Below, one piece after another: positions 1 to 64,000 of a stretch of 64,000 bases of DNA; the first letter of the stretch is position 1, and each line of letters starts with the position of its first letter. The position numbers and the translations under genes were made by a program. The stretch is from Verrucomicrobiota bacterium (GTDB lineage: Bacteria > Verrucomicrobiota > Verrucomicrobiia > Limisphaerales > SIBE01): the NCBI GenBank assembly GCA_016871515.1, contig VHDE01000006.1, positions 460-64,459 on the forward strand, given 5' to 3'. The notes under the pieces are model-generated. The model did not search any database. It was not told the DNA's origin and was given only the letters and a program-made list of their open reading frames with translations.

Positions 1-38
1 GTAATCAACCATCCGAGAAGTTAGAAAGGATTAACCAC

Positions 39-1145
39 ATGAAGATCATAGTTCGTTGTTCGCTTCTTGCATTAGTCTCCGTACTATCCATCGCGGCCAA
101 CGCCGCACATCTCAGCGACAGCCTAAAAGCAGGCAAGGTTGAGTTAAAATCAGCCGGCCCGCTGGCCTTTGGTCCGGAAGGAATCTTGTTTGTCGCGGAT
201 CCGCTGGATGCGTCGGTCTATGCGATCGCCACCGACGACACAAAAGCAGCCTCGAGCACCGAGAGCTTCAAGGTCGAGGCGATCAACGAAAAAATTGCCG
301 CGTTGTTAGGCGCCACCGCCCAGCAAATTCAAGTCAATGACCTGGCAGTCAATCCGATTTCCCGAAATGCTTGCCTCTCAGTGTCACGCGGCCAGGGGCC
401 CGACGCGGCGCCGGTGTTGGTGCGCGTCGAGAAAGGCGGGAAACTCACGGCTCTCGCCTTGGACAAAGCGAAGTTCTCGAAAGCGAACCTCCCTGACGCG
501 CCCGCTGAAGGTGGCGGCCAAGGCGGACGGCGAGCTCCTACGCGCCGTGAATCGATCACAGACATTGCCTTCAAGGATGGAAAGCTGCTCGTCGCGGGCT
601 TGTCCAATGAAGAATGGTCCTCTGCTCTGCGCAGCATTCCGTTTCCGTTCAGCAACGTTGACAAAGGAACAGGGACGCAAATTTATCACGGAGCTCATGG
701 CGCACAAGAAACCTGGGCGCCCGTCCGCACGTTTGTCCCTTACGAGATCAAAGGAGAAACGCACCTTGTCGCGGCCTATACCTGCACGCCCCTCGTGAAG
801 TTCCCGCTTTCCGCACTCAAGCCAGGCGCTCAAGTCAAAGGAACAACAATCGCCGAGCTGGGCAATCGCAATCGTCCGCTCGACATGATCGTTTATCAAA
901 AGGGTGGCAAAGATTACATTCTGATGGCCAATAGCAGCCGCGGTGTCATGAAGGTCACTACCGATCACATCGACAGCGTCGAGCCCATCGTCGCTCGCGT
1001 TGATGGCACCAAAGGGTTGACCTACGAAACAATCGCGGACTGGAAGGGCATCACCCAGCTCGACAAACTCGACAAAGACCACGCGTTAGTTCTGCGCACG
1101 GCTGATGGCGGCGCGCAGCATCTTGAATCAATCGCGCTGCCTTGA
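39..1145 (+). CDS. secreted hypothetical protein
   Basis: 368-aa ORF with a signal-peptide-like N-terminus MKIIVRCSLLALVSVLSIAANA. AAAGGA lies about 8 nt upstream of the ATG. No family recognised. Confidence 0.6.
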   Translation: MKIIVRCSLLALVSVLSIAANAAHLSDSLKAGKVELKSAGPLAFGPEGILFVADPLDASVYAIATDDTKAASSTESFKVEAINEKIAALLGATAQQIQVNDLAVNPISRNACLSVSRGQGPDAAPVLVRVEKGGKLTALALDKAKFSKANLPDAPAEGGGQGGRRAPTRRESITDIAFKDGKLLVAGLSNEEWSSALRSIPFPFSNVDKGTGTQIYHGAHGAQETWAPVRTFVPYEIKGETHLVAAYTCTPLVKFPLSALKPGAQVKGTTIAELGNRNRPLDMIVYQKGGKDYILMANSSRGVMKVTTDHIDSVEPIVARVDGTKGLTYETIADWKGITQLDKLDKDHALVLRTADGGAQHLESIALP

Positions 1146-1189
1146 ACAGGCCTGACATCCAAGAGCATTACCATTGTTTGGTTTCGCAT

Positions 1190-1225
1190 AACAGCCGCCG
1201 ACGCAACGTCAAGTCGGCGGCTGTT
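1190..1225 (+). terminator. stem-loop downstream of CDS 39-1145
   Basis: Perfect 13-bp stem aacagccgccgac / gtcggcggctgtt with a 10-nt loop, followed by tgtt. It lies 45 nt after the stop. The U-tract is weak. Confidence 0.4.
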
Positions 1226-1230
1226 TGTTC

Positions 1231-1545
1231 CTCCCCATGAACCTAGCGGCAGGGCTGCGGTGCTCCGCAGCCTGCGAATAGCAATTGAGGCGGCGCAGCA
1301 ACGCCGCCCTACGACGTGTTGGTTCATGGTCCGAATGCGGGTTAGAAAGAACGTGAAGGCTCCCCCTGACCCCCCCGGCATGTAGTGCCGCCGTTAGGCG
1401 CCTTTAGGCGGCAGCATTTGCTGGCAGCGAAACAGCTTTTGCGGATTGCAATGGCTCCGGCTAAAGCCGGGACTACATGCCGCAACGTCAGGTTCATGGG
1501 CGCCATGCGCGAAAATATGTTTCGGAGAAGTCTTTTCAGGAAATG
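1231..1545. repeat. patchwork of several short repeat families (D1, C-like, P, C1b)
   Basis: Contains ctccccatgaacc and ggcggcgcagcaacgccgccct (also at 36950 and 49796). Long-range stem ggcatgtagt (about 1376) / actacatgcc (about 1475). ttcatgggcgccatgcgcgaaaatatgtttcggagaagtc resembles 5437-5480 and 12004-12040. Confidence 0.6.
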
Positions 1546-1680
1546 TCGCGGGAACTGCGAACAGAGAAGCGGCGCAAACGCCGCGCTCCGGTGGCGCTTT
1601 GGTTATGGGTTGCTCGCGTTGCGATAAATACGTTGACCCTCTGGGCCTGACCAAAGAAATTATCGCCCGCTTCTAATTCA

Positions 1681-2946
1681 ATGACAGTGCGCACCAAAGA
1701 TTGCTTGCTCGTCCTCGTTTTTGCCATCGTAGCCTTGTCCGGCTGCCGCTTAGGCCGCCCGAACACTGCGAGCTTGGATGGCTCCTCTACGACTCTAAGC
1801 ATAGCAACGAGTGGTCCGGCGGGTTCTGGAATTCGGCTCATGCCGGCGTCGTCGCCAGACCAGAAACAGGTGTTCTCGATAACCCACCCATCGTTTGGCT
1901 GGCGGGGGAATGCGAGGAAGGTTGCTTTGGATTACGAAGTCTGGAGCAAAGTCTTCCCGATTCGGGTCTCACCGAACCAAGCCAGCGCTGAAACGTGGCC
2001 GGCGATTCTCGGAACATATTTTGCCGATCCGGGACGATTGTCGTTCGAACCGCGCTTTTCGCTGCAACCGGGTGTCACGTATCGGGCGGAGTACCATCCG
2101 AATCAGGCGCCAGTTCTGGCCAACGATCGACCGTCAGCTATCGGCCGTTCCGAAGTCAGCCAAAAGTCAATTTCACAGGAGTTCTCAATCCCCGCTCGTC
2201 CGGTTGTTCGCAGCGTCGTCGTGCGTCAAGTTTATCCGACAATCAATGAGCTGCCGGAGAATCAACTGAAATTCTATATTCATTTCTCGGCGCCGATGAG
2301 CCGCGGCCAAGCCTACGATCACATTCGGCTGTTGGATTCATCGGGAACTGAAGTGCAAGTCCCTTTTCTCGAACTCGGCGAGGAATTGTGGGACCCGGCC
2401 TGCAGTCGGTTCACACTTTTTTTCGATCCGGGACGGGTGAAACGCGAGTTGCAGCCGCGCCGAGAGATGGGTCCCGCTCTGGAGAATGGCAAAGAGTACA
2501 CCCTTGTGGTCAGCGATAAGTGGCTCGATGCCGGCGGGAATCCGTTGGTTCGATCCTTCCAAAAAAAGTTTCGTGTCGGTCCGCCGGATTACACGCCAAT
2601 CGACGCCGCCAAGTGGACATTAAATGCTCCCCGGGCAGCAACGCGCGACCGGCTCGCCGTTCGCTTTCCGGAGCCGCTGGATCATGCGTTGCTTCGACGG
2701 ATGCTCTGGGTCATCGATGCCAATGGTCATCGAGTCACCGGCGAGATGGAAATCGAAGAGGGAGAGCGAGGTTGGACATTCTCGCCTGCGAATTCCTGGA
2801 AATCGGGAACGCATCGTCTCGTTGTGCAAACCGCGCTCGAGGACCTGGCCGGCAATAATATCGGTCGTGCTTTCGAGTTCGATATCTTCAAAACGGACCA
2901 TAAGCTCGGCACGGTGTCGCTGCCTTTCGAGCCACGGAAGCGATGA
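1681..2946 (+). CDS. lipoprotein, Ig-like-domain hypothetical protein
   Basis: 421-aa ORF. N-terminus MTVRTKDCLLVLVFAIVALSGC has a lipobox L-S-G-C. The rest is beta-rich with no catalytic motif recognised. Confidence 0.65.
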   Translation: MTVRTKDCLLVLVFAIVALSGCRLGRPNTASLDGSSTTLSIATSGPAGSGIRLMPASSPDQKQVFSITHPSFGWRGNARKVALDYEVWSKVFPIRVSPNQASAETWPAILGTYFADPGRLSFEPRFSLQPGVTYRAEYHPNQAPVLANDRPSAIGRSEVSQKSISQEFSIPARPVVRSVVVRQVYPTINELPENQLKFYIHFSAPMSRGQAYDHIRLLDSSGTEVQVPFLELGEELWDPACSRFTLFFDPGRVKRELQPRREMGPALENGKEYTLVVSDKWLDAGGNPLVRSFQKKFRVGPPDYTPIDAAKWTLNAPRAATRDRLAVRFPEPLDHALLRRMLWVIDANGHRVTGEMEIEEGERGWTFSPANSWKSGTHRLVVQTALEDLAGNNIGRAFEFDIFKTDHKLGTVSLPFEPRKR

Positions 2947-3236
2947 TTCTCGATCCGTTGGAACGGCTCATGATTGGGCGCACCACCTTCATGATTGCCC
3001 ATCGTCTCTCGACCTTGCGCCACGCGGGTCTCATCCTCGTTCTCCATCATGGCCAGTTGGTCGAACGGGGCACTCAGGAGGAACTGCCAGCCGCAAGCTG
3101 CCCAGACATTCGAAGATATTCCGACGAAAGAGCTGGTTGGCAGCGCACCGAATCCTGGAGTGGCGCGAATAACTGCACCGCAAGCGCTGCGCTCCCGGCC
3201 AGACACGTTGAATCGCACCCCCTGAACCGCGGATAA
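2943..3236 (+). pseudogene. remnant of the C-terminal end of an ABC exporter ATPase
   Basis: GRTTFMIAHRLSTLRHAGLILVLHHGQLVERGTQEEL matches the H-loop/C-terminal block of MsbA-type ABC exporters. Walker A/B and the signature motif are absent. Only about 55 aa are homologous, then the sequence runs out of family. Confidence 0.6.
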
Positions 3237-3243
3237 GAAAATT

Positions 3244-3391
3244 AAACCGCGAATAGACGCGAATGAACGCGAATATAAATGGGCTTCGAGCCGATTGGCG
3301 TTTTCGAGGCGTTATCGACAAGGCGCGGCAAACGGTGGTGCGAGTTCGACCCTCTCAGGATTCGCGTCTCTTCGGGTTCATTCGCGGTTTC
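3244..3391. repeat. inverted-repeat element (family M, cgcgaat tandem arms)
   Basis: Left arm aaaccgcgaatagacgcgaatgaacgcgaatataaatg. Right arm aggattcgcgtctcttcgggttcattcgcggtttc, roughly the reverse complement. Spacer is about 75 nt. Confidence 0.5.
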
Positions 3392-3488
3392 TACTTTGGA
3401 ATCGATTCTCTTACGCGTGGAGTTGGGGAACCCCTCATGTCTTGACCGTGCCAGGAAAACGCTGTTTGCTCATCGGCATTCGTTACCG

Positions 3489-4700
3489 ATGAGCCCCGAA
3501 AAAAAGAACCTTGAAAGTCTGCGAATCGACCGAAGCAGCCAAGCAAAGAGAAGTCCTTTGATTTGGCTGCTGGCCGTCATCGCGGTGGTCGCGGCCGGCG
3601 TGGCGGCAGTGGGCTGGCAATTGAATCGCCCGAAGCCCGCCACGGTCCGAACCTTCGTGGTTCGCGAGACAACGACAGCGGGGCAGAAGACATTGCTGAA
3701 CGCCTCGGGCTACGTAACCGCACGGCGGGAAGCGACCGTTTCCTCGAAAGTCACTGGAAAGGTCATGGAGATATTGATCGAGGAAGGGATGAAGGTTGCC
3801 GAGAACCAGATTCTGGCGCGACTCGACTCATCAAACACGAAAGCGAATCTTGATTTGGCGCAGGCTCAACAGGCCGCCGCACAAAGCGCAATCCATGAGA
3901 CCAAAGTCCGCTTCGACGAAGCCCACCGTGAGCTCCGGCGAATCACCGACTTGGCCAAAGAGAAAATTGCGACCCAAGCCGATTTAGACCGTGCGGACGC
4001 TGAGGTCAATTCACTCAAGGCGCGCTTGGAGCGCCAGCAAGTTGAGGTATCAGTAGCCGAACGTCAGGTCGCTCTTTGGCAGCAGCAGATGGAGGACGCC
4101 GTGATTCGCGCGCCTTTTGCCGGTGTCGTCACGTCGAAAAACGCGCAGCCAGGCGAAATGATCTCTCCCATCTCCGCGGGCGGCGGGTTCACTCGAACGG
4201 GCATCTGCACGCTCGTCGATATGGATTCCTTGGAAGTCGAGATCGATGTGAGCGAGAGTTACATCAATCGCGTTGAAGCCAATCAGCCCGTCGAGGCGAC
4301 GCTTGATGCGTACGCGGATTGGAAGATTCCCTGCAAAGTCATCGCCATCATCCCGACTGCGGACCGGCAGAAAGCGACTGTGAAAGTGCGAGTCGGTTTC
4401 GAAAAACTCGATCCGCGGATTCTGCCGCAAATGGGTATTAAAGTAGCTTTTCAAGGCTCGAAGGAAGGCGAACCGGCGAAAGGGATCGTAATTCCCAAGG
4501 GGGCCGTTCGCTCGCAGGATGGCCAGGACATCGTCTTTGTCATGCAGAATGGCCGGGTGGAACGCCGCGCCATCACTTTGGGAAGCTCAGGAAGCGCCGA
4601 TGTCACTGTGGCCGCCGGCTTGACCGCCGGGGAGAGAGTGGTGCTGGAGGGGCCAGAGAATCTAACACCAGGCGCCGCTGTGGAGGAAACGAAACAATGA
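3489..4700 (+). CDS. efflux transporter periplasmic adaptor subunit (HlyD/MacA family)
   Basis: Start moved to ATG 3489 (MSPEKKNLESLRIDRS..., then TM LIWLLAVIAVVAAGVAAVGW). Contains a coiled-coil hairpin and beta-barrel regions. Overlaps the downstream ATPase by 4 nt. Confidence 0.85.
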   Translation: MSPEKKNLESLRIDRSSQAKRSPLIWLLAVIAVVAAGVAAVGWQLNRPKPATVRTFVVRETTTAGQKTLLNASGYVTARREATVSSKVTGKVMEILIEEGMKVAENQILARLDSSNTKANLDLAQAQQAAAQSAIHETKVRFDEAHRELRRITDLAKEKIATQADLDRADAEVNSLKARLERQQVEVSVAERQVALWQQQMEDAVIRAPFAGVVTSKNAQPGEMISPISAGGGFTRTGICTLVDMDSLEVEIDVSESYINRVEANQPVEATLDAYADWKIPCKVIAIIPTADRQKATVKVRVGFEKLDPRILPQMGIKVAFQGSKEGEPAKGIVIPKGAVRSQDGQDIVFVMQNGRVERRAITLGSSGSADVTVAAGLTAGERVVLEGPENLTPGAAVEETKQ

Positions 4701-5395
4701 GCGACAAAAACAAGGTATTAATTCGCGTGGAAGGAGTGGAGAAGGTCTTTCGCCGCGGCGCCGAGGAGATTCACGTGCTGCAAGGTCTCGATCTGCACGT
4801 GCCGCAAGGTGAGTTTCTCGCTTTGATGGGGCCATCGGGATCGGGAAAGAGCACATTACTAAACCTGATTGGCGGGCTCGATCATCCCACGAAAGGGATC
4901 GTCGAGATTGGCGGTGAACGGATTGATCAATTGTCTGATCGCAAACTCGCGGCGTGGCGCGCACGACATGTCGGCCTTGTCTTCCAATTCTACAATTTGC
5001 TTCCGGTGCTAACGGCGGAACGCAACGTCGAATTGCCGCTTCTGCTGACGCATCTCTCGAAAGGCGAACGAAAGAAGCACGTGGAAACGGCCTTGAATGT
5101 CGTGGGTCTTTCGCACCGCCACCGCCATTACCCGCGCCAGCTCTCGGGGGGCGAACAGCAACGCACCGGTATCGCGCGGGCTATTGTCACAGATCCAACT
5201 TTGTTGCTCTGCGATGAACCGACTGGAGATCTCGATCGGAAATCCGGCGACGAAATCCTGAGTCTTCTGCAAGCGCTGAACCGGGAACAGGGCAAAACCA
5301 TCGTGATGGTGACGCACGACCCGCACGCCTCCGCACGGGCGACGCGAACCGTTTATTTGGACAAAGGCCAACTTTCTGCGACTAGACCTGAATGA
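4697..5395 (+). CDS. ABC transporter ATP-binding protein (MacB/LolD-type)
   Basis: Walker [10 protein letters not shown], signature LSGGEQQR, Walker [10 protein letters not shown]-loop VTHD. Confidence 0.9.
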
Positions 5396-5406
5396 GGTGC
5401 ATGATT

Positions 5407-5503
5407 CCCTCTCCCCATGAACCCCCTATCCTACCACGTTCATGGGTTCAATGCGCGAAATCTTTTTTCAGAGAAGTCTCTCCCTATCGAATGGGGCGAG
5501 AGG
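5407..5503. repeat. family C element inside the efflux operon
   Basis: ccctctccccatgaacc...ttcatgggttcaatgcgcgaaatcttttttcagagaagtctctccctatcgaatggggcgagagg. Terminal arms are roughly complementary. Related to 11957-12065. Confidence 0.6.
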
Positions 5504-5532
5504 ATCGCTCGACTCAAGCTTTGCTTAACAGT

Positions 5533-6690
5533 ATGAAATTTCTCAGTCTTGTCTGGAGCAACCTAAAGCGGAAGAAACTCCGCACGGCGCTGACGCTGCT
5601 TTCGATCTTTGTCGCCTTTCTCCTCTACGGCCTCTTGTGCACGATCAAAGAAGCCTTCACGGCGGGCGTGTCGATGGCGGATGCGGACCGGTTAATCGTC
5701 CGGCACAAGGTGTCGCTGATCATGGAGTTGCCGGTGTCCTACCAAACCCGCATCGCCCAGATACCCGGCGTGAATACCGTGTCCCATTTCACTTGGTTTA
5801 ATGGCATTTATCAAAACGAGCCGAAAAACTTCTTCGGCAGTTTTCCGGTAGACCCGGAGCCGTTCCTTGCGATCTTCCCGGAGTTCAGCCTGCCTGAAGA
5901 TCAGAAACAAGCGTGGTTAAAAACCCGGACGGGCGCGATTATCGGACAGGGCTTGGCAGACAGGTTCAAGTGGAAGATCGGGGATCGTATCCCATTGGTT
6001 TCGCCCATTTGGCCCCGCAAAGGAGACGGCGCCTGGGAATTTGAGGTCGTTGGCATTTTCAAAGCCACCAAGAAGGGCGCTGACACATCGGGTTTATATT
6101 TTCGCTACGATTATTTCGACGAAGGCCGCGCTTATGGGGAAGGGTCGATTGGCTGGTACGCGGTTCGCATCAATGACCCGAATCGCGCCACGGAGATAGC
6201 GCAAGCCATCGACAACCAATTTGCCAACTCGCCGCATGAAACGAAGGCCGAGCCGGAAGGAGCGTTCATGCAAGGATTCGCGCAACAGATCGGCGACATC
6301 GGAACGATTCTAATCGCCATTCTCAGCGCCGTCTTCTTCACAATCTTGCTGGTGGCAGGCAATACGATGGCGCAGGCGGTGCGCGAGCGGACGGAGGAAT
6401 TGGGTGTGCTCAAGGCGATGGGATTCTCGAATGAACTGGTGCTCTCCTTGGTGCTGGCCGAGTCTTGCGTCATTGCGGCGGTTGGCGGACTGGCCGGCTT
6501 GGGCCTGGCGTGGCTCATCACGGCGGGCGGCAGTCCGGCGCCCGCCATTCTGCCCGTGTTCTATTTGCCGCCGCATTATGTGATCATAGGCGCAACGCTC
6601 GTGTTGGCGCTTGGCCTGGTCGCTGGCGCGTTGCCCGCACTCCACGCTATGCGCCTCCGAATCGCCGTCGCTTTAAGGAGAGATGCCTGA
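5533..6690 (+). CDS. ABC transporter permease (FtsX/MacB type)
   Basis: Start moved to ATG 5533 (MKFLSLVWSNLKRKKLRTALTLLSIF). Has an N-terminal TM, a large periplasmic domain and a C-terminal FtsX 3-TM bundle. The upstream part of the ORF is a repeat translation. Confidence 0.85.
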   Translation: MKFLSLVWSNLKRKKLRTALTLLSIFVAFLLYGLLCTIKEAFTAGVSMADADRLIVRHKVSLIMELPVSYQTRIAQIPGVNTVSHFTWFNGIYQNEPKNFFGSFPVDPEPFLAIFPEFSLPEDQKQAWLKTRTGAIIGQGLADRFKWKIGDRIPLVSPIWPRKGDGAWEFEVVGIFKATKKGADTSGLYFRYDYFDEGRAYGEGSIGWYAVRINDPNRATEIAQAIDNQFANSPHETKAEPEGAFMQGFAQQIGDIGTILIAILSAVFFTILLVAGNTMAQAVRERTEELGVLKAMGFSNELVLSLVLAESCVIAAVGGLAGLGLAWLITAGGSPAPAILPVFYLPPHYVIIGATLVLALGLVAGALPALHAMRLRIAVALRRDA

Positions 6691-6696
6691 TCTACC

Positions 6697-7884
6697 ATGA
6701 ACTGGATTTCCCAAATTGTATCGGTCACGCTCTTTAACTTGCGCACCATTCCCGAACGCAAAGCCTCCGCGATGGCCGCGGCTGTCGGTATTGCAGGTGT
6801 TGTCGCTGTATTCATTGGCGTGCTCTCGATCGCCGCAGGCTTTCGAGCGGCCATGACAATATCAGGTCCCGATGACGTGGCGATTGTGCTGCGGAGCGGC
6901 GCGGATAGCGAAATGACGAGCGGCCTTTCTCGTGACGACGCGCGGCTGATCGCGGACAGCGCTGGTGTGGCCCGAACTGCTGAAGGTCCGCTCGCGTCCG
7001 CCGAACTGTTCCTGATGATCAATCTCCCCAAACGTTCGACGGCCACCGATGCGAATGTGCCCTTCCGAGGCGTCGAGAAAGCCGCCGCGACCGTGCGCGG
7101 CAACATTAAGATGATCGAGGGCCGAATGTTTGAGCCGGGCCGCAATGAAGTCATTGTCGGCGCCGGCGCGGCTCGAGCCTTTGCCGGTTTGGATGTCGGC
7201 AAAAAGTTTCGCACCGGCCAAAACGAATGGGATGTTGTCGGAATTTTTTCAGGTGGCGGCGGTGTTTCGGAATCAGAGCTTTGGACCGATGCCGCCGTGC
7301 TGCAACCGGCCTATCATCGTGGCAATTCGTTTCAGTCGGTTTACGCGAAATTGGCGTCGCCTGAAGCCTTCCAGCAATTTAAAGACGCCTTAACCACGAA
7401 TCCGCAACTGAAGGTGAAAGCGGTGCGCCAAGGCGAGTTCCTCGCCGAGCAGTCCAGCATGCTGACCGGCTTTATTGAAAGCATCGGCGTGTTCATCGCG
7501 GCGTTGATGGCGCTGGGCGCGTTGTTCGGCGCTTTGAATACGATGTACAGTTCGGTGGCAGCGCGCACGCGCGAGATTGGGACGTTGCGGGCACTGGGCT
7601 TCGGCTCCAGCCCAGTGGTGCTTTCAGTCATGTTTGAATCGCTCGTGCTGGCTTTAATCGGCGGAACGGCCGGCGCAGCGGCGGCTTACTTTGCTTTCGA
7701 TGGTTTCAAGGCGGCGACGATCAATTGGCAGACGTTCAGTCAGGTCGCCTTCGCGTTCGACGTTACTCCACAGCTCCTGGTCCAAGGTGTCATTTGCGCC
7801 ACGCTGATCGGGTTGCTCGGCGGTCTGTTCCCGGCTATTCGCGCTGCACGTTTACCGATCGCGGCTGCCTTACGCTCATTGTAA
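6697..7884 (+). CDS. ABC transporter permease (FtsX/MacB type), second copy
   Basis: 395 aa with the same architecture as 5533-6690. C-terminal TREIGTLRALGF FtsX motif. Confidence 0.85.
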   Translation: MNWISQIVSVTLFNLRTIPERKASAMAAAVGIAGVVAVFIGVLSIAAGFRAAMTISGPDDVAIVLRSGADSEMTSGLSRDDARLIADSAGVARTAEGPLASAELFLMINLPKRSTATDANVPFRGVEKAAATVRGNIKMIEGRMFEPGRNEVIVGAGAARAFAGLDVGKKFRTGQNEWDVVGIFSGGGGVSESELWTDAAVLQPAYHRGNSFQSVYAKLASPEAFQQFKDALTTNPQLKVKAVRQGEFLAEQSSMLTGFIESIGVFIAALMALGALFGALNTMYSSVAARTREIGTLRALGFGSSPVVLSVMFESLVLALIGGTAGAAAAYFAFDGFKAATINWQTFSQVAFAFDVTPQLLVQGVICATLIGLLGGLFPAIRAARLPIAAALRSL

Positions 7885-7900
7885 CGGCCGTCGGGAGCCG

Positions 7901-7988
7901 AGGACTAAACACGAAGATCGCAAAGGCCGCCAAGCATCTCGGCACTTGACTTTGCGGTCTTCGCGCTCTTTGTGTTCTCCTTCGTCGC
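7901..7988. repeat. inverted-repeat element (family K)
   Basis: aacacgaagatcgcaaag ... ctttgcggtcttcgcgctctttgtgtt. Lies between convergent genes. Related motifs occur at 43415, 54793 and 62673. Confidence 0.45.
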
Positions 7989-8055
7989 ACCGACTTGGAA
8001 TTGATTTGGTCAAGTGTTCCAAATCCTGGCGTCCCTTCTTGTGCCTGCGGCATGT

Positions 8056-9375
8056 TCAGTCCGCAGGTCCGGCTATCTCGGCGCCTGAGTCGCGCAGTTC
8101 TGGAAGAAAGAAAGCGATCACAGCTGCCGGCAGGAAAAGGAATCCTGCATAGAAGAGGGTTAACCGATAATCGCCAACCTTGGCGAACAAGCCGAAGAAT
8201 ACCGTTCCGGCCGCTGCCACAATTCGTCCGATGTTATAGCAAAAACCGGCTCCGGTCGTTCGCAACAGCGTAGGAAAGAGCGGCGGCAAATACATCGTGA
8301 AGAGCGCGAACAATCCTTGAAAGAAACCGGGAACCATCAGCCACAGCAGCAAACTTGATTGATCGCGCGGAACCGAGTAGGCGCCAATCATCGCCGCGAA
8401 GTATCCGAGACAGAGGATCGCGATCGTCTTGCGATAGCCAATCGAGCGAGCAATCCACGCCGCAAAGAAATTGCCGGCGATCGAAGAGATGATCACCAAA
8501 TACATGGCCTTGCTCACGAGTTGATTTTTTTCTTGAGGCGTCCAAGCCAAAACGTCCGGAAGGTTTCGCAAATGTTGCTGGTGCCAAAACATGAAGGCCC
8601 AATGGGCGGTCAACGATACGGCGCAGACGAGCAGCACGACCCAGGTCACGCGTTTGATCCGTCCCCGAAACAGGTCAGCGATGGCCGGTTCATTGTTTCG
8701 CGCCTCTGTCTTGGCCGCATGCCACTCGGCGGTTTCCGGAACGGCGCGGCGAATCCAAAAGACCATCAACGCCGGAAGGACTCCGACCAAAAACAAGTAA
8801 CGCGGCGGCTGACCCGCCATAAGCAGACTCGCCAGCACCGCCAGCAAGATGCCGAGATTCACACCCGTTTGAAGGACAGCTGCAATCCAAGGACGCCAGC
8901 GCTTCGGCCACGTTTCCGAAAGCAGTGAAGCGCCGACCGCCCATTCGCCGCCAATTCCCAGCGCTGAAAGAAACCGGAAGATAAGCAAGTGCCACCAGGT
9001 CTGCGCGAAAAAAGAAAGGCCTGTGAAGATGGCGTAGGTCAGCACGGTGAGCGCTAATGTACGACTGCGGCCCAGGCGATCACCAATGCGTCCGAAGAAA
9101 CCGCCCCCGAGAGCCCATCCAACCAGAAAGCCCGCTTGAATAATCGATGCATGCCGCCCAACTCGTGGATCGGTGGTGCTTGAAATCTGCAGCAACTCCG
9201 CAACGAAAGGCAAGGCAACAAGTGTGTACAAATGCATGTCCAACCCGTCGAAAAACCAGCCGAGCCACGCGGCGATGCCTGACCTCCATTGATGTGGCGA
9301 AAGATCTCGCAAACGGCCTGGCTCAGCGCTGGAGGCTGGTCTGGAATTCTGCGCGGACGAGGTCGGGGAATTCAC
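8056..9375 (-). CDS. MFS transporter
   Basis: 439 aa with about 12 predicted TM helices. MFS-like GRIGDRLGRSR loop between TM2 and TM3. Confidence 0.8.
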   Translation of the reverse strand: MNSPTSSAQNSRPASSAEPGRLRDLSPHQWRSGIAAWLGWFFDGLDMHLYTLVALPFVAELLQISSTTDPRVGRHASIIQAGFLVGWALGGGFFGRIGDRLGRSRTLALTVLTYAIFTGLSFFAQTWWHLLIFRFLSALGIGGEWAVGASLLSETWPKRWRPWIAAVLQTGVNLGILLAVLASLLMAGQPPRYLFLVGVLPALMVFWIRRAVPETAEWHAAKTEARNNEPAIADLFRGRIKRVTWVVLLVCAVSLTAHWAFMFWHQQHLRNLPDVLAWTPQEKNQLVSKAMYLVIISSIAGNFFAAWIARSIGYRKTIAILCLGYFAAMIGAYSVPRDQSSLLLWLMVPGFFQGLFALFTMYLPPLFPTLLRTTGAGFCYNIGRIVAAAGTVFFGLFAKVGDYRLTLFYAGFLFLPAAVIAFFLPELRDSGAEIAGPAD

Positions 9376-9607
9376 GACCGGGTTGTAAAGAGTTTACGGG
9401 GAACGAGCGAGTTCTTTTTGGTTTGGCAGGAACAGCGGGAGTTGCACCTGGTCACTAACCCCGGGGGAAGGGCGCAAGTTCGTTAGCGCGGAGTTTCACT
9501 CTGCCTTGGTCGTAGAATCTTAGGTGGCGCCGAGATGCGCCCAGACAGCGCGCGAACTGAGTTTCTGCTGGCGTTCAAATGAAACAACGGGCAATAGAAA
9601 TACGCAT

Positions 9608-10543
9608 ATGAAAATCGCAGTGATCGGCGCGGGAGCGATGGGCAGTGTTATCGGCGGGCTGCTGGTGAAAGCCGGCAACGACGTGGCATTGATCGATGTT
9701 TGGGCGGAAGCCATTCGTGCGATCAACACCGGCGGTTTGCGTATCGAAGATAGGTCAGGAAAAACAGAGACGATTCGCGTTCTTGCCACGGACAAGCCCG
9801 CTCAAGTTGGTCCGGTAGATTTGGTGCTGATCTTCGTCAAATGCTACCACACCGAAGCTGCCGTTCGAAACGCTGCGCCCTTGATCGATCCTCAAACGGT
9901 TGTTCTCTCCCTGCAGAATGGCTGGGGAAACGGGCCACGAATCAGCGCCCTTGTAGGTCCGGAGCGATTGATTCTGGGGGTTTGTTATCACAGCGCGACA
10001 GTGGCTGGGCCAGGACATGTCCAGCATGTGGGCAAAGGGATGACATTCATGGGCGAACTGGACGGAAAGATGACGGAGCGATTGGCGCGGATTGCCGACG
10101 CATTCAACAAGGCAGATATCGAAGTCGCGCCGACGCCGACGGTGCTAAAGGAAATCTGGTCGAAGCTCGCCTTGAACATATGCACGCTGCCGACGTCGGC
10201 TTTGCTCGGTTTTTATGCCCCGCAACTTGTCCAACACGAACCGCTGCTCGACCTAATGCGGGCATTGCTGCGTGAAGCCGTGGCAGTAGCCAACGCGCAG
10301 GGAATCGCTTTGAATTTTGACGAACGTTGGGAAACGATCACTGGGCTGCTCAAACGTTGCGCGCCAAACGCCAAGGCGTCGATGCTGCAGGACGTGGAGA
10401 AAGCGCGCCAAACCGAGATCGATGTGATCAACGGCGCCATTGTTGAAGCTGGGCGGCGCTTAAACATTCCCACGCCCTACAACCATGCGATGGTTTGCAT
10501 GGTTAAGTCGCTTGAAGGAAGCTTTCAACAACTTCGGCCGTAG
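9608..10543 (+). CDS. panE: 2-dehydropantoate 2-reductase (ketopantoate reductase family)
   Basis: Start moved to ATG 9608. MKIAVIGAGAMGSVIGGLL Rossmann motif and an ApbA/PanE-like C-terminal domain. Confidence 0.75.
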   Translation: MKIAVIGAGAMGSVIGGLLVKAGNDVALIDVWAEAIRAINTGGLRIEDRSGKTETIRVLATDKPAQVGPVDLVLIFVKCYHTEAAVRNAAPLIDPQTVVLSLQNGWGNGPRISALVGPERLILGVCYHSATVAGPGHVQHVGKGMTFMGELDGKMTERLARIADAFNKADIEVAPTPTVLKEIWSKLALNICTLPTSALLGFYAPQLVQHEPLLDLMRALLREAVAVANAQGIALNFDERWETITGLLKRCAPNAKASMLQDVEKARQTEIDVINGAIVEAGRRLNIPTPYNHAMVCMVKSLEGSFQQLRP

Positions 10544-10635
10544 CTGTCAATAATTTCGAACAAGCAACCTACGAGAGTCTTGTCAACCATTTGGCTAGAG
10601 CCTAAAGTCCGTCCTTCCAATTAACGAAATATCTT

Positions 10636-11949
10636 ATGCCATCAGCCTTTCCAGAAGTTTCAAAAATCGAATACGACGGTCCACAATCGAAGAATCCACT
10701 GGCCTTTAGACATTATCATCCTGATGAAATCGTCGAAGGCAAAACGATGAAGGAGCATCTGCGGTTTTCCGTCACGTACTGGCACACCTTTCGCGGACAA
10801 TTGGCAGACATGTTCGGCGTCGGAACCGCGCAGCGTCCGTGGGAGGATGGAACGAATTCGGTCGCCATGGCGCAGAAACGAGCGCGCGTGGCTTTCGAAT
10901 TCATGGATAAACTGGGCGCACCCTTCTACGCGTTTCACGATCGTGACGTGGCGCCTGAAGGCCGCAATCTAAAAGAGAGCAACAAGAATCTCGACGCGGT
11001 CGTGAAAGTCCTGAAGGAGGAACAGAAGCGCACGGGCATTGGACTGCTCTGGGGAACCGCTTGCCTGTTTGTTCACCCGCGTTACATGCACGGCGCGGCC
11101 ACGAGTTGTAACGCCGACGCCTTTGCTTACGCCGCCGCCCAGGTCAAGAAAGCGCTCGAAGTCACGCACGAACTCGGCGGCGCTGGTTATGTCTTCTGGG
11201 GCGGACGCGAAGGTTACACAACGTTGCTAAATACTGACCTCAAGCGAGAGATGGATCACCTCGGCGCGTTCCTGCACATGGCCGTCGATCACAAAAAGAA
11301 GATCGGATTTAAAGGACCGTTCTACATCGAACCAAAGCCAAAGGAGCCAACCAAGCATCAGTACGATTCAGACGCGGCAGCTTGTTTGAACTTCTTGCGC
11401 GAGTACGACCTGCTCGATCACTTCAAGCTCAACATCGAGACCAACCACGCCACGCTGGCGGGACACACCATGCAGCACGAACTCGAAGTTGCGGCGGCAA
11501 CCAACGCGCTTGGCTCAATCGACGCAAACATGGGAGACGTGATGCTCGGATGGGACACCGATCAGTTCCCCACCGATGTCTATCTCACAACGCAAGTCAT
11601 GTTAACGATCCTGAAGATGGGCGGTTTCACGACCGGTGGGACGAACTTCGACGCCAAGGTGCGTCGGGAAAGTTTCGAACCTGTTGACCTTTTCTACGCG
11701 CACATTGCCGGCATGGACGCTTTTGCGCGAGGATTGAAGATTGCGGCCGCGATTCGCAAGGACGGAAGGCTCGCCGGCTTCGTGAAGCAACGTTACAGCT
11801 CTTGGGATTCGAGTATCGGCGCGAAGATTGAGAAAGGCAAAGTTGGCTTCAAAGAATTGGAAGCGTACGCGTTGCAGATCGGCGAGGTGACGACGAACAC
11901 CAGCGGACGGCAAGAATATCTCGAGAACCTCATTAACGAGTTCATTTGA
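10636..11949 (+). CDS. xylA: xylose isomerase
   Basis: 437 aa. Hallmarks: [43 protein letters not shown]. Confidence 0.95.
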
Positions 11950-11956
11950 GGCGAAT

Positions 11957-12065
11957 CTCGCGCCCCTCTCCCTAACCCTCCCCATGAACCGGGCTCCAGG
12001 AGCGCAGTGCGCGAGATTTTGTTTCGGAGAAGTTTCTCCCCATCCGATGGGGAGAGGGGCGCGAG
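11957..12065. repeat. family C palindromic element filling the xylA-MBL spacer
   Basis: Perfect 15-nt terminal inverted repeats ctcgcgcccctctcc / ggagaggggcgcgag. Internal gcgcgagattttgtttcggagaagtttctcccc. Ends exactly at the ATG at 12066. Confidence 0.65.
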
Positions 12066-12830
12066 ATGAGCACACGCATTCGTTTCTTCGGCGTTGCGGC
12101 TTACGAGATCATCACGAGCCAAGGACAGCACGTTCTTCTCGACCCTGTCATCGACGAGAATCCGGGCAGCCCGGTCAAATCGCACGAACTGGACCGAGTC
12201 GATCTCGTCATCGTCTCCCACGCGGCAGTCGATCACTTAGGCGACACCGAAACTATCGCAAGGCGAACCGGTGCGCCCATCATCTGCGGCGGCGAGGTGA
12301 AGGCTTACCTGACAGCGAAGGGTACCCCGGCCACACAAATCCGCGCAACGGCGTGGGGAATCGCGGTCGAGGTAGCTGGGATCAAAGTCCAATCCATCGA
12401 GTGCCATCACTGGTCGCAGATCAAAATGCCTGACGGAACATTTGCATCCGGTGCGCCGATGGCTTTCGTGGTTTATGCTGATCCCGGCGTGCGCTTCTAT
12501 CATTACGGCGACACTGCGATCTTCAGCGATATGAAACTGCAAGCGGAGCTGTATCAGCCGACCATTGGTTGCGTGGGCATTGCGAACCCACTCGAGATAC
12601 TCCATCGATTTCCGATGCCCGGCCAAATGCTCACGGCCGAAATGAACCCGCGCGAAGGCGCGTTAGCCGCGCAATGGCTGGGGCTCAAGACCGTTTTTCC
12701 GTGCCATTACATCAATCCGGACTGCGAGGAAGTTCGCGAATTCCATCAGCACCTCGCCGCAGCCAAGGCTCGCGGCGAGCGCGTGCCGGAGTCAATCGTT
12801 TTGAAGCCGGGCGACGTTTACTGCTGTTGA
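12066..12830 (+). CDS. MBL-fold metal-dependent hydrolase
   Basis: 254 aa. IRFFGVAAYEI..., SHAAVDHLGD (degenerate HxHxDH). Typical UPF0173/UlaG-like size. Confidence 0.7.
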   Translation: MSTRIRFFGVAAYEIITSQGQHVLLDPVIDENPGSPVKSHELDRVDLVIVSHAAVDHLGDTETIARRTGAPIICGGEVKAYLTAKGTPATQIRATAWGIAVEVAGIKVQSIECHHWSQIKMPDGTFASGAPMAFVVYADPGVRFYHYGDTAIFSDMKLQAELYQPTIGCVGIANPLEILHRFPMPGQMLTAEMNPREGALAAQWLGLKTVFPCHYINPDCEEVREFHQHLAAAKARGERVPESIVLKPGDVYCC

Positions 12831-12925
12831 TCCCGAGAACATTGATTCAATTCAACCCGCGAATGACTTTGTCTCAGAGCGCCGCGCAGGGCGTTTCACT
12901 GCCTTGGCAAGCGGCCGCCTTTCTT

Positions 12926-12968
12926 AAGACAAAATCATGGAGGACAAAATCATGAGCCAGAAAGATCG
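12926..12968. repeat. family L half element
   Basis: aagacaaaatcatggaggacaaaatcatgagcc. The same motif occurs at 19726-19757. Confidence 0.4.
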
Positions 12969-12983
12969 AAGCAAAGACCAGCA

Positions 12984-14450
12984 TTATTCCAGAACGTTTC
13001 GCAATTCCTTCCAGCGCGCACGCAAGCGATTCAACGTTCTGCTGTAGGCCCGTTGATTGGCCAAATTGCGCTCCTCGCAAGAATCGCGTTTCAAATCGTA
13101 AAGCTCCTCGACGATCGGTTGGGCGGCAATGTAACGAATATATTTCCAACGCTCGGTTCGCACGCCTTCACTTTGTGGAATTTTGTCGGGAACGGAATGA
13201 TGTTCGTAAAACCAGTCCTTGCGCCAATTCACGGCGCGCTTGCCTTCAACCCACGACCGGAGCGAACGCCCTTGTGTCGTTGGCGGTGAAGGAATGCCCG
13301 AATAGTCGAGAATCGTGGGAGCCAAGTCGATGTTGAGCGCCATCGCATTTGCCTCTTTTCGGCGGTTGGAGCTTTTCAGCCTAGGATCCACGATGATCAA
13401 TGGCACGCGGATCGATTCCTCGTGCATGAGCCATTTGTCGGCCATGCCGCGCTCGCCCAAGAAAAAACCGTTGTCCGAAGTGAAGATCACAATAGTGTTT
13501 TCGGCGAGGCGGAGAGTCGTTAGAGCCTGCATGATGCGGCCGATCTCGCGATCAATGCCGGTGATCAACCGAAAATAATCTCTGGCCGTCTTTTGAAACA
13601 TCTCGAGATCGGCGAATCGCCTCTGCCAACGGCGACGCCCTTCAGACGTCTTTACGAATTCCGGCTGCGCTCGGAAAAAATCTTCTCGTGTGGTCCGTGG
13701 AACCGGGAAGGTGACGTTTGCATAAAGAGATTCATCGCGCGGATCGGGGGGAAACTCACGCGGCGCACCGTCTTGGGCGTGCGGCGCTTTGAAACTCACG
13801 GAAAGACAAAACGGCTGGAGCGGATTCACCCCTTCCAAGAATGCGATGGCCTGCTCACCCATCTTGTGGGTGAGGTGATTCGTCTCTCCCCTAGCGAAGT
13901 ATTGGCCTTGGCCCGGAAACCCGCGCCAGTAATCAAATTCGTTCGTCGGCATCGCATTTCCGACGCCATATTTGCCGATGAACCCGAGGCGATAGCCGTG
14001 CTGTTTCAGCAACGCAGGGTAAGTCTTCCGAAACGCGTCTGGTGTGAAAGGCGTATTGAAATCGACGATTTTGTGCCGGCGTTCGTACTGGCCCGAGAAA
14101 ATGCTTGCGCGACTGACACAGCAGATTGATGTGGTGACAAACGCGTTCCGGAAAAGTGTGCCGCGTGCCGCCAAACGGTCAATGTTCGGCGACTGAACGA
14201 TTCGATTTCCTGTGCAGCCGAGCGAATCCCAGCGTTGATCGTCCGTGACGAGAACTAAAATGTTTGGCTTTTGGCGGCCCGGCAGGTCAGCCGCACCGGC
14301 TGCAAGCACAAGCAGAAAGCTTATGAGTATCCAGGCAGGCCGAAGCGCAGAACTGAGTTCGTACAGCGTGGCGGCTCGCAACTTGAATTGACCGCAGATT
14401 TCGCTAATAACACGGATCAAAGCGACAAACACGAGCTCATCCGTGTACAT
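12984..14450 (-). CDS. sulfatase (glucosamine-6-sulfatase-like)
   Basis: PNILVLVTDDQRWD metal-binding block. Formylglycine-site region TSICCVSRASIFSGQY. GKYG, TSDNGF. The exact start is uncertain. Confidence 0.85.
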   Translation of the reverse strand: MYTDELVFVALIRVISEICGQFKLRAATLYELSSALRPAWILISFLLVLAAGAADLPGRQKPNILVLVTDDQRWDSLGCTGNRIVQSPNIDRLAARGTLFRNAFVTTSICCVSRASIFSGQYERRHKIVDFNTPFTPDAFRKTYPALLKQHGYRLGFIGKYGVGNAMPTNEFDYWRGFPGQGQYFARGETNHLTHKMGEQAIAFLEGVNPLQPFCLSVSFKAPHAQDGAPREFPPDPRDESLYANVTFPVPRTTREDFFRAQPEFVKTSEGRRRWQRRFADLEMFQKTARDYFRLITGIDREIGRIMQALTTLRLAENTIVIFTSDNGFFLGERGMADKWLMHEESIRVPLIIVDPRLKSSNRRKEANAMALNIDLAPTILDYSGIPSPPTTQGRSLRSWVEGKRAVNWRKDWFYEHHSVPDKIPQSEGVRTERWKYIRYIAAQPIVEELYDLKRDSCEERNLANQRAYSRTLNRLRARWKELRNVLE

Positions 14451-14544
14451 TGGCGCAGTCGGCGGTCAAGAATCTTCGGCGGCGCTCTGATTCAGCCAAC
14501 GTGAAAGATTGGCACGCTTTGCGGGCCGCACTAAGCTGGCGGCG

Positions 14545-15915
14545 ATGAAACTTTCCTGCGTTAAGCTTTTGGGAATCGCTGGCGTGGTGTTGGCATTAAG
14601 CTGCCTCACGGAGGCTCACGCCAGGACCCTCGTCCGCAAACCGAACGTCATTCTCATTCTGACCGACGATCAAGGCTCGGTGGACGCGGGTTGTTACGGA
14701 GCAGCTGACCTAATCACGCCCGCAATCGATTCGTTAGCGAAGAGCGGTGTGCGGTTCACACAATTCTACGCGGCGGCTCCGGTTTGTTCGCCGTCACGCG
14801 CAGGATTGTTGACCGGCCGCTACCCACTCCGCGCGAAACTGACAACGAACGCCAGCTCACAGCCGGGAGGAACAAACGGACTGCCTGCCTCGGAAGTGAC
14901 GATTGCCGAAATGCTCAAGGCAGCCGGATACGCCACGGCGCACATCGGCAAGTGGCATCTCGGGTATCGAGCGGCGATGCTGCCGCAAGCTCAGGGGTTC
15001 GATCATTCCTTCGGACATATGGGCGGTTGCATCGACAACTACTCGCACTTCTTTTTCTGGCAAGGAGCGAATCGGCATGACCTTCATCGCAACGGAAAGG
15101 CAGTGTTCGCCGACGGCCAATTCTTTCCCGACCTGATGGCATCGGAAGCATCGCGCTTCATTGAGCAGAACAAGAATCAACCCTTCTTCCTTTATTTGGC
15201 GCTGAACATGCCGCATTACCCTTATCAAGGGGATAACAAATGGCTCAACCGTTACAAACACCTGCCCTACCCGCGCAATCTTTACGCGGCTTTCGTCTCC
15301 ACGCTTGACGAACGCATTGGCCAGCTTTTGAAGAAAGTTGACCGGCTGGGCTTGCTCGAACGCACCATTGTGATTTTCCAATCGGACCACGGGCACTCGA
15401 CGGAAGACCGGGCGCACAGCGGCGGCGGAGGGGCCGGTCCATACCGCGGCGCGAAGTTCAGCCTGTTCGAAGGAGGCATTCGCGTGCCAGCGATTATTTC
15501 GTGGCCGGGCCGCCTCCCCAAAGGCGAAGTGCGAACTCAGCTTGCTCACAGTTGCGATTGGCTGCCGACGATTGCTGAGCTGTGCAATGTCCCACTGTTA
15601 AACCCGGATGTTGACGGAAAGAGCCTTGTGCCAGTCGCACGATCCGCGAGCGCGCCGACGCCCCACGAGGTCGTTCATTGGAACGATGGCCCGCGCACCA
15701 ACGCGCAATGGGCCGTCCGTCATGGCGACTGGAAACTGATCGGCAACGCCCGCGACACCAACGGCGACAAACTCACCGATGAAGACAAGAAACTGTTTTT
15801 GACGAACCTCGCGCAGGACGTCTCCGAGCAGACGAATCTCGCCAAAGCCCAGCCGGACATTCTGCGGCGGATGCTCAAGCTGCGCGAAGATTGGATCAGC
15901 GCGCAAACAGAATGA
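14545..15915 (+). CDS. sulfatase (arylsulfatase A family)
   Basis: Start moved to ATG 14545 (signal MKLSCVKLLGIAGVVLALSCLTEAHA). PNVILILTDDQG, canonical CSPSRAGLLTGRY, GKWHLG, QSDHGH. Confidence 0.9.
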   Translation: MKLSCVKLLGIAGVVLALSCLTEAHARTLVRKPNVILILTDDQGSVDAGCYGAADLITPAIDSLAKSGVRFTQFYAAAPVCSPSRAGLLTGRYPLRAKLTTNASSQPGGTNGLPASEVTIAEMLKAAGYATAHIGKWHLGYRAAMLPQAQGFDHSFGHMGGCIDNYSHFFFWQGANRHDLHRNGKAVFADGQFFPDLMASEASRFIEQNKNQPFFLYLALNMPHYPYQGDNKWLNRYKHLPYPRNLYAAFVSTLDERIGQLLKKVDRLGLLERTIVIFQSDHGHSTEDRAHSGGGGAGPYRGAKFSLFEGGIRVPAIISWPGRLPKGEVRTQLAHSCDWLPTIAELCNVPLLNPDVDGKSLVPVARSASAPTPHEVVHWNDGPRTNAQWAVRHGDWKLIGNARDTNGDKLTDEDKKLFLTNLAQDVSEQTNLAKAQPDILRRMLKLREDWISAQTE

Positions 15916-15919
15916 TCGC

Positions 15920-15936
15920 CGCACGAGGAGCTCGTG
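15920..15936 (+). terminator. small stem-loop just after the sulfatase stop
   Basis: gcacgag-gag-ctcgtgc, a 7-bp stem with a 3-nt loop. No U-tract. Confidence 0.25.
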
Positions 15937-15938
15937 CC

Positions 15939-15966
15939 CCAATTGTGAGCGCGCGCTCACAATTGG
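15939..15966. promoter_or_regulatory. 28-bp perfect palindrome with lac-operator-like half-sites
   Basis: ccaattgtgagcgcgcgctcacaattgg. Half-sites AATTGTGAGC/GCTCACAATT are separated by GCGC. Single copy in the window. Lies 88 nt upstream of ATG 16054. Confidence 0.35.
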
Positions 15967-16053
15967 AAAAAACAGCAAGAAGGCCGCTCTGGCCGCGGGT
16001 ATTCCCATTTTGTCTTGCTTCGAATTCTGTGTGCAAGCACGGTCACGCTGGGT

Positions 16054-16314
16054 ATGAAAGCGGGGTTTGTTTCGAGCAGTAATACGCGCACCAAGAGCGG
16101 CCTCACCTTGATCGAACTCTTGTTAGTCATCGCCGTCATCGCGATTTTGGCGTCACTGATATTCCCGGCACTTTCGCGCCCGAAGAACGGGGCGCACACG
16201 GTCAAGTGCGGCAGCAACGTCCGGCAAATCGCTCTCGCTCTGCCTTTCTACGTGGAGCAACGATCTATTCCGTTGCCCGGCATACAAGGGGCTAACGACG
16301 CAACCCAAAGCTGA
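16054..16314 (+). pseudogene. truncated prepilin-type N-terminal cleavage/methylation domain protein
   Basis: MKAGFVSSSNTRTKSGLTLIELLLVIAVIAILASLIFPAL.... Only 86 aa versus the 279-aa paralog at 54942-55781. Similarity ends after ...ALPFYVEQ. Confidence 0.6.
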
Positions 16315-16324
16315 CGCCTCGCCG

Positions 16325-17121
16325 TTGTCATCGCCTCACTTCCTCGGCAGCTACGGTTACCACGGTGTGATCGAAGGTTATCCGCATAACCAAGACCTCG
16401 GAATGGCGACAACGCCCGTGCAAACAAAGACGGGCATCCGGCACGACCCGCGAGCTGTGAGAGACTTCCAATATTTTGCCCGGCTCCATGAGAAACACGC
16501 GTTACCCGTCTATCCCATTGTGATTTTCTCGCATGCCTCGGCGCGACCCGAGCCTGAAGTTTATGAGGTCGACTTTCCGGACTTGGCGGTCTTGCGGTTT
16601 TGCTATCGGGTGATCCAATTGAACCGATTGAGCTGGCGGGATTTCGTGAACCGTCCCAATCCCGTGGCGAGCGCGTTGATGTCCAAAATGAAAATGACAC
16701 GCGAAGAACGCCCGCGCGTGAAACTGGAATGCTTGCGGCTGCTGGCGACCTTGAAACTGAATCGAGCGCGGATGTGCCTGATCTCCGGATTTGTGGATAC
16801 TTACCTGCGGCTGACGTGGGAAGAGACCTTGAAGTTCAACCAAGAAGCCGATAGTCTGTTGGAGCGAAAAGAGAAAGAGACGATCATGGAACTGACCACC
16901 AGTTGGAAGGAAGAAGGACGGCTGGAAGGGCGCTACGAAGCTAACCAACAATTGGTCTTGCGGTTGTTGCGACATCGTTGGGGCAGCTTGGACCCGGCGG
17001 CTGCTGGCGCGCGTGCAAACGTTGCCCATCGAGCTTTTGGAAACAAACGCTGGCCGAAGACTTGCTGGATTTCAGCAGTCGAGCTGACCTGGAGAATTGG
17101 CTGAACCGGCGACCGGTTTAA
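16325..17121 (+). pseudogene. Rpn/YhgA-like putative transposase with DUF4351 tail, 5'-truncated and 3'-frameshifted
   Basis: The central region matches the family. The N-terminal nuclease core is absent. The canonical C-terminus LAEDLLDFSSRADLENWLNRRPV* is readable only in another frame (17050-17121). Confidence 0.6.
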
Positions 17122-17265
17122 CGGCAAAGAACGCGACGTTGGAGTTCCGGCTGGCGGACTGGGATCACGAGCTGCTTTGATAACGAGCAGGCAGCCCCTT
17201 AGCTGGCGTGCCAATCATTGTTCGCAGTTCAGTGCCTGCTTCAATTCAATGACGCCGATTGCGCG

Positions 17266-19515
17266 TCAATTCTCGCCGCGCTGGGGCTTCGCTTCGAAAT
17301 CCAGGACCAAGACTGTGCTTGGATTGCGCCACACCCGGCAAAGTGGTTCTGGCGAGCGCTTGGAGGGAGGATCCTTGAGATCCGGATTTGTTGAATAGAG
17401 CCGGCCGCCGCCCTCTCGCTGATATTCATAAAGTCCGGCGACGGCTGGTGAGTCGCCCCCATTTTCCAAACGATTGATCCGCTCCGCCGACCAGGCTCCT
17501 TTCAGGTCGCTATCCGATTGTTTCCACTCGCCGGTCAGTTTGCCTTGCTGCAACTGGCCCGTCAGCAAATAAGAACGGCCCTCGCGCATAAGCTCGAGCG
17601 TCAAGCGGTCTCCTTCGAAAGAACCGGCGCGAGAACTTGTCAACGAAGTGCCGGCGACTTCAACCGCAGTTCCACGTTGAGCTAGCTGGAGATCGAATTT
17701 CAGCTCAGCGCCATCGGTCGTACGGGCCGCGCATTGCCAGAGTCCGGACACGCTTTCCTCATTAGTGTTGGTGGCCGCAGGCAGTGCAAAGAAGGCGGGA
17801 TCGGTGTTTACGAAAAGCGCATTGGACGGCATCGCCTCGAAGGAAAGCTTTCCTTCTTTTATCATCGCGAAAATCGGCGCCAACCCTGGTCGTTCCCGCG
17901 CTGGAGGCACTGCGAAGAAAGCGACCTCCTTGATGGATTTCCACGCGTTTTCCTTCTCGATCTCTTCTCGAAACAGGTAACGAACGTTTCCATCACGATC
18001 CGCCATTCGATAGACCGGCGCGGGGAGGCTCAGTCGGGAATCGTCCAGCGCGAGCCGGTACATGATTTGGTTGTAATCATAGCGCGGAGTTTTCTCGCGC
18101 GCGCCTGAAAACGAAGCCGTGTACGTGCCTTCGAAGTAGATGAGCCGGCCGTTTTCTTGATCGAAGAACGGATGCTGAGTTGGATTGTAGAAATTGTAGT
18201 TGTCGTGCGATACGACCCGTCGCGCGTACACCCAAGGTCCTGCCGGTGTATCACCCTCGGCGAACCAAATCTCTCCGGCCTTCGCCGACATTATCATCAC
18301 CCAGCGCTTGCGAAATTCATTCCAATAAACCGAACCGCGAGCTGCTTCCACTGGTGAGCCGGTCTCGATGTCGTGCAATTGAATCCAGTTTTCCTCGGGC
18401 TTTAGCCGGCCTGCTGAGGTGAGCTGTCGCCGCCGCCCCGAATGCAACCGATCGGCGCCCGCTTTCCACGAATATCGCGGGCGTGCCGCACCATCGCGGT
18501 CCACTTCCGTGTCTTTGCCTCGGACCTTGCCATCGCCGGCAACGCACGTGAGCGCTTCGTAGTTCTGCAAATCGGCCAGACTCTTCAAGTCAGCCCGCAC
18601 GCGCCAATTCGGATAAAGATAGTAATACTGTACGCCACCCACATCTGCCCGGAATGGGTGTGCCGAATCGTGGCCGTCGTGAATCTCCCAACGCCGAATC
18701 GATTCGAACACCTCCTTCTCGTCATTAAACACCATCAGATGCCAATCATGCGTGTAACCGAGGTCACGATGGTTCGCAAGCCGAGCGACAAGTCGTTCAC
18801 GACCGGTTTCATCGGGAAGTGTCATCAGACCTTCAATCCATCGAAGGCCTTGGCCCGGCAGCGGGCACATCGGTTTGCTGAAGCCATTGGGAGCGACAAA
18901 ATAGGTGAGATTTACACCAACGCTGGGATCGAGTCCGCCGCGTCCGGGCAATTCTGAAGTTGCCCCGGAAGCTCCGAAATTGCCGAGCGCATATCCGACG
19001 CGATCGGTGTCGCCCCAAAACCAATAAAGCTTGCCGCGATACGGAGTGACAATGACCGTGTCCTGTCCGGTCACGAGGCCATTGAGCAATGGTTGGCGTG
19101 TCGGCACAGGATGTCCGGCCAGGATGCTGTCGCGGTAAATGCCTTGTCCGGTAATGCGGTAGAGGCGCTCGGCGATGTTCAGCCGTTTGATTTTGATGGT
19201 CGCACTGGAACCGGGTCGCGGCTTCAACTTCACGCCGCGAAAGTTAAAGAAATCCTTTGGATATTCGCAGCCATGACTGCGCACGTGAAAGAAGACCTCT
19301 TGGTCCATCAAGCCCGGTTCGTAGAACGCAATGATGCCATTGCTGTCGGTCCACCAGGCTGCATGGTTGACCGTCTTCAGTTCAACAAGTGGCACACCTC
19401 GGCCTGTTTGTTCGTCGATGACAGATATGGTGAAGTAATCATTGGTTGCGGCGTGCGATAGAAGAGACGAGGCTCCCACGACAGCGGCCCAAGCAAGTGG
19501 AAAGGCAATCTTCAT
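17266..19515 (-). CDS. large secreted hypothetical protein
   Basis: Start moved to ATG 19515 (MKIAFPLAWAAVVGASSLLSHA signal). 749 aa. The N-terminal domain looks carboxypeptidase-regulatory-like. Contains a LYWFWGDTD block. Family not identified. Confidence 0.7.
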   Translation of the reverse strand: MKIAFPLAWAAVVGASSLLSHAATNDYFTISVIDEQTGRGVPLVELKTVNHAAWWTDSNGIIAFYEPGLMDQEVFFHVRSHGCEYPKDFFNFRGVKLKPRPGSSATIKIKRLNIAERLYRITGQGIYRDSILAGHPVPTRQPLLNGLVTGQDTVIVTPYRGKLYWFWGDTDRVGYALGNFGASGATSELPGRGGLDPSVGVNLTYFVAPNGFSKPMCPLPGQGLRWIEGLMTLPDETGRERLVARLANHRDLGYTHDWHLMVFNDEKEVFESIRRWEIHDGHDSAHPFRADVGGVQYYYLYPNWRVRADLKSLADLQNYEALTCVAGDGKVRGKDTEVDRDGAARPRYSWKAGADRLHSGRRRQLTSAGRLKPEENWIQLHDIETGSPVEAARGSVYWNEFRKRWVMIMSAKAGEIWFAEGDTPAGPWVYARRVVSHDNYNFYNPTQHPFFDQENGRLIYFEGTYTASFSGAREKTPRYDYNQIMYRLALDDSRLSLPAPVYRMADRDGNVRYLFREEIEKENAWKSIKEVAFFAVPPARERPGLAPIFAMIKEGKLSFEAMPSNALFVNTDPAFFALPAATNTNEESVSGLWQCAARTTDGAELKFDLQLAQRGTAVEVAGTSLTSSRAGSFEGDRLTLELMREGRSYLLTGQLQQGKLTGEWKQSDSDLKGAWSAERINRLENGGDSPAVAGLYEYQREGGGRLYSTNPDLKDPPSKRSPEPLCRVWRNPSTVLVLDFEAKPQRGEN

Positions 19516-19617
19516 TGGCGGTTTATCTGACTTTTCTGCTCGCGAGAGAGGATTGAACGGGATTACGGAGTGATGCAACAGACTTTGTTGCTCTTTTTCT
19601 GCTCTGTTCCCTTTGCA

Positions 19618-19757
19618 AGATGATTTGATTATTTTGTCCTCCACGATTCTTGTCGCGCCGGCTGCCGGTGCAACACCGTTCAACTCCTAAACCTGCTTCA
19701 GTCCGGATGGCCTGGAGCGAAGTGCGGGACAGAATCATGGAGGACAAAATCATAACC
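19618..19757. repeat. family L inverted-repeat pair in a divergent intergenic region
   Basis: Left tgattattttgtcctccacgattcttgtc. Right gacagaatcatggaggacaaaatcata, roughly the reverse complement. Spacer is about 70 nt. Confidence 0.5.
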
Positions 19758-19826
19758 TTCGCACTGCTGCTCCCTTGTAGCGATTGATAGCTTTTGTTGA
19801 ACCGCATGGGTAAAACAATCTTTTGA

Positions 19827-20582
19827 GTGATACGTCAATGCAACCAGAATGATCGTGGCGATGTCGGCCGCATGTTCGGCTTGGCCCGAGTGCTGTCGAA
19901 GCTCGGTTATTGTTCGCGAAGTCAAGCGTGGCGACTCATCAACGCGCGCCGCGTTCGAGTGAACGGAGCTGTTGAAAAGAATCCGGAACGCCGCGTGGAC
20001 AGTAGCCGGGATCGAATTGAGGTCGATGGTCAATTAATTCGGGCCGAGCGCAAAGTTTACCTGATGTTGAACAAACGGCGCGGCTTGGTGACTACAACCT
20101 CCGATGAGCAAGGCCGCGCGACAGTCTTTCGTTGTTTGGAGGGCTGTGGATTGCCTTTCGTGTCGCCGGTGGGTCGTTTGGACAAAGCGAGCGAAGGTCT
20201 GCTCTTGTTCACCAACGATACTGCTTGGGCGGCGCAAATCGCAGACCCTAAGACTCACCTCGACAAGACCTATCACGTCCAGGTGGATCGTTTGGCCGGC
20301 GAGGATTTCATACGACGACTGCAACGAGGGGCTATGGTCGAGAGCGAACCTCTTAAAGTCAAACATCTCTCCGTCCTCCGACACGGTGAGCGTAACAGTT
20401 GGCTGGAAGTGGTCCTCGACGAAGGAAAGAATCGCCAGATTCGACGATTAATGGCAGCACTCGATGTCGAAGTGCTTCGTCTCATCCGTATTTCGATTGG
20501 GCCGATAAAACTCGGTAATTTGGCCAAAGGCGGCTTCCGGCATCTTACGGAAGAAGAAGTTCGGGCATTGCGACGCGGTTAA
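19827..20582 (+). CDS. pseudouridine synthase (RsuA/RluB family) with S4 domain
   Basis: S4 region LSKLGYCSRSQAWRLINARRVRVNG. Catalytic GRLDKASEGLLLFTND. KNRQIRR. The start could be ATG 19872. Confidence 0.85.
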   Translation: MIRQCNQNDRGDVGRMFGLARVLSKLGYCSRSQAWRLINARRVRVNGAVEKNPERRVDSSRDRIEVDGQLIRAERKVYLMLNKRRGLVTTTSDEQGRATVFRCLEGCGLPFVSPVGRLDKASEGLLLFTNDTAWAAQIADPKTHLDKTYHVQVDRLAGEDFIRRLQRGAMVESEPLKVKHLSVLRHGERNSWLEVVLDEGKNRQIRRLMAALDVEVLRLIRISIGPIKLGNLAKGGFRHLTEEEVRALRRG

Positions 20583-20664
20583 CTTTGCGGCAACGCCTCG
20601 CCCAACGCCGTTTCCCGCGCAACTTTTGCCTGACAGGTGTGAAGCAAGTCGTAGAATAATCCGC

Positions 20665-22041
20665 ATGAAACTCCAACGCGATCCCCTGCCCTCTCGTCTT
20701 ATTTCTCTCCCCTCGGCACATTCCACAGGTTTCCGGCCGTCACGCCGCCATTTTCTAAAAAGTGCGGCCGCGCTGGCCGCGGCGTCGACCTTACCCAAGT
20801 GGTTTCTGGAAGAATCCGTCGTAGCAGCGACAAAACCGCTGGCGGCGAACGATCAACCGGCCATTGCTCTGGTCGGTTGCGGCGGAATGGGCCGGGGCGA
20901 CGCCAAGAACGCTTCGCGTTTCGGGAAAGTCGTTGCCCTCTGCGACGTGGATGATGGACAACTAGCCGAGGCCAAGAAACAATGGCCGGACGCCACGACG
21001 TTCAAGGACTTTCGCAAGTTAATGGAACGTGACGATATTCATGTCGTCATCTGCGGAACCGTGGATCATTGGCACACGCTGATCTCGATTGCAGCCATGC
21101 GCGCTGGCAAGGATGTGTACTGTGAAAAGCCGCTGACCTTGACGATTGACGAGGGCAAGCATTTGGTCCGAATCGCCAAGGAAACTAAGCGTGTTCTTCA
21201 GACGGGCAGTCAACAACGCAGCGATAAGAACTTCCGGATGGCCTGCGAATTAGTCCGCAATGGACGCATCGGAAAGTTAAAGCACATTTCCGTATTCCTT
21301 CCGGCAGGCCGCCGCGAGGGACCCTTTTCGAAGGCGCCCGTTCCCGAAGGATTCGATTGGGATATGTGGTTGGGCCAGACGCCAAGGGTCGATTTCGTGA
21401 AGGAACGAGCGCATGTGACGTTTCGTTACTGGTGGGAATATTCCGGCGGGACGATGACGGACTGGGGCGCGCACCATAATGACATCGCGCTCTGGAGTGT
21501 CGGTCTGGAACGAAGCGGCCCGGTCGAAATCGATGGCAAGGCCCTTGCGCAGATGATTCCGGATGGGTTCAGCGCGGTGAGTGAATATGATCTGCGCTAT
21601 ACTTACGCGAACGGCGTGATGCACAGTTGCCAAAGCACCACGGCGGACACGTGGTATGGCGCCATCGCGAAGCAAGACGGCCAGCGGAATGGCGTGAGAT
21701 TCGAAGGAATCGACGGCTGGATTTGGGTGACCCGCGGGAAGATCGAAGCGAGTAATCCGGAGTTTTTGATCCAAGCTTTGCCTTCGACTGCCGAGCGGCT
21801 CTATGTCAGCAACGATCACATGGGCAATTTCTTTGAATGCGTCCGTTCGCGAAAGCAACCGGTCTGCGAAGCGGAAATTGGCCATCGCTCGGCCACCGTT
21901 TGTCACCTGGGCGTGATCGCGATTCGCCTCGGACGAAAACTGAAGTGGGATCCAGCGAAAGAGCTATTCGTTGACGACAAAGAGGCGAACAGCTTTCTGG
22001 CTCGCGAAATGCGCAAGCCATGGAGTTACGAGACGGTTTGA
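20665..22041 (+). CDS. Gfo/Idh/MocA family oxidoreductase with Tat signal
   Basis: Start moved to ATG 20665. Twin-arginine SRRHFLKSAAALAAAST. Rossmann GCGGMGRGD. EKPL motif. Confidence 0.85.
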   Translation: MKLQRDPLPSRLISLPSAHSTGFRPSRRHFLKSAAALAAASTLPKWFLEESVVAATKPLAANDQPAIALVGCGGMGRGDAKNASRFGKVVALCDVDDGQLAEAKKQWPDATTFKDFRKLMERDDIHVVICGTVDHWHTLISIAAMRAGKDVYCEKPLTLTIDEGKHLVRIAKETKRVLQTGSQQRSDKNFRMACELVRNGRIGKLKHISVFLPAGRREGPFSKAPVPEGFDWDMWLGQTPRVDFVKERAHVTFRYWWEYSGGTMTDWGAHHNDIALWSVGLERSGPVEIDGKALAQMIPDGFSAVSEYDLRYTYANGVMHSCQSTTADTWYGAIAKQDGQRNGVRFEGIDGWIWVTRGKIEASNPEFLIQALPSTAERLYVSNDHMGNFFECVRSRKQPVCEAEIGHRSATVCHLGVIAIRLGRKLKWDPAKELFVDDKEANSFLAREMRKPWSYETV

Positions 22042-22068
22042 CGCATTTTCGCGCATTGCGTCTATGCG

Positions 22069-22140
22069 GCAGCACGGGCGTCCCGCCTGTCCTGCTTTTG
22101 GTGTACGCAGATGCTGGACAGGCGAGACGCCTGTCCTACG
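22069..22140. repeat. family A palindromic element
   Basis: ggcgtcccgcctgtcc (22077-22092) versus ggacaggcgagacgcc (22116-22131), with 1 mismatch. It generates a fake N-terminal extension MLDRRDACPT on the next ORF. Confidence 0.65.
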
Positions 22141-22152
22141 AGTAAGCAAGAT

Positions 22153-23163
22153 ATGAAGGCCGCCATCATAGACGCGGCGCATCAGATGCGTGTTGCCCAT
22201 TGGACCAAGCCGAAACCTGGACGGAATGAAGTTCTCGTCTCAGTCCGAGCGGCTGGGATTTGCGCGGGCGACATGTACATTCACCTCGGCAAGAATCCGT
22301 ATGCCACTTATCCGCAAGTCTGCGGGCACGAAGTCTGCGGTGTCGTCGAGGAGGCCGGCGGAGATGTCGTTGCGATTGCGCCGGGAGATCCAGTGGTGGT
22401 GGAGCCATTCCTAGGTTGCGGGAGATGTTATCCGTGCCGCATTGGCAAATCGAATTGTTGCGCCCTGCTTCAGATCATCGGCGTGCAGCAACCGGGAGGT
22501 TACGCGGAATATCTGAGGGCGTCGGCACGGAGCATTCATCCGGCGCCAAAAGGTCTTTCCTGGGTGTTCGCCTCATTTGCTGAGCCGGTCGCGATCGCTG
22601 TGCAAGCTTGTCGTCGCGGCGAGGTTAAGGCAGGCGAAATCGTTGTCATTCTGGGTTGCGGATCGATTGGTCTCGCATTGATCGAAGTGGCGAAGGCGCG
22701 TGGTGCGTTCCCGTTCGCCACGGATATTTCGGACACACGGCTGGCTTTTGCGGAACAGATGGGGGCGACCGTGCTGAAAGCGGATGAGACTCTATTGGCC
22801 AATGTCCTCGCGCAGACCAACAGTGAAGGCGCGCCGGTTGTGATCGAAGCGACCGGCAGCATCCGGGCGATGGAGCAAACAGTCGATCTCGTGGCGCCGG
22901 GTGGAAGGATCGTGATTGTTGGTCTTGTCAAAAAAGGCCTCGAAGTCAGATTTCCCGGGCTCGATTTTACGCGCAAGGAAATGACCATCGTGGGATCGCG
23001 CGCATCGGTGAATTGTTTCCCGGAAGCACTGGAACTGCTGGCCAGCGGCAAGATTTATTATCCGAGAGTCGCGTCGGAGTTCAGTCTTTGGGATGCACCA
23101 GAGGTTTTTGCAAAACTGGCCGCCGATCCGAGCGCGGTTCACAAGGGTGTGTTGGTGACTTGA
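22153..23163 (+). CDS. zinc-binding alcohol/polyol dehydrogenase (MDR family)
   Basis: Start moved to ATG 22153. GHEVCGVVEEAG. Structural-zinc CGRCYPCRIGKSNCC. GCGSIG Rossmann. Confidence 0.85.
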   Translation: MKAAIIDAAHQMRVAHWTKPKPGRNEVLVSVRAAGICAGDMYIHLGKNPYATYPQVCGHEVCGVVEEAGGDVVAIAPGDPVVVEPFLGCGRCYPCRIGKSNCCALLQIIGVQQPGGYAEYLRASARSIHPAPKGLSWVFASFAEPVAIAVQACRRGEVKAGEIVVILGCGSIGLALIEVAKARGAFPFATDISDTRLAFAEQMGATVLKADETLLANVLAQTNSEGAPVVIEATGSIRAMEQTVDLVAPGGRIVIVGLVKKGLEVRFPGLDFTRKEMTIVGSRASVNCFPEALELLASGKIYYPRVASEFSLWDAPEVFAKLAADPSAVHKGVLVT

Positions 23164-23200
23164 CGCGCAACTGAATTGAGCCTGAGCCCCGATGCGGAAT

Positions 23201-23283
23201 GCTCTTAATCTTAATCCTAATCCTAATTCCTTTAGTGCAAGCCTCCTTCCGATTAAGAGCAAGATTAGGATTACGGTTAAGAC
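23201..23283. repeat. inverted arrays of 6-nt tandem repeats (family I)
   Basis: gctcttaatcttaatcctaatcctaattcc ... ccgattaagagcaagattaggattacggttaagac. Confidence 0.45.
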
Positions 23284-23329
23284 TTCAGGCAGCGAAAGCT
23301 TTAAGCCTCAACTCAAGGTTTGACCGCAA

Positions 23330-24250
23330 ATGAAACTCTATACGTTTGAAACCGGAACCGAGCGGCGGTTGGGAGCGGCCTGCAACGGACAAATGATCGA
23401 TCTCGCAGCCGCGTATTCAACCATGGCGAGTGTGCGTGGCTTGAAAGCGCCGTTGTTGCCATCGGAGATGCTGGCATTCTTGCGCTTGGGCGAGCCGGCA
23501 GCACAAGCGGCGCGCGAAGCTGTTGCGTTTATGGCGAAGCGTCCCGCAGTGCCGGTTGGCCAAAAGGTCAGTTATTCGTTTGATGAGATTAAGTTGCTGG
23601 CGCCAGTGCCGCGTCCCGGAAAGATTCTCTGTTCCGGCATTAATTATCGGGGACACATGGAAGAAAATCCCGGCGCGAAAATGCCGGCCGAACCCTTCTT
23701 CTTTTCCAAGCTTCCTTCGGCGGTTATCGGGCCGAACGAACCGATCATTCATCCGCCACAGACGGCACAACTCGATTACGAGGTCGAATTTGCTGTGGTC
23801 ATCGGATGTCGCATGAAAGCAACGCCAGAGAATGAAGTCATGGCATGCGTGGCTGGCTACACGATCTTGCACGACGTGTCCGCCCGCGACGTGCAATTCA
23901 AAGACAACCAAATCACTTTAGGAAAGAACTTTGACACGTTCTGCCCGCTTGGACCTTGTGTGGTCACGACCGATGAAATGCCCAATCCCGGCAATGTTCG
24001 GTTGCGGTCGTTGCTCAATGGCAAAGTCATGCAGGACGGCTCGACCGCGGATTGGGTTTTTCCGTTGCCGGTCTTGCTGAACCGGCTTTCTCGGGTCATG
24101 ACACTTGAGCCGGGAGATGTCGTTAGCACCGGAACGCCAGCCGGTGTCGGGGTGTTTAGAAAACCGCCGCTCTTCTTGAAACCAGGCGATGTGGTTCGTT
24201 TGGAAATCGATGGGATTGGCGCGCTGGAGAACCCGGTCGTCGCGGGATAA
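23330..24250 (+). CDS. fumarylacetoacetate hydrolase (FAH) family protein
   Basis: 306 aa. C-terminal FAH-fold blocks: INYRGH, DYEVEFAVVIG, TGTPAGVG. Confidence 0.85.
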   Translation: MKLYTFETGTERRLGAACNGQMIDLAAAYSTMASVRGLKAPLLPSEMLAFLRLGEPAAQAAREAVAFMAKRPAVPVGQKVSYSFDEIKLLAPVPRPGKILCSGINYRGHMEENPGAKMPAEPFFFSKLPSAVIGPNEPIIHPPQTAQLDYEVEFAVVIGCRMKATPENEVMACVAGYTILHDVSARDVQFKDNQITLGKNFDTFCPLGPCVVTTDEMPNPGNVRLRSLLNGKVMQDGSTADWVFPLPVLLNRLSRVMTLEPGDVVSTGTPAGVGVFRKPPLFLKPGDVVRLEIDGIGALENPVVAG

Positions 24251-24353
24251 GAATCGCACACCGAAAAAGTCTCGCGAGGTTAACGTTGCGTGCTATAGTC
24301 GCGCGCGTTGGATTGGTTTGAACTGCAGATAGGAAACATTGGGAAGGAATCCT

Positions 24354-24956
24354 ATGAAACTTCGCCTCTTCGTGCTCGGCTTCGTGATGCTTGCGCTTCA
24401 TCTTGGCAACGCTCCCGCTCAACAGCCGGTCCAGGGTTAGGGTTATGCCAGCTTAGCGATTGGACCTGGCATCAGCTTAATTGCCAATCAGTGGAAGGGA
24501 GAAAGCAACAAAGTCTCCCAGCTGATGCCTGCTCCAAGCAACGGCGTTGAACTCTATAAGATCGTCAATGGGAAGTTTATCACCAATTCCGCCGCTGGAG
24601 GTATTTGGAAAAACCCGGATGAGAAATTGGAGCCGGGTGAAGGAGCGATTGTTTTCAATCCGGGCTCGCGCACATTTACAGCCAACTTCCGAGGAGAGTT
24701 GCTCCAAGGCGATTTGGTGAATCGCATCCCGGCTGGGCTATCGATCAAGGGCAGTCTCGTCCCTCAAAGCGGGCCGATCACAAGCGGGTTGCAACTGCAG
24801 CTTTCGCCATTCGACAACCTCTACCAATGGAAAACGAATCGTTACGAAGTTTACACTTACTTGCCGAATGGAACGTGGTCCCCCTCGGAACCGCTGATTC
24901 GGCTCGGAGAATCATTCATAATTCGCGCCAATCAATCTGCAACTTGGAGCCGGTGA
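24354..24956 (+). pseudogene. small secreted protein gene interrupted by an in-frame TAG
   Basis: ATG 24354 is preceded by GGAAGGA. Signal peptide MKLRLFVLGFVMLALHLGNAPAQQ. TAG at 24438-24440. The same frame stays open to 24956. Confidence 0.55.
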
Positions 24957-25005
24957 TTTAGAATCTTTCAATGAACCAACGGGCGCCAGCGCTGTTCAAC
25001 TACGT

Positions 25006-25653
25006 ATGAAAACATTGTTATGTGTCGGATTGTTCGCGGTCATAGCGGGGGTGTGGAACGCAGCGGCCCAAGGGACGGTCAACTTCGCCAATGGCGCAGC
25101 CGGTGTCAATGCGCCGGTGCAACCAATCCTCAACGGCGCACCGGTCGAAGGAGCTGGTTGGCGCGCGGAACTCCTCATTGTGAAAGCCGACGGCAGCTCG
25201 AAACTCATCGGGCAGCCAGCGACATTTGAATATGCCGAGTTAGCCGGCTATTTCTTCGGCGGTTCAGTGATTGTCCCCCGCGTTGAGCCAGGCACGACCG
25301 CGACTTTTCAAATCCGCGTTTCTGACGCGTTGGGCACAGTGGAAAGATTTTCGAACCCGGTGACGGTCACCTTAGGTGGAGTCAAAACGCCGCCGCCCAA
25401 TCTGATCGGTTTGGAAAACTGGGCTTCAAAAGCGCTGACAATGCTGCCGCAACTGGCGATCTCCATCGCTCAACAGACCGTGAGCCGTTCCTGGTCGAAA
25501 GATCTGCTCAACGCCATCCTCGAGTTTACGGAGAGCCTGGCAAAGCCCAATTGGGTTTCAGCAACCGAGGCGCCGCAAACGACCGGGGAAAAACTTACGC
25601 TCACGTTCAACATGCCTTCTTTTCAAAGGTATTACCGGTTACGGCTGCCGTAA
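25006..25653 (+). CDS. secreted hypothetical protein
   Basis: Signal MKTLLCVGLFAVIAGVWNAAAQG, followed by GTVNFANGAAGVNAPV. C-terminal ...QRYYRLRLP. An N-terminal paralogous fragment lies at 51507-51644. Confidence 0.65.
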   Translation: MKTLLCVGLFAVIAGVWNAAAQGTVNFANGAAGVNAPVQPILNGAPVEGAGWRAELLIVKADGSSKLIGQPATFEYAELAGYFFGGSVIVPRVEPGTTATFQIRVSDALGTVERFSNPVTVTLGGVKTPPPNLIGLENWASKALTMLPQLAISIAQQTVSRSWSKDLLNAILEFTESLAKPNWVSATEAPQTTGEKLTLTFNMPSFQRYYRLRLP

Positions 25654-25976
25654 GTCCTACAATCGCACAATCCAGCCGCGAACAGCGAGGTGAGATTTAC
25701 TGTCTCGAGCGATGGACCATTTTGGGTGGCCATCTTTTTGCCTCACTTTTCTGACAGCTTGGCCAAAGGCACGTCCGGCATTGCCTTTGTCAGAAAGATG
25801 CAGTCAGAAAATGCACGGGAAGGAAGTGCTGGCATAATTCTCCGAGGAAGGTTGAATGGGCACATGCCAGTTGCGTTCGCGAACTTGTCTCTTAGCCGCA
25901 CCGGTCAGGGGGCTGCTCGCAACAGAAAACGAGTTAGACCTCGCCGGCACAGGCGCGGTTACGAGTAGGAGTCCGC

Positions 25977-28301
25977 GTGCTGTTGCTCTTTGCGTTCACG
26001 TTGTTTGTCAGCGCTGCGCTGCTGTTCTGGGTCCAGCCGATGGTCGCAAAGATGCTCTTGCCGTTGCTGGGCGGCACGCCAGCCGTCTGGAATACCTGCA
26101 TGGTATTTTTTCAAGGGATGCTGCTGGCTGGATATGCCTACGCGCATCTTCTGACGACGCGCGTCAAACTGAGCGGGCAAGTTCTCATTCATCTTGGAAT
26201 AGTTCTGGTCGCGGCGGTCGTTCTGCCGATTAATATCTCGGAGCGCGCTGTTGTATCGTTGCCCGCAGAATCCGATCCGACGTTCTGGCTTTTAGGCTGC
26301 CTGTTCGTGATCGTGGGGTTGCCATTCTTTGTTGCTTCCGCTAGTGCCCCGTTGCTTCAGAAATGGTTTTCCGAAACTCGCCATGATTCCGCCAGCGATC
26401 CCTATTTTCTGTACGGGGCAAGCAATTTGGGCAGCCTCGGCGCTCTGGTCGGATATCCGTTGTTACTGGAACCTAAATTGCGATTGCAAGAACAGAGCTG
26501 GCTTTGGGCGGCCGGTTACGGAGTGTTTGGAACGCTCAGCTTGCTTTGCGTCTGGATGCGTTACCGGAATGAGGTTGGCAGGACAGGCGTCTCGCCTGTC
26601 TCGGATAGGACAGCGACAAGCGAATCGAGACAGGCGAGACGCCTGTCCTGCCAAGAACGTCTCCGTTGGGTGCTCCTGGCCTTTGTTCCATCGAGCCTGA
26701 TGTTGGGGGCAACGACTTACATTACGACCGATATTGCCAGCATTCCTCTGCTCTGGATTCTGCCGCTGGCCGTGTATTTGATTACGTTCATCGTCGCCTT
26801 TGCAAGGCGGCGGCTGATTTCGGACAGACTCATGAGACGGGCTCTGCCGATTGCTGTCGTTGGATTGATTTACCTTCTTCTTTCAGAAGCAACCGAGCCG
26901 CCTTGGCTCTTGATTCTTTTGCATTTGCTCTTTCTTTTTATCGCCGCACTGGCTTGCCATGGCCAATTGGCGACTGCCCGTCCAACAACGGAACATCTTA
27001 CAGAATTCTTCCTATGGATTTCAGTTGGCGGCGTTCTGGGCGGGATTTTCAATGCGCTGGTTGCCCCCTTTGTTTTTTCGCGTGTGGCAGAATATCCAAT
27101 AGCGGCGTTAATTGCCTGCCTGCTGTGCGGGTCCGAAAGAGGCTCCAAACGTAGAAGCCGAGGTAGCGAGGCTCTAAGTGCGTCCGAGTCTGCCGTCCGG
27201 TTTATCGGACCGCTTGGAGAAGATCAAAGCCTCGTTACCTCGGCTGCTACCTTAGGACACCGCGTGCGCATTTTCGAGCTTCTTCTTCCCTTGGGCGCAG
27301 GTGGATTTGCACTCTTGCTTGCGCATTTGGGAACTCACTTTTCTGGATGGCCTCTGCAAGCACGCCTCGCCATGATCTTTGGTCCTCCCTTGATCTTAAG
27401 CTACGCGATGGTGGACCGTCCGCTGCGGTTCACGCTGGCTCTAGGCGCTGTGATGGCTGCCAGCCTCTTCTATTCCGGAACGCATGGCCGCACTCTCCAT
27501 GCGGAGCGGAATTTCTTCGGCGTCCTGCGCGTGACCTCGGATCCCAACGGGATGTTTCACCGCTTGGTCCATGGCAATACCGTTCATGGACGGCAGTTCG
27601 TCAACGTGTCTCGTCGCTGTGAACCGTTGTCCTATTATCATCGGACCGGGCCGCTCGGCCAACTCTTCGCCATCTTCGACACTCGGACGAACAAATCGAA
27701 CATTGCCGTGATCGGACTCGGAGCCGGATCGATGGCTTCCTACGCGACTCCGCGCCAAACCTGGACATTCTATGAGATCAACCCTGCCGTAATCGCCCTT
27801 GCGAGGAACACCAATTACTTCAGCTTTCTGACAGATTGTCTGTCCGCAAAAGCCGAAATGATCGTGGGTGATGCGCGGCTCAGATTGCGCCATGCAGCCA
27901 ATCAATCGTACGACCTCTTAGTCGTCGATGCCTTCAGCTCCGACGCCATTCCAATGCATTTGATCACGCGCGAGGCACTGGACCTTTACTTGTCAAAGCT
28001 GGCGGACGGCGGGCTGCTGGCTTTTCATATCTCGAACCGCAATTTGAATCTCGAGCCGGTCCTTGGCGCGTTAGCCAAAAATGCGCGGTTGGTCTGTTAC
28101 GCTAACGACGAGAACGAGCCTTCGGTCGAAGAGCAGGCGGATGGCAAGGATCAGTCGCATTGGATCATCATGGCGCGACGCCGCGAAAACCTCGGCAAGC
28201 TGGTCAGAGACTCACGCTGGATACCAGTCTCGGTCGCGAAAGACGCCAAGATTTGGACCGACGATTTCTCCGACATCGTCAGCGTTTTCAAATGGGAGTG
28301 A
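25977..28301 (+). CDS. fused polytopic membrane domain / spermidine-synthase-like methyltransferase-fold protein
   Basis: GTG start, 774 aa. The N-terminal ~480 aa are multi-TM. The C-terminal part has VIGLGAGSMASY ... DLLVVDAFSSDAIPMHL (aminopropyltransferase-like). Confidence 0.8.
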   Translation: MLLLFAFTLFVSAALLFWVQPMVAKMLLPLLGGTPAVWNTCMVFFQGMLLAGYAYAHLLTTRVKLSGQVLIHLGIVLVAAVVLPINISERAVVSLPAESDPTFWLLGCLFVIVGLPFFVASASAPLLQKWFSETRHDSASDPYFLYGASNLGSLGALVGYPLLLEPKLRLQEQSWLWAAGYGVFGTLSLLCVWMRYRNEVGRTGVSPVSDRTATSESRQARRLSCQERLRWVLLAFVPSSLMLGATTYITTDIASIPLLWILPLAVYLITFIVAFARRRLISDRLMRRALPIAVVGLIYLLLSEATEPPWLLILLHLLFLFIAALACHGQLATARPTTEHLTEFFLWISVGGVLGGIFNALVAPFVFSRVAEYPIAALIACLLCGSERGSKRRSRGSEALSASESAVRFIGPLGEDQSLVTSAATLGHRVRIFELLLPLGAGGFALLLAHLGTHFSGWPLQARLAMIFGPPLILSYAMVDRPLRFTLALGAVMAASLFYSGTHGRTLHAERNFFGVLRVTSDPNGMFHRLVHGNTVHGRQFVNVSRRCEPLSYYHRTGPLGQLFAIFDTRTNKSNIAVIGLGAGSMASYATPRQTWTFYEINPAVIALARNTNYFSFLTDCLSAKAEMIVGDARLRLRHAANQSYDLLVVDAFSSDAIPMHLITREALDLYLSKLADGGLLAFHISNRNLNLEPVLGALAKNARLVCYANDENEPSVEEQADGKDQSHWIIMARRRENLGKLVRDSRWIPVSVAKDAKIWTDDFSDIVSVFKWE
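26577..26652. repeat. family A element embedded in-frame in CDS 25977-28301
   Basis: Perfect 27-nt inverted repeats ggcaggacaggcgtctcgcctgtctcg / cgagacaggcgagacgcctgtcctgcc around a 22-nt spacer. Encodes GRTGVSPVSDRTATSESRQARRLSC. Confidence 0.7.
27157..27246. repeat. second inverted repeat inside the same CDS
   Basis: agccgaggtagcgaggct (27157-27174) versus agcctcgttacctcggct (27229-27246): 18-nt arms with 1 mismatch. Spacer is 54 nt. Confidence 0.5.
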
Positions 28302-28311
28302 TTCTGCTATT

Positions 28312-28626
28312 GTGCTTGAGCCGGTGAAAACACTGCACGATCTGGTCGCCGATAAAATCGAGCGTGATCCATCGCTGCTGAAGATTCCGTTAGAGAACAT
28401 CGACCGTTGGCTCGCGAATGGCTATACCGCGCCGCATCGGCTCGAACAATGGCGGCAGATTATCAAGCGGGCGCAAGAGTCATCCGATGGATTTCAGGAG
28501 TTGTTGAGGTTACTCCGGGATAAGACTGAGGAAGCCCTGCGACTCCGAGGTTTCGCGCCCTTTGCGGGTATCCTGACCACGGTCGAACGTTGTGGAACAA
28601 GGCCCGAGTGCGCCTATCATTTTTAA
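28312..28626 (+). CDS. hypothetical protein (about 104 aa)
   Basis: GTG 28312, 11 nt after the upstream stop. The protein-like, helix-rich part of ORF 28081-28626 starts here. The upstream part of that ORF is an alternate frame of the real CDS. Confidence 0.35.
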   Translation: MLEPVKTLHDLVADKIERDPSLLKIPLENIDRWLANGYTAPHRLEQWRQIIKRAQESSDGFQELLRLLRDKTEEALRLRGFAPFAGILTTVERCGTRPECAYHF

Positions 28627-28826
28627 GACAGTGAACAGGCGACCCAGACACACTGGCGCATAGGCTTATAGTGTCTCCGGCAAAAGCTTTAAACCAAGTC
28701 CAGCAGCAAGCGATCTGGTCCGTGGCGGTTTCCCCGTTTGCGTCCGAAATGGACCACGGCGCTCTTGATTGAGTGACCAGACGATTTCTTCATGAGGCCC
28801 AAATCTGTTAAAGCGACTGCGAACTG

Positions 28827-30104
28827 TCAATAACCATCCCCTTGCCTCACCCAGGCCTCATTAAAATGCGCGTGCTTGATCGCTTTACTCGCCCGGCGGC
28901 CTTGGCCGTCTTTCGGAAGATCGGGATTGCCCGAAAAATAACTGTAGCTCGCGTGCAGACTCCCGTCCCTCGCTTGCATAATGCTCGGGTAATGGTATTG
29001 ACCCGCGTTTGAGCCGGAGGCCTCGGCTTCCAAGTGCCGTTTCCATTTCCAGGTTTTTCCTTCGTCATCGGAAATCTGCACGGCCAAACTGTGCCGGCCC
29101 CGTTCGGTATCGTTGCTGATCAAAAGCCAATGGCCATTCTTCAAGGAAGTGATTTCAGCGCCTGAGCCGGGATTGGGAAACTCGGTGTCCGTTACAACCG
29201 CCCACGTCTCGCCACGGTCGCGGGATTCGCTTTGATGCAGGCGCTTCGGTGCTGGGCCGTTGTCACGCATCAGTGTGAAGAGCGAGCCATCCTTGCGGCG
29301 AACGATGCTCGGTTGAATATTGCCGGCGGCAACCAGCGGCGTGCTCGCACGCCAGGTTTTCCCCCAGTCATCGGTGATCGCCATGAGCGAGAACGAGAAG
29401 CCATCCGAATAAAGCGGAACAATCAAGCGCGTTTGATCGAGAATGAACGGGTGCGCGCGCGTCATCCAGCCGAGGCGGCGATACAATTTGTCCGTAGAAT
29501 TCTTGCGCATTCGGGCCAGATAATCCTGAGCACGCTGTTGGGCGGCTTCCGGCAAGGGCGAGTTTTGAAGCGTTGCTTCCGTGCGTTCGATGTACTTCGC
29601 GACTTCCGCTTCGAACTCTTTTCCCGGCGTCACGTGCAGAACTTCGCTGACTTCCCATTTGGGCGGACCATTCCCGGCGTAATCAGATGAAATCTTGTAT
29701 TTCATCAAAGCCGTGTGCCATTCGTTTGCGAGAATGGTCGGCCAAAGCAGCCAGAGACGTCCTTGAGGATCGATGAACATCGTGCAATTCGTGTCGGGAT
29801 AATCGGGCGTGTCGGCCATGGTAAAACGCGGACTCCACTCCTGCGCGCCTTTGCGCAACCGCGCACCTTCGATTTTCACATCGTCGGCCGTGCGTTCGCC
29901 CGACCCATGAAACCAGCAGACCACCAAATCACCATTGAGTGCTTCGACGATGCACGAGGCGTGGTTGTGCCAATGTTCGAGCGGGAAGATCAGTTCCGCT
30001 TTGTGGAAAGGGGCATCCGGTTCTGCGGCGATGCTTCGCGCGAACTGCGGCATTGCAGCCAACAGCAGGATCTGAAGAACGGTAAGGAGGCGGGACTTGT
30101 TCAT
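28827..30104 (-). CDS. BNR/Asp-box repeat sialidase-like glycoside hydrolase
   Basis: Start moved to ATG 30104 (signal MNKSRLLTVLQILLLAAMPQFARS). Three Asp-boxes: TDDWGKTW, SRDRGETW, SDDEGKTW. Confidence 0.8.
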   Translation of the reverse strand: MNKSRLLTVLQILLLAAMPQFARSIAAEPDAPFHKAELIFPLEHWHNHASCIVEALNGDLVVCWFHGSGERTADDVKIEGARLRKGAQEWSPRFTMADTPDYPDTNCTMFIDPQGRLWLLWPTILANEWHTALMKYKISSDYAGNGPPKWEVSEVLHVTPGKEFEAEVAKYIERTEATLQNSPLPEAAQQRAQDYLARMRKNSTDKLYRRLGWMTRAHPFILDQTRLIVPLYSDGFSFSLMAITDDWGKTWRASTPLVAAGNIQPSIVRRKDGSLFTLMRDNGPAPKRLHQSESRDRGETWAVVTDTEFPNPGSGAEITSLKNGHWLLISNDTERGRHSLAVQISDDEGKTWKWKRHLEAEASGSNAGQYHYPSIMQARDGSLHASYSYFSGNPDLPKDGQGRRASKAIKHAHFNEAWVRQGDGY

Positions 30105-30264
30105 GGTTGCCATTTCGTCAAGGAATTGAGTTGCGTTACACAATGGCAATCACCAGCCGAGAAGACAAGGGCGGAGACGATCTGCTAGAGCGATAGCAAT
30201 TCGCATTTGGGCGGCCCCGGACGGTGCGCTGAACCACTGACCTTGAATCAAGCGCTGTGAGAGT

Positions 30265-30300
30265 GATGCTTGCTCCTGATCTTGATCTTGCTCCTCAAGG
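30265..30300. repeat. 6-nt periodic tandem repeat
   Basis: gatgcttgctcctgatcttgatcttgctcctcaagg. Resembles the family I arms. Confidence 0.3.
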
Positions 30301-30498
30301 ACAACGCGGCCAGGCGGAAGGCCGACGAAGTAAAGCGGTCATGCGAGGCATGGTTCCCAAGATGCCCAAGAAACCAGGTCGCCAAAAGCAAACTGCTGCG
30401 GGACGCACTGCAACCATAAAGAGGGTTCGCAGCATGAGTCAGTAACGCGCGAGTGACCGCCTGCACGAGCCTGCAGGAGCACGTCCAATGACCAAGAC

Positions 30499-31845
30499 TT
30501 ATTGACCTCGCGTGAGGTCGGCGCAGATGATTTCCTGATCATTGCGCACGTAAATACGCTTGTTTGCAAAAGCCGGATGCGACCAGACCACGTCGCGTCC
30601 CGGATCTCGATTCGTTGGCTCCAACAGATGGGCGCGACTGATTTCCTCGTAGCCTGTCGGTTTGAGTTTCGCGATGATCAAATCGCCCTTTTCGTTGAAC
30701 AAGAAAAACCGGCCGGTGTGTTTTACGAGGAAGGCATTAGCCCATCGTGCTTCCTTTCCATCCGGCGTCGTGGCGCTCAAAGTCTCCCATAAACGCTCGC
30801 CGGTGTTCGCCTTTAAGCACCGCAGTTGGCCGTAGCTGCAGACACCATAAACATGTCCGTCTTCAATAAACGGAGTGCTCATAATGCTGTGAAGCGCATC
30901 GGTATCTTTTTCGCTGGCTTTCGCGCTCTTCCAAATCAACGACGGTCTTTCAGCATTCCATCGAAATGCCATTGACCCGTTGTAAAACGAAGTAAAGAAA
31001 AGCATATCTCCGCTCTGGCGCGGCGTTGAGACGGTCAGTGCCGAACGAATGCCGAATGGTTCCGACCAATAAACTCGGCCGGTTTCCGGATCGAGCGAGT
31101 TGATCGATTCCGGATGCCAGATAATCAATTGCCGCTTCCCGCCCGCTTCAAAAATCGTCGGAGGACAATAGCCCGGCTCTTTCGCCTTTAACGCGCGCCA
31201 TAGTTCTTTGCCGGTTTCTTTGTCAAAGGTGACTGCTGTGCTTCCATCGCCTCCAACTAGGCAGATTAACTTATTTCCATCGAGCAACGGATGGCCGGCG
31301 AATCCCCAGAGCGGCGTGGGGATTCCGTAATCCTTCTTGAAATCGCGTGACCAAATGACCTTGCCGTTTTCAGTGTTCAGGCAATGCAAGTGTCCTTCGG
31401 CGCCCAAGGTGTACACCTTGCCGCCGGCGACCAGCGGCGTTGCGCGCGGACCGGCCGCGTAGCTGACCGTGTAAGGGCAATCGTATTCATGTTGCCAAAG
31501 AGTTTTCCCGTCGTTTTCATCCAAGCAGAGGATGCGTTCGACACCGGCAATTGACCCTCGACTGAATGCGTTCGCTGGATTGGCGGCGCCTTGGGCCAGT
31601 TTGCGATCCATGACGTAGACTCGCCCGTTTGCGACAGCTGGCCCCGTGTAACCGCCGCCGATATTCACCCGCCAGCGCACCTTGGGGCCGCCCCTTGGGA
31701 ACTTCTCCAGAATTCCATCTTCGCGCCAAACTCCGTCGCGCTGGGGGCCAAGCCATTGGGGCCAATCGTCCGCGCGCAGGGAAGAGCTGATCGCGATCAG
31801 AAAGGCGAACGTTAAATTTAGAAGAGGTCTAAGTTGTGGAAACAT
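30499..31845 (-). CDS. PQQ-like beta-propeller repeat protein
   Basis: Signal peptide, then ADDWPQWLGPQRDGVW and recurring G.VY / W motifs typical of PQQ-enzyme-repeat (BamB-like) propellers. Confidence 0.8.
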   Translation of the reverse strand: MFPQLRPLLNLTFAFLIAISSSLRADDWPQWLGPQRDGVWREDGILEKFPRGGPKVRWRVNIGGGYTGPAVANGRVYVMDRKLAQGAANPANAFSRGSIAGVERILCLDENDGKTLWQHEYDCPYTVSYAAGPRATPLVAGGKVYTLGAEGHLHCLNTENGKVIWSRDFKKDYGIPTPLWGFAGHPLLDGNKLICLVGGDGSTAVTFDKETGKELWRALKAKEPGYCPPTIFEAGGKRQLIIWHPESINSLDPETGRVYWSEPFGIRSALTVSTPRQSGDMLFFTSFYNGSMAFRWNAERPSLIWKSAKASEKDTDALHSIMSTPFIEDGHVYGVCSYGQLRCLKANTGERLWETLSATTPDGKEARWANAFLVKHTGRFFLFNEKGDLIIAKLKPTGYEEISRAHLLEPTNRDPGRDVVWSHPAFANKRIYVRNDQEIICADLTRGQ

Positions 31846-31915
31846 GCTGCGACTATAGGGGACCCGGGGAAATTAGGTCACTGAGAAACTGAAACCATTT
31901 TGAGGTGTTGTAACG

Positions 31916-32353
31916 ATGGTTCAGACGAAGCAACAAATCGTTATTCGAAACGGCGATCCATTCGGACACAATGTCCACGTGCTAACGACATCTTCCGGCA
32001 ATCTGGAGCGCAACTTGGCGCTCATGCCTGAGAAAGAGCTTCTATTGAGTTTTCCGCGACCCGAGATGAACTTGCGGCTCACCTGCGATATCCACGGCTG
32101 GGAATTCGGTTGCGTTCACGTCATCGAGCACCGCTATTTCGCGGTTACTGGCCGGGACGGAGTCTTCAGTCTGACCAACGTGCCGCCTGGCAAATACACG
32201 GTTGAAGCATCTCATCGAAAGGCGGGCAGCACCGTTCGCGATGTAACAATTCGTGCCGGCGAGAAGGTCGATCTCGAATTTGTCCTCGATGTTCCCGCGC
32301 CCGAGAGCCGACCCGGTTCACAGCCCATGGCAAGGCCAGCGGTACGCAAGTGA
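31916..32353 (+). CDS. cupredoxin-like / carboxypeptidase-regulatory-like domain protein, apparently N-terminally short
   Basis: IRNGDPFGHNVHV, CDIHGWEFGCVHVIEHRYFAVTGRDGVFSLTNVPPGKYTVEA. No signal peptide. Begins in the middle of the usual family domain. Confidence 0.5.
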   Translation: MVQTKQQIVIRNGDPFGHNVHVLTTSSGNLERNLALMPEKELLLSFPRPEMNLRLTCDIHGWEFGCVHVIEHRYFAVTGRDGVFSLTNVPPGKYTVEASHRKAGSTVRDVTIRAGEKVDLEFVLDVPAPESRPGSQPMARPAVRK

Positions 32354-32359
32354 CCAAAG

Positions 32360-32478
32360 GGGCGCAGGACCGCAGCGTTCACGCTGCGGAAACGTCAGCA
32401 ACTGCGAAACAGTTGAATTACCTGAAGGGACCGTCGGCATTTCCGCAGCGTAAACGCTGCGGTCCCGTCGGACAGTTT
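32360..32478. repeat. family E palindromic element
   Basis: ggaccgcagcgttcacgctgcggaaa (32367-32392) versus tttccgcagcgtaaacgctgcggtcc (32440-32465), with 1 mismatch. A second copy lies at 51821-51946. Confidence 0.65.
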
Positions 32479-32543
32479 GTAAAATTCCGACGTATCCACG
32501 TCCCGCTCGACAAACTGAACGCTTAGCACCACTCTACCGGCCA

Positions 32544-33152
32544 ATGGCAACCGCATCGGACTCTCCACTCGAACGTTTGTGGACCGAATACAGCCTCGTT
32601 TTCCGCGACTTTGATGACCTGACGCTAGCGCGCTGGATGGCTCAAACTCTTGGGCAGCTGCGAGGGCGTCCGTGGCGGCTTTCTCATCCATTGCTTGGCG
32701 CTTATCGGCTCGCCGCCCAATTGGCGCACGACCGGCAAATCTGGCTGAAACGCCTCGTCAACTCGCCGCCGGCTTATCCGGAGTCATCCTGTTGCCGGGC
32801 GCCGTTGCTGCCGTTGCTGACGCGCGACGTTTTGGAATCCGGGCTCGTCTGTCAACATTGTGGCGGAACTGCCGTCAGCTTCGAAGAACTGCCCGAAGAC
32901 GTTGCCGCATCAATTAAGACATGGGCAGACGAATACTCGCCCGTGCATGCCGTCGCGCATTGGGACGATCGCCAGCGCAAAGGCGCCGGCGATTACGACC
33001 AAGCCTTGGAGAATGCCGCCAAAGATGCGGAACGGCTGCTCGCCTTTGCCGGCGGCAGAATCCTCCCCAAAATGCTCGAGCATTATCCTGTTGTCGTCTG
33101 GGAAGATCAGGATGAATGCCTGGAGGTGCGGCCTGAAGATATTACAGTTTGA
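32544..33152 (+). CDS. hypothetical protein
   Basis: 202-aa ORF with protein-like composition. Contains CC...CQHC cysteines. No family recognised. Confidence 0.5.
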   Translation: MATASDSPLERLWTEYSLVFRDFDDLTLARWMAQTLGQLRGRPWRLSHPLLGAYRLAAQLAHDRQIWLKRLVNSPPAYPESSCCRAPLLPLLTRDVLESGLVCQHCGGTAVSFEELPEDVAASIKTWADEYSPVHAVAHWDDRQRKGAGDYDQALENAAKDAERLLAFAGGRILPKMLEHYPVVVWEDQDECLEVRPEDITV

Positions 33153-33179
33153 AAGGGAAGCCGAGCTGCGAACTTCGGT

Positions 33180-33268
33180 CCGTGTTCTCGTTTGCCCTTG
33201 TGTCCGCCTTCGGCGTTCACAAGCGCTGAGGACGGGAAGACGAGACGACGGGACAAGGAGAACACGGA
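33180..33268. repeat. imperfect inverted repeat
   Basis: ccgtgttctcgtttgcccttgtgtccg ... cgggacaaggagaacacgg. Confidence 0.4.
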
Positions 33269-33343
33269 GTTGATTGGTCCTGCAAACTGCTCACTCTCTC
33301 AATGCCAGTTGAGGACGGAATGCTTTCGTGATAACAAAGGCCG

Positions 33344-34048
33344 ATGAGATTCTTGTTTCGCTGGGCCTTTCGACTCTTCCTCATCCTGGTTGTTGTCGTC
33401 GTCGCCCTGGTCCTTCTCAAAGACGCGCTCTGCAAATCTCTGGCGGAACATCGACTGCGGGCTGAGACAGGATTGGACGCAAGAATTGGGAAGTTGGAAA
33501 TCGGCCTCCTGCATCCGACGCTAACGATCGAGAATCTCAAACTTTACAACACGGCTGAATTCGGCGGCTCGCCGTTTGTTGATTTGCCCGAATTGCACCT
33601 CGAAGCCAGCCCCCGCGCATTTGCCTCGCAACGACTCCAATTCAGACTCGTTCGCGTTTCCTTGAACGAACTAAACATTGTCGAAAGCAAAGACGGCCGG
33701 ACGAACATCATCGGACTACTCGGCCAGTTAGAGACCATAGTCTCAACGAACAGCGCTAAGGAAACGGTGCTTGGCTTTCCCTTCGACGGCATCGACACGC
33801 TCAATCTGACGCTGGGCAAGATCAAGTATCTCAGCATGAAGAAACCCGGCAAGAGCACGGAAGTGGACCTTGGCTTGAAGAACAAGATCGTGACGGGCGT
33901 GAAGTCTGTCGAAGATCTTTCCAACATTCTGATTACAGCCATGCTGCAAAAAGGGATCACGCTTCTCGGCAATCCGATTGGGGCGCCCGCGGAATCTCCG
34001 AAGAGTTCGAAGCCGACGGCCAAACCGGTGAAGCCTCAAACACGGTAG
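33344..34048 (+). CDS. membrane-anchored hypothetical protein (AsmA-like N-terminus)
   Basis: N-terminal TM FRLFLILVVVVVALVLL followed by a beta-rich region. Basic, Pro-rich tail. Confidence 0.6.
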   Translation: MRFLFRWAFRLFLILVVVVVALVLLKDALCKSLAEHRLRAETGLDARIGKLEIGLLHPTLTIENLKLYNTAEFGGSPFVDLPELHLEASPRAFASQRLQFRLVRVSLNELNIVESKDGRTNIIGLLGQLETIVSTNSAKETVLGFPFDGIDTLNLTLGKIKYLSMKKPGKSTEVDLGLKNKIVTGVKSVEDLSNILITAMLQKGITLLGNPIGAPAESPKSSKPTAKPVKPQTR

Positions 34049-34077
34049 AAAAGTCACGCAGCCGGACCATAAGCTTC

Positions 34078-34152
34078 GTAGGACAGCGCGTCCCGCCTGT
34101 CCTGCTTTTGGTGCAGCAAATGCGGGACAGGCGGGACGCCTCTTGTCCTACG
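34078..34152. repeat. family A palindromic element
   Basis: gtaggacagcgcgtcccgcctgtcctgc ... gggacaggcgggacgcctcttgtcctac. Confidence 0.7.
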
Positions 34153-34227
34153 GCGCCGGTTCCTCGAAGGTCGCCTGAACCCGAAGGCAAGGCTGGAAAG
34201 CCCTTGCTAGCCAGGCCGGTGCATCCC

Positions 34228-34406
34228 GAAGTTGTCCGCACAATCGTAGCGGCCGGCATCCTGCCTGCCAGTAGAGCCGGGGCATCTTGCCCGGCGGATC
34301 GCGTGTGCGGCCTAACAACGCAAACACCGAGTCTCAAAGGCTGTTCCTCGCGGCAGGATGCGCGCCCTCTACGGCAGGCAGGATGCCCGCCGCTACCGAC
34401 AACTTC
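34228..34406. repeat. family B composite long-hairpin element (about 180 nt)
   Basis: Arms gaagttgtc...cggcatcctgcctgcc...ggcatcttgcccggcgg and cgcggcaggatgcgcg...ggcaggcaggatgcccgccgctaccgacaacttc. Near-identical architecture to 37768-37936. Confidence 0.7.
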
Positions 34407-34429
34407 AGATGCACTGTGGCTAGGCCACG

Positions 34430-35500
34430 TCAAATCTTGACCTTAAATTGCTCCCCTGCTTTCAGTGACAGTGCGAAGGCCGCCATCAATTCCGGAATCT
34501 GTTTCAAATCCTTCAAGCTGACTAACTCCACCGGCGAATGCATGTAACGGTTCGGCAGGCTGATTAAGGCGCTCGGAATTCCGCCGCGCGTCCAGAAAAT
34601 TACGTCCGTATCCGTGCCTGAGGCTGCGGACATCGCTTCGTGCTGAATTTTGATCTTTTGTTCCGCAGCGACCTTCTCCAAGCGGGCCACCACCTCCGGA
34701 TGATTGCAGCCGCCATGAGTGATCGTCGGCCCCTTCCCAATGCTGATATCGCCATGCTGAATTTTGCTGACGCCCGGATAATCCGTCGCATGCGTGACAT
34801 CCACGACGAGCGCCGCATCTGGTTTCAGTGTGTAAGCAATTTGCCGCGCGCCGAGCAGTCCGACTTCTTCCATGATGTTCGACACGGCGGAGATTTCCGC
34901 CTTGAGCTTCTGTTTGCTCTCCGTCAAAAGCCGCAAGGTTTCCGCAACCGCGAACGTGCCGATCCGATTGTCAAAAGCCCGCGCAATCGCAAGGTCCTCG
35001 CGCAGCAGCTCGAATTCATCGTTCAAGGTAATTGGGTCCGCGATGGAAACCAATTTCTCGGCCTCCTTCCGATTCTTAACGCCAATATCGATGAAGAGAT
35101 CCTGCATCTTCGGAACTTTCCGTTCCGGTTCTTCACGCATCAGATGTGGCGCGACATTTCCAACCACGCCTTTGACCGGACCTTCGTTCGAATGAATGGT
35201 GACTCGCTGGGCCTTTGTAATCGCAGGATCGACGCCCCCCAGCCGGCGCACGTAAATGAAACCTTTGTCATCGATGTAATTGACCGTCATCGCGATTTCA
35301 TCGGCGTGCCCGGCCAGCATCACGCGCGGAGAACCTCCTTTGTTTAACGTCGCCACAGCGTTTCCGTGCGCGTCGGTGAAGGTTTCATCGGCAAATTGCG
35401 CGACATAATTCAGCCAAACGCGTTGTCCGCGCGCTTCATGACCGGGCGGGCTCGGGGTATTGATCAGCGTTTGCAGGAATCTGATAGATTGTTCGCGCAT
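34430..35500 (-). CDS. M42 family metallopeptidase (glutamyl aminopeptidase/FrvX-like)
   Basis: 356 aa. N-terminal LINTPSPPGHE. HADEI, DNRIG and EEVGLLGA blocks. Confidence 0.85.
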   Translation of the reverse strand: MREQSIRFLQTLINTPSPPGHEARGQRVWLNYVAQFADETFTDAHGNAVATLNKGGSPRVMLAGHADEIAMTVNYIDDKGFIYVRRLGGVDPAITKAQRVTIHSNEGPVKGVVGNVAPHLMREEPERKVPKMQDLFIDIGVKNRKEAEKLVSIADPITLNDEFELLREDLAIARAFDNRIGTFAVAETLRLLTESKQKLKAEISAVSNIMEEVGLLGARQIAYTLKPDAALVVDVTHATDYPGVSKIQHGDISIGKGPTITHGGCNHPEVVARLEKVAAEQKIKIQHEAMSAASGTDTDVIFWTRGGIPSALISLPNRYMHSPVELVSLKDLKQIPELMAAFALSLKAGEQFKVKI

Positions 35501-35510
35501 GGGAGGTATT

Positions 35511-35800
35511 AGGCGATAGGCAATAGCCGGTAGGCAATAGGAAAAGCTTCGAAAGTTTGGTCGTAACGCAGACTTATAGTCTGCCGTAGCGCCGACTTGC
35601 AGTCGGCGCCGGTTTCGCTCTATCGAGCGCGTTGGATCTTTCGGAGCCGACGCGAATCGAAAATCCGCGATACGGCAGAGTGAAACTCTCCGCTACGAGA
35701 ATGGCGCGTTTCGCCTCGCGGTGGGGTAAGGACGCTGCCCCGGTGCAGGTCGCATCAGTTTTTTCTTGCCTATCGCCTATCGCCTATCGCCTATTGCCTG
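35511..35800. repeat. divergent intergenic region bracketed by inverted 7-nt tandem repeats (family G) with family F hairpins inside
   Basis: Left aggcgataggcaatagccggtaggcaatagg. Right cctatcgcctatcgcctatcgcctattgcctg. Inner hairpins gcagacttatagtctgc and gcgccgacttgcagtcggcgc. Confidence 0.55.
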
Positions 35801-35807
35801 CATCGCT

Positions 35808-36875
35808 ATGCGCAGTGAGTTGTTGAAAAACGTCAGCCGAATTGTCCTGAAACTTGGAACCGGAGTTTTGACCGACCAGCGGAAGCAACCGGACTTGTCA
35901 CAAATGGAGCAACTCGTGGCGCAGATTGCCGCACAGGGCCGCGAGATTGTCGTCGTCACGTCCGGGGCAGTCGGCGCCGGAATGGGGGTTCTCGGCTTCG
36001 AAAAGCGTCCGAGCGAACTGGCCGAATTGCAAGCGTGCGCCGCCGTTGGACAATCGCGTCTCATGGCGACCTACGAAAAGCTTTTTGCCAAGTCCGGCTG
36101 GCGCGTCGCGCAAGTCCTCCTGACCCACGATGATCTCCAGCATCACGAACGGCACTTGAATGCTCGCAACACGCTCCTTAGCTTGCTGCGGCACCGCGTC
36201 ATTCCCATTATTAACGAGAATGACGCGGTCTCCTTCACCGAGCTCAAATTTGGCGACAACGACAAACTGTCCGCCCTGGTCGCCTGCTTGCTGCCTGCCG
36301 ATCTGTTAGTCATCTTGACGACCGTGGATGGCGTGCTCGAGAATTTTGGAACGCCTAACGCCAGAACAATTTCTTCCATCGAACAGGTGGACCAAACCGT
36401 AGAACAACTCGCCAGCGGGACTACGAGTGCGACCGCGGTCGGCGGAATGACTTCGAAACTCCAGGCGGCGAAAATCGTGATGCGCGCTGGTGTGCCGCTG
36501 GTGATCGCTTCCGGCAAAAAGCAGGATGTGCTCGCGCGTATTCTAGCAGGCGAGAACGAAGGGACTATTTTCATCCCGCAGCCCAACAAACTCAAAGGGC
36601 GGAAACGTTGGATTGCATTTTTTCATCACCCGAAAGGCTCGCTGTTCGTCGATGAAGGCGCCAAGAAGGCCTTGCGGGAAGCAGGCAAAAGTTTGCTCCC
36701 GCCGGGAATCGCCAGATGCGACGGCGAGTTTGCCGCCGGAGAAATCGTCCGTATCTGTGACCTGGATGGCACGGAATTCGCCCGCGGGATTTGCGATTTC
36801 GGTTCGGACGCTATCCGGAAGCGCGACCTGCCGCGGGCAGAGGTAGTTCACCGGGATAATTTGGTCGTGCTTTAG
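35808..36875 (+). CDS. proB: glutamate 5-kinase
   Basis: Start moved to ATG 35808. IVLKLGTGVLT, VVTSGAVGAG, NENDAV. C-terminal PUA domain. Confidence 0.92.
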   Translation: MRSELLKNVSRIVLKLGTGVLTDQRKQPDLSQMEQLVAQIAAQGREIVVVTSGAVGAGMGVLGFEKRPSELAELQACAAVGQSRLMATYEKLFAKSGWRVAQVLLTHDDLQHHERHLNARNTLLSLLRHRVIPIINENDAVSFTELKFGDNDKLSALVACLLPADLLVILTTVDGVLENFGTPNARTISSIEQVDQTVEQLASGTTSATAVGGMTSKLQAAKIVMRAGVPLVIASGKKQDVLARILAGENEGTIFIPQPNKLKGRKRWIAFFHHPKGSLFVDEGAKKALREAGKSLLPPGIARCDGEFAAGEIVRICDLDGTEFARGICDFGSDAIRKRDLPRAEVVHRDNLVVL

Positions 36876-36890
36876 CGGTGAATGTTCGCA

Positions 36891-36978
36891 TCTCCATGAA
36901 CCGGTTGGGAGGGCGGCGTTGCTGCGCCGCCTTGCCTAACCGCGATATCGGCGGCGCAGCAACGCCGCCCTGCCAGCC
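36891..36978. repeat. family D palindromic element
   Basis: Perfect 21-nt inverted repeats gggcggcgttgctgcgccgcc (36911-36931) / ggcggcgcagcaacgccgccc (36950-36970). Preceded by tctccatgaacc. Confidence 0.65.
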
Positions 36979-36990
36979 ATTCTTTGAACC

Positions 36991-37719
36991 TTGAACCCGC
37001 CTTTGAAATCACCCGCGATTAACGATCTTCTGAAAGTCATGGCGAAACTCCGGTCACCAACGGGCTGTCCGTGGGACCGCCAGCAAACGCATCAGACTCT
37101 CCGTTTCCACGCCGTCGAAGAAGTTTATGAACTCATGGACGCCATCGAAGCCCAGGACGACCACGAGATGCTGGAGGAACTAGGCGATCTGCTGCTTCAA
37201 GTCGTTTTCCATTGCCAGCTCGCACAGGAACGCCGCGCCTTTAACTTTGATCAGGTCGCTCGACATATCGTGGAAAAGCTGATTCGCCGGCATCCTCACG
37301 TGTTTGGAAAAACGAAGGTGAAGGATGTTGAAGGAGTCTGGACCCAATGGGAGCAAATCAAGCGCGCCGAGAAGAAAGGCACTCGCCACGAACGCCCGTC
37401 CGCCCTGGACGGAATTCCCAAGCATCTGCCCGCCCTTTTGCGCGCAGAAAAACTCCTTAAGAAAGCTCGCAAAGCAGGACTGACCGCCGAGCCGTCTACA
37501 CAAGTCTCCGTGCCAAACCGCAAACTCACGAAAGCCGCTATCGCCAACGAACTGTTGGCCTTGACCAACTACGCTCAACGGAACGGATGGTCGGCCGAAG
37601 CGTTGTTACGCTCGGAAATTCAAAGAACCGAGCGAAGGCTTCGGCGCCTTGAGCAGATTCGTGAGAAGCCGGCAAAATCGAGTTATGAGCGAAAGGCAGG
37701 CTTGTCGAAGTCCAGATAA
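36991..37719 (+). CDS. mazG: nucleoside triphosphate pyrophosphohydrolase
   Basis: LRSPTGCPWDRQQTHQTLRFHAVEEVYELMDAIE, EELGDLLLQVVFH. TTG start assumed. Confidence 0.85.
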   Translation: MNPPLKSPAINDLLKVMAKLRSPTGCPWDRQQTHQTLRFHAVEEVYELMDAIEAQDDHEMLEELGDLLLQVVFHCQLAQERRAFNFDQVARHIVEKLIRRHPHVFGKTKVKDVEGVWTQWEQIKRAEKKGTRHERPSALDGIPKHLPALLRAEKLLKKARKAGLTAEPSTQVSVPNRKLTKAAIANELLALTNYAQRNGWSAEALLRSEIQRTERRLRRLEQIREKPAKSSYERKAGLSKSR

Positions 37720-37767
37720 TGGCCTTCACTGGCGGCGGCTACGAGATGCACTCCTTTTAGCCCCTCC

Positions 37768-37936
37768 AAAGTTCTTGGTAGCGGGGGGCATCCTGCCTGC
37801 CGCAGAGGGCGTGCATCTTGCCGCCCGGAGCAACGCTTGAAACGAGGAGGCTGCGTTCTAGTGCGTGCGCGTGATCCGCCGGGCAGGATGCCTTGGCTCT
37901 ACGGCAGGCAGGATGCCCGCCGCTACCGACAACTTC
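37768..37936. repeat. family B composite long-hairpin element, second copy
   Basis: Left arm aaagttcttggtagcggggggcatcctgcctgccgcagagggcgtgcatcttgccgcccgg. This is roughly the reverse complement of the right arm ccgccgggcaggatgccttggctctacggcaggcaggatgcccgccgctaccgacaacttc. Confidence 0.7.
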
Positions 37937-37961
37937 GGGATGGTGCGCAGGTTTCGCTTAT

Positions 37962-40499
37962 TCACGGAATCGGTTTGGGCCGCGCATCGGCGGCGATTTT
38001 GCGAAACACTCGATTTCGGCGCTCCGAAGCTCTCAGCAATGTTGGCATGGCCTCTTTTGCGATAACTCCCATATTGACCAATGTCACGGCGGCAACGCGA
38101 CTGGCCTCGGAACCTTCGAATGTTGTCGTAACATTCATTGCCTCCATCAACGTCGGTATCGCTTCTCGGCCTTTAGGGTTGATTCGAGCCAAAGCGCAAG
38201 CCGCTGAAGATCGCACTTCGAAATAGCGGTCGTCCAATTTCTCAATGAGCCACGGATAAGCGCGCCAAGCTTCGGCGCCCATCCGGCCGAGCGCGCCGAT
38301 CGAGTATTGCCGAACATCGCGGTTGGGATCTTGTAGCTTTTCGATCAATGGAGTCGTCGCCGGTTTGGCAGACACGCCAAATTCGCCCAATGCGCAAGCG
38401 GCGGCAGCACGGACACGTGCTTTCCTGTCCTTAAGCATTGAAATAAGTGCGGCAACAATCTCCGCCGAATGTTCCTTCATACGGCCCAGCGCCAATGCCA
38501 TGGCCATCCGGTTGTGAAAGTTGCTGTCATCGTTCCGCAGAGCGGTGAGCAAAGCTGAGCGGACCTCGCGATCGTTGGCGCCAATTCCAGCGAGCGCATC
38601 GACGCCTATGTGCAGGGCGAACGGGATATTAATGTCGGAGGGCCTTGCGCCTGTTTTTGGGTCATTATTTGTCGCTCCCGGCCGTCTAACCGGAGTTCTA
38701 TTGTTGAACAGTTCGGCCAAGGCTTCCATGGCAGGTTTTGAACCTCGGCCAACTCGGCCGAGCGCGGCCCTTGCTTTCAATCGAACAAAGGCGTCCGGGT
38801 CGCTCAGTGAGGAAATCAATGCGGGAATTATCGAAGCGCTCTCCGAGTTCCATTGGCCCAACGCTTCCACTGCACTGCCGCGAACTCTTGAGATTGGGTC
38901 TTTCGTGCATGCAACCAACATTTCAATGGATGACGGATCTTGCAGCGGCAAGCTGCCTAACGCCTTCGCAGCGTAACCACGGACCATTTGCTCGGAGTCA
39001 TTCAACGCCCACTGTAGCGCAGGCACAACTTGCTCTGGCGCAGCACCGATCTTTCCCACACTTTCCGCGGCAAAAGACCGAACATTTACGTCTCGATCTT
39101 GGAGTGTCCGGATCAGCGCGACAATTGAGTCTTTGGCCGCCGGACCAATCCTGCCTAAAGCTTGTGCTGCTTCCTGCCGCACCGAAGCGTCAGAGTCACG
39201 AAGCGCTTGCTCTAACAAAGGAACATTCTCAACCGGCGCTGCTGGACTAAGGCCTCCGAGTGCCACAGTTCCGGCCAAACGAACGGCAACGCGTTCATGG
39301 CGCAGAAGCGCAGCCAGCGAGGGAACAAGGCTCATAGCCTCGGAACGGAAATTCTCCATTCCGTTCGCCACCGCACGTTGCGTGTCTCCATCTTCATCCT
39401 GCAACCCCTCAATCAATTCCGGTATAGCAGCGTTGGCCTCCGACCCCATTCGCGTCAATCCGATCGCCGCCGATTTGCGGACTTCACGGATCTTATCCTT
39501 AAACGCTGTAACGAGCATTGGCACGGCAGCGTGGCCCATATGAACGAGAGCATTGATTACGTCCACGCGATAAAAGGAGTTTGTGACAAGCTCAGCGAAA
39601 ACGGGAATCGGCCCAGCGGCCGGAGAACCGATTTCACCTAGCGCAGCAATCGTCGAAACATGGACAGCTCTCGCTTGGTCTTGCAGGATAGCGATCAACG
39701 CTGGGACAGCCGACGCTGCCTCTGGTCCAAGAATACCGATGCTTCGCGCCGCATTCTGGCGGACCTGCCAGTCCGAGTCATTCAAACTTTCGATCAAGGT
39801 CGCTAGCTCGGAAGATTCAAGAAGACCCGCCTCGGCCAGGTGGTACATTGCTAAACTTCTTACTCTTGGGTGTGGGTGTTTGAGGGCTTGCTTCAAAGTG
39901 GCAATAGCGGGTTGACCAATCCGCGCCAAGGCCTGAAGCGCGGCTAAACAAATCACAGGATCATCAAGAGCCTGGCTCAAAGCAGGAATCGCTTCCCGGG
40001 CGCTGCGGCCAATGTCCAGCAAAGCTCTCGCCGCATTGTGACGCGCCTGTGATTCGTTGTGCTTGAGCAGCGCGATCAAACTGGGAACGATTGGTTTGGC
40101 GGCAGGCCCCATGATCGCAAATGAAGCGAGCGCTTCCTCGTGTCGAACGTCGGCTGTTTTGAGGCGAAGATTGCGGAGTGGAAATGCGGAAGCAAAATGG
40201 ACTAGCCGCTGTCTGAACTTGGAGTCTTTAACTTGCAATTCCGCGATCAGCCATGGTGTGGCAGTCGCGGCCATCTTTCGAATCGCTTCTTCGGCCTCGT
40301 CGCGCTCATCGTCCCGCGCGTTGCGATGGAGTTCATGCCGATCACGCAGCGTTTTGCCACGACAGGTCGGTTCGCCGCGAAGAATCGCAATGGCACACAC
40401 GCCAACTGCGATGGCGATCACAAAGGCGAGCAATCCCGCGGTATACTGTTTGCTGCGTCGTGTCATCGCGAAAAGCCTCGACGTCCTATTGACACGCAT
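37962..40499 (-). CDS. HEAT-repeat protein with N-terminal membrane anchor
   Basis: 845 aa. Contains a TM (LLAFVIAIAVGVCAIAIL). Followed by more than 15 recurring ~31-aa units of the form D..VR..AA.ALG.IG..A..A.P.L...L.D. Confidence 0.8.
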   Translation of the reverse strand: MRVNRTSRLFAMTRRSKQYTAGLLAFVIAIAVGVCAIAILRGEPTCRGKTLRDRHELHRNARDDERDEAEEAIRKMAATATPWLIAELQVKDSKFRQRLVHFASAFPLRNLRLKTADVRHEEALASFAIMGPAAKPIVPSLIALLKHNESQARHNAARALLDIGRSAREAIPALSQALDDPVICLAALQALARIGQPAIATLKQALKHPHPRVRSLAMYHLAEAGLLESSELATLIESLNDSDWQVRQNAARSIGILGPEAASAVPALIAILQDQARAVHVSTIAALGEIGSPAAGPIPVFAELVTNSFYRVDVINALVHMGHAAVPMLVTAFKDKIREVRKSAAIGLTRMGSEANAAIPELIEGLQDEDGDTQRAVANGMENFRSEAMSLVPSLAALLRHERVAVRLAGTVALGGLSPAAPVENVPLLEQALRDSDASVRQEAAQALGRIGPAAKDSIVALIRTLQDRDVNVRSFAAESVGKIGAAPEQVVPALQWALNDSEQMVRGYAAKALGSLPLQDPSSIEMLVACTKDPISRVRGSAVEALGQWNSESASIIPALISSLSDPDAFVRLKARAALGRVGRGSKPAMEALAELFNNRTPVRRPGATNNDPKTGARPSDINIPFALHIGVDALAGIGANDREVRSALLTALRNDDSNFHNRMAMALALGRMKEHSAEIVAALISMLKDRKARVRAAAACALGEFGVSAKPATTPLIEKLQDPNRDVRQYSIGALGRMGAEAWRAYPWLIEKLDDRYFEVRSSAACALARINPKGREAIPTLMEAMNVTTTFEGSEASRVAAVTLVNMGVIAKEAMPTLLRASERRNRVFRKIAADARPKPIP

Positions 40500-40567
40500 C
40501 GGACCTATGAACTAACGGGCGCATAACGGTCCTACCTATGGGACAATCAACTCGAACCCGCCACGTT

Positions 40568-43270
40568 TCATTTTGACGCTTTGATATAAAGAAGCAGCGC
40601 CTCGATTTGCGCGTCCGAAAGAACGCCAGCATAGCTTGGCATCCCGGTGTCACTCTTCTCATACTCTTTGACGACCTTGACGGTCGGATCGAGAATTGAT
40701 TCACGGAAATAAGCTTCGTCTGCAATAACCTTCTTCCCGCCTTTGAGTACTCGCTCGCTCCCGAACAGACCTTTCCACGTCGGACCGACTTTCCCGACAG
40801 TGACGCCATCGGTGGAATGACACGCCAAACACCCCATCAACTCGGCCAGCCGTTTGCCTTCATGAACACTTACCTCGGTCGCCACCGCAACCTGACTGAC
40901 CCGCGGCGTCAAATCGACTGCGAGCGCCTCAAAGCCCTCGGTTGTCGGTTCGAATCGCGTCAATTCGTGGACAGTCAGGTAAGCGTTTTGCTCGAAGCCC
41001 GTGCCACCGCGCATCACCAGCGCCCAGCCGATGCGCATTTGCATCACAGACCGCATGTCAGGAATGCCAACGAAAACATTTTTTCCATCCTTCGAGAGGT
41101 ACGCGCTGCTCGCGGTCATCCATTCTTGTCCGGTGCTGCCGTCCAGTTTGAAGTGCGGCGAACCGTAACTCGCAGTGCGGCGATAGTTCCATCGCTCGAT
41201 TGAATAATTGGCCGGATCAGTCGCCTTCTTTGGATCGAGCGCCACATCGAACCGCAGCAGAATGCCTTTGTCCATGGGTGCTATTTCGCGGGGCGAGGTG
41301 CTAGGCAACGCCGTATGACGCATCCGAACGAGGCCGCTGATCTTTTTCGCAATCGACCCCCAAATCTGGAATCCGGTCACGTACAGTTGGCCGTCGCGAG
41401 GATTTACCGCGCCATTTAGCGGAGCGAATTCAAGGTTCCGCGTCAGACTGATGACAGCCGCTTGCGGTCGTGTGCCTCGACCATTCATTCGCACGAGAAA
41501 CATTTCCGGGCGTGTATAGCCCAAGTGAATCAACGCATCGTTCAACGTTCCCATGCGTGCGTCAGTGAGCCACACTTGGCCGGCGCCTGATGCGTTCACC
41601 GGATGCGGAATCCAAGTGAGCGGATCGGCAATCGATGCCGGATATTTTTCCTTTGGTTGGAACCCCGCGAGAAAACCGTAGTACTGATGGTCTCGAATAA
41701 TGTGCAGCGGCGTCGTCGGCACGTAATGTCCTTGCTGATCGCTCGCTGTAACCACGCCCGTCTTCGGGTGCACGCCGATGAACGGCTGCCGCAATCCCCA
41801 CCCAATGACTTTCGCACTTTTGCCGTCCGGCGAAACCTGCATCACGGTTCCGTTGTGCTGGCCGAGCGTCGAGCCTTGTTGTCCGCCTTTGGCAATGATG
41901 AATGAACCATCTGGCGCGAGCTTCATGCCATTGGCGTATTCACGCGTCTCAGCCGTCTGCGCGAATGCGTTCGAGAACATTTCATGGACATCGGCCTCAT
42001 CGTTGCGGTCATTGTCGCGCAACCGCCAAATACCGTTCCGATCGAAAACAAAAAGCTCGTCGTCGCGAACACACAAACTCAATGGCTCGTGCAGACCGGA
42101 CGTGAACCGTTTCCAGCGCACTTCTGCCAAACCTTCGTGAAGGCCCGTAATGATCCAAACATCGCCATCCATTGTCACCGTCGCGGCACGCCCGTCGCGA
42201 AAGAATGCAATATCCGCAAGCCGCACGTTGCGTCGCCAGGGATTTTGCAGCGGCAACGGAATGTCATCCAAGACGAATGCTTCATGGGCGGTCGCCAATC
42301 TCGCGTTAGCGGTCACAACCTGCGGCCAGCGAGCGTCGGGCGGAACGTCACTGCTGAGTCGAGGCTCATTCTTCCCTGGCATCAACGACACCGTCCCGAC
42401 CGTGACAGCGAACTCGACAGGCTTCGTCGATGGCGCAATGCGATACTTAATCAATCCAGAAGGGTCCTTAACCTCTTCGACAACGGCCTTGTGGGCTGCG
42501 TGATGAACCGAAAGAGCTGTCTGCACGGGAAGTTCTGGGTTCGAAGGCTTGTACCCCAGCATTAACCAAAGAGTTTGCGGAACATTCTCCAAACGAAACC
42601 ATTGTTGGACACTGCGTTCTGCACCCGCGTTCCTCGACTCAACCCATTCGCGGATCGAAGCGCCTCCCGCGGAATATTCCAAGCACACGCCGCGTTGCGT
42701 CAGCCGAATTGCCTGGAATTGGCCCAACGACTCGGGCAACGGACCGCGCCCAATCTCTCTTTGGTCCTGGCCAGGTTGCCGCGGATCGATTTCGACAGCT
42801 TGTTCACCCGTTTGCCAGCCGGGATAAAGGCCGTTGGCAATCCATGGCGTGCCGATGATCTGCGGGAGTTTCTGCTGGCCTTCCGGGACTTTCGCTCCCG
42901 GATCGCGATACGAGCCACTGGCCATCCCAACCATTGTGATTCCTTCGCCGTGCCAGATCGCCGACATGCGAAGGAGATCCGTGTCGAAGCAAGCCCAGCA
43001 ATCGTTGCCTAAATTCAGAATCAATCCGCGCGGTGTCAGATTGTTGGTGGGCCATTGTGGCCCAAGCTTTCGGGCATCCAACACCGAGGAGATGAATGGA
43101 AAGTCCTTTTCCACAAAGTCCGCCCATGGCGATTGCGCAACCGCGCGAGTGCCGGAAAGATGGCCGGATTGGGCCGCTGCCGTGAGGAGGGACGTCGCTA
43201 GTGAGCAACTCAGCAGGCAATGCCGGGGCCAAAAATCGCCCCGGAACAAGCAAGACAACGCACAATACAT
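40568..43270 (-). CDS. large secreted protein with C-terminal c-type cytochrome domain (PVC-type heme-binding dehydrogenase-like)
   Basis: 900 aa. N-terminal signal-like region. CLACHSTDG (CxxCH) about 90 aa from the C-terminus. Confidence 0.75.
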   Translation of the reverse strand: MYCALSCLFRGDFWPRHCLLSCSLATSLLTAAAQSGHLSGTRAVAQSPWADFVEKDFPFISSVLDARKLGPQWPTNNLTPRGLILNLGNDCWACFDTDLLRMSAIWHGEGITMVGMASGSYRDPGAKVPEGQQKLPQIIGTPWIANGLYPGWQTGEQAVEIDPRQPGQDQREIGRGPLPESLGQFQAIRLTQRGVCLEYSAGGASIREWVESRNAGAERSVQQWFRLENVPQTLWLMLGYKPSNPELPVQTALSVHHAAHKAVVEEVKDPSGLIKYRIAPSTKPVEFAVTVGTVSLMPGKNEPRLSSDVPPDARWPQVVTANARLATAHEAFVLDDIPLPLQNPWRRNVRLADIAFFRDGRAATVTMDGDVWIITGLHEGLAEVRWKRFTSGLHEPLSLCVRDDELFVFDRNGIWRLRDNDRNDEADVHEMFSNAFAQTAETREYANGMKLAPDGSFIIAKGGQQGSTLGQHNGTVMQVSPDGKSAKVIGWGLRQPFIGVHPKTGVVTASDQQGHYVPTTPLHIIRDHQYYGFLAGFQPKEKYPASIADPLTWIPHPVNASGAGQVWLTDARMGTLNDALIHLGYTRPEMFLVRMNGRGTRPQAAVISLTRNLEFAPLNGAVNPRDGQLYVTGFQIWGSIAKKISGLVRMRHTALPSTSPREIAPMDKGILLRFDVALDPKKATDPANYSIERWNYRRTASYGSPHFKLDGSTGQEWMTASSAYLSKDGKNVFVGIPDMRSVMQMRIGWALVMRGGTGFEQNAYLTVHELTRFEPTTEGFEALAVDLTPRVSQVAVATEVSVHEGKRLAELMGCLACHSTDGVTVGKVGPTWKGLFGSERVLKGGKKVIADEAYFRESILDPTVKVVKEYEKSDTGMPSYAGVLSDAQIEALLLYIKASK

Positions 43271-43450
43271 AAGTCTTAATCGTAAAGCTGCTCAAAATGT
43301 CGCTAATAGACAACACTTCGAGGTTCACAATGAGCTTCACAGCGTTTAAGTTCTCATCCGGATTCAAACGCTGAGGGCGTGCGGGAACAGGGTTTGGTGA
43401 AGGCGCCTCGAAAGAGCCGCCTTTTTTCATGTCCTTCGCATTTTTCGTGG

Positions 43451-44338
43451 TTAACCGTGCAGGGCATTGAAAGCCGCGCCATACGCCCCTGCGAATTCGC
43501 CGAGTTGGGCCGGCAAAATCTTTGCCTGAGATCCGCCGGGACGCCATTCAATCGGATCTAAAAACCGTTGCAGCGGATCAAACAGCGCCTTCCCAGCTCG
43601 CGCGATGCCGCCTCCGATTACGACGATCTCGGGATCGATGATGTTAATGAACGAACAGATCGCGCAGGCGAGTGCCTTGACCGACTTAAGCCAGACGCAA
43701 GTCGCATCCGTATCCCCGGCCAAGTGCGCCGCAATCAAGTCGTGCGTCGTTGCGAATCGACCGTGCGAACGTTCGCGGATGGTGCAGTTGCCAATCGCAA
43801 CTTCCAACCCGCCGGGAGCGCCGCAAATTGTCGGGGCCCCATTGGGATCAAGGCTGGCATGGCCAAAGTGTCCGCCGCGCCCGATCCGGCCTCGCAACAA
43901 TTTTCCATCGACTAGGGCCGCTCCACCAACGCCGGTTCCAAGCGTCAGCATAACGACGTGTTGGAAGCCTTTCGCCGCGCCGAGCCAAGATTCGCCAAGC
44001 AGGGCGGCATGAGCATCATTTAAGACTGGAACCGGCTGAGGTGTTCGTAGGTGCTCGGTCCAATTCAATCCTTCCAACCCATGAAGCTTTCCGGGCAAGT
44101 AGGCAATGGACCGAGTATCGGCTGCGGCCAAGCCGGGAGCTGAAAGCCCAACACTGGCCGCTGGAGTTCCGCGCTCGCGCTGGAGTTCGTCCAACTGAAG
44201 CCGAATTTTCTTTGCCCATTCCATTGCTTCGTCCTCCGCGAAATCCGTTCGCTTCCGGCTCAGCGTCTCACCGGATGCTGTGACCGCCACGCCTTTGATG
44301 CTCGAACCGCCCAGATCAATGCCGATGGTGTACGTCAT
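43451..44338 (-). CDS. ROK family sugar kinase
   Basis: IGIDLGGSSIKG ATP-binding start. ROK-type GHFGH / cysteine-poor variant. 4-nt ATGA overlap with the upstream SDR gene. Confidence 0.8.
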   Translation of the reverse strand: MTYTIGIDLGGSSIKGVAVTASGETLSRKRTDFAEDEAMEWAKKIRLQLDELQRERGTPAASVGLSAPGLAAADTRSIAYLPGKLHGLEGLNWTEHLRTPQPVPVLNDAHAALLGESWLGAAKGFQHVVMLTLGTGVGGAALVDGKLLRGRIGRGGHFGHASLDPNGAPTICGAPGGLEVAIGNCTIRERSHGRFATTHDLIAAHLAGDTDATCVWLKSVKALACAICSFINIIDPEIVVIGGGIARAGKALFDPLQRFLDPIEWRPGGSQAKILPAQLGEFAGAYGAAFNALHG

Positions 44339-45126
44339 GCGATTTGTCCTTCGCTTACGGACCAGCCGCCATCGACGGCCAGCACTTGGCCAGTGACAAA
44401 CTTTGAATCATCCGAAAGGAAATAGACAGCCGCCGCATCCAAATCTGAAGGTTGCCCTACCCTGCCCCCGTCGAGCGGCTGTTTCGTCGCAACGAATTTC
44501 ACAATCGCGTCGTCGCTGACCGCACGCTGCGCCATGGGCGTTTCGACCAAAGCTGGCGCGAGCACGTTAACGCGGATGTTCTTTTCGGCATAATAAGACG
44601 CTGCCGCTTTGCTCAATCCAATGATGGCAGCCTTCGTGGCGCTGTAGGCGTGCGTGCTGAAGTAACGTGATGAGGGCGAAAAGCCGAGCACCGATCCCAA
44701 ATTGAGGATGCGACCGCCCGTCGATTGCCTTAAGAATTGGCGGATGGCGGCGCGATTGGAATTGAAGAGCGAGGTGAGGTTGAGATTGAGCGTGAATTCC
44801 CAGCCTGTATCGCTGATCTCGTGCAACGGTCCGTCACCCATTCTGCGACCGCTCCCTCCGGCGACATGATACAGCCCATGAAATCCTCCGAAGCGTTTCA
44901 AGGCCTCCTCAATTGCTCGCGGCGCAGTCTCTGGGTCGATCGCGTCGGCCGCGAAGACGTAGGCATTTTGTCCTAATACGATTTGAGCCTCGGCCACAGA
45001 TTGAGCATTGCGTCCAAGCGCAACGACTCGCGCGCCCTCCGCAATGAACGATCTCGATGCCGAGAGACCAATGCCGGTGGTGCCACCTATCACAACAATG
45101 ACGTTATCCTGAAGTTTGGACATCAT
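44335..45126 (-). CDS. SDR family oxidoreductase
   Basis: VIGGTTGIGLS (TGxxxGxG) and catalytic YSATKAA (YxxxK). Confidence 0.85.
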   Translation of the reverse strand: MMSKLQDNVIVVIGGTTGIGLSASRSFIAEGARVVALGRNAQSVAEAQIVLGQNAYVFAADAIDPETAPRAIEEALKRFGGFHGLYHVAGGSGRRMGDGPLHEISDTGWEFTLNLNLTSLFNSNRAAIRQFLRQSTGGRILNLGSVLGFSPSSRYFSTHAYSATKAAIIGLSKAAASYYAEKNIRVNVLAPALVETPMAQRAVSDDAIVKFVATKQPLDGGRVGQPSDLDAAAVYFLSDDSKFVTGQVLAVDGGWSVSEGQIA

Positions 45127-45300
45127 TTAAGAGCAGCTGGGATTCCACTTTGTTCCATGCTCCTGAGGCCGCGCAGAGAAAACTATTGCTGGGTGCAGAC
45201 AAGTGGGAGCGGAATCCCCTGCCTCTCGGCACGGTCTTCGAATGGCCCGGCGTTGAAACGCCGTAATTGCGAAGTGTTCCGCGTGATTCATCGCAAGCCT

Positions 45301-46614
45301 TCACAATCCCAGCCGCTTGAATCGCGCTTTTACTTGTTTGAAGTGAAACTCAAGCGAGCAAAGGTCGTTCAATTCGGCGGCGGAGAGATGTTTCGCCACT
45401 TCCGGGTCGGCGAGCAATTGTGTTTTGAAATCCGCCGCGTTGTCGCCGGCATGCTTCGCTTGCCACGTCTTCATCGCGTTCCGTTGCACCAGGTCATAAG
45501 CTTCCTCGCGCGTCAAACCCTTCTTGATCAGCGCGAGCAAGACTGTCTGCGAATTCCACATGCCCAGCGAGAGACCCAGGTTCCGTTGCATGTTCTCCGG
45601 ATATACAATCAAACCTTCCGTGAGCTTGGTCAGCGTTACCAGCATGTAGTCGAGCAACGTGCATGAGTCCGGGAAAATGATCCGTTCGACCGAGCTGTGA
45701 CTGATGTCGCGTTCATGCCAGAGCGCGACATTTTCGAGGGCGGCAACGGCATTCCCGCGCAAGACCCGCGCCAGACCGGTCAGGCGTTCGCCAGTGATTG
45801 GATTCCGTTTGTGCGGCATCGCGCTGGAACCCTTCTGTCCTTTCGCAAAGAATTCTTCCGCTTCCAAGACTTCGGTGCGCTGCAGGTGACGGAATTCCGT
45901 TGCCCATCGTTCTATGCTCGCCGCCACCAACGCCAATGCCATGATGAACTCGGCGTGCACGTCGCGTTGAATCACTTGCGTGGCAATTGGCGCGGGTTGA
46001 AGTCCCATCCGCTCGCAAACGAACGCTTCCACATCCGGATCCAAATGCGCGCTTGTGCCCACGGCGCCGGAAAGTTTTCCAATCGCTGCGGTCTTCTTGG
46101 CCGTCTCCAATCGTTTCAGGGCTCGGCCAAATTCGTCGTACATCAAAGCCAGCTTCAATCCAAAGGTCGTCGGCTCCGCATGAATTCCATGACTGCGCCC
46201 GATCATTGGAGTGAATTGATATTCCTTGGCCTTCGCTGCGATCACCTTGCGCAAGGCTTCGACGTCTTTAATCAGAATATTGGCCGACTGAACCATCTGC
46301 ACCGCGAACGCCGTGTCGATGATATCGCTGCTGGTTAGGCCAAAATGCAGCCAGCGACTGGCTGGCGCGCCGATGTTCTCGGCCACATTGGTCGTGAAAG
46401 CGATGACGTCGTGGTTCAGTGTGCGTTCGAGCTCCTTGCATCGTTCAATGCTGAATGCTGCTTTCTCCTTCATCTGGCGAAGGTCTTCTTTTGGCACAAT
46501 GCCCCGAGCACAAAGCGCCTCGCTCGCCAACAGTTCGATCTGCAACCAGATTTCGAGCTTCCGTTGCTCCGTCCAAATCTCCCGCATTTCCACGCGCGAA
46601 TATCGCTGAATCAT
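45301..46614 (-). CDS. purB: adenylosuccinate lyase
   Basis: 437 aa. MIQRYSRVEMREIW. Fumarate-lyase signature GSSAMPHKRNP. Confidence 0.95.
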   Translation of the reverse strand: MIQRYSRVEMREIWTEQRKLEIWLQIELLASEALCARGIVPKEDLRQMKEKAAFSIERCKELERTLNHDVIAFTTNVAENIGAPASRWLHFGLTSSDIIDTAFAVQMVQSANILIKDVEALRKVIAAKAKEYQFTPMIGRSHGIHAEPTTFGLKLALMYDEFGRALKRLETAKKTAAIGKLSGAVGTSAHLDPDVEAFVCERMGLQPAPIATQVIQRDVHAEFIMALALVAASIERWATEFRHLQRTEVLEAEEFFAKGQKGSSAMPHKRNPITGERLTGLARVLRGNAVAALENVALWHERDISHSSVERIIFPDSCTLLDYMLVTLTKLTEGLIVYPENMQRNLGLSLGMWNSQTVLLALIKKGLTREEAYDLVQRNAMKTWQAKHAGDNAADFKTQLLADPEVAKHLSAAELNDLCSLEFHFKQVKARFKRLGL

Positions 46615-46694
46615 GCGGTGAATTTACGGAGGGACGATGAAATTGGAAGAAGGAAACGGAAACGTGATGCTTGTTGCGTGAAAAGGCAACCCTG

Positions 46695-46727
46695 AATCAC
46701 CCCTCACGTATCACGCATCACGTTTAC
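46695..46727. repeat. family H 7-nt tandem repeat (tcacg-type)
   Basis: aatcacccctcacgtatcacgcatcacgtttac. The same motif class occurs at 61351-61508. Confidence 0.4.
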
Positions 46728-47653
46728 CGCCTCGCCATCTTAGCCCGAGCCGCTTCTAGAATTCGACGTTCACGGTCGGTCAGGCTTTGAATTCCGTGGG
46801 CGGAGATTTTGTCGAGGATAGGATCGACTTCGCGACTGATGAATTCGCCCGGAGGAAGGTCGCTGCCCGCGGGAGGGCTCTGCGGTTTTTGCCAAAATGA
46901 TCGTTTGCCGCCGCGCGCAGGAACCAGTTCGCGTTTTGGCCGCACATGACGGAAACGCCGCGAATCGAACAGGGTTCTGTCGGCTTGTATAAGAAATCGA
47001 ATGTAGGCGAGGCCAGCGAGCAATCCGCCCAAGTGTGCGGCATGGGCGACATTACTTCTTGGGACCAGCATTCCCATCCCGGCCAAGATGCCCAGGACAA
47101 GGACCAAATACTTCGCCCGCATTGTCACCGGGATGATAAACGCAACGAGCGTCGTGATCGATGTTTCCCAGTTCATCCCGGCGAACGCTGCGATCAACGC
47201 AAAAACTCCAACCGAGGCCCCAACCACCGGCAACATTCCAAAGTGGTTCGGAAAAACCCAACTGCACGCCACCTGCAGCAATCCTCCCAGCGCGCCGCTA
47301 ATCAGATAAAGTTTCAGAAATTCAGTTCGGCCGAGAGCAATCTCCACAGGACGGCCAAAAATATAGAGCATCGCGCCGTTCAGCACGAGATGCAGCACAT
47401 CGCCGTGCAGAAATTGGAAAGTGCCTAATTGCCAAATCCAGCCAACCCAGTATTTGGGATTCAGCGCAAAGAAACTTTCGATTGGACCAAGCTGGCCAAG
47501 GGGCGGGTTAACGATGAGTTGGGTGATCAGTTGCAGCGCGAAAACCGCCGTGTTGATGACGATCAGGATGACGGAAGTGGACCACTGCGTGTGGGATTGC
47601 GAATCCCGCATGTAAAAACGATCTTCGATCATCGCGGACCAAATTAGTGCCAT
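46724..47653 (-). CDS. rhomboid family intramembrane serine protease
   Basis: Multi-TM. Catalytic GASVGVFALIAA (GxSxG) and HLGGLLAG (His). Confidence 0.85.
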   Translation of the reverse strand: MALIWSAMIEDRFYMRDSQSHTQWSTSVILIVINTAVFALQLITQLIVNPPLGQLGPIESFFALNPKYWVGWIWQLGTFQFLHGDVLHLVLNGAMLYIFGRPVEIALGRTEFLKLYLISGALGGLLQVACSWVFPNHFGMLPVVGASVGVFALIAAFAGMNWETSITTLVAFIIPVTMRAKYLVLVLGILAGMGMLVPRSNVAHAAHLGGLLAGLAYIRFLIQADRTLFDSRRFRHVRPKRELVPARGGKRSFWQKPQSPPAGSDLPPGEFISREVDPILDKISAHGIQSLTDRERRILEAARAKMARR

Positions 47654-47689
47654 CGCCGTTAGATTTCAACGGTCATTTCAAGCGAGTTG

Positions 47690-47890
47690 CCCCGGAGGGA
47701 CAGAGTGAGAATAGCCCGGCAGTTCATTGCCGGGTACGGTTCGCAAAATGCGTTAGTCCCAACGGGACGACTGAACCTCATTGCAAGTTACGAACGATTC
47801 AATCGTCCCTTTGGGACTCGGACCCTTGGCGATTGGTTCCCGGCAGTGAACTGCCGCGCTATTTTCAACTTTGTCCCCCCGGGGACGAAT
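47690..47890. repeat. array of short hairpins (family N)
   Basis: cccggca-gttcat-tgccggg (47715-47734). gtccc-aac-gggac (47756-47768). gtccc-ttt-gggac (47805-47817). cggcag-tgaa-ctgccg (47841-47856). gtcccc..ggggac (47873-47886). Confidence 0.5.
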
Positions 47891-47969
47891 ACCCCTTTGA
47901 ATTACCGAATGGCATCACGCTTCAGTCTGCGCTGCGCAAAACACATACGCCGGAGACGCACTGGGGCGT

Positions 47970-49700
47970 TTAGTTCAACTTTGCGAATTCCTTGCGCACC
48001 AAATCGACGAGTGGTTTGACGGCATCGCCACTGAAATCAAAACGGCAACCGGCGGCTGCGAATAATTCCGGCAACGGACGTGAGCCACCGAGCGCCAGGC
48101 CCTTCTGGTAATCGCTCAGCGCCTTGGCCCGGTCACGCTTCGAATTCGCCCACACTTGCAAGGCGCCCAGTTGAGCGATGCCATATTCGATGTAGTAAAA
48201 CGGATGCAGATAGATGTGCAGCTGCCGGTGCCAAAGGTTTTCGCGCACATGCTCGTAACCTTTCCAATCCACATCGCCGCCGAACCGATCCATCAATTCG
48301 AGCCAAGCGCCGTTTCGGTCCGCCTTCGTGTGCCCAGGATGCGAGTAAATCCAATGCTGAAACGCATCGACCGTTGCAATCCAAGGAAAGATTTCGACAA
48401 TTCCTTCCAGATGATCTCTCCGCGCGCGTTTCGCGTCCGCCGGGCTGTAAAACGCATCGAGAAATTCGTTCCCAAGCAATTCCATGCTCATGGAAGCCAC
48501 TTCGCAAATTTCTATCGGAGGGTTTCGATAGGCGTACAAATCCTCGGAGCGGATCGCCAGGGCGTGAAAGGCGTGGCCGGCCTCGTGCAACATCGTCTCG
48601 ACATCGCGTTGAACGCCCACGGCATTCATAAAAATGAACGGCATCCTCGCTTCCGCCAGCGTCGATTGATAACCACCCGGGGCTTTTCCCTTGCGATTGG
48701 CTAGGTCCAACAGGCCTAAGGCCTGGAGCTGCTGAAACTCCTGCGACAGCGCTCCATCGAGCCGATTGAAAATCTGCTGAGTGCCGGTCAACATTTTTTC
48801 CACCTTCTCGAAAGGCCGCAGCGGCGGGCGATTCAAAGCGTCCACCGCCAGGTCCCAAGGACGCAAGGCCCGCAGCTTTAGTTGGCGCCGCCGCTCCTTT
48901 TGCAGTTCGCGCAGGACGGGCATGACCTCCTTTTCAATGGCGTTATGAAATTGGACGCAATCCTCCGGGGTGTAATCGAATCGGCCTCGCGCCCGAAAGG
49001 CATATTGCAGATAATTCGGGAACCCCGCGTTGCGAGCGATCTTCTCGCGAATCTTCAGCAGGCGATCAAAGATGTCATCAAACTTTTCCGCTTCCTGGAG
49101 CCGGCGATTGGCCGCCAGTTCCCACGCTTCCTGCCGAAGCGCGCGATCGGTTTCTTCCAGATAACGGGCCATCTGCACGAGCGTCTTCTCTTCTCCCCTA
49201 AATTCCACTGTGAGTGATCCGCTGAGTTTTTGATATTGCTGGCCGAGCTTCGCTTCCTCGGTTTCCAAAGGGACATTTTCCGGCCGATACAACTCGACGT
49301 GCAATTTCGTGTTCCGATCCAGGATCGCATAACGCTCGTTCGGCAATTCCTTCCTCAACGGGTGGGTCAGATAGATTTCAGCCAGCTTGAACTGGCGCGG
49401 CTTGAGGCGAGGCTCGATGTCCTCAACAAAATGCAGATACGCCTTCTCGGCTTCGGGATTGTCCGTGTGACACGTCATTGCAATATAGCGCTTGGTTCCT
49501 TCCTCATCCAAGGCGGCGCTCAACTCGCTGCCGTCAAGAATCCACTTCTCGAGATGCGGCACACTGCGGATGCCGATGGCGCGCGTTTCCAACAAATCAA
49601 ACAACGGAGCGATTTGAACCCAATCACCAAGATCAATTTCTTCCGGCACAAAACGCCGCGGCTTGTGAGCAGGCAAATTCTGAAATGGCAGTAAACTCAT
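47970..49700 (-). CDS. M3 family oligoendopeptidase (PepF-like)
   Basis: Start moved to ATG 49700. Zinc motif HEAGHAFH. Typical M3B length. Confidence 0.88.
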   Translation of the reverse strand: MSLLPFQNLPAHKPRRFVPEEIDLGDWVQIAPLFDLLETRAIGIRSVPHLEKWILDGSELSAALDEEGTKRYIAMTCHTDNPEAEKAYLHFVEDIEPRLKPRQFKLAEIYLTHPLRKELPNERYAILDRNTKLHVELYRPENVPLETEEAKLGQQYQKLSGSLTVEFRGEEKTLVQMARYLEETDRALRQEAWELAANRRLQEAEKFDDIFDRLLKIREKIARNAGFPNYLQYAFRARGRFDYTPEDCVQFHNAIEKEVMPVLRELQKERRRQLKLRALRPWDLAVDALNRPPLRPFEKVEKMLTGTQQIFNRLDGALSQEFQQLQALGLLDLANRKGKAPGGYQSTLAEARMPFIFMNAVGVQRDVETMLHEAGHAFHALAIRSEDLYAYRNPPIEICEVASMSMELLGNEFLDAFYSPADAKRARRDHLEGIVEIFPWIATVDAFQHWIYSHPGHTKADRNGAWLELMDRFGGDVDWKGYEHVRENLWHRQLHIYLHPFYYIEYGIAQLGALQVWANSKRDRAKALSDYQKGLALGGSRPLPELFAAAGCRFDFSGDAVKPLVDLVRKEFAKLN

Positions 49701-49795
49701 GCGCGAAAAGATAATCAAAGATGCCCGAATGAAAATGGGAATCTGTTTGCCGAGACGTGCTGTCCTACAAACGAACACCAACCGAAACCATCTCG

Positions 49796-49817
49796 CTGGC
49801 AGCGCCGCCCTGCCAGC
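49796..49817. repeat. family D fragment
   Basis: ctggcagcgccgccctgccagc. Overlaps the 3' end of the DUF885 gene. Confidence 0.3.
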
Positions 49818-51431
49818 TTAGTCCAAACCGTACTTTTCAAGCCAGGCTTGCGGCAACGTGCCGAAACTAAGGAGCCAATCATTGAATCGGCGGAGTTTCC
49901 AGCCGCGACCTTGCACGAGCCGGCGGTGCAGGCGCTCATTCTCCAATCTCCCGAGCCAATAACTCATCGGGACACCAGGATAGGCGGTATACCAGTTCAC
50001 ATCCGCCTCAGCCCTGCCCTGGGTAAACCCGAGATGTTTCTGCATGTGCCGGACGGCTTGCTCATAGCTATAGCGGCCGGTCTGCAGATAGAGGTCCACT
50101 AGAATTCGGTGAGCGCGCCAGAGCGCATCGTGCAGTTGCTGGACGACCAACCAAGGCGAACGATCCACTTGCAGGTCCACCATCATTTGCTCGCACCAAA
50201 GCGTCCAGCCTTCGTAAAACACCGCGTGCGCAAAGAGCCGGCGCCAGCGGCGTGGATGGCGATTGGCTGTCGCGAATTGCAGATGATGGCCGGGATAAGC
50301 TTCGTGCGCGCAAGTCAAGCTAAGGCCAAAATGTTGCGCGCGCTCGGCACGCTTTTCGGCCTCGGTGGACTTCTTGAGACTCAAGTCATTGACCCAGAAA
50401 ATCCCTCGTTGCTCCTTCTCGAATGCGCCCGGCGATTTGTAGGCCGCCGTGGGAAAGAGATGGCGCATGAATTCAGGCACGAGTCGAACGTCGAGCCGTT
50501 CTCCGGCGGGAAAGCTCACTGCGTTCGCCGCGCGAAAAGCTCCGGCGATGCGATCGGTTTCAGCGCGATAAACGTTAACGAGATCGCCGCTCGGGTTCCA
50601 TTGCGAACGCGCCTCGGCAATGATTTCATCCGCTTGGCGCTTCTTGCCAAACTTTCGGCAAGCCGTCTGCAAGAGCGTTCCAATCCGCTGGCACTCGCCT
50701 TTGGCCAGCGCTTCAACCTCTCCCAATGAATAGTCCAATCCAAGGTCATCACGGACCCGTCGCGCCAAGCCTCGCTGGCCAAGCGCGAATGCCCCATCTT
50801 TCGCCAATGGCCGAGCCTTTAAGGCGCGTTCGTAAGCCGCAAAACTCGATTTGGCCGCGGCGAGATTTCGGGCGTCAGATGGAACTGGGTTCGCCTTCTG
50901 CAAAAGACTTGCCACTGCTTCGAACAATGCCGGAGCGCCTTGCGCCGTCTGTTCCATGATCTTTCGCCACACGGGCTCAGGGCGATCGATGAGCGTGATG
51001 GCTTCTTCGAGGTATCGCGGTGTCTGCTTCAGCAGCGATCGAATGTTCGCGGCGGCGCGCTTCGATTCATCTTCGCCTCGAAACAACTCGTGCAGAATAA
51101 TATTCAGAACTTGATCGAGCGCATTAGGGTCCATTGTATGACGGCCGCGTTCGAAATCCTCGCTTTCGCGGAGCAAACGGCTGCGCAAGCCGAGTCGATC
51201 CAGTTGCTGCTCGTTCGAAAGGTCGCGTGGCGAGAGCGTCTCCAACTCAGCCAGGGTTCGTTGACGCTGTTTTTGCTGCTTTGCCTCAAAGGCTGGATTC
51301 GCCCTTCCGAGTTTTCCTTCGCCGTCACGCAGTCCCGCGTAAGTGGCCTCGAGCGGCTGATCTGCTAGTGATTGTTCAAAATACCGCTCCAGTAACCCTT
51401 CGAATTGAGACGAACCTTTGCCTTTGTTCAT
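49818..51431 (-). CDS. DUF885 family protein (putative metallopeptidase fold)
   Basis: Start moved to ATG 51431. HEAYPGHHLQ block typical of DUF885. Confidence 0.8.
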   Translation of the reverse strand: MNKGKGSSQFEGLLERYFEQSLADQPLEATYAGLRDGEGKLGRANPAFEAKQQKQRQRTLAELETLSPRDLSNEQQLDRLGLRSRLLRESEDFERGRHTMDPNALDQVLNIILHELFRGEDESKRAAANIRSLLKQTPRYLEEAITLIDRPEPVWRKIMEQTAQGAPALFEAVASLLQKANPVPSDARNLAAAKSSFAAYERALKARPLAKDGAFALGQRGLARRVRDDLGLDYSLGEVEALAKGECQRIGTLLQTACRKFGKKRQADEIIAEARSQWNPSGDLVNVYRAETDRIAGAFRAANAVSFPAGERLDVRLVPEFMRHLFPTAAYKSPGAFEKEQRGIFWVNDLSLKKSTEAEKRAERAQHFGLSLTCAHEAYPGHHLQFATANRHPRRWRRLFAHAVFYEGWTLWCEQMMVDLQVDRSPWLVVQQLHDALWRAHRILVDLYLQTGRYSYEQAVRHMQKHLGFTQGRAEADVNWYTAYPGVPMSYWLGRLENERLHRRLVQGRGWKLRRFNDWLLSFGTLPQAWLEKYGLD

Positions 51432-51506
51432 GCAGAACAAGGAAGCGGTAAACGTCGGGGATGTCGATGTAACAGTTGGGCAAGGCAATCAACTTGCCTA
51501 TTGCCA

Positions 51507-51644
51507 TCAAACACCTTGCCCATCGGGACATATCACTCTGGCATCTACGACGCCTACAACTCGGGTATTGAATACGACATGGCCTTGTCCCAAAGCGGAC
51601 ACAACCAAAAGCAATACGGCGATTGGGGGGATTAGCTTTTTCAT
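51507..51644 (-). pseudogene. 45-aa N-terminal fragment of a secreted-protein paralog
   Basis: MKKLIPPIAVLLLVVSALGQGHVVFNTRVVGVVDARVICPDGQGV* resembles the signal plus GTVNFAN...NAPV start of 25006-25653. Stops early and is followed by a family G-like palindrome. Confidence 0.4.
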
Positions 51645-51820
51645 ACCCGGGACAACTTTGTCGTAAACTTCGTCAGGAACTTTGTCGAGGCCTCCTAATT
51701 CAGCCTCGCACCCGCGTCAGCGTCATTCCGACAAAGGTCGCATAAGCCGGATAGATCGCCAAATTGTCTTGTGAGCAGCGGTGCACCGCCATGCTCGCGA
51801 GGAAAGGGTGCGATGAAAAT

Positions 51821-51946
51821 GTCGGCCGCAGCGCAGCGTTCACGCTGCAGAGCGTGAAATTGCCGAACCGCTCGAAGTTCTTCGGAAGGTTTCGACTCTG
51901 CGTACGTTTCTGCAGCGTAAACGCTGCGCTCCCGACCGACAGTTTT
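51821..51946. repeat. family E palindromic element, second copy
   Basis: gcgcagcgttcacgctgcaga (51831-51851) versus tctgcagcgtaaacgctgcgc (51909-51929). Shares the ...cgacagttt tail with the copy at 32360-32478. Confidence 0.65.
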
Positions 51947-51974
51947 TAGTCGTACCCGCAAGCAAGCTTCCCAC

Positions 51975-52004
51975 TTGCTTCCAGCAAAACAGGGCTTCTA
52001 TACT
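51975..52004 (+). promoter_or_regulatory. candidate sigma-70-like promoter for mdh
   Basis: TTGCTT (51975-51980), 18 nt, TATACT (51999-52004), lying 15 nt upstream of ATG 52019. Consensus taken from E. coli, so applicability is uncertain. Confidence 0.25.
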
Positions 52005-52018
52005 GCGCGCCACTAAAT

Positions 52019-53011
52019 ATGACTAACTCACCGATTCGTGTCGCGCTTACCGGGGCCGCCGGCCAAATTGGCTATTCGCTTGTCTTTCGCATCGCTTCCG
52101 GCGCGATGTTTGGACCCAATCAGCCTGTCATCCTGCATCTCATCGAAATCGAACCCGTCTTGCCTGCGCTTCAAGGCGTCGTGATGGAGCTCGAAGATTG
52201 CGCGTTTCCGCTTTTGAAGAGTGTCGTTCCTACGGCCAACTTGGACGAAGGATTCCGCGGCGTGAACTGGGCGTTGCTGGTCGGCAGCGTGCCGCGCAAA
52301 GCCGGCATGGAACGCAAGGATTTGCTCGGCATCAACGGCAAGATTTTCATTGGCCAGGGACGGGCCATTCAAGCGAACGCCGCCAGCGATGTGCGCATTC
52401 TCGTGATTGGCAACCCATGCAACACGAATTGCCTGATCGGCATGAGCAACGCGCCCGAACTGCCCCGCGATCGGTGGCATGCGATGACGCGCCTCGACGA
52501 GAACCGTGCGAAATCGTTGCTGGCCCGCAAAGCTGGAGCGGACGTCACGACGGTGACGAATGTGGCGATTTGGGGCAATCATTCCGCCACGCAATATCCT
52601 GACTTTTATAACGCCAAGATCAACGGCCATCCAGCGACGCAAGCCATCAAAGATGAAGCTTGGCTCAAGAGCGAATTCATTAGCACCGCTCAGCAGCGCG
52701 GCGCCGCCATCATCAAAGCGCGCGGAGCCTCGAGCGCGGGAAGCGCCGCCAATGCCATCATCGACTCGGTAACATCAATCATCAATCCAACACCGCCGGG
52801 CGATTGGCATAGTGTCTGTGTCTATTCGGACGGGAGTTACGGAATTGAGAAGGGATTGATTGCCTCTTTCCCGATTCGAAGCAACGGGCAGAAACTGGAA
52901 ATCGTCCACGGCGTGCCGATTAATGAATTTAGCCGTGCGAAGATCGACGCAACGGTCAACGAACTCAAAGAAGAACGCTCTCTTGTGGCTGAATTACTGC
53001 CGAAGTCGTAA
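52019..53011 (+). CDS. mdh: malate dehydrogenase
   Basis: 330 aa. [35 protein letters not shown] family 2 pattern. Confidence 0.95.
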
Positions 53012-53045
53012 TTGACGCTGAGAACGGCGCGACGGGTAGGACAGC

Positions 53046-53116
53046 GCGTCCCGCCTGTCCTGAAACACACTGATCGTTCGAGGACAGGCGGGACGCGCTG
53101 TCCTACGTCATCTGAC
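53046..53116. repeat. family A palindromic element (possible mdh terminator)
   Basis: Perfect 26-nt inverted repeats gtaggacagcgcgtcccgcctgtcct / aggacaggcgggacgcgctgtcctac with a 19-nt spacer. Lies 35 nt after the mdh stop. Confidence 0.7.
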
Positions 53117-53133
53117 AATCATTGCGAAAGACA

Positions 53134-53811
53134 ATGCCGCCGCCATTAACTGCCAAAGATCTCGCTCGTTATATCGATTACACGTTGCTGAAGCCCGAAG
53201 CTTCGCGGCTTGAGATTAACAAGCTTTGTTCCGAAGCGCGCGAGTATCAGTTTTATAGCGTCTGCGTGAATGGCTCTCGAGTCATTGAAGCGTACGCTTT
53301 GTTAGATGGCAGTGGTGTGAAAGTCTCGACGACGGTCGGATTTCCGCTCGGCGCAGCCGACGCCGATGCCAAGCGTTACGAGACCGAAGTTGCTATCGAC
53401 AACGGCGCGCATGAGATCGATGCCGTGTTGAACATTGGGCGGTTGAAGGAAGGCGATCACCAATATGTCCTTCGAGAATTGCGGGATATCGTGGGAGCCG
53501 CTGACGAGCGTCCAGTCAAAGTGATTTTGGAAACGTGTCTGCTCACCCGTGACGAAAAAGTTCTGGCGTGCAAATTGGCCGTCGATTCCGGAGCGCATTT
53601 TGTCAAAACCTCGACCGGTTTCAGCTCGTCCAACGGCACAATCGAAGATGTGAAACTGCTGCGCGAAATCGTTGGACCGAAATTTGGCGTGAAAGCGTCC
53701 GGGGGAATTCGCGATACAAGAACGGCGCTGTCCATGATCGAAGCGGGCGCCAACCGCCTCGGAACTTCAGCCGGCGTCGCGATTGTGCGGGCGCTGGCTA
53801 GTTCACGGTAG
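53134..53811 (+). CDS. deoC: deoxyribose-phosphate aldolase
   Basis: IDYTLLKPEAS, VKVILET, FVKTSTGF (Schiff-base Lys), VKASGGIR. TTG 53122 is an alternative start. Confidence 0.9.
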   Translation: MPPPLTAKDLARYIDYTLLKPEASRLEINKLCSEAREYQFYSVCVNGSRVIEAYALLDGSGVKVSTTVGFPLGAADADAKRYETEVAIDNGAHEIDAVLNIGRLKEGDHQYVLRELRDIVGAADERPVKVILETCLLTRDEKVLACKLAVDSGAHFVKTSTGFSSSNGTIEDVKLLREIVGPKFGVKASGGIRDTRTALSMIEAGANRLGTSAGVAIVRALASSR

Positions 53812-53839
53812 CGCAGATTGCCCAGTCTGCGCTACGCCC

Positions 53840-54766
53840 TTAGGTCACATTCAAGCTGCCTCGGCGATAGCCTTCCAGGTCCAGAGTCACGTGCCGATAA
53901 CCAATCCTCTTTAATGCGGTGGCCACAGCCTCAAACACGCCTTCCGTCAGGAGCTTCGACATTTCGTCGGGACCGATCTCAATGCGGGCCAAGTGCGCGT
54001 TTGACATTTCGTGATGCCGCACGCGCACATCGTAGAAGCCGAGATCGCGCAACACGTATTCGGCTTGCTCAATCATTTTGAGCTTTTCCAAGCCGACCGC
54101 TTCGCCATAGGGCACACGCGAACTCAAACAGGCCATTTGCGGCTTGTCTGCCGTTGGCAAACCCAGTTGCGCGGAGAGCTCGCGAATCTCGGACTTCGTC
54201 AGCCCAACTTCCTTTAAGGGAGCACGGACTTGGAATTCTGCTGCAGCCTTCGCGCCTGGGCGAAAATCGCCGGTATCGCTGGCATTTTCGCCATAGGCGA
54301 GCACAGCGAAACCTTCTCTTTGTGCCAGCGGGGCCAATTCCTCGAACAGCTCGTGTTTGCAGAAGTAACAGCGGTTCGTCGGATTGGCGAGATAATCGGG
54401 ATTGCTGAATTCCTTTGTTTGAATAATACGCACCGGAATCTGGAATCGCGCGGCGATGTCGAGAGCGTCAGTTAGTTCCCGTCGCGGCAGGCTCGCTGAA
54501 TCCGCAATCGCCGCCAAGGTTCGTTTACCCAACACTTCGTGTGCGACATAGGCGAGAAATACAGAGTCAACCCCTCCCGAATAAGCCACCAAACATGACT
54601 CATAGGAGCGAAGCAAATTCCTCAGTTGATCCAATTTACCGGTTGCCACGCAACGAAACTGCCACTGGTCACGCTGATTGTCGAGAACGACGCGCAAGTG
54701 TTCAGTGCCGCCACGAAGCACGCGCCAGCGTTTGGACTGCGACTGGCTTGCCAGCGTTTTTGACAT
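53840..54766 (-). CDS. larE: PP-loop ATP-utilising enzyme (LarE-like sulfur transferase family)
   Basis: Start moved to ATG 54766. PP-loop VAYSGGVDS. CYFCK motif. Confidence 0.75.
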   Translation of the reverse strand: MSKTLASQSQSKRWRVLRGGTEHLRVVLDNQRDQWQFRCVATGKLDQLRNLLRSYESCLVAYSGGVDSVFLAYVAHEVLGKRTLAAIADSASLPRRELTDALDIAARFQIPVRIIQTKEFSNPDYLANPTNRCYFCKHELFEELAPLAQREGFAVLAYGENASDTGDFRPGAKAAAEFQVRAPLKEVGLTKSEIRELSAQLGLPTADKPQMACLSSRVPYGEAVGLEKLKMIEQAEYVLRDLGFYDVRVRHHEMSNAHLARIEIGPDEMSKLLTEGVFEAVATALKRIGYRHVTLDLEGYRRGSLNVT

Positions 54767-54792
54767 GGAACGCGGCGCTCCAAACGGCAACA

Positions 54793-54826
54793 AGCCCACG
54801 AAAGCCCACGAAATGCTTACGAAATG
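54793..54826. repeat. family K tandem motif
   Basis: agcccacgaaagcccacgaaatgcttacgaaatg. Confidence 0.3.
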
Positions 54827-54941
54827 TCTGTTGAAAATCCCGTGGGGAAAGGTTAGGAGAATTCCGGCGGCACGATGAAGTCCGTGTCTATGCTTGGGAC
54901 AAACGAGAGCTGGTTGGCTCTTGGTTCGCTAATAGATATTT

Positions 54942-55781
54942 ATGTTGAGCTCTCGACCCAGACGAGTTGGCAGCCTTCCCAGGAAGACCGCTCGCGAACC
55001 ACGTCCAAGGGGTTTCACTTTGATCGAACTGCTCGTCGTAATTGCCATCATCGCGATTTTGGCCTCGTTACTCATGACGGCGCTGGTCCAAGCGAAGTCG
55101 AATGCGCGTTCGATTAAGTGCACGAGCAATCTTCGCCAGATCGGCCTAGCCCTTCAGCTCTATGTCATCGATAATGGTTTCTACCCATTGATTGGAACCG
55201 CCTTTAATCCATCGAAACCACAGGGCGCAAAGTGGTACGACGATCTCCACGCCTATATGGTCCAACGCTGGACCAACGATATTTATGTTTGCCCAGGTTA
55301 CAAAGGTGAAGTGGAAGATGGGCGCGTCAAAACGAACGTCATTTACGCGTCAGTCGGAAGCTATGGGTACAATGTCGGCAGCGCTGATAAGGTCGGGCGG
55401 CTGCAATTTGGACTCGCCGGCAGGTTTATCGGCCCCGGCGAAATTACGCAGATTCCTACAGCTGAAAATGAAGTCAAAGTGCCGAGCGATATGATCGTGG
55501 TCGGCGATTCGTTTTCGACTTTGTCGCAGAAAAACGGAACGCTGTTGGTGGGACTCGAAATGTTAAGCCGTCAGCTTTACCCCGAGCTTGATCCGGGCGA
55601 TGATGGCGAAGGTCCCGGCACCAAAGAAGCCAAAGCGCGGCACAGGAAAAAGATGAATGTTGTGTTTGGCGACGCGCATGTCGAGTCACACAATTACTCG
55701 AAAATCCTTTTGGACCTAAATCCACAGGTGCTCAAACGCTGGCATTCCGACAACGAGCCGCACCTCGACTTTTTCGAGTGA
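54942..55781 (+). CDS. prepilin-type N-terminal cleavage/methylation domain protein (DUF1559-like pseudopilin)
   Basis: [23 protein letters not shown]-terminal [12 protein letters not shown] (H-X9-DG-like region). Confidence 0.8.
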
Positions 55782-55782
55782 C

Positions 55783-55810
55783 GGCAGGATAGGCGTCCCG
55801 CCTGTCCTGC
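55783..55810. repeat. family A half element
   Basis: ggcaggataggcgtcccgcctgtcctgc, immediately after the stop at 55781. Confidence 0.5.
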
Positions 55811-55863
55811 TGGATTCGGGTTTTAGGTTGAAAACTCTTTCTCGCATCGCCACATTCTCGGCC

Positions 55864-56418
55864 ATGCAATCCGTCTTTACCGGTCCTGTTTACGTCGTGC
55901 GCGATAATATCGACACCGACCAGATCATCCCTGCGCAATACCTGACGCTTGTGCCGACAATTCCGGACGAGTACGAAAAGCTCGGCAGTTATGCCATGTG
56001 CGGGTTGCCGGATTCGCTTTACCCCACGCGCTTTGTCAAAGACGGCCAGGTTGATAGCGAGTACCCAATCATTGTGGGTGGACGCAACTTCGGGTGCGGC
56101 AGCTCGCGCGAACATGCCCCGATTGCTCTCGGTTCAGCGAACGCCAAGGTCGTCTTGGCCGAAAGCTTCGCCCGAATTTTCTTCAGAAATTGTGTCGCTA
56201 CCGGCGAACTTTATCCGTGTGAGTGTGTTGATCGGCTTTGCGACATTCTTACGACCGGCGATGTCGTCACCGTAGATCTGGATGCCAACACAGTGAAGGT
56301 TCAGGGGACGGGCAAGACGTACCAATTCAAACCACTGGGCGATGTTCGGCCCGTCGTCGATGCCGGCGGTCTTTTTAATTACGCGCGCCAGACGGGAATG
56401 ATTCCGGCGCAAAGCTGA
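55864..56418 (+). CDS. leuD: 3-isopropylmalate dehydratase small subunit (aconitase swivel-domain family)
   Basis: VYVVRDNIDTDQIIPAQYL, GRNFGCGSSREHA. No large subunit in the window. TTG 55828 is an alternative start. Confidence 0.8.
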   Translation: MQSVFTGPVYVVRDNIDTDQIIPAQYLTLVPTIPDEYEKLGSYAMCGLPDSLYPTRFVKDGQVDSEYPIIVGGRNFGCGSSREHAPIALGSANAKVVLAESFARIFFRNCVATGELYPCECVDRLCDILTTGDVVTVDLDANTVKVQGTGKTYQFKPLGDVRPVVDAGGLFNYARQTGMIPAQS

Positions 56419-56538
56419 GCCGTAAAAGGGGCCGTAAAAGGGGTTAAATAGTTAAATCCGGTTAAATCGCTAAATTAGCTGAATTGTTAAATCGCGCCAC
56501 GGAGGCGGCGGGTTTTAACCTTTTAACCCCTTTAACTG
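56419..56538. repeat. tandem and inverted 'gttaaa' repeat block (family J)
   Basis: gccgtaaaaggg x2, then gttaaat-type units with roughly 9-nt period. Inverted partner gggttttaaccttttaacccctttaactg. Confidence 0.5.
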
Positions 56539-56709
56539 TCCCATTGCTAATTCTTCCGAACCAAATTCCCCTTCCCAACGTTCAACAGGAGGAATGGCGA
56601 CGGCGCCGTTGAACTGCGGCCCGGAACACTTGGTTAAATTCGGCGAGCAGACAGAGTTAGCAATGCGCTGAGCGATTCGATCTTTTCGTCTCTGACGTCC
56701 CTGATCTCG

Positions 56710-57335
56710 ATGACCGACGAGCAGGCGATGTGACGCGTGCAAATGCACGACGACGCTCATGCCTTTGCCCAACTCGTCCGGCGTTGGGAGGGCTCGATCC
56801 AGCGCGTCTCTGCGCCCGCATGACCGGCGATGCGCATCGAGGCGAGGATTTGGCGCAGGAAACATTCGCGCGCCTGTTTGCCCGGCGTAAGAGTTATCAA
56901 CCGCAGGGCCGTTTTTCGACGTTTCTCTGGAGAGTCGCCCTTAATATTTGTTACGACGAATTGCGGCGGTTGCATCGCCGCGCCGAACCCGCATTGATCG
57001 AGGACGGCAGCGAAGCAACGGAGAGCTGGCCCGAGTTTGCTGCGGTTGAGCCAGCGCCGGATCAAAGTCTGGTGGAACGCGAACGCCACGATTTAGTGCG
57101 TAAGGCCGTGCTGCAACTGCCCGAACCCTATCGGACCGTCGTTGTCCTGCGTCACTATGAGAACCTGAAGTTTCGCGAGATCGCGGATGTTCTGGAAGTG
57201 CCTGAAGGAACCGTCAAATCGCGAATGGCCGAGGCGTTAAGCCAGTTGACGCGCCTCCTGAATCGCTCGCTCGAAAATAAAAACAAACCGTTGAAAACAC
57301 CAACAAAACGGATCGAGGAAAGTTTGATGTTATGA
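56710..57335 (+). pseudogene. ECF-type RNA polymerase sigma factor with an in-frame TGA and a frameshift near the 5' end
   Basis: Frame 1 reads MTDEQAM-TGA(56731)-RVQMHDDAHAFAQLVRRWEGSIQR. The canonical continuation LCARMTGDAHRGEDLAQETF... is in frame 0 from about 56808. Regions 2 and 4 downstream are intact. Confidence 0.6.
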
Positions 57336-58039
57336 ATCACCCTAACCGAGAAGAATGGATGTCATACCTTTATGGCGAGCTTCCGTCGCGCACCAAGACG
57401 ACTCTGGCCACGCATCTGGCAAGTTGTCCAGCGTGTCAAAAGAACGTCGCCGACTGGCAAAGCGCGATGAAGGCTCTTGATACTTGGGAATTGCCTCTGC
57501 GACCAGCCCGTTTGGCCGCGCTGCATTCGGCTCTGAAGTGGGGCATCGCCGCGCTATTTGTGCTCGGTTTCGGTTATGGTTTGGGTCGGTTCTCGATGCC
57601 AGCATCGAATCTGGAGACGCTTCGAGCCGGAATCGAGCGGTCCGTGCGGACGTCGCTGGAGAAGGAGTTTCGCCAACGCGTTCGAAACGATTTGGACCAA
57701 GAACTGCGCAGCATGCTTGCCACCTGTCAGCAGCAGCTCACCAACCGCCTGCGGCAAGCCTATGTGGATATGAATGGCTTGGCGGAGAAAACTCTTGTCG
57801 CCTCAGCCGAGCAAACAGGCCGGCTCCTGGCTGCGTACGATGAGAAACGTCAGGAGCAACAGCAGGCCACTTGGACCGCGCTCAATACCTTAGACACTCG
57901 GCAAAGACGCATTGCCGCAGAATATGCGTCGTTCCGGCGGGAAGTTGAAACACTCGCCGTTCTGACTGAAAAGAATTTCGAACAGGTTCTGCCTGTCTCG
58001 TTTGGGGGATCGGTGGACGAAGGCCGAAACCAACCTTAA
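57332..58039 (+). CDS. membrane-anchored anti-sigma factor (zf-HC2 type)
   Basis: ATGA overlap with the sigma gene. WMSYLYGEL...HLASCPACQKNV. One TM (ALKWGIAALFVLGFGYGLG). Confidence 0.75.
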   Translation: MNHPNREEWMSYLYGELPSRTKTTLATHLASCPACQKNVADWQSAMKALDTWELPLRPARLAALHSALKWGIAALFVLGFGYGLGRFSMPASNLETLRAGIERSVRTSLEKEFRQRVRNDLDQELRSMLATCQQQLTNRLRQAYVDMNGLAEKTLVASAEQTGRLLAAYDEKRQEQQQATWTALNTLDTRQRRIAAEYASFRREVETLAVLTEKNFEQVLPVSFGGSVDEGRNQP

Positions 58040-58077
58040 TTCTAACCGTGACTGCGCAATCAAAGTTGTCCCGGGTC

Positions 58078-58160
58078 GCAGGACAGGCGCCTCGCCTGTC
58101 CGCAGCGAATAGCCCGCGGCCGCTGATTGCAACCGGACTGGCAAGGCCCCTGTCCTACCG
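58078..58160. repeat. family A degenerate copy
   Basis: gcaggacaggcgcctcgcctgtccgc ... caaggcccctgtcctaccg. Confidence 0.45.
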
Positions 58161-58204
58161 CCCGCATTTTCAACATTAACAATAACAAACAAAAAGGATA
58201 CGCA

Positions 58205-59261
58205 ATGAAAACAGCATCTCGCACGCTTGCCACACTCTCGCTCTGCGCTGGTTTGGCGGGCCAGCTTACCATGGCGCAAGTCAAACCGACGACTTCCTCA
58301 ACAGCTGCACGGACTGTTCAAGATGCTCCGGAAATCGTCGCCCTGCCTGCCGCAGGCGCCGCAACCATTAGCCATCGGGGCGGCGCCGAACGCAGAGAAT
58401 CTATTGGTTGCCCAGGCAGAAGCCGGCGGAGCGGGATTCGAGTTTGGCACGGCTCAATACGCCCCGCTTCTCCTCGAGGATGGCTCAGGCAGATTTCAAG
58501 TCGATGTTCTGGGCGGAACGGTTCGACCACGGACGTTCATGATCCGATTTGCAGACATCGATCCCAAAACAGTGTCGGCCATAGAAGAGGACTTGAGCGT
58601 CATGTCCAGAATCATTGCCAAGACAGTCAAAGAGAAAGATGACGACGCGGTGACCGCTATGGGAATGAAGATCAGGTCGCTGCCAGCGTCCGGTGCGCAA
58701 AATCTTTACTTGGACGGTTATGGAGCGCTGTTGCTGTTTAACGTCCGTTTCCCTCTCGTTGAACCTGCTGAAGCGCCTGAAAAGGAAACGGCCAAAGATG
58801 CGCCCGACTCGACATGGGAACAAGCGAAGCGCGAATTGTATGGCCCGAGAGAACTCCCGGCCAGTGCTCGGGTTTGGACAAGTCATCAGGCGCGCGAGGA
58901 ATTCGATGCCACGAAAGTCACAAAGCTCAAGGAATCGATTCTGAAGGCGCTCAAAGACGGGACCAATATTCGCAACTTGAAGCCCAACGAATTCATCACC
59001 GTGGTCGTGTCGGGCCCAGACTATGGAGTGACGCGGCGCGTTTCGCGGATCGTTAGAAGCGGTAAGGATGATTCTACCCCCAATTTGCCGGCCATTAACG
59101 CTTATGCTTTGGCTTCGCCAAACCGGTGGGCCGTTGCAGCTCCAGGAGGCGGCAACTCGGTCATGACGCTTCGAGCCAAGAAGAGTGACACCGACGCTTT
59201 TGCCAAGGGCAGTCTGACATTCGACGAATTCCAGAAAAAGGTCTCCATCGCGAATTACTAA
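58205..59261 (+). pseudogene. secreted protein of the ECF operon, with signal peptide and body in different frames
   Basis: ATG 58205 gives MKTASRTLATLSLCAGLAGQLTMAQ in one frame. The protein-like body (ORF 58227-59261, ...AEAGGAGFEFGTAQYAPLLLEDG...) is in another frame. The switch lies within about 58340-58400. Confidence 0.55.
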
Positions 59262-59363
59262 TCTGAACTGGCGAATGAAGCGCAGTCCTCAATCTTTAGC
59301 TACGCTCTTGATCGTGGGACTTAGTTGCGCACTGCTCAGCTCGATGTGGGTTGAAACCAAAAG

Positions 59364-59389
59364 GCCGCGGCCTCATCCGAGGCCGCGGC
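59364..59389 (+). terminator. GC-rich stem-loop downstream of the ECF operon
   Basis: gccgcggcctc-atcc-gaggccgcggc: perfect 11-bp stem with a 4-nt loop, followed by ttgat. Lies inside the doubtful ORF 59275-59556. Confidence 0.4.
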
Positions 59390-59469
59390 TTGATCGCAAG
59401 CCATCACGATATCACCCGGAAACACCCGAAACACCAACCAAGCGGATGATGCATGCAGCAGCCATGGCC

Positions 59470-59495
59470 GGTAGGACGGGCGTCTCGCCTGTCCT
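59470..59495. repeat. family A half element
   Basis: ggtaggacgggcgtctcgcctgtcct. Confidence 0.45.
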
Positions 59496-59540
59496 CTTTC
59501 CAAGCCCTGCGCTGCCCTGCCGAAATGAATGTGCGCGGGG

Positions 59541-60094
59541 TCATTGGCGTCTATAGCTTCGAATAATGAAATTGCGTTGGATTGATTCTAAATCGAGACA
59601 AAGTCGGGAAGTGCTCAGTGACACAATAGCATCGACGATGCGCCGAGCGATTTCGCCAAAAGTATTTCCGTTGAAAAAGAGAAATGGTCCCGCGCGATGG
59701 CACTCGAGCAGGAAATCGAGGGCCGCCCCTAGAGTCAACTCTTCGAAGCGCCATCTTTCCCACCGCTGCCGGACTTGCTCGCAAGTTTCCGAGTTGTTTC
59801 CATGGAGAGCTTTTCCTCGATCGCACGATCCTCGGTTGAGGCTGGCGACAGGCTGCCAGTCCCAGTTTTTGATAAAAGCGGCTCGGCCTTGTAGCGGTGA
59901 TTGTTCACCAGCACGCTCTCCATGAGCATCTCCGGAGTAATCTTCTCCACTAAGTCGAATCTCAGTTTCATCAGGCATAAGATAAAGCTTCCCCAGCGAT
60001 GGCTCAAGACTGTTTCCGCCTGCCGTCCAACTTCGGATTCACACACCTTTGACATGCCTTTGGGCGCAATGTTCGTGATTTGGCTACAAATCAC
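59541..60094 (-). pseudogene. hypothetical gene split between two frames
   Basis: ORF 59735-60094 is protein-like up to ...DRAIEEKLSMETT. ORF 59541-59978 is protein-like only in its C-terminal half (WRFEELTLGAALDFLLECHRAGPFLFFNGNTFGEIARRIVDAIV...). Confidence 0.4.
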
Positions 60095-60140
60095 GCGCCG
60101 CTTGATGGACTCGACGGTCCACCACCAAAGCGGGGCGGCG

Positions 60141-61307
60141 CTATCGACTTTGCGCGGCCGCTACGGCGGGGGAAGTCTGAACGGCGGGCGCGTTCAAAAT
60201 CTGGCTCAGCGCGGCGAGAAAAGTTTTGGCGTTCTCGCGCGTCGAAGTCTCACCCATTAACCCAACCCGCCAAATCTTGCCCTTGAGCGGCCCAAGACCG
60301 GCGCCGATTTCTATGTTGAATTCGGTGAGCAACCGTTTCCTGGCAGCCGCTTCGTCAACGCCTTGTGGGACGGTCACGGCATTCAATTGCCAAAGTTGAT
60401 GCCCCGCCTGCGCGGCCAGACAGAGACCCAGAGCGGCCAAGCCATCTCGCAGCGCCAAGTGGTTTGATTGGTGCCGCTGCCAGCGCTTTTCCAATCCCTC
60501 GGCAAGCGTCAGACGCAAGGCCTCGTGCAACGCATAGTTCATTGTGATCGGCGCGGTATGATGATAGACACGTTCCTGCCCCCAGTAAGAGGCCAAGAGA
60601 TTGACATCGAGATACCAGCTTTGAACCTTCTTCTGACGATGTCTGGCAACTTCGAGTGCGCGTGGACTCAGCGAGACCGGCGCCAAACCGGGAGGACAAC
60701 TCAAACATTTTTGGGTGCCGCTGTAGACTGCATCGACATTCCATTCATCGATTTTCACTGGGCAGCCCCCTAGTGAAGTCACGGTATCGAGCACGAGCAA
60801 GGCCCCGGCTTCGTGGGTCAACCGCGAAATCTCTTCAACCGGCGTGAGCGCACCAGTCGAAGTTTCCGCGTGGACCAGAGCTACGAGTTTCGGCCGGCAT
60901 TTCTTTAGGGCTTCCGCAATTTGATTCGCCTCGATGATGCGGCCCCAGGGAGCTTCCACCTTGATGACCTTGGCGCCACAACGTTCGGCGACATCGGTCA
61001 TCCGTGTGCCAAACACACCATTGACGCCAATGATCACCTCATCTCCCGGCTCGATCAGGTTGACAAAACAGAACTCCATTCCAGCGCTCCCGGTTCCGCT
61101 GACTGGAAAGGTCATTTCATTTTGCGTTTGAAATACGACACGCAGCATCGCCTTGATCTCTTCCATCATCTTCACAAAGACGGGATCGAGATGACCGACG
61201 AGCGGACGCGACATCGCCTCGAGAACAGATGGAGCAACGTTGCTCGGACCGGGCCCCATCAGAAGCCGCGGCGGCGGTTGAAATGGCGCAGGTATTGGTG
61301 TTTGCAT
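60141..61307 (-). CDS. class V aminotransferase (alanine-glyoxylate / serine-pyruvate type)
   Basis: Start moved to ATG 61307 ([24 protein letters not shown]). PLP-lysine region SGTQKCL. Confidence 0.88.
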
Positions 61308-61350
61308 GACAAGGACGATAGTCGGCGCGGTACGAGGGAGCAATGATTTT

Positions 61351-61508
61351 GCGTGAGAAGGGTCGTGATAAGTGATGCGTAATGCGTGATGCGTGATTGG
61401 CAAAGACAGAATTCAGCTAATGGGCCAATGCTTCCGACCATGCCGCACACGAAACAAACTTCTTGAATTATTTCCTTCACGCCTCACGGATCACCTATCA
61501 CGATTCCC
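61351..61508. repeat. divergent intergenic region bracketed by inverted 7-nt tandem repeats (family H)
   Basis: Left cgtgataagtgatgcgtaatgcgtgatgcgtgattgg. Right ccttcacgcctcacggatcacctatcacgattcc. Confidence 0.5.
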
Positions 61509-61511
61509 GTC

Positions 61512-62651
61512 ATGTTAGAATCGTTCGACGCAATCGTAGTCGGGCTCGGTGCGATGGGCGGCTCCGCCATCTATCATTTGGCTAAGCGCGGCAAACGGGT
61601 TCTGGGATTGGATCGCTTCGGGCCGCCGCATACGTTTGGCTCGTCGCACGGCGAGACTCGCATCATTCGAGAGGCCTACTACGAGCATCCTCTTTATGTT
61701 CCGCTCGTCCAGCGAGCCTATGAATTATGGGATGAATTGGAAAAGGAAGCTGGACGACAACTGTTTCTTCAGACTGGTGGATTAATGATCAGCCGTCCCG
61801 ATGGCGTCGTCTTCAGCGGCGCCAAACGCAGCGCGGACGAGCATAAGCTACCGTACGAGGTTCTTTCGAGCGCGGAGCTACGCCGCCGTTTTCCGGCCCT
61901 ACAGCCAGACGACGACATGGCAGCTGTTTTGGAACCGCGCGCGGGAATTCTCTTTCCCGAAGCGTGCGTCGAAGCACACGTGACACTAGCCGCGAAACAC
62001 GGAGCGCGTCTTCGCCTGAATGAGACAGTGTTAAGCTGGCACTCAGACGGCGCCGGCGTTTTGGTGAAGACCGCTCAAGGCGAATATCGAGGTGAACGAC
62101 TGATCCTTTCCGTCGGCGCTTGGATTCAATCGCTGTTGCCCGACCTTCGTTTGCCCCTCCAGGTTGAACGCCAGGTGCTGCACTGGTTCCGGCCAGCAAG
62201 AACTCCAGAGATTTTCGAACCGAAGAACTGCCCTGTCTATCTGTGGGGTTATGGGCGAAACCAGTTCTTCTACGGGTTTCCAGCCCTTGGCGATGGAGTG
62301 AAAGTCGCGCGCCATCATGAAGGCAAAACCGTCGATCCCAACACGGTCCGCCGCGACGTGAGCGATGCGGAAGTGGAAGGAATGCGTGAGATCGTGCGAC
62401 GATTTCTGCCCGCCGCCGACGGCCCGTTAAGGAAATCCACGGTTTGTCTGTATACGAATGCGCCCGATCATCATTTCCTAATCACAACGCACCCAGGGCA
62501 CAGGCAGGTCGTGATCGCGAGCCCGTGTTCGGGGCACGGTTTCAAATTCTCGAGCGCGGTTGGCGAAGTGCTCGCAGACCTGGCGCTCGAAGGAGAATCG
62601 CGCTTCGATCTGACCTTGTTTCAACTCAACAGACTGACCGGAAGAAAATAG
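61512..62651 (+). CDS. solA: monomeric sarcosine oxidase / N-methyl-L-tryptophan oxidase family flavoprotein
   Basis: FDAIVVGLGAMGGSAIYHLAKRG (GxGxxG). Covalent-FAD cysteine context SPCSGHGFKF. Confidence 0.85.
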   Translation: MLESFDAIVVGLGAMGGSAIYHLAKRGKRVLGLDRFGPPHTFGSSHGETRIIREAYYEHPLYVPLVQRAYELWDELEKEAGRQLFLQTGGLMISRPDGVVFSGAKRSADEHKLPYEVLSSAELRRRFPALQPDDDMAAVLEPRAGILFPEACVEAHVTLAAKHGARLRLNETVLSWHSDGAGVLVKTAQGEYRGERLILSVGAWIQSLLPDLRLPLQVERQVLHWFRPARTPEIFEPKNCPVYLWGYGRNQFFYGFPALGDGVKVARHHEGKTVDPNTVRRDVSDAEVEGMREIVRRFLPAADGPLRKSTVCLYTNAPDHHFLITTHPGHRQVVIASPCSGHGFKFSSAVGEVLADLALEGESRFDLTLFQLNRLTGRK

Positions 62652-62672
62652 TGATTACTGTTTGCTTTCGTT

Positions 62673-62770
62673 TTACCACAGAGGCACTGAGGACACAGAG
62701 AGGAGAGAATTTCAAAATCGCGCCCATCATTGTTCTCTGATCTTCGTGCTCTCCGTGTCTCGGTGGTGAA
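62673..62770. repeat. family K-like inverted repeat between convergent genes
   Basis: accacagaggcactgaggacacagagaggagagaa ... ttctctgatcttcgtgctctccgtgtctcggtggt. Confidence 0.5.
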
Positions 62771-62777
62771 TCCCAGC

Positions 62778-64000
62778 CTACGGCTTGTTCGGGACATCTA
62801 AAGCAGGATTCCGCTCGAAAAATCCGGAAGGCACGATTTCAAAACCGGCATGCGCTGCCGACATGACCGGCCATTCTTCGGGCCTCGGATTGTGCGTTAC
62901 GCCCATCGTGTGCCAGACGACGATGTCATGATTCACGACCGATTCGTCGTCCTGGGTCCATTCATGCAAACCATCCACTCCCCTGCTTTGGTTCGGATAA
63001 TAGCCGGCTCGGTTCATTTCAGCGGGTTTAAAACGCGTCACCCAAAAATGGTGATCGAGCAAGCGCGCCCGCTGGCGGACGGCTGCTTCAGGCAACGCAT
63101 AGGGAACAGAGTTTTCGTGAGGAACCAACGTAAAGCCCGCCAAGTGTCCAAGCGCATTTCGCGAAGCCGGATTAAAGACATGCCATTTGCGGCTGCTCTG
63201 GGAACTCATATCGCGCCGAGCCGCCACTTCGGACGCCAGGAGCGTCTTTTCCATCGTGAACGCATTGAGGCAAGGATTTTCGGGGCCGGCAGGCAACGAC
63301 CGCGTGTTCATCTCCGCCACGCTGTTGTTCGCGCCGTCGATATCGAAATCGAGCCGAAAATTGACGAAGTGTTGATGATGTGTCGCGATTACATTCGGAG
63401 CAACCAAGCTGCCGTAGCGCTCATCGCTGTTCGCATTCGCTGGGTTCTGGCCCTTCGACAATTCATCGCAGCACGAGCAAACCGCAGTCTTCACGCCCTT
63501 CGGCAACAGGATGACGGTCAAGTCCAGCCTGACCTCCAAACGCCCGTCCTGATGAAGAATTCAACTGAAGCTGTAGTCATAGTTGCTGATCGTAGCAACG
63601 TACATGAGCACGAGCTGACGAGCGCGTCGCGCTTGTTTGTGGTCGGTGTGATACTCCCAATGCCGCCAGAGAATTCCACCGTCTGCTTCATAAATGGCGA
63701 GGGCGCCGCGGTGGCGATACGGTTTGCCGGCGTCATCAGCAAATACGGCATCGAGATGAACGGCATTGTCGGGAGCGTCTTTGGAAGCGACCAGCGTGTT
63801 GGCGAGGCGTCCGACACCATATTCCCCTTCGTCGAACGCATTTCGAAAAACCCAATTCTTGTCAGGATCAGCGTACGCCACGACCATTTCGGAAAGGGAG
63901 GCGCGATGCAGGATCGGCCGCAATCGTCCGCGGTCATCGCAACCTACAGTATAAAGCACGAGGCCTTCCCTCGGATGCAGCGCGTAACGGAAACGCCAAT
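62778..64000 (-). pseudogene. copper (TPQ) amine oxidase, 5'-partial at the window edge, with an in-frame TGA
   Basis: REGLVLYTV..., TPQ motif NYDY (63573-63584), HQHFVNFRLDFDIDG, VVWHTMGVTHNPRPEEWPVM. TGA at 63561-63563 sits where E. coli TynA (NYDYIFDWIFHENG) has Trp. Confidence 0.75.

Follow-up and report, generated by a model that had tools for sequence, protein, structure and literature searches.

A GTAG-type REP dimer in frame within a predicted loop of a fused MFS/spermidine-synthase gene from Verrucomicrobiota

Anatomy and reading frame of the palindrome

A perfect inverted repeat lies within the 774-aa ORF at 25977..28301 (+) of the 64-kb stretch of DNA analysed here (the window). 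The repeat (element 1, 26575..26654) is a tail-to-tail, i.e. heads-out, dimer of GYAG-tagged REP units, 80 nt long, with 29-nt arms that are 100% complementary and form the 29-bp stem of a perfect hairpin. The initial annotation was right about the perfect repeat and its 22-nt spacer, while the 27-nt arms and 76-nt unit that it gave (26577-26652) sit inside the longer arms and unit found here. The left arm (26575..26603, +) reads TTG-GCAG-GACAGGCG-TCT-CGCCTGTC-TCG, in which a GCAG head precedes an 8-bp stem closing on a 3-nt loop; the spacer (26604..26625, +; 22 nt), read from the sequence, is GATAGGACAGCGACAAGCGAAT; and the right arm (26626..26654, −) is the exact reverse complement of the left. 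The complementary stretch exceeds the head and stem-loop unit by 3 nt on the inner side (TCG/CGA) and by 3 nt on the outer side (TTG/CAA). Within the spacer, TAGGACAGCG is identical to the head and stem start of two intergenic copies, those at 34078 and 53036.

As first proposed, the repeat is in frame and begins at a codon boundary: 26577 is codon position 1, and ORF 25977-28301 is open throughout the element, giving host-protein residues 201-225 as GRTGVSPVSDRTATSESRQARRLSC. Element 1 as a whole corresponds to residues 200-226, the right arm encoding SRQARRLSCQ, and neither 76 nor 80 nt is divisible by three. The suggested folding of the mRNA segment bore out a stable hairpin (−69.4 kcal/mol, z = −10.3), and the intact frame suggests that a hairpin of −69 kcal/mol may be translated across. 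The flanks (GAGGTT on the left, AAGAAC on the right) contain no direct repeat, and so there is no target-site duplication. No Rfam 15 family scored above its gathering score; miRNA-precursor models reached 23-34 bits against the 58-100 required, as generic long-hairpin matches. A terminator search found no terminator-like site at either of the two elements in the gene, and the reading of element 1 as an intrinsic (Rho-independent) terminator was rejected because its hairpin is followed by GAACGTCTCC, which has no T-run.

The repeat family in the window and in other genomes

The arm pattern of element 1, with up to 3 mismatches, has 7 matches in the window against 0.00 expected, and its 21-nt core has 9 against 0.03. 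These matches confirm the six intergenic loci that had been listed for the family in the 64 kb, with one position to be corrected from 53046 to 53036. Four of the six are heads-out dimers, namely 22065..22140 (23 nt past the stop of ORF 20626-22041, with GTAG at 22140(−)), 34078..34150 (GTAG heads, between convergent genes), 53036..53106 (GTAG heads, arms 94% complementary, 24 nt past a stop codon) and the degenerate 58077..58160 (matched by both pattern and core). The other two are single REPs on the + strand, at 55783..55810, which has a GCAG head and begins 1 nt past the stop of ORF 54942-55781, and at 59470..59497, which has a GTAG head and matches both pattern and core. Five of these intergenic copies begin 1-37 nt past a stop codon. 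Their dimers have arms that are 80-94% complementary, compared with 100% for element 1, whose G before the head and tail bases are common to other copies. The spacers differ among the five dimers in the window, with only those at 22065 and 34078 having CTGCTTTTGGTG in common.

GTAG-tagged REPs are defined by a 6-13-bp stem, a 2-3-nt loop and the tag GTAG or its degenerate forms GYAG and GTRG (PMC3733652). Both arms of element 1 have such a stem-loop with a G+C-rich stem, and the family is multi-copy, mostly intergenic and placed just downstream of ORFs, as is typical of this superfamily. At family level the tag is GTAG (22140(−), 34078, 53036/53106 and 59470), and in element 1 each arm has GCAG, a form covered by the described GYAG variant.

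An almost identical 21-nt core, headed by an oriented GT[AG]G, was found in at least 117 genome stretches from several phyla, and in most of the 138 matches from other genomes GT[AG]G adjoins the core in a fixed orientation. The core also lies in frame in genes for a protein kinase, AcrB, an S9 peptidase (two species), an alpha-2-macroglobulin, a fucosidase and Mfd; only Pfam-verified cases out of 44 long-ORF overlaps were used for these parallels. Many of the 44 were set aside, either because the frame was a spurious one of G+C-rich DNA or because the coding sequence was native, e.g. ThiC in genome L082.

REP dimers cannot move autonomously; their spread is attributed to a RAYT, a Y1/HUH tyrosine transposase, which would work in trans on a single-stranded hairpin beside its GTAG tag. 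No RAYT was found in the 64-kb window by tblastn with 9 RAYT/TIRYT queries. In another genome (L006), a Y1_Tnp ORF (PF01797, E 2.8e-7) is followed 12 nt past its stop by GTAGGACAGGCGAGACGCCTGTCC, the same REP. In a further genome (L200), arms of the type found in the second element of our gene lie on both sides of an ORF with 46% identity to R. baltica RB11751 (E 8e-48); this ORF has no Pfam match at 1e-5, and is called a RAYT homolog by that identity.

The host protein and its variable loops

The host protein belongs to the fused MFS/spermidine synthase family (NCBIfam NF037959, E 7e-16), with an MFS-like membrane domain and a spermidine-synthase-like domain, and its ORF is intact across both repeat elements. 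Its full-length homologs number in the thousands, homology on both sides is full-length, and all invariant residues of the family are present. The AF2 model of the protein has a mean pLDDT of 85.3 and a pTM of 0.86. Its pLDDT falls below 50 in just two segments, residues 205-218 and 393-425, which correspond to the two elements, and both of these form inter-helix loops of the polytopic membrane domain in the model. Both elements are placed by the model in the only two loops that are disordered. The initial annotation had placed the repeat in a predicted loop just before a conserved block, and orthologs and model agree, the block being RLRW...PSSLMLG.

The suggestion that residues ~201-226 are an insertion absent elsewhere does not hold. 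A comparable, unconserved loop is present at the position of element 1 in 119 of 119 orthologs, with a median length of 41 aa and a minimum of 29, compared with 39 aa here; minus element 1, the loop would be only ~13 aa. On this sequence comparison, element 1 is no net insertion, and loop sequence would have been replaced, or an insertion matched by a deletion of the same length. Because the loop length is unchanged relative to orthologs, element 1 appears to have overwritten ~26 codons of an older loop, and, with 80 nt not divisible by three, a further indel has to be postulated. Within the right arm, L223-S224 agree with a semi-conserved [LIV][ST] pair that orthologs have at residues 223-224.

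The next relatives outside the 90% cluster are only 63-64% identical to the host protein. In the DNA of two such orthologs (L003 and L004), inverted repeats of at least 16 nt are absent from this loop, and their contigs have no strict-core REP match, which carries no information on ancestry. At the two loops, orthologs either lack an insert or have one that is unrelated, and palindromes are among these unrelated inserts. No empty-site allele was found among near-identical proteins, the full-length members of the 90% cluster all being 774 aa with element 1, and no intermediate allele of the element was found among contigs with the same gene. The same host allele recurs on over 30 contigs of diverse source, namely separate JGI samples, an NCBI MAG, and ENA and Logan assemblies; the protein is identical throughout, and so is the DNA where this was fetched. 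Population samples differ by 1-2 SNPs only, too few to gauge purifying selection.

The next permissive loop of the gene holds element 2 (27144..27257), which the initial annotation of the host gene did not mention. It is an in-frame inverted dimer bounded by GTAG...CTAC, from a family that differs from that of element 1 and is widespread (at least 120 metagenome stretches), with arms at 27144-27173 and 27228-27257 and its GTAG/CTAC ends at 27151/27250, and it encodes residues 390-427. Its RNA fold has −68 kcal/mol (z −7.1), and it is open in one of six frames only, the frame used by the host gene. Aligned with the modal 18-aa loop of the family, element 2 reads as a true clean insertion of ~34 aa. 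Like element 1, it has the REPIN architecture, i.e. two inverted REPs with a short spacer that form one long hairpin. More generally, the two loops of the fused MFS/spermidine-synthase family gather unrelated palindromic inserts in many lineages.

Probable origin and fate of the dimer

The explanation that we favour, and consider probable, is that element 1 is a GTAG-type REP dimer, REPIN-like, carried as a near-neutral passenger and translated as permissive-loop sequence of an intact gene. One copy of a REP dimer, mobilised by a RAYT, would have landed in the DNA for the disordered inter-helix loop of the fused protein. The gene would have stayed intact, with the element translated as a loop, because the frame lacks a stop codon, the peptide consists largely of Gly, Ser, Thr, Pro and Arg, and changes of sequence are tolerated in the loop. 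The overwriting of ~26 codons may have come about by insertion plus deletion, by conversion of an older insert, or by template switching, and a second dimer, of the other GTAG family, would have inserted cleanly into the next permissive loop. The two elements are most likely neutral passengers in permissive loops and not an adaptation. Several points sit uneasily with the favoured explanation. Both arms of element 1 have GCAG in place of the canonical GTAG, so that this copy may be past mobilisation; simple transposition does not account for a net length gain of zero; the 80-nt length calls for a further indel; the perfection of the arms relative to the intergenic copies could reflect a very recent event or active maintenance; and the window holds no RAYT gene.

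The length and the arms of element 1 are what a local origin would account for, in which a single REP or imperfect quasi-palindrome gave rise to an inverted copy over the neighbouring codons, by intramolecular template switching or hairpin-templated repair, yielding a perfect palindrome and keeping the length. The 29/29 complementary arms, the unaltered net loop length, the 3 nt of complementarity on either side of the REP unit and the position of the right arm at the site of native semi-conserved residues all agree with this. It is nevertheless unlikely in our view: heads-out dimers with 7-50-nt spacers are the norm for the family, both in the window (four of the six intergenic loci) and elsewhere, which makes a dimer that already existed as such the simpler source. 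The bases before the head and in the tail are, moreover, those of other copies, and no intermediate allele turned up.

Some E. coli REPs bind gyrase or IHF, and hairpins might be kept here for a regulatory use of the RNA or DNA structure, such as ribosome pausing between transmembrane segments, an RNase III/E processing or stabilising site, or gyrase/IHF binding. The great stability of both hairpins, their placement in loops between the helices of a polytopic membrane domain and the perfect arms of element 1 in spite of its coding context would fit such a role, and RNA-level roles for REP dimers have been raised by Di Nocera et al. (PMC3733652). Yet orthologs do without these inserts or have unrelated ones at both loops, the same families are scattered over many unrelated genes and intergenic sites, and neither an Rfam match above threshold nor a terminator-like tail was found, all of which makes a retained function improbable. 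We give similarly little credence to an undescribed mode of spread, suggested by the length neutrality and perfect symmetry of element 1, in which REP dimers spread or renew themselves by overwriting and not by insertion (template switching or gene conversion onto an existing hairpin), the two loops being recurrent targets and more than tolerant sites, and the hairpins possibly useful to the mRNA or to co-translational membrane insertion.

Two strong hairpins in one mRNA might instead have inactivated the gene, leaving the long ORF as a recent pseudogene or as separately expressed pieces, and the scarcity of SNPs between population samples would be compatible with this. Such a dead or split gene is very improbable given that the frame is kept across both elements, that element 2 has only one open frame in six, that the invariant family residues are all retained, that the AF2 model is confident outside the two loops, and that similarly decorated genes are common, essential-type genes included (see also PMC3733652). 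Assembly errors can create palindromes, but a chimera made by the metagenome assembler can hardly be credited, because independent assemblies from one population agree exactly on element 1, and it belongs to a genuine multi-copy family.

These observations illustrate how "extragenic" palindromes can turn into protein-coding loop sequence, and show that a single gene can absorb two such elements of different families. The loop inserts and the cross-phylum REP core may be of interest for REP/RAYT biology and for genome annotation in PVC bacteria and Acidobacteria. The peptides TGVSPV, GQASRLS, DRRDACP and SLLTSAAT are signatures of repeat-derived segments, to be masked in homology and structure work.

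Comparison with known systems

In-frame MITEs (ERIC, Nezha and Coxiella MITEs; PMC5896051, PMC3184786) are, like element 1, small non-autonomous hairpin repeats that can be read within genes. MITEs have IS-derived terminal inverted repeats and target-site duplications, whereas element 1 has no flanking duplication and its arms are REP stem-loops, and it was rejected as a MITE on these grounds. The analogy with Rickettsia palindromic elements drawn in the initial annotation is apt as regards behaviour: in the account of Ogata et al. 2000 given in PMC3733652, these elements are inserted into functional ORFs with the frame kept, and their peptides come to lie at the surface or in loops. RPE-1 is longer and Rickettsia-specific, unlike element 1, and RPE-4 and RPE-6 are CGTC-tagged REPs (PMC3733652). 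With its G[T/C]AG tag in place of CGTC, its Verrucomicrobiota host and no sequence relationship to these elements, element 1 is RPE-like in behaviour only, and was not accepted as a member of that group.

The REPIN/RAYT system (Bertels & Rainey 2011, PMC3116915; Nunvar et al. 2010, PMC2817692; Ton-Hoang et al. 2012, PMC3333891) shares with element 1 the inverted REP pair and spacer in one hairpin, the multi-copy distribution and, for both element families, neighbouring RAYT-like genes in other genomes (L006 and L200). It differs in that REPINs are described as extragenic and element 1 is intragenic, with no RAYT in this window, spacers that are unconserved between copies and a GCAG head.

The closest correspondence is with the intragenic GTAG REPs catalogued by Di Nocera, De Gregorio & Rocco 2013 (BMC Genomics 14:522; PMC3733652), who had already described the behaviour that the initial annotation did not know to be described for this repeat class. 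The largest number is in the verrucomicrobium Opitutus terrae. Most are dimers that code for 20-30 aa, certain ORFs contain two of them, and the encoded peptides include GTGVSPV and TGGTPVP, the same type as GRTGVSPV of element 1. The phylum is the same here, as are the GTAG/GYAG head with a 6-9-bp stem and 2-3-nt loop, in-gene dimers of 20-30 aa, twice-decorated ORFs and copies just downstream of ORFs. Our case comes from an uncultured MAG and another host gene, and the likeness is one of class features and peptide type. The dimer here is length-neutral relative to orthologs, a point not taken up in PMC3733652. Since in-gene GTAG REP pairs are already catalogued for the repeat class and the phylum, element 1 is an ordinary example of a phenomenon recorded in 2013, which adds a case from an uncultured lineage to the existing catalogue and leaves the current understanding unchanged.

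Element 1 and its repeat family

Element 1 is an 80-nt inverted repeat in which two 29-nt arms of 100% complementarity (26575-26603 and 26626-26654) enclose a 22-nt spacer, and the host open reading frame (25977-28301, plus strand, 774 aa) continues uninterrupted across it. The initial annotation described a 76-nt unit with 27-nt arms; the perfect inverted repeat is present, but the arms and the unit are longer and enclose those described. Neither 76 nor 80 is divisible by three. The shorter unit does start at a codon boundary, as claimed, since codon 201 begins at 26577, and residues 201-225 of the protein are GRTGVSPVSDRTATSESRQARRLSC. When the RNA was folded, as had been suggested, it formed a single hairpin (-69.4 kcal/mol, z = -10.3). 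The arm is a small tagged palindrome, G-GCAG-GACAGGCG-TCT-CGCCTGTC, made up of a tetranucleotide head, an 8-bp stem and a 3-nt loop. The spacer (26604-26625) includes TAGGACAGCG, which is the same as the head and stem start of the 34078/53036 subfamily and may be the remnant of a third, nested repeat.

Membership in an intergenic repeat family, also proposed initially, is borne out by seven matches to the arm in the window (up to three mismatches; 0.00 expected), nine to its 21-nt core (0.03 expected) and six intergenic loci. These are heads-out inverted dimers at 22065-22140, 34078-34150, 53036-53106 and 58077-58160, and single units at 55783-55810 and 59470-59497; five of the six start 1-37 nt past a stop codon. 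GTAG replaces GCAG in several of the window copies.

Scanning one genome per species turned up GGACAGGCGNNNCGCCTGTCC in at least 117 stretches, and the matches listed come from Verrucomicrobiota, Acidobacteriota, Planctomycetota, Oscillatoria-type cyanobacteria, Nitrospirota and others. In most matches listed, the stem is immediately preceded on its 5' side by GT[AG]G, whose orientation relative to the loop is fixed (head strand TCY). This is the signature of GTAG-tagged repetitive extragenic palindromes (REPs), a class tied to RAYT tyrosine transposases (PMC2817692, PMC3333891, PMC3733652), and element 1 is thus a tail-to-tail REP dimer with the architecture of a REPIN (inverted REP doublet). 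No RAYT was found within the 64-kb window. In Cylindrospermum (L006), an ORF matching Y1_Tnp (PF01797, E 2.8e-7) is followed by GTAGGACAGGCGAGACGCCTGTCC 12 nt past its stop codon. This RAYT-like ORF (L006:3659-4228, strain NIES-4074) also carries its own in-frame REP-like copy, GTGAACAGGCGAGACGCCTGTTCTAC, encoding VNRRDACST, immediately past the HUH motif.

Nearly identical 21-nt cores with an oriented GT[AG]G head occur in Verrucomicrobiota, Acidobacteriota, Planctomycetota, Oscillatoria and Cylindrospermum cyanobacteria, Nitrospirota, Omnitrophota and others (L006-L122). Such breadth across phyla stands out, since the usual description of REPIN/RAYT systems is of lineage-specific, vertically inherited elements.

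Multiple REP-like families seem to be present in the window genome. Other inverted dimers occupy intergenic spacers at 32367-32465 and 51830-51930, 34246-34396, 35561-35698, 36903-36978 and 37766-37938; these other families include GCAGCGTTCACGCTGC dimers, present at two loci, and a GTAG-headed GTAGCGGCCGGCATCCTGCCTGCC dimer. Between two genes at 23203-23282 lies a short AT-rich repeat of TCTTAATC/CTAATC type, an imperfect inverted repeat.

The host protein and its two loops

The host protein is a member of the fused MFS/spermidine-synthase family (NF037959), with thousands of full-length homologs, the best named ones being from Pedosphaera-like Verrucomicrobiota. In an alignment with 26 homologs, element 1 falls in a stretch flanked by invariant C191 and R228/W231 that shows no conservation in any sequence. 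The alignment was used to build an AlphaFold2 model (mean pLDDT 85.3, pTM 0.86), which falls below a pLDDT of 50 only at residues 205-218 and 393-425. The former, corresponding to element 1, sits between helices 170-202 and 225-253, in agreement with the loop predicted initially; the latter, encoded by element 2, sits between helices 372-389 and 428-452.

The initial annotation proposed asking whether residues ~201-226 are an insertion absent elsewhere; the ortholog comparison shows that they are not, as the same loop (loop 1) spans 29-120 residues in 119 homologs (median 41) and 39 in the window protein. Without the 26-27 element-encoded residues it would be about 13 residues long, below every homolog, and residues 223-224 (L-S), encoded by the right arm, fall on an [LIV][ST] pair semi-conserved among homologs (72% and 64%). 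Element 1 is therefore no net insertion; it takes the place of native loop sequence.

Element 2 (27144-27173 and 27228-27257; 30-nt arms, 87% complementary) is an in-frame inverted dimer bounded by GTAG...CTAC, of a widespread family different from that of element 1. Its arms, GTAGAAGCCGAGGTAGCGAGGCT and GTAGCAGCCGAGGTAACGAGGCT, start with GTAG, its RNA folds at -68 kcal/mol (z = -7.1), and only one of its six reading frames is open, the one used by the host gene. The second loop has a modal length of 18 residues (50 of 119 homologs) and 52 in the window protein, so element 2 is a clean insertion of about 34 codons. It is the sole copy of its family in the window, while a metagenome scan with its arm found at least 120 stretches; the matches listed share the architecture GTAGCAGCCGAGGTAACGAGGCTC, variable spacer, GAGCCTC-CTCACG-TCGGCTGCTAC. 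At L200:5107-5788, such arms bracket a homolog of the Rhodopirellula baltica RAYT RB11751 (46% identity, E 8e-48), which has no Pfam match at E 1e-5; the arrangement is a so-called REPtron.

Loop 2 is long in about 30% of the 119 homologs and loop 1 in some, and in many long-loop homologs the peptide shows motifs characteristic of other palindromic repeats. The DNA reveals a GTAG-headed dimer from another family in loop 1 of P0004 (L243:3639-3724, 3818-3868), an inverted repeat with 40-nt arms in loop 2 of P0009 together with a smaller one in its loop 1 (L244:3644-3702, 4340-4479), and a perfect 13-nt palindrome in loop 2 of P0002 (L003:1499-1525). These palindromes, from other lineages, are unrelated to those in the window protein.

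In other genomes, the element 1 core also lies in frame in Pfam-confirmed unrelated proteins: a protein kinase (L090), an AcrB transporter (L076), an S9 peptidase in two species (L093, L023), a fucosidase (L060), an alpha-2-macroglobulin with two separate REP dimers (L104:2-3382) and an Mfd/TRCF repair helicase with one (L034:3558-6380). The core is used in all three reading frames (TGVSPV, GQASRLS, DRRDACP). The Mfd case echoes the published finding that intragenic REPs are over-represented among DNA-repair genes.

Origin of element 1

We consider it probable that a RAYT-type REP dimer landed in the coding sequence of a permissive, disordered loop, where it would have been retained because the frame stayed open and the loop tolerates change, and would be translated there as a neutral passenger. 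That a RAYT acted in this genome, and that element 1 is translated and neutral, is what we infer. Simple insertion leaves unexplained the unchanged loop length, the size that is not a multiple of three and the perfect arms (80-94% complementarity in the intergenic dimers); such features could result from an insertion accompanied by a deletion, from conversion of an older insert or from template switching. The nearest relatives beyond the 100% cluster are only 63-64% identical, so there is no empty site to show how element 1 arose. A local origin, the version in which template switching copied one REP over adjacent codons, we regard as unlikely. That element 1 is a regulatory hairpin is more doubtful still and finds no support, given homologs without the structure, only sub-threshold generic hairpin matches in Rfam and no terminator tail. 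A dead or split host gene is very improbable, with reading frames preserved and conserved residues present, and an assembly artefact is excluded in practice by the identical element in the same gene in two JGI samples and the identical protein on more than 30 contigs (NCBI, ENA, Logan and JGI).

Comparison with known systems

The GTAG and CGTC REP superfamilies were defined by Di Nocera, De Gregorio and Rocco in 2013, with a section on intragenic REPs (PMC3733652). In that work, intragenic copies are most numerous in the verrucomicrobium Opitutus terrae, mostly as dimers that encode 20-30 aa, heads degenerate to GYAG in some families and some ORFs carry two intragenic inserts; inserts in O. 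terrae encode GTGVSPV, GTGVPPV and TGGTPVP (Additional file 3), include dimers such as GTGVPPVMADQPHGRDARAT, and have an 'acriflavin resistance' protein among their hosts. The initial annotation knew of no description of such behaviour for this repeat class, which these cases supply for the class and for the same phylum; its analogy with Rickettsia palindromic elements is sound, since RPE-4 and RPE-6 have been equated with CGTC REPs (PMC3733652). What was initially observed is confirmed, and its interpretation holds in part. The element 1 locus is a fresh instance of a known phenomenon, an intragenic GTAG-REP dimer in Verrucomicrobiota, and what is worth keeping from it is the presence of element 2 in the gene that holds element 1, the repeated occupation of two particular loops throughout the protein family and the length-neutrality of element 1.
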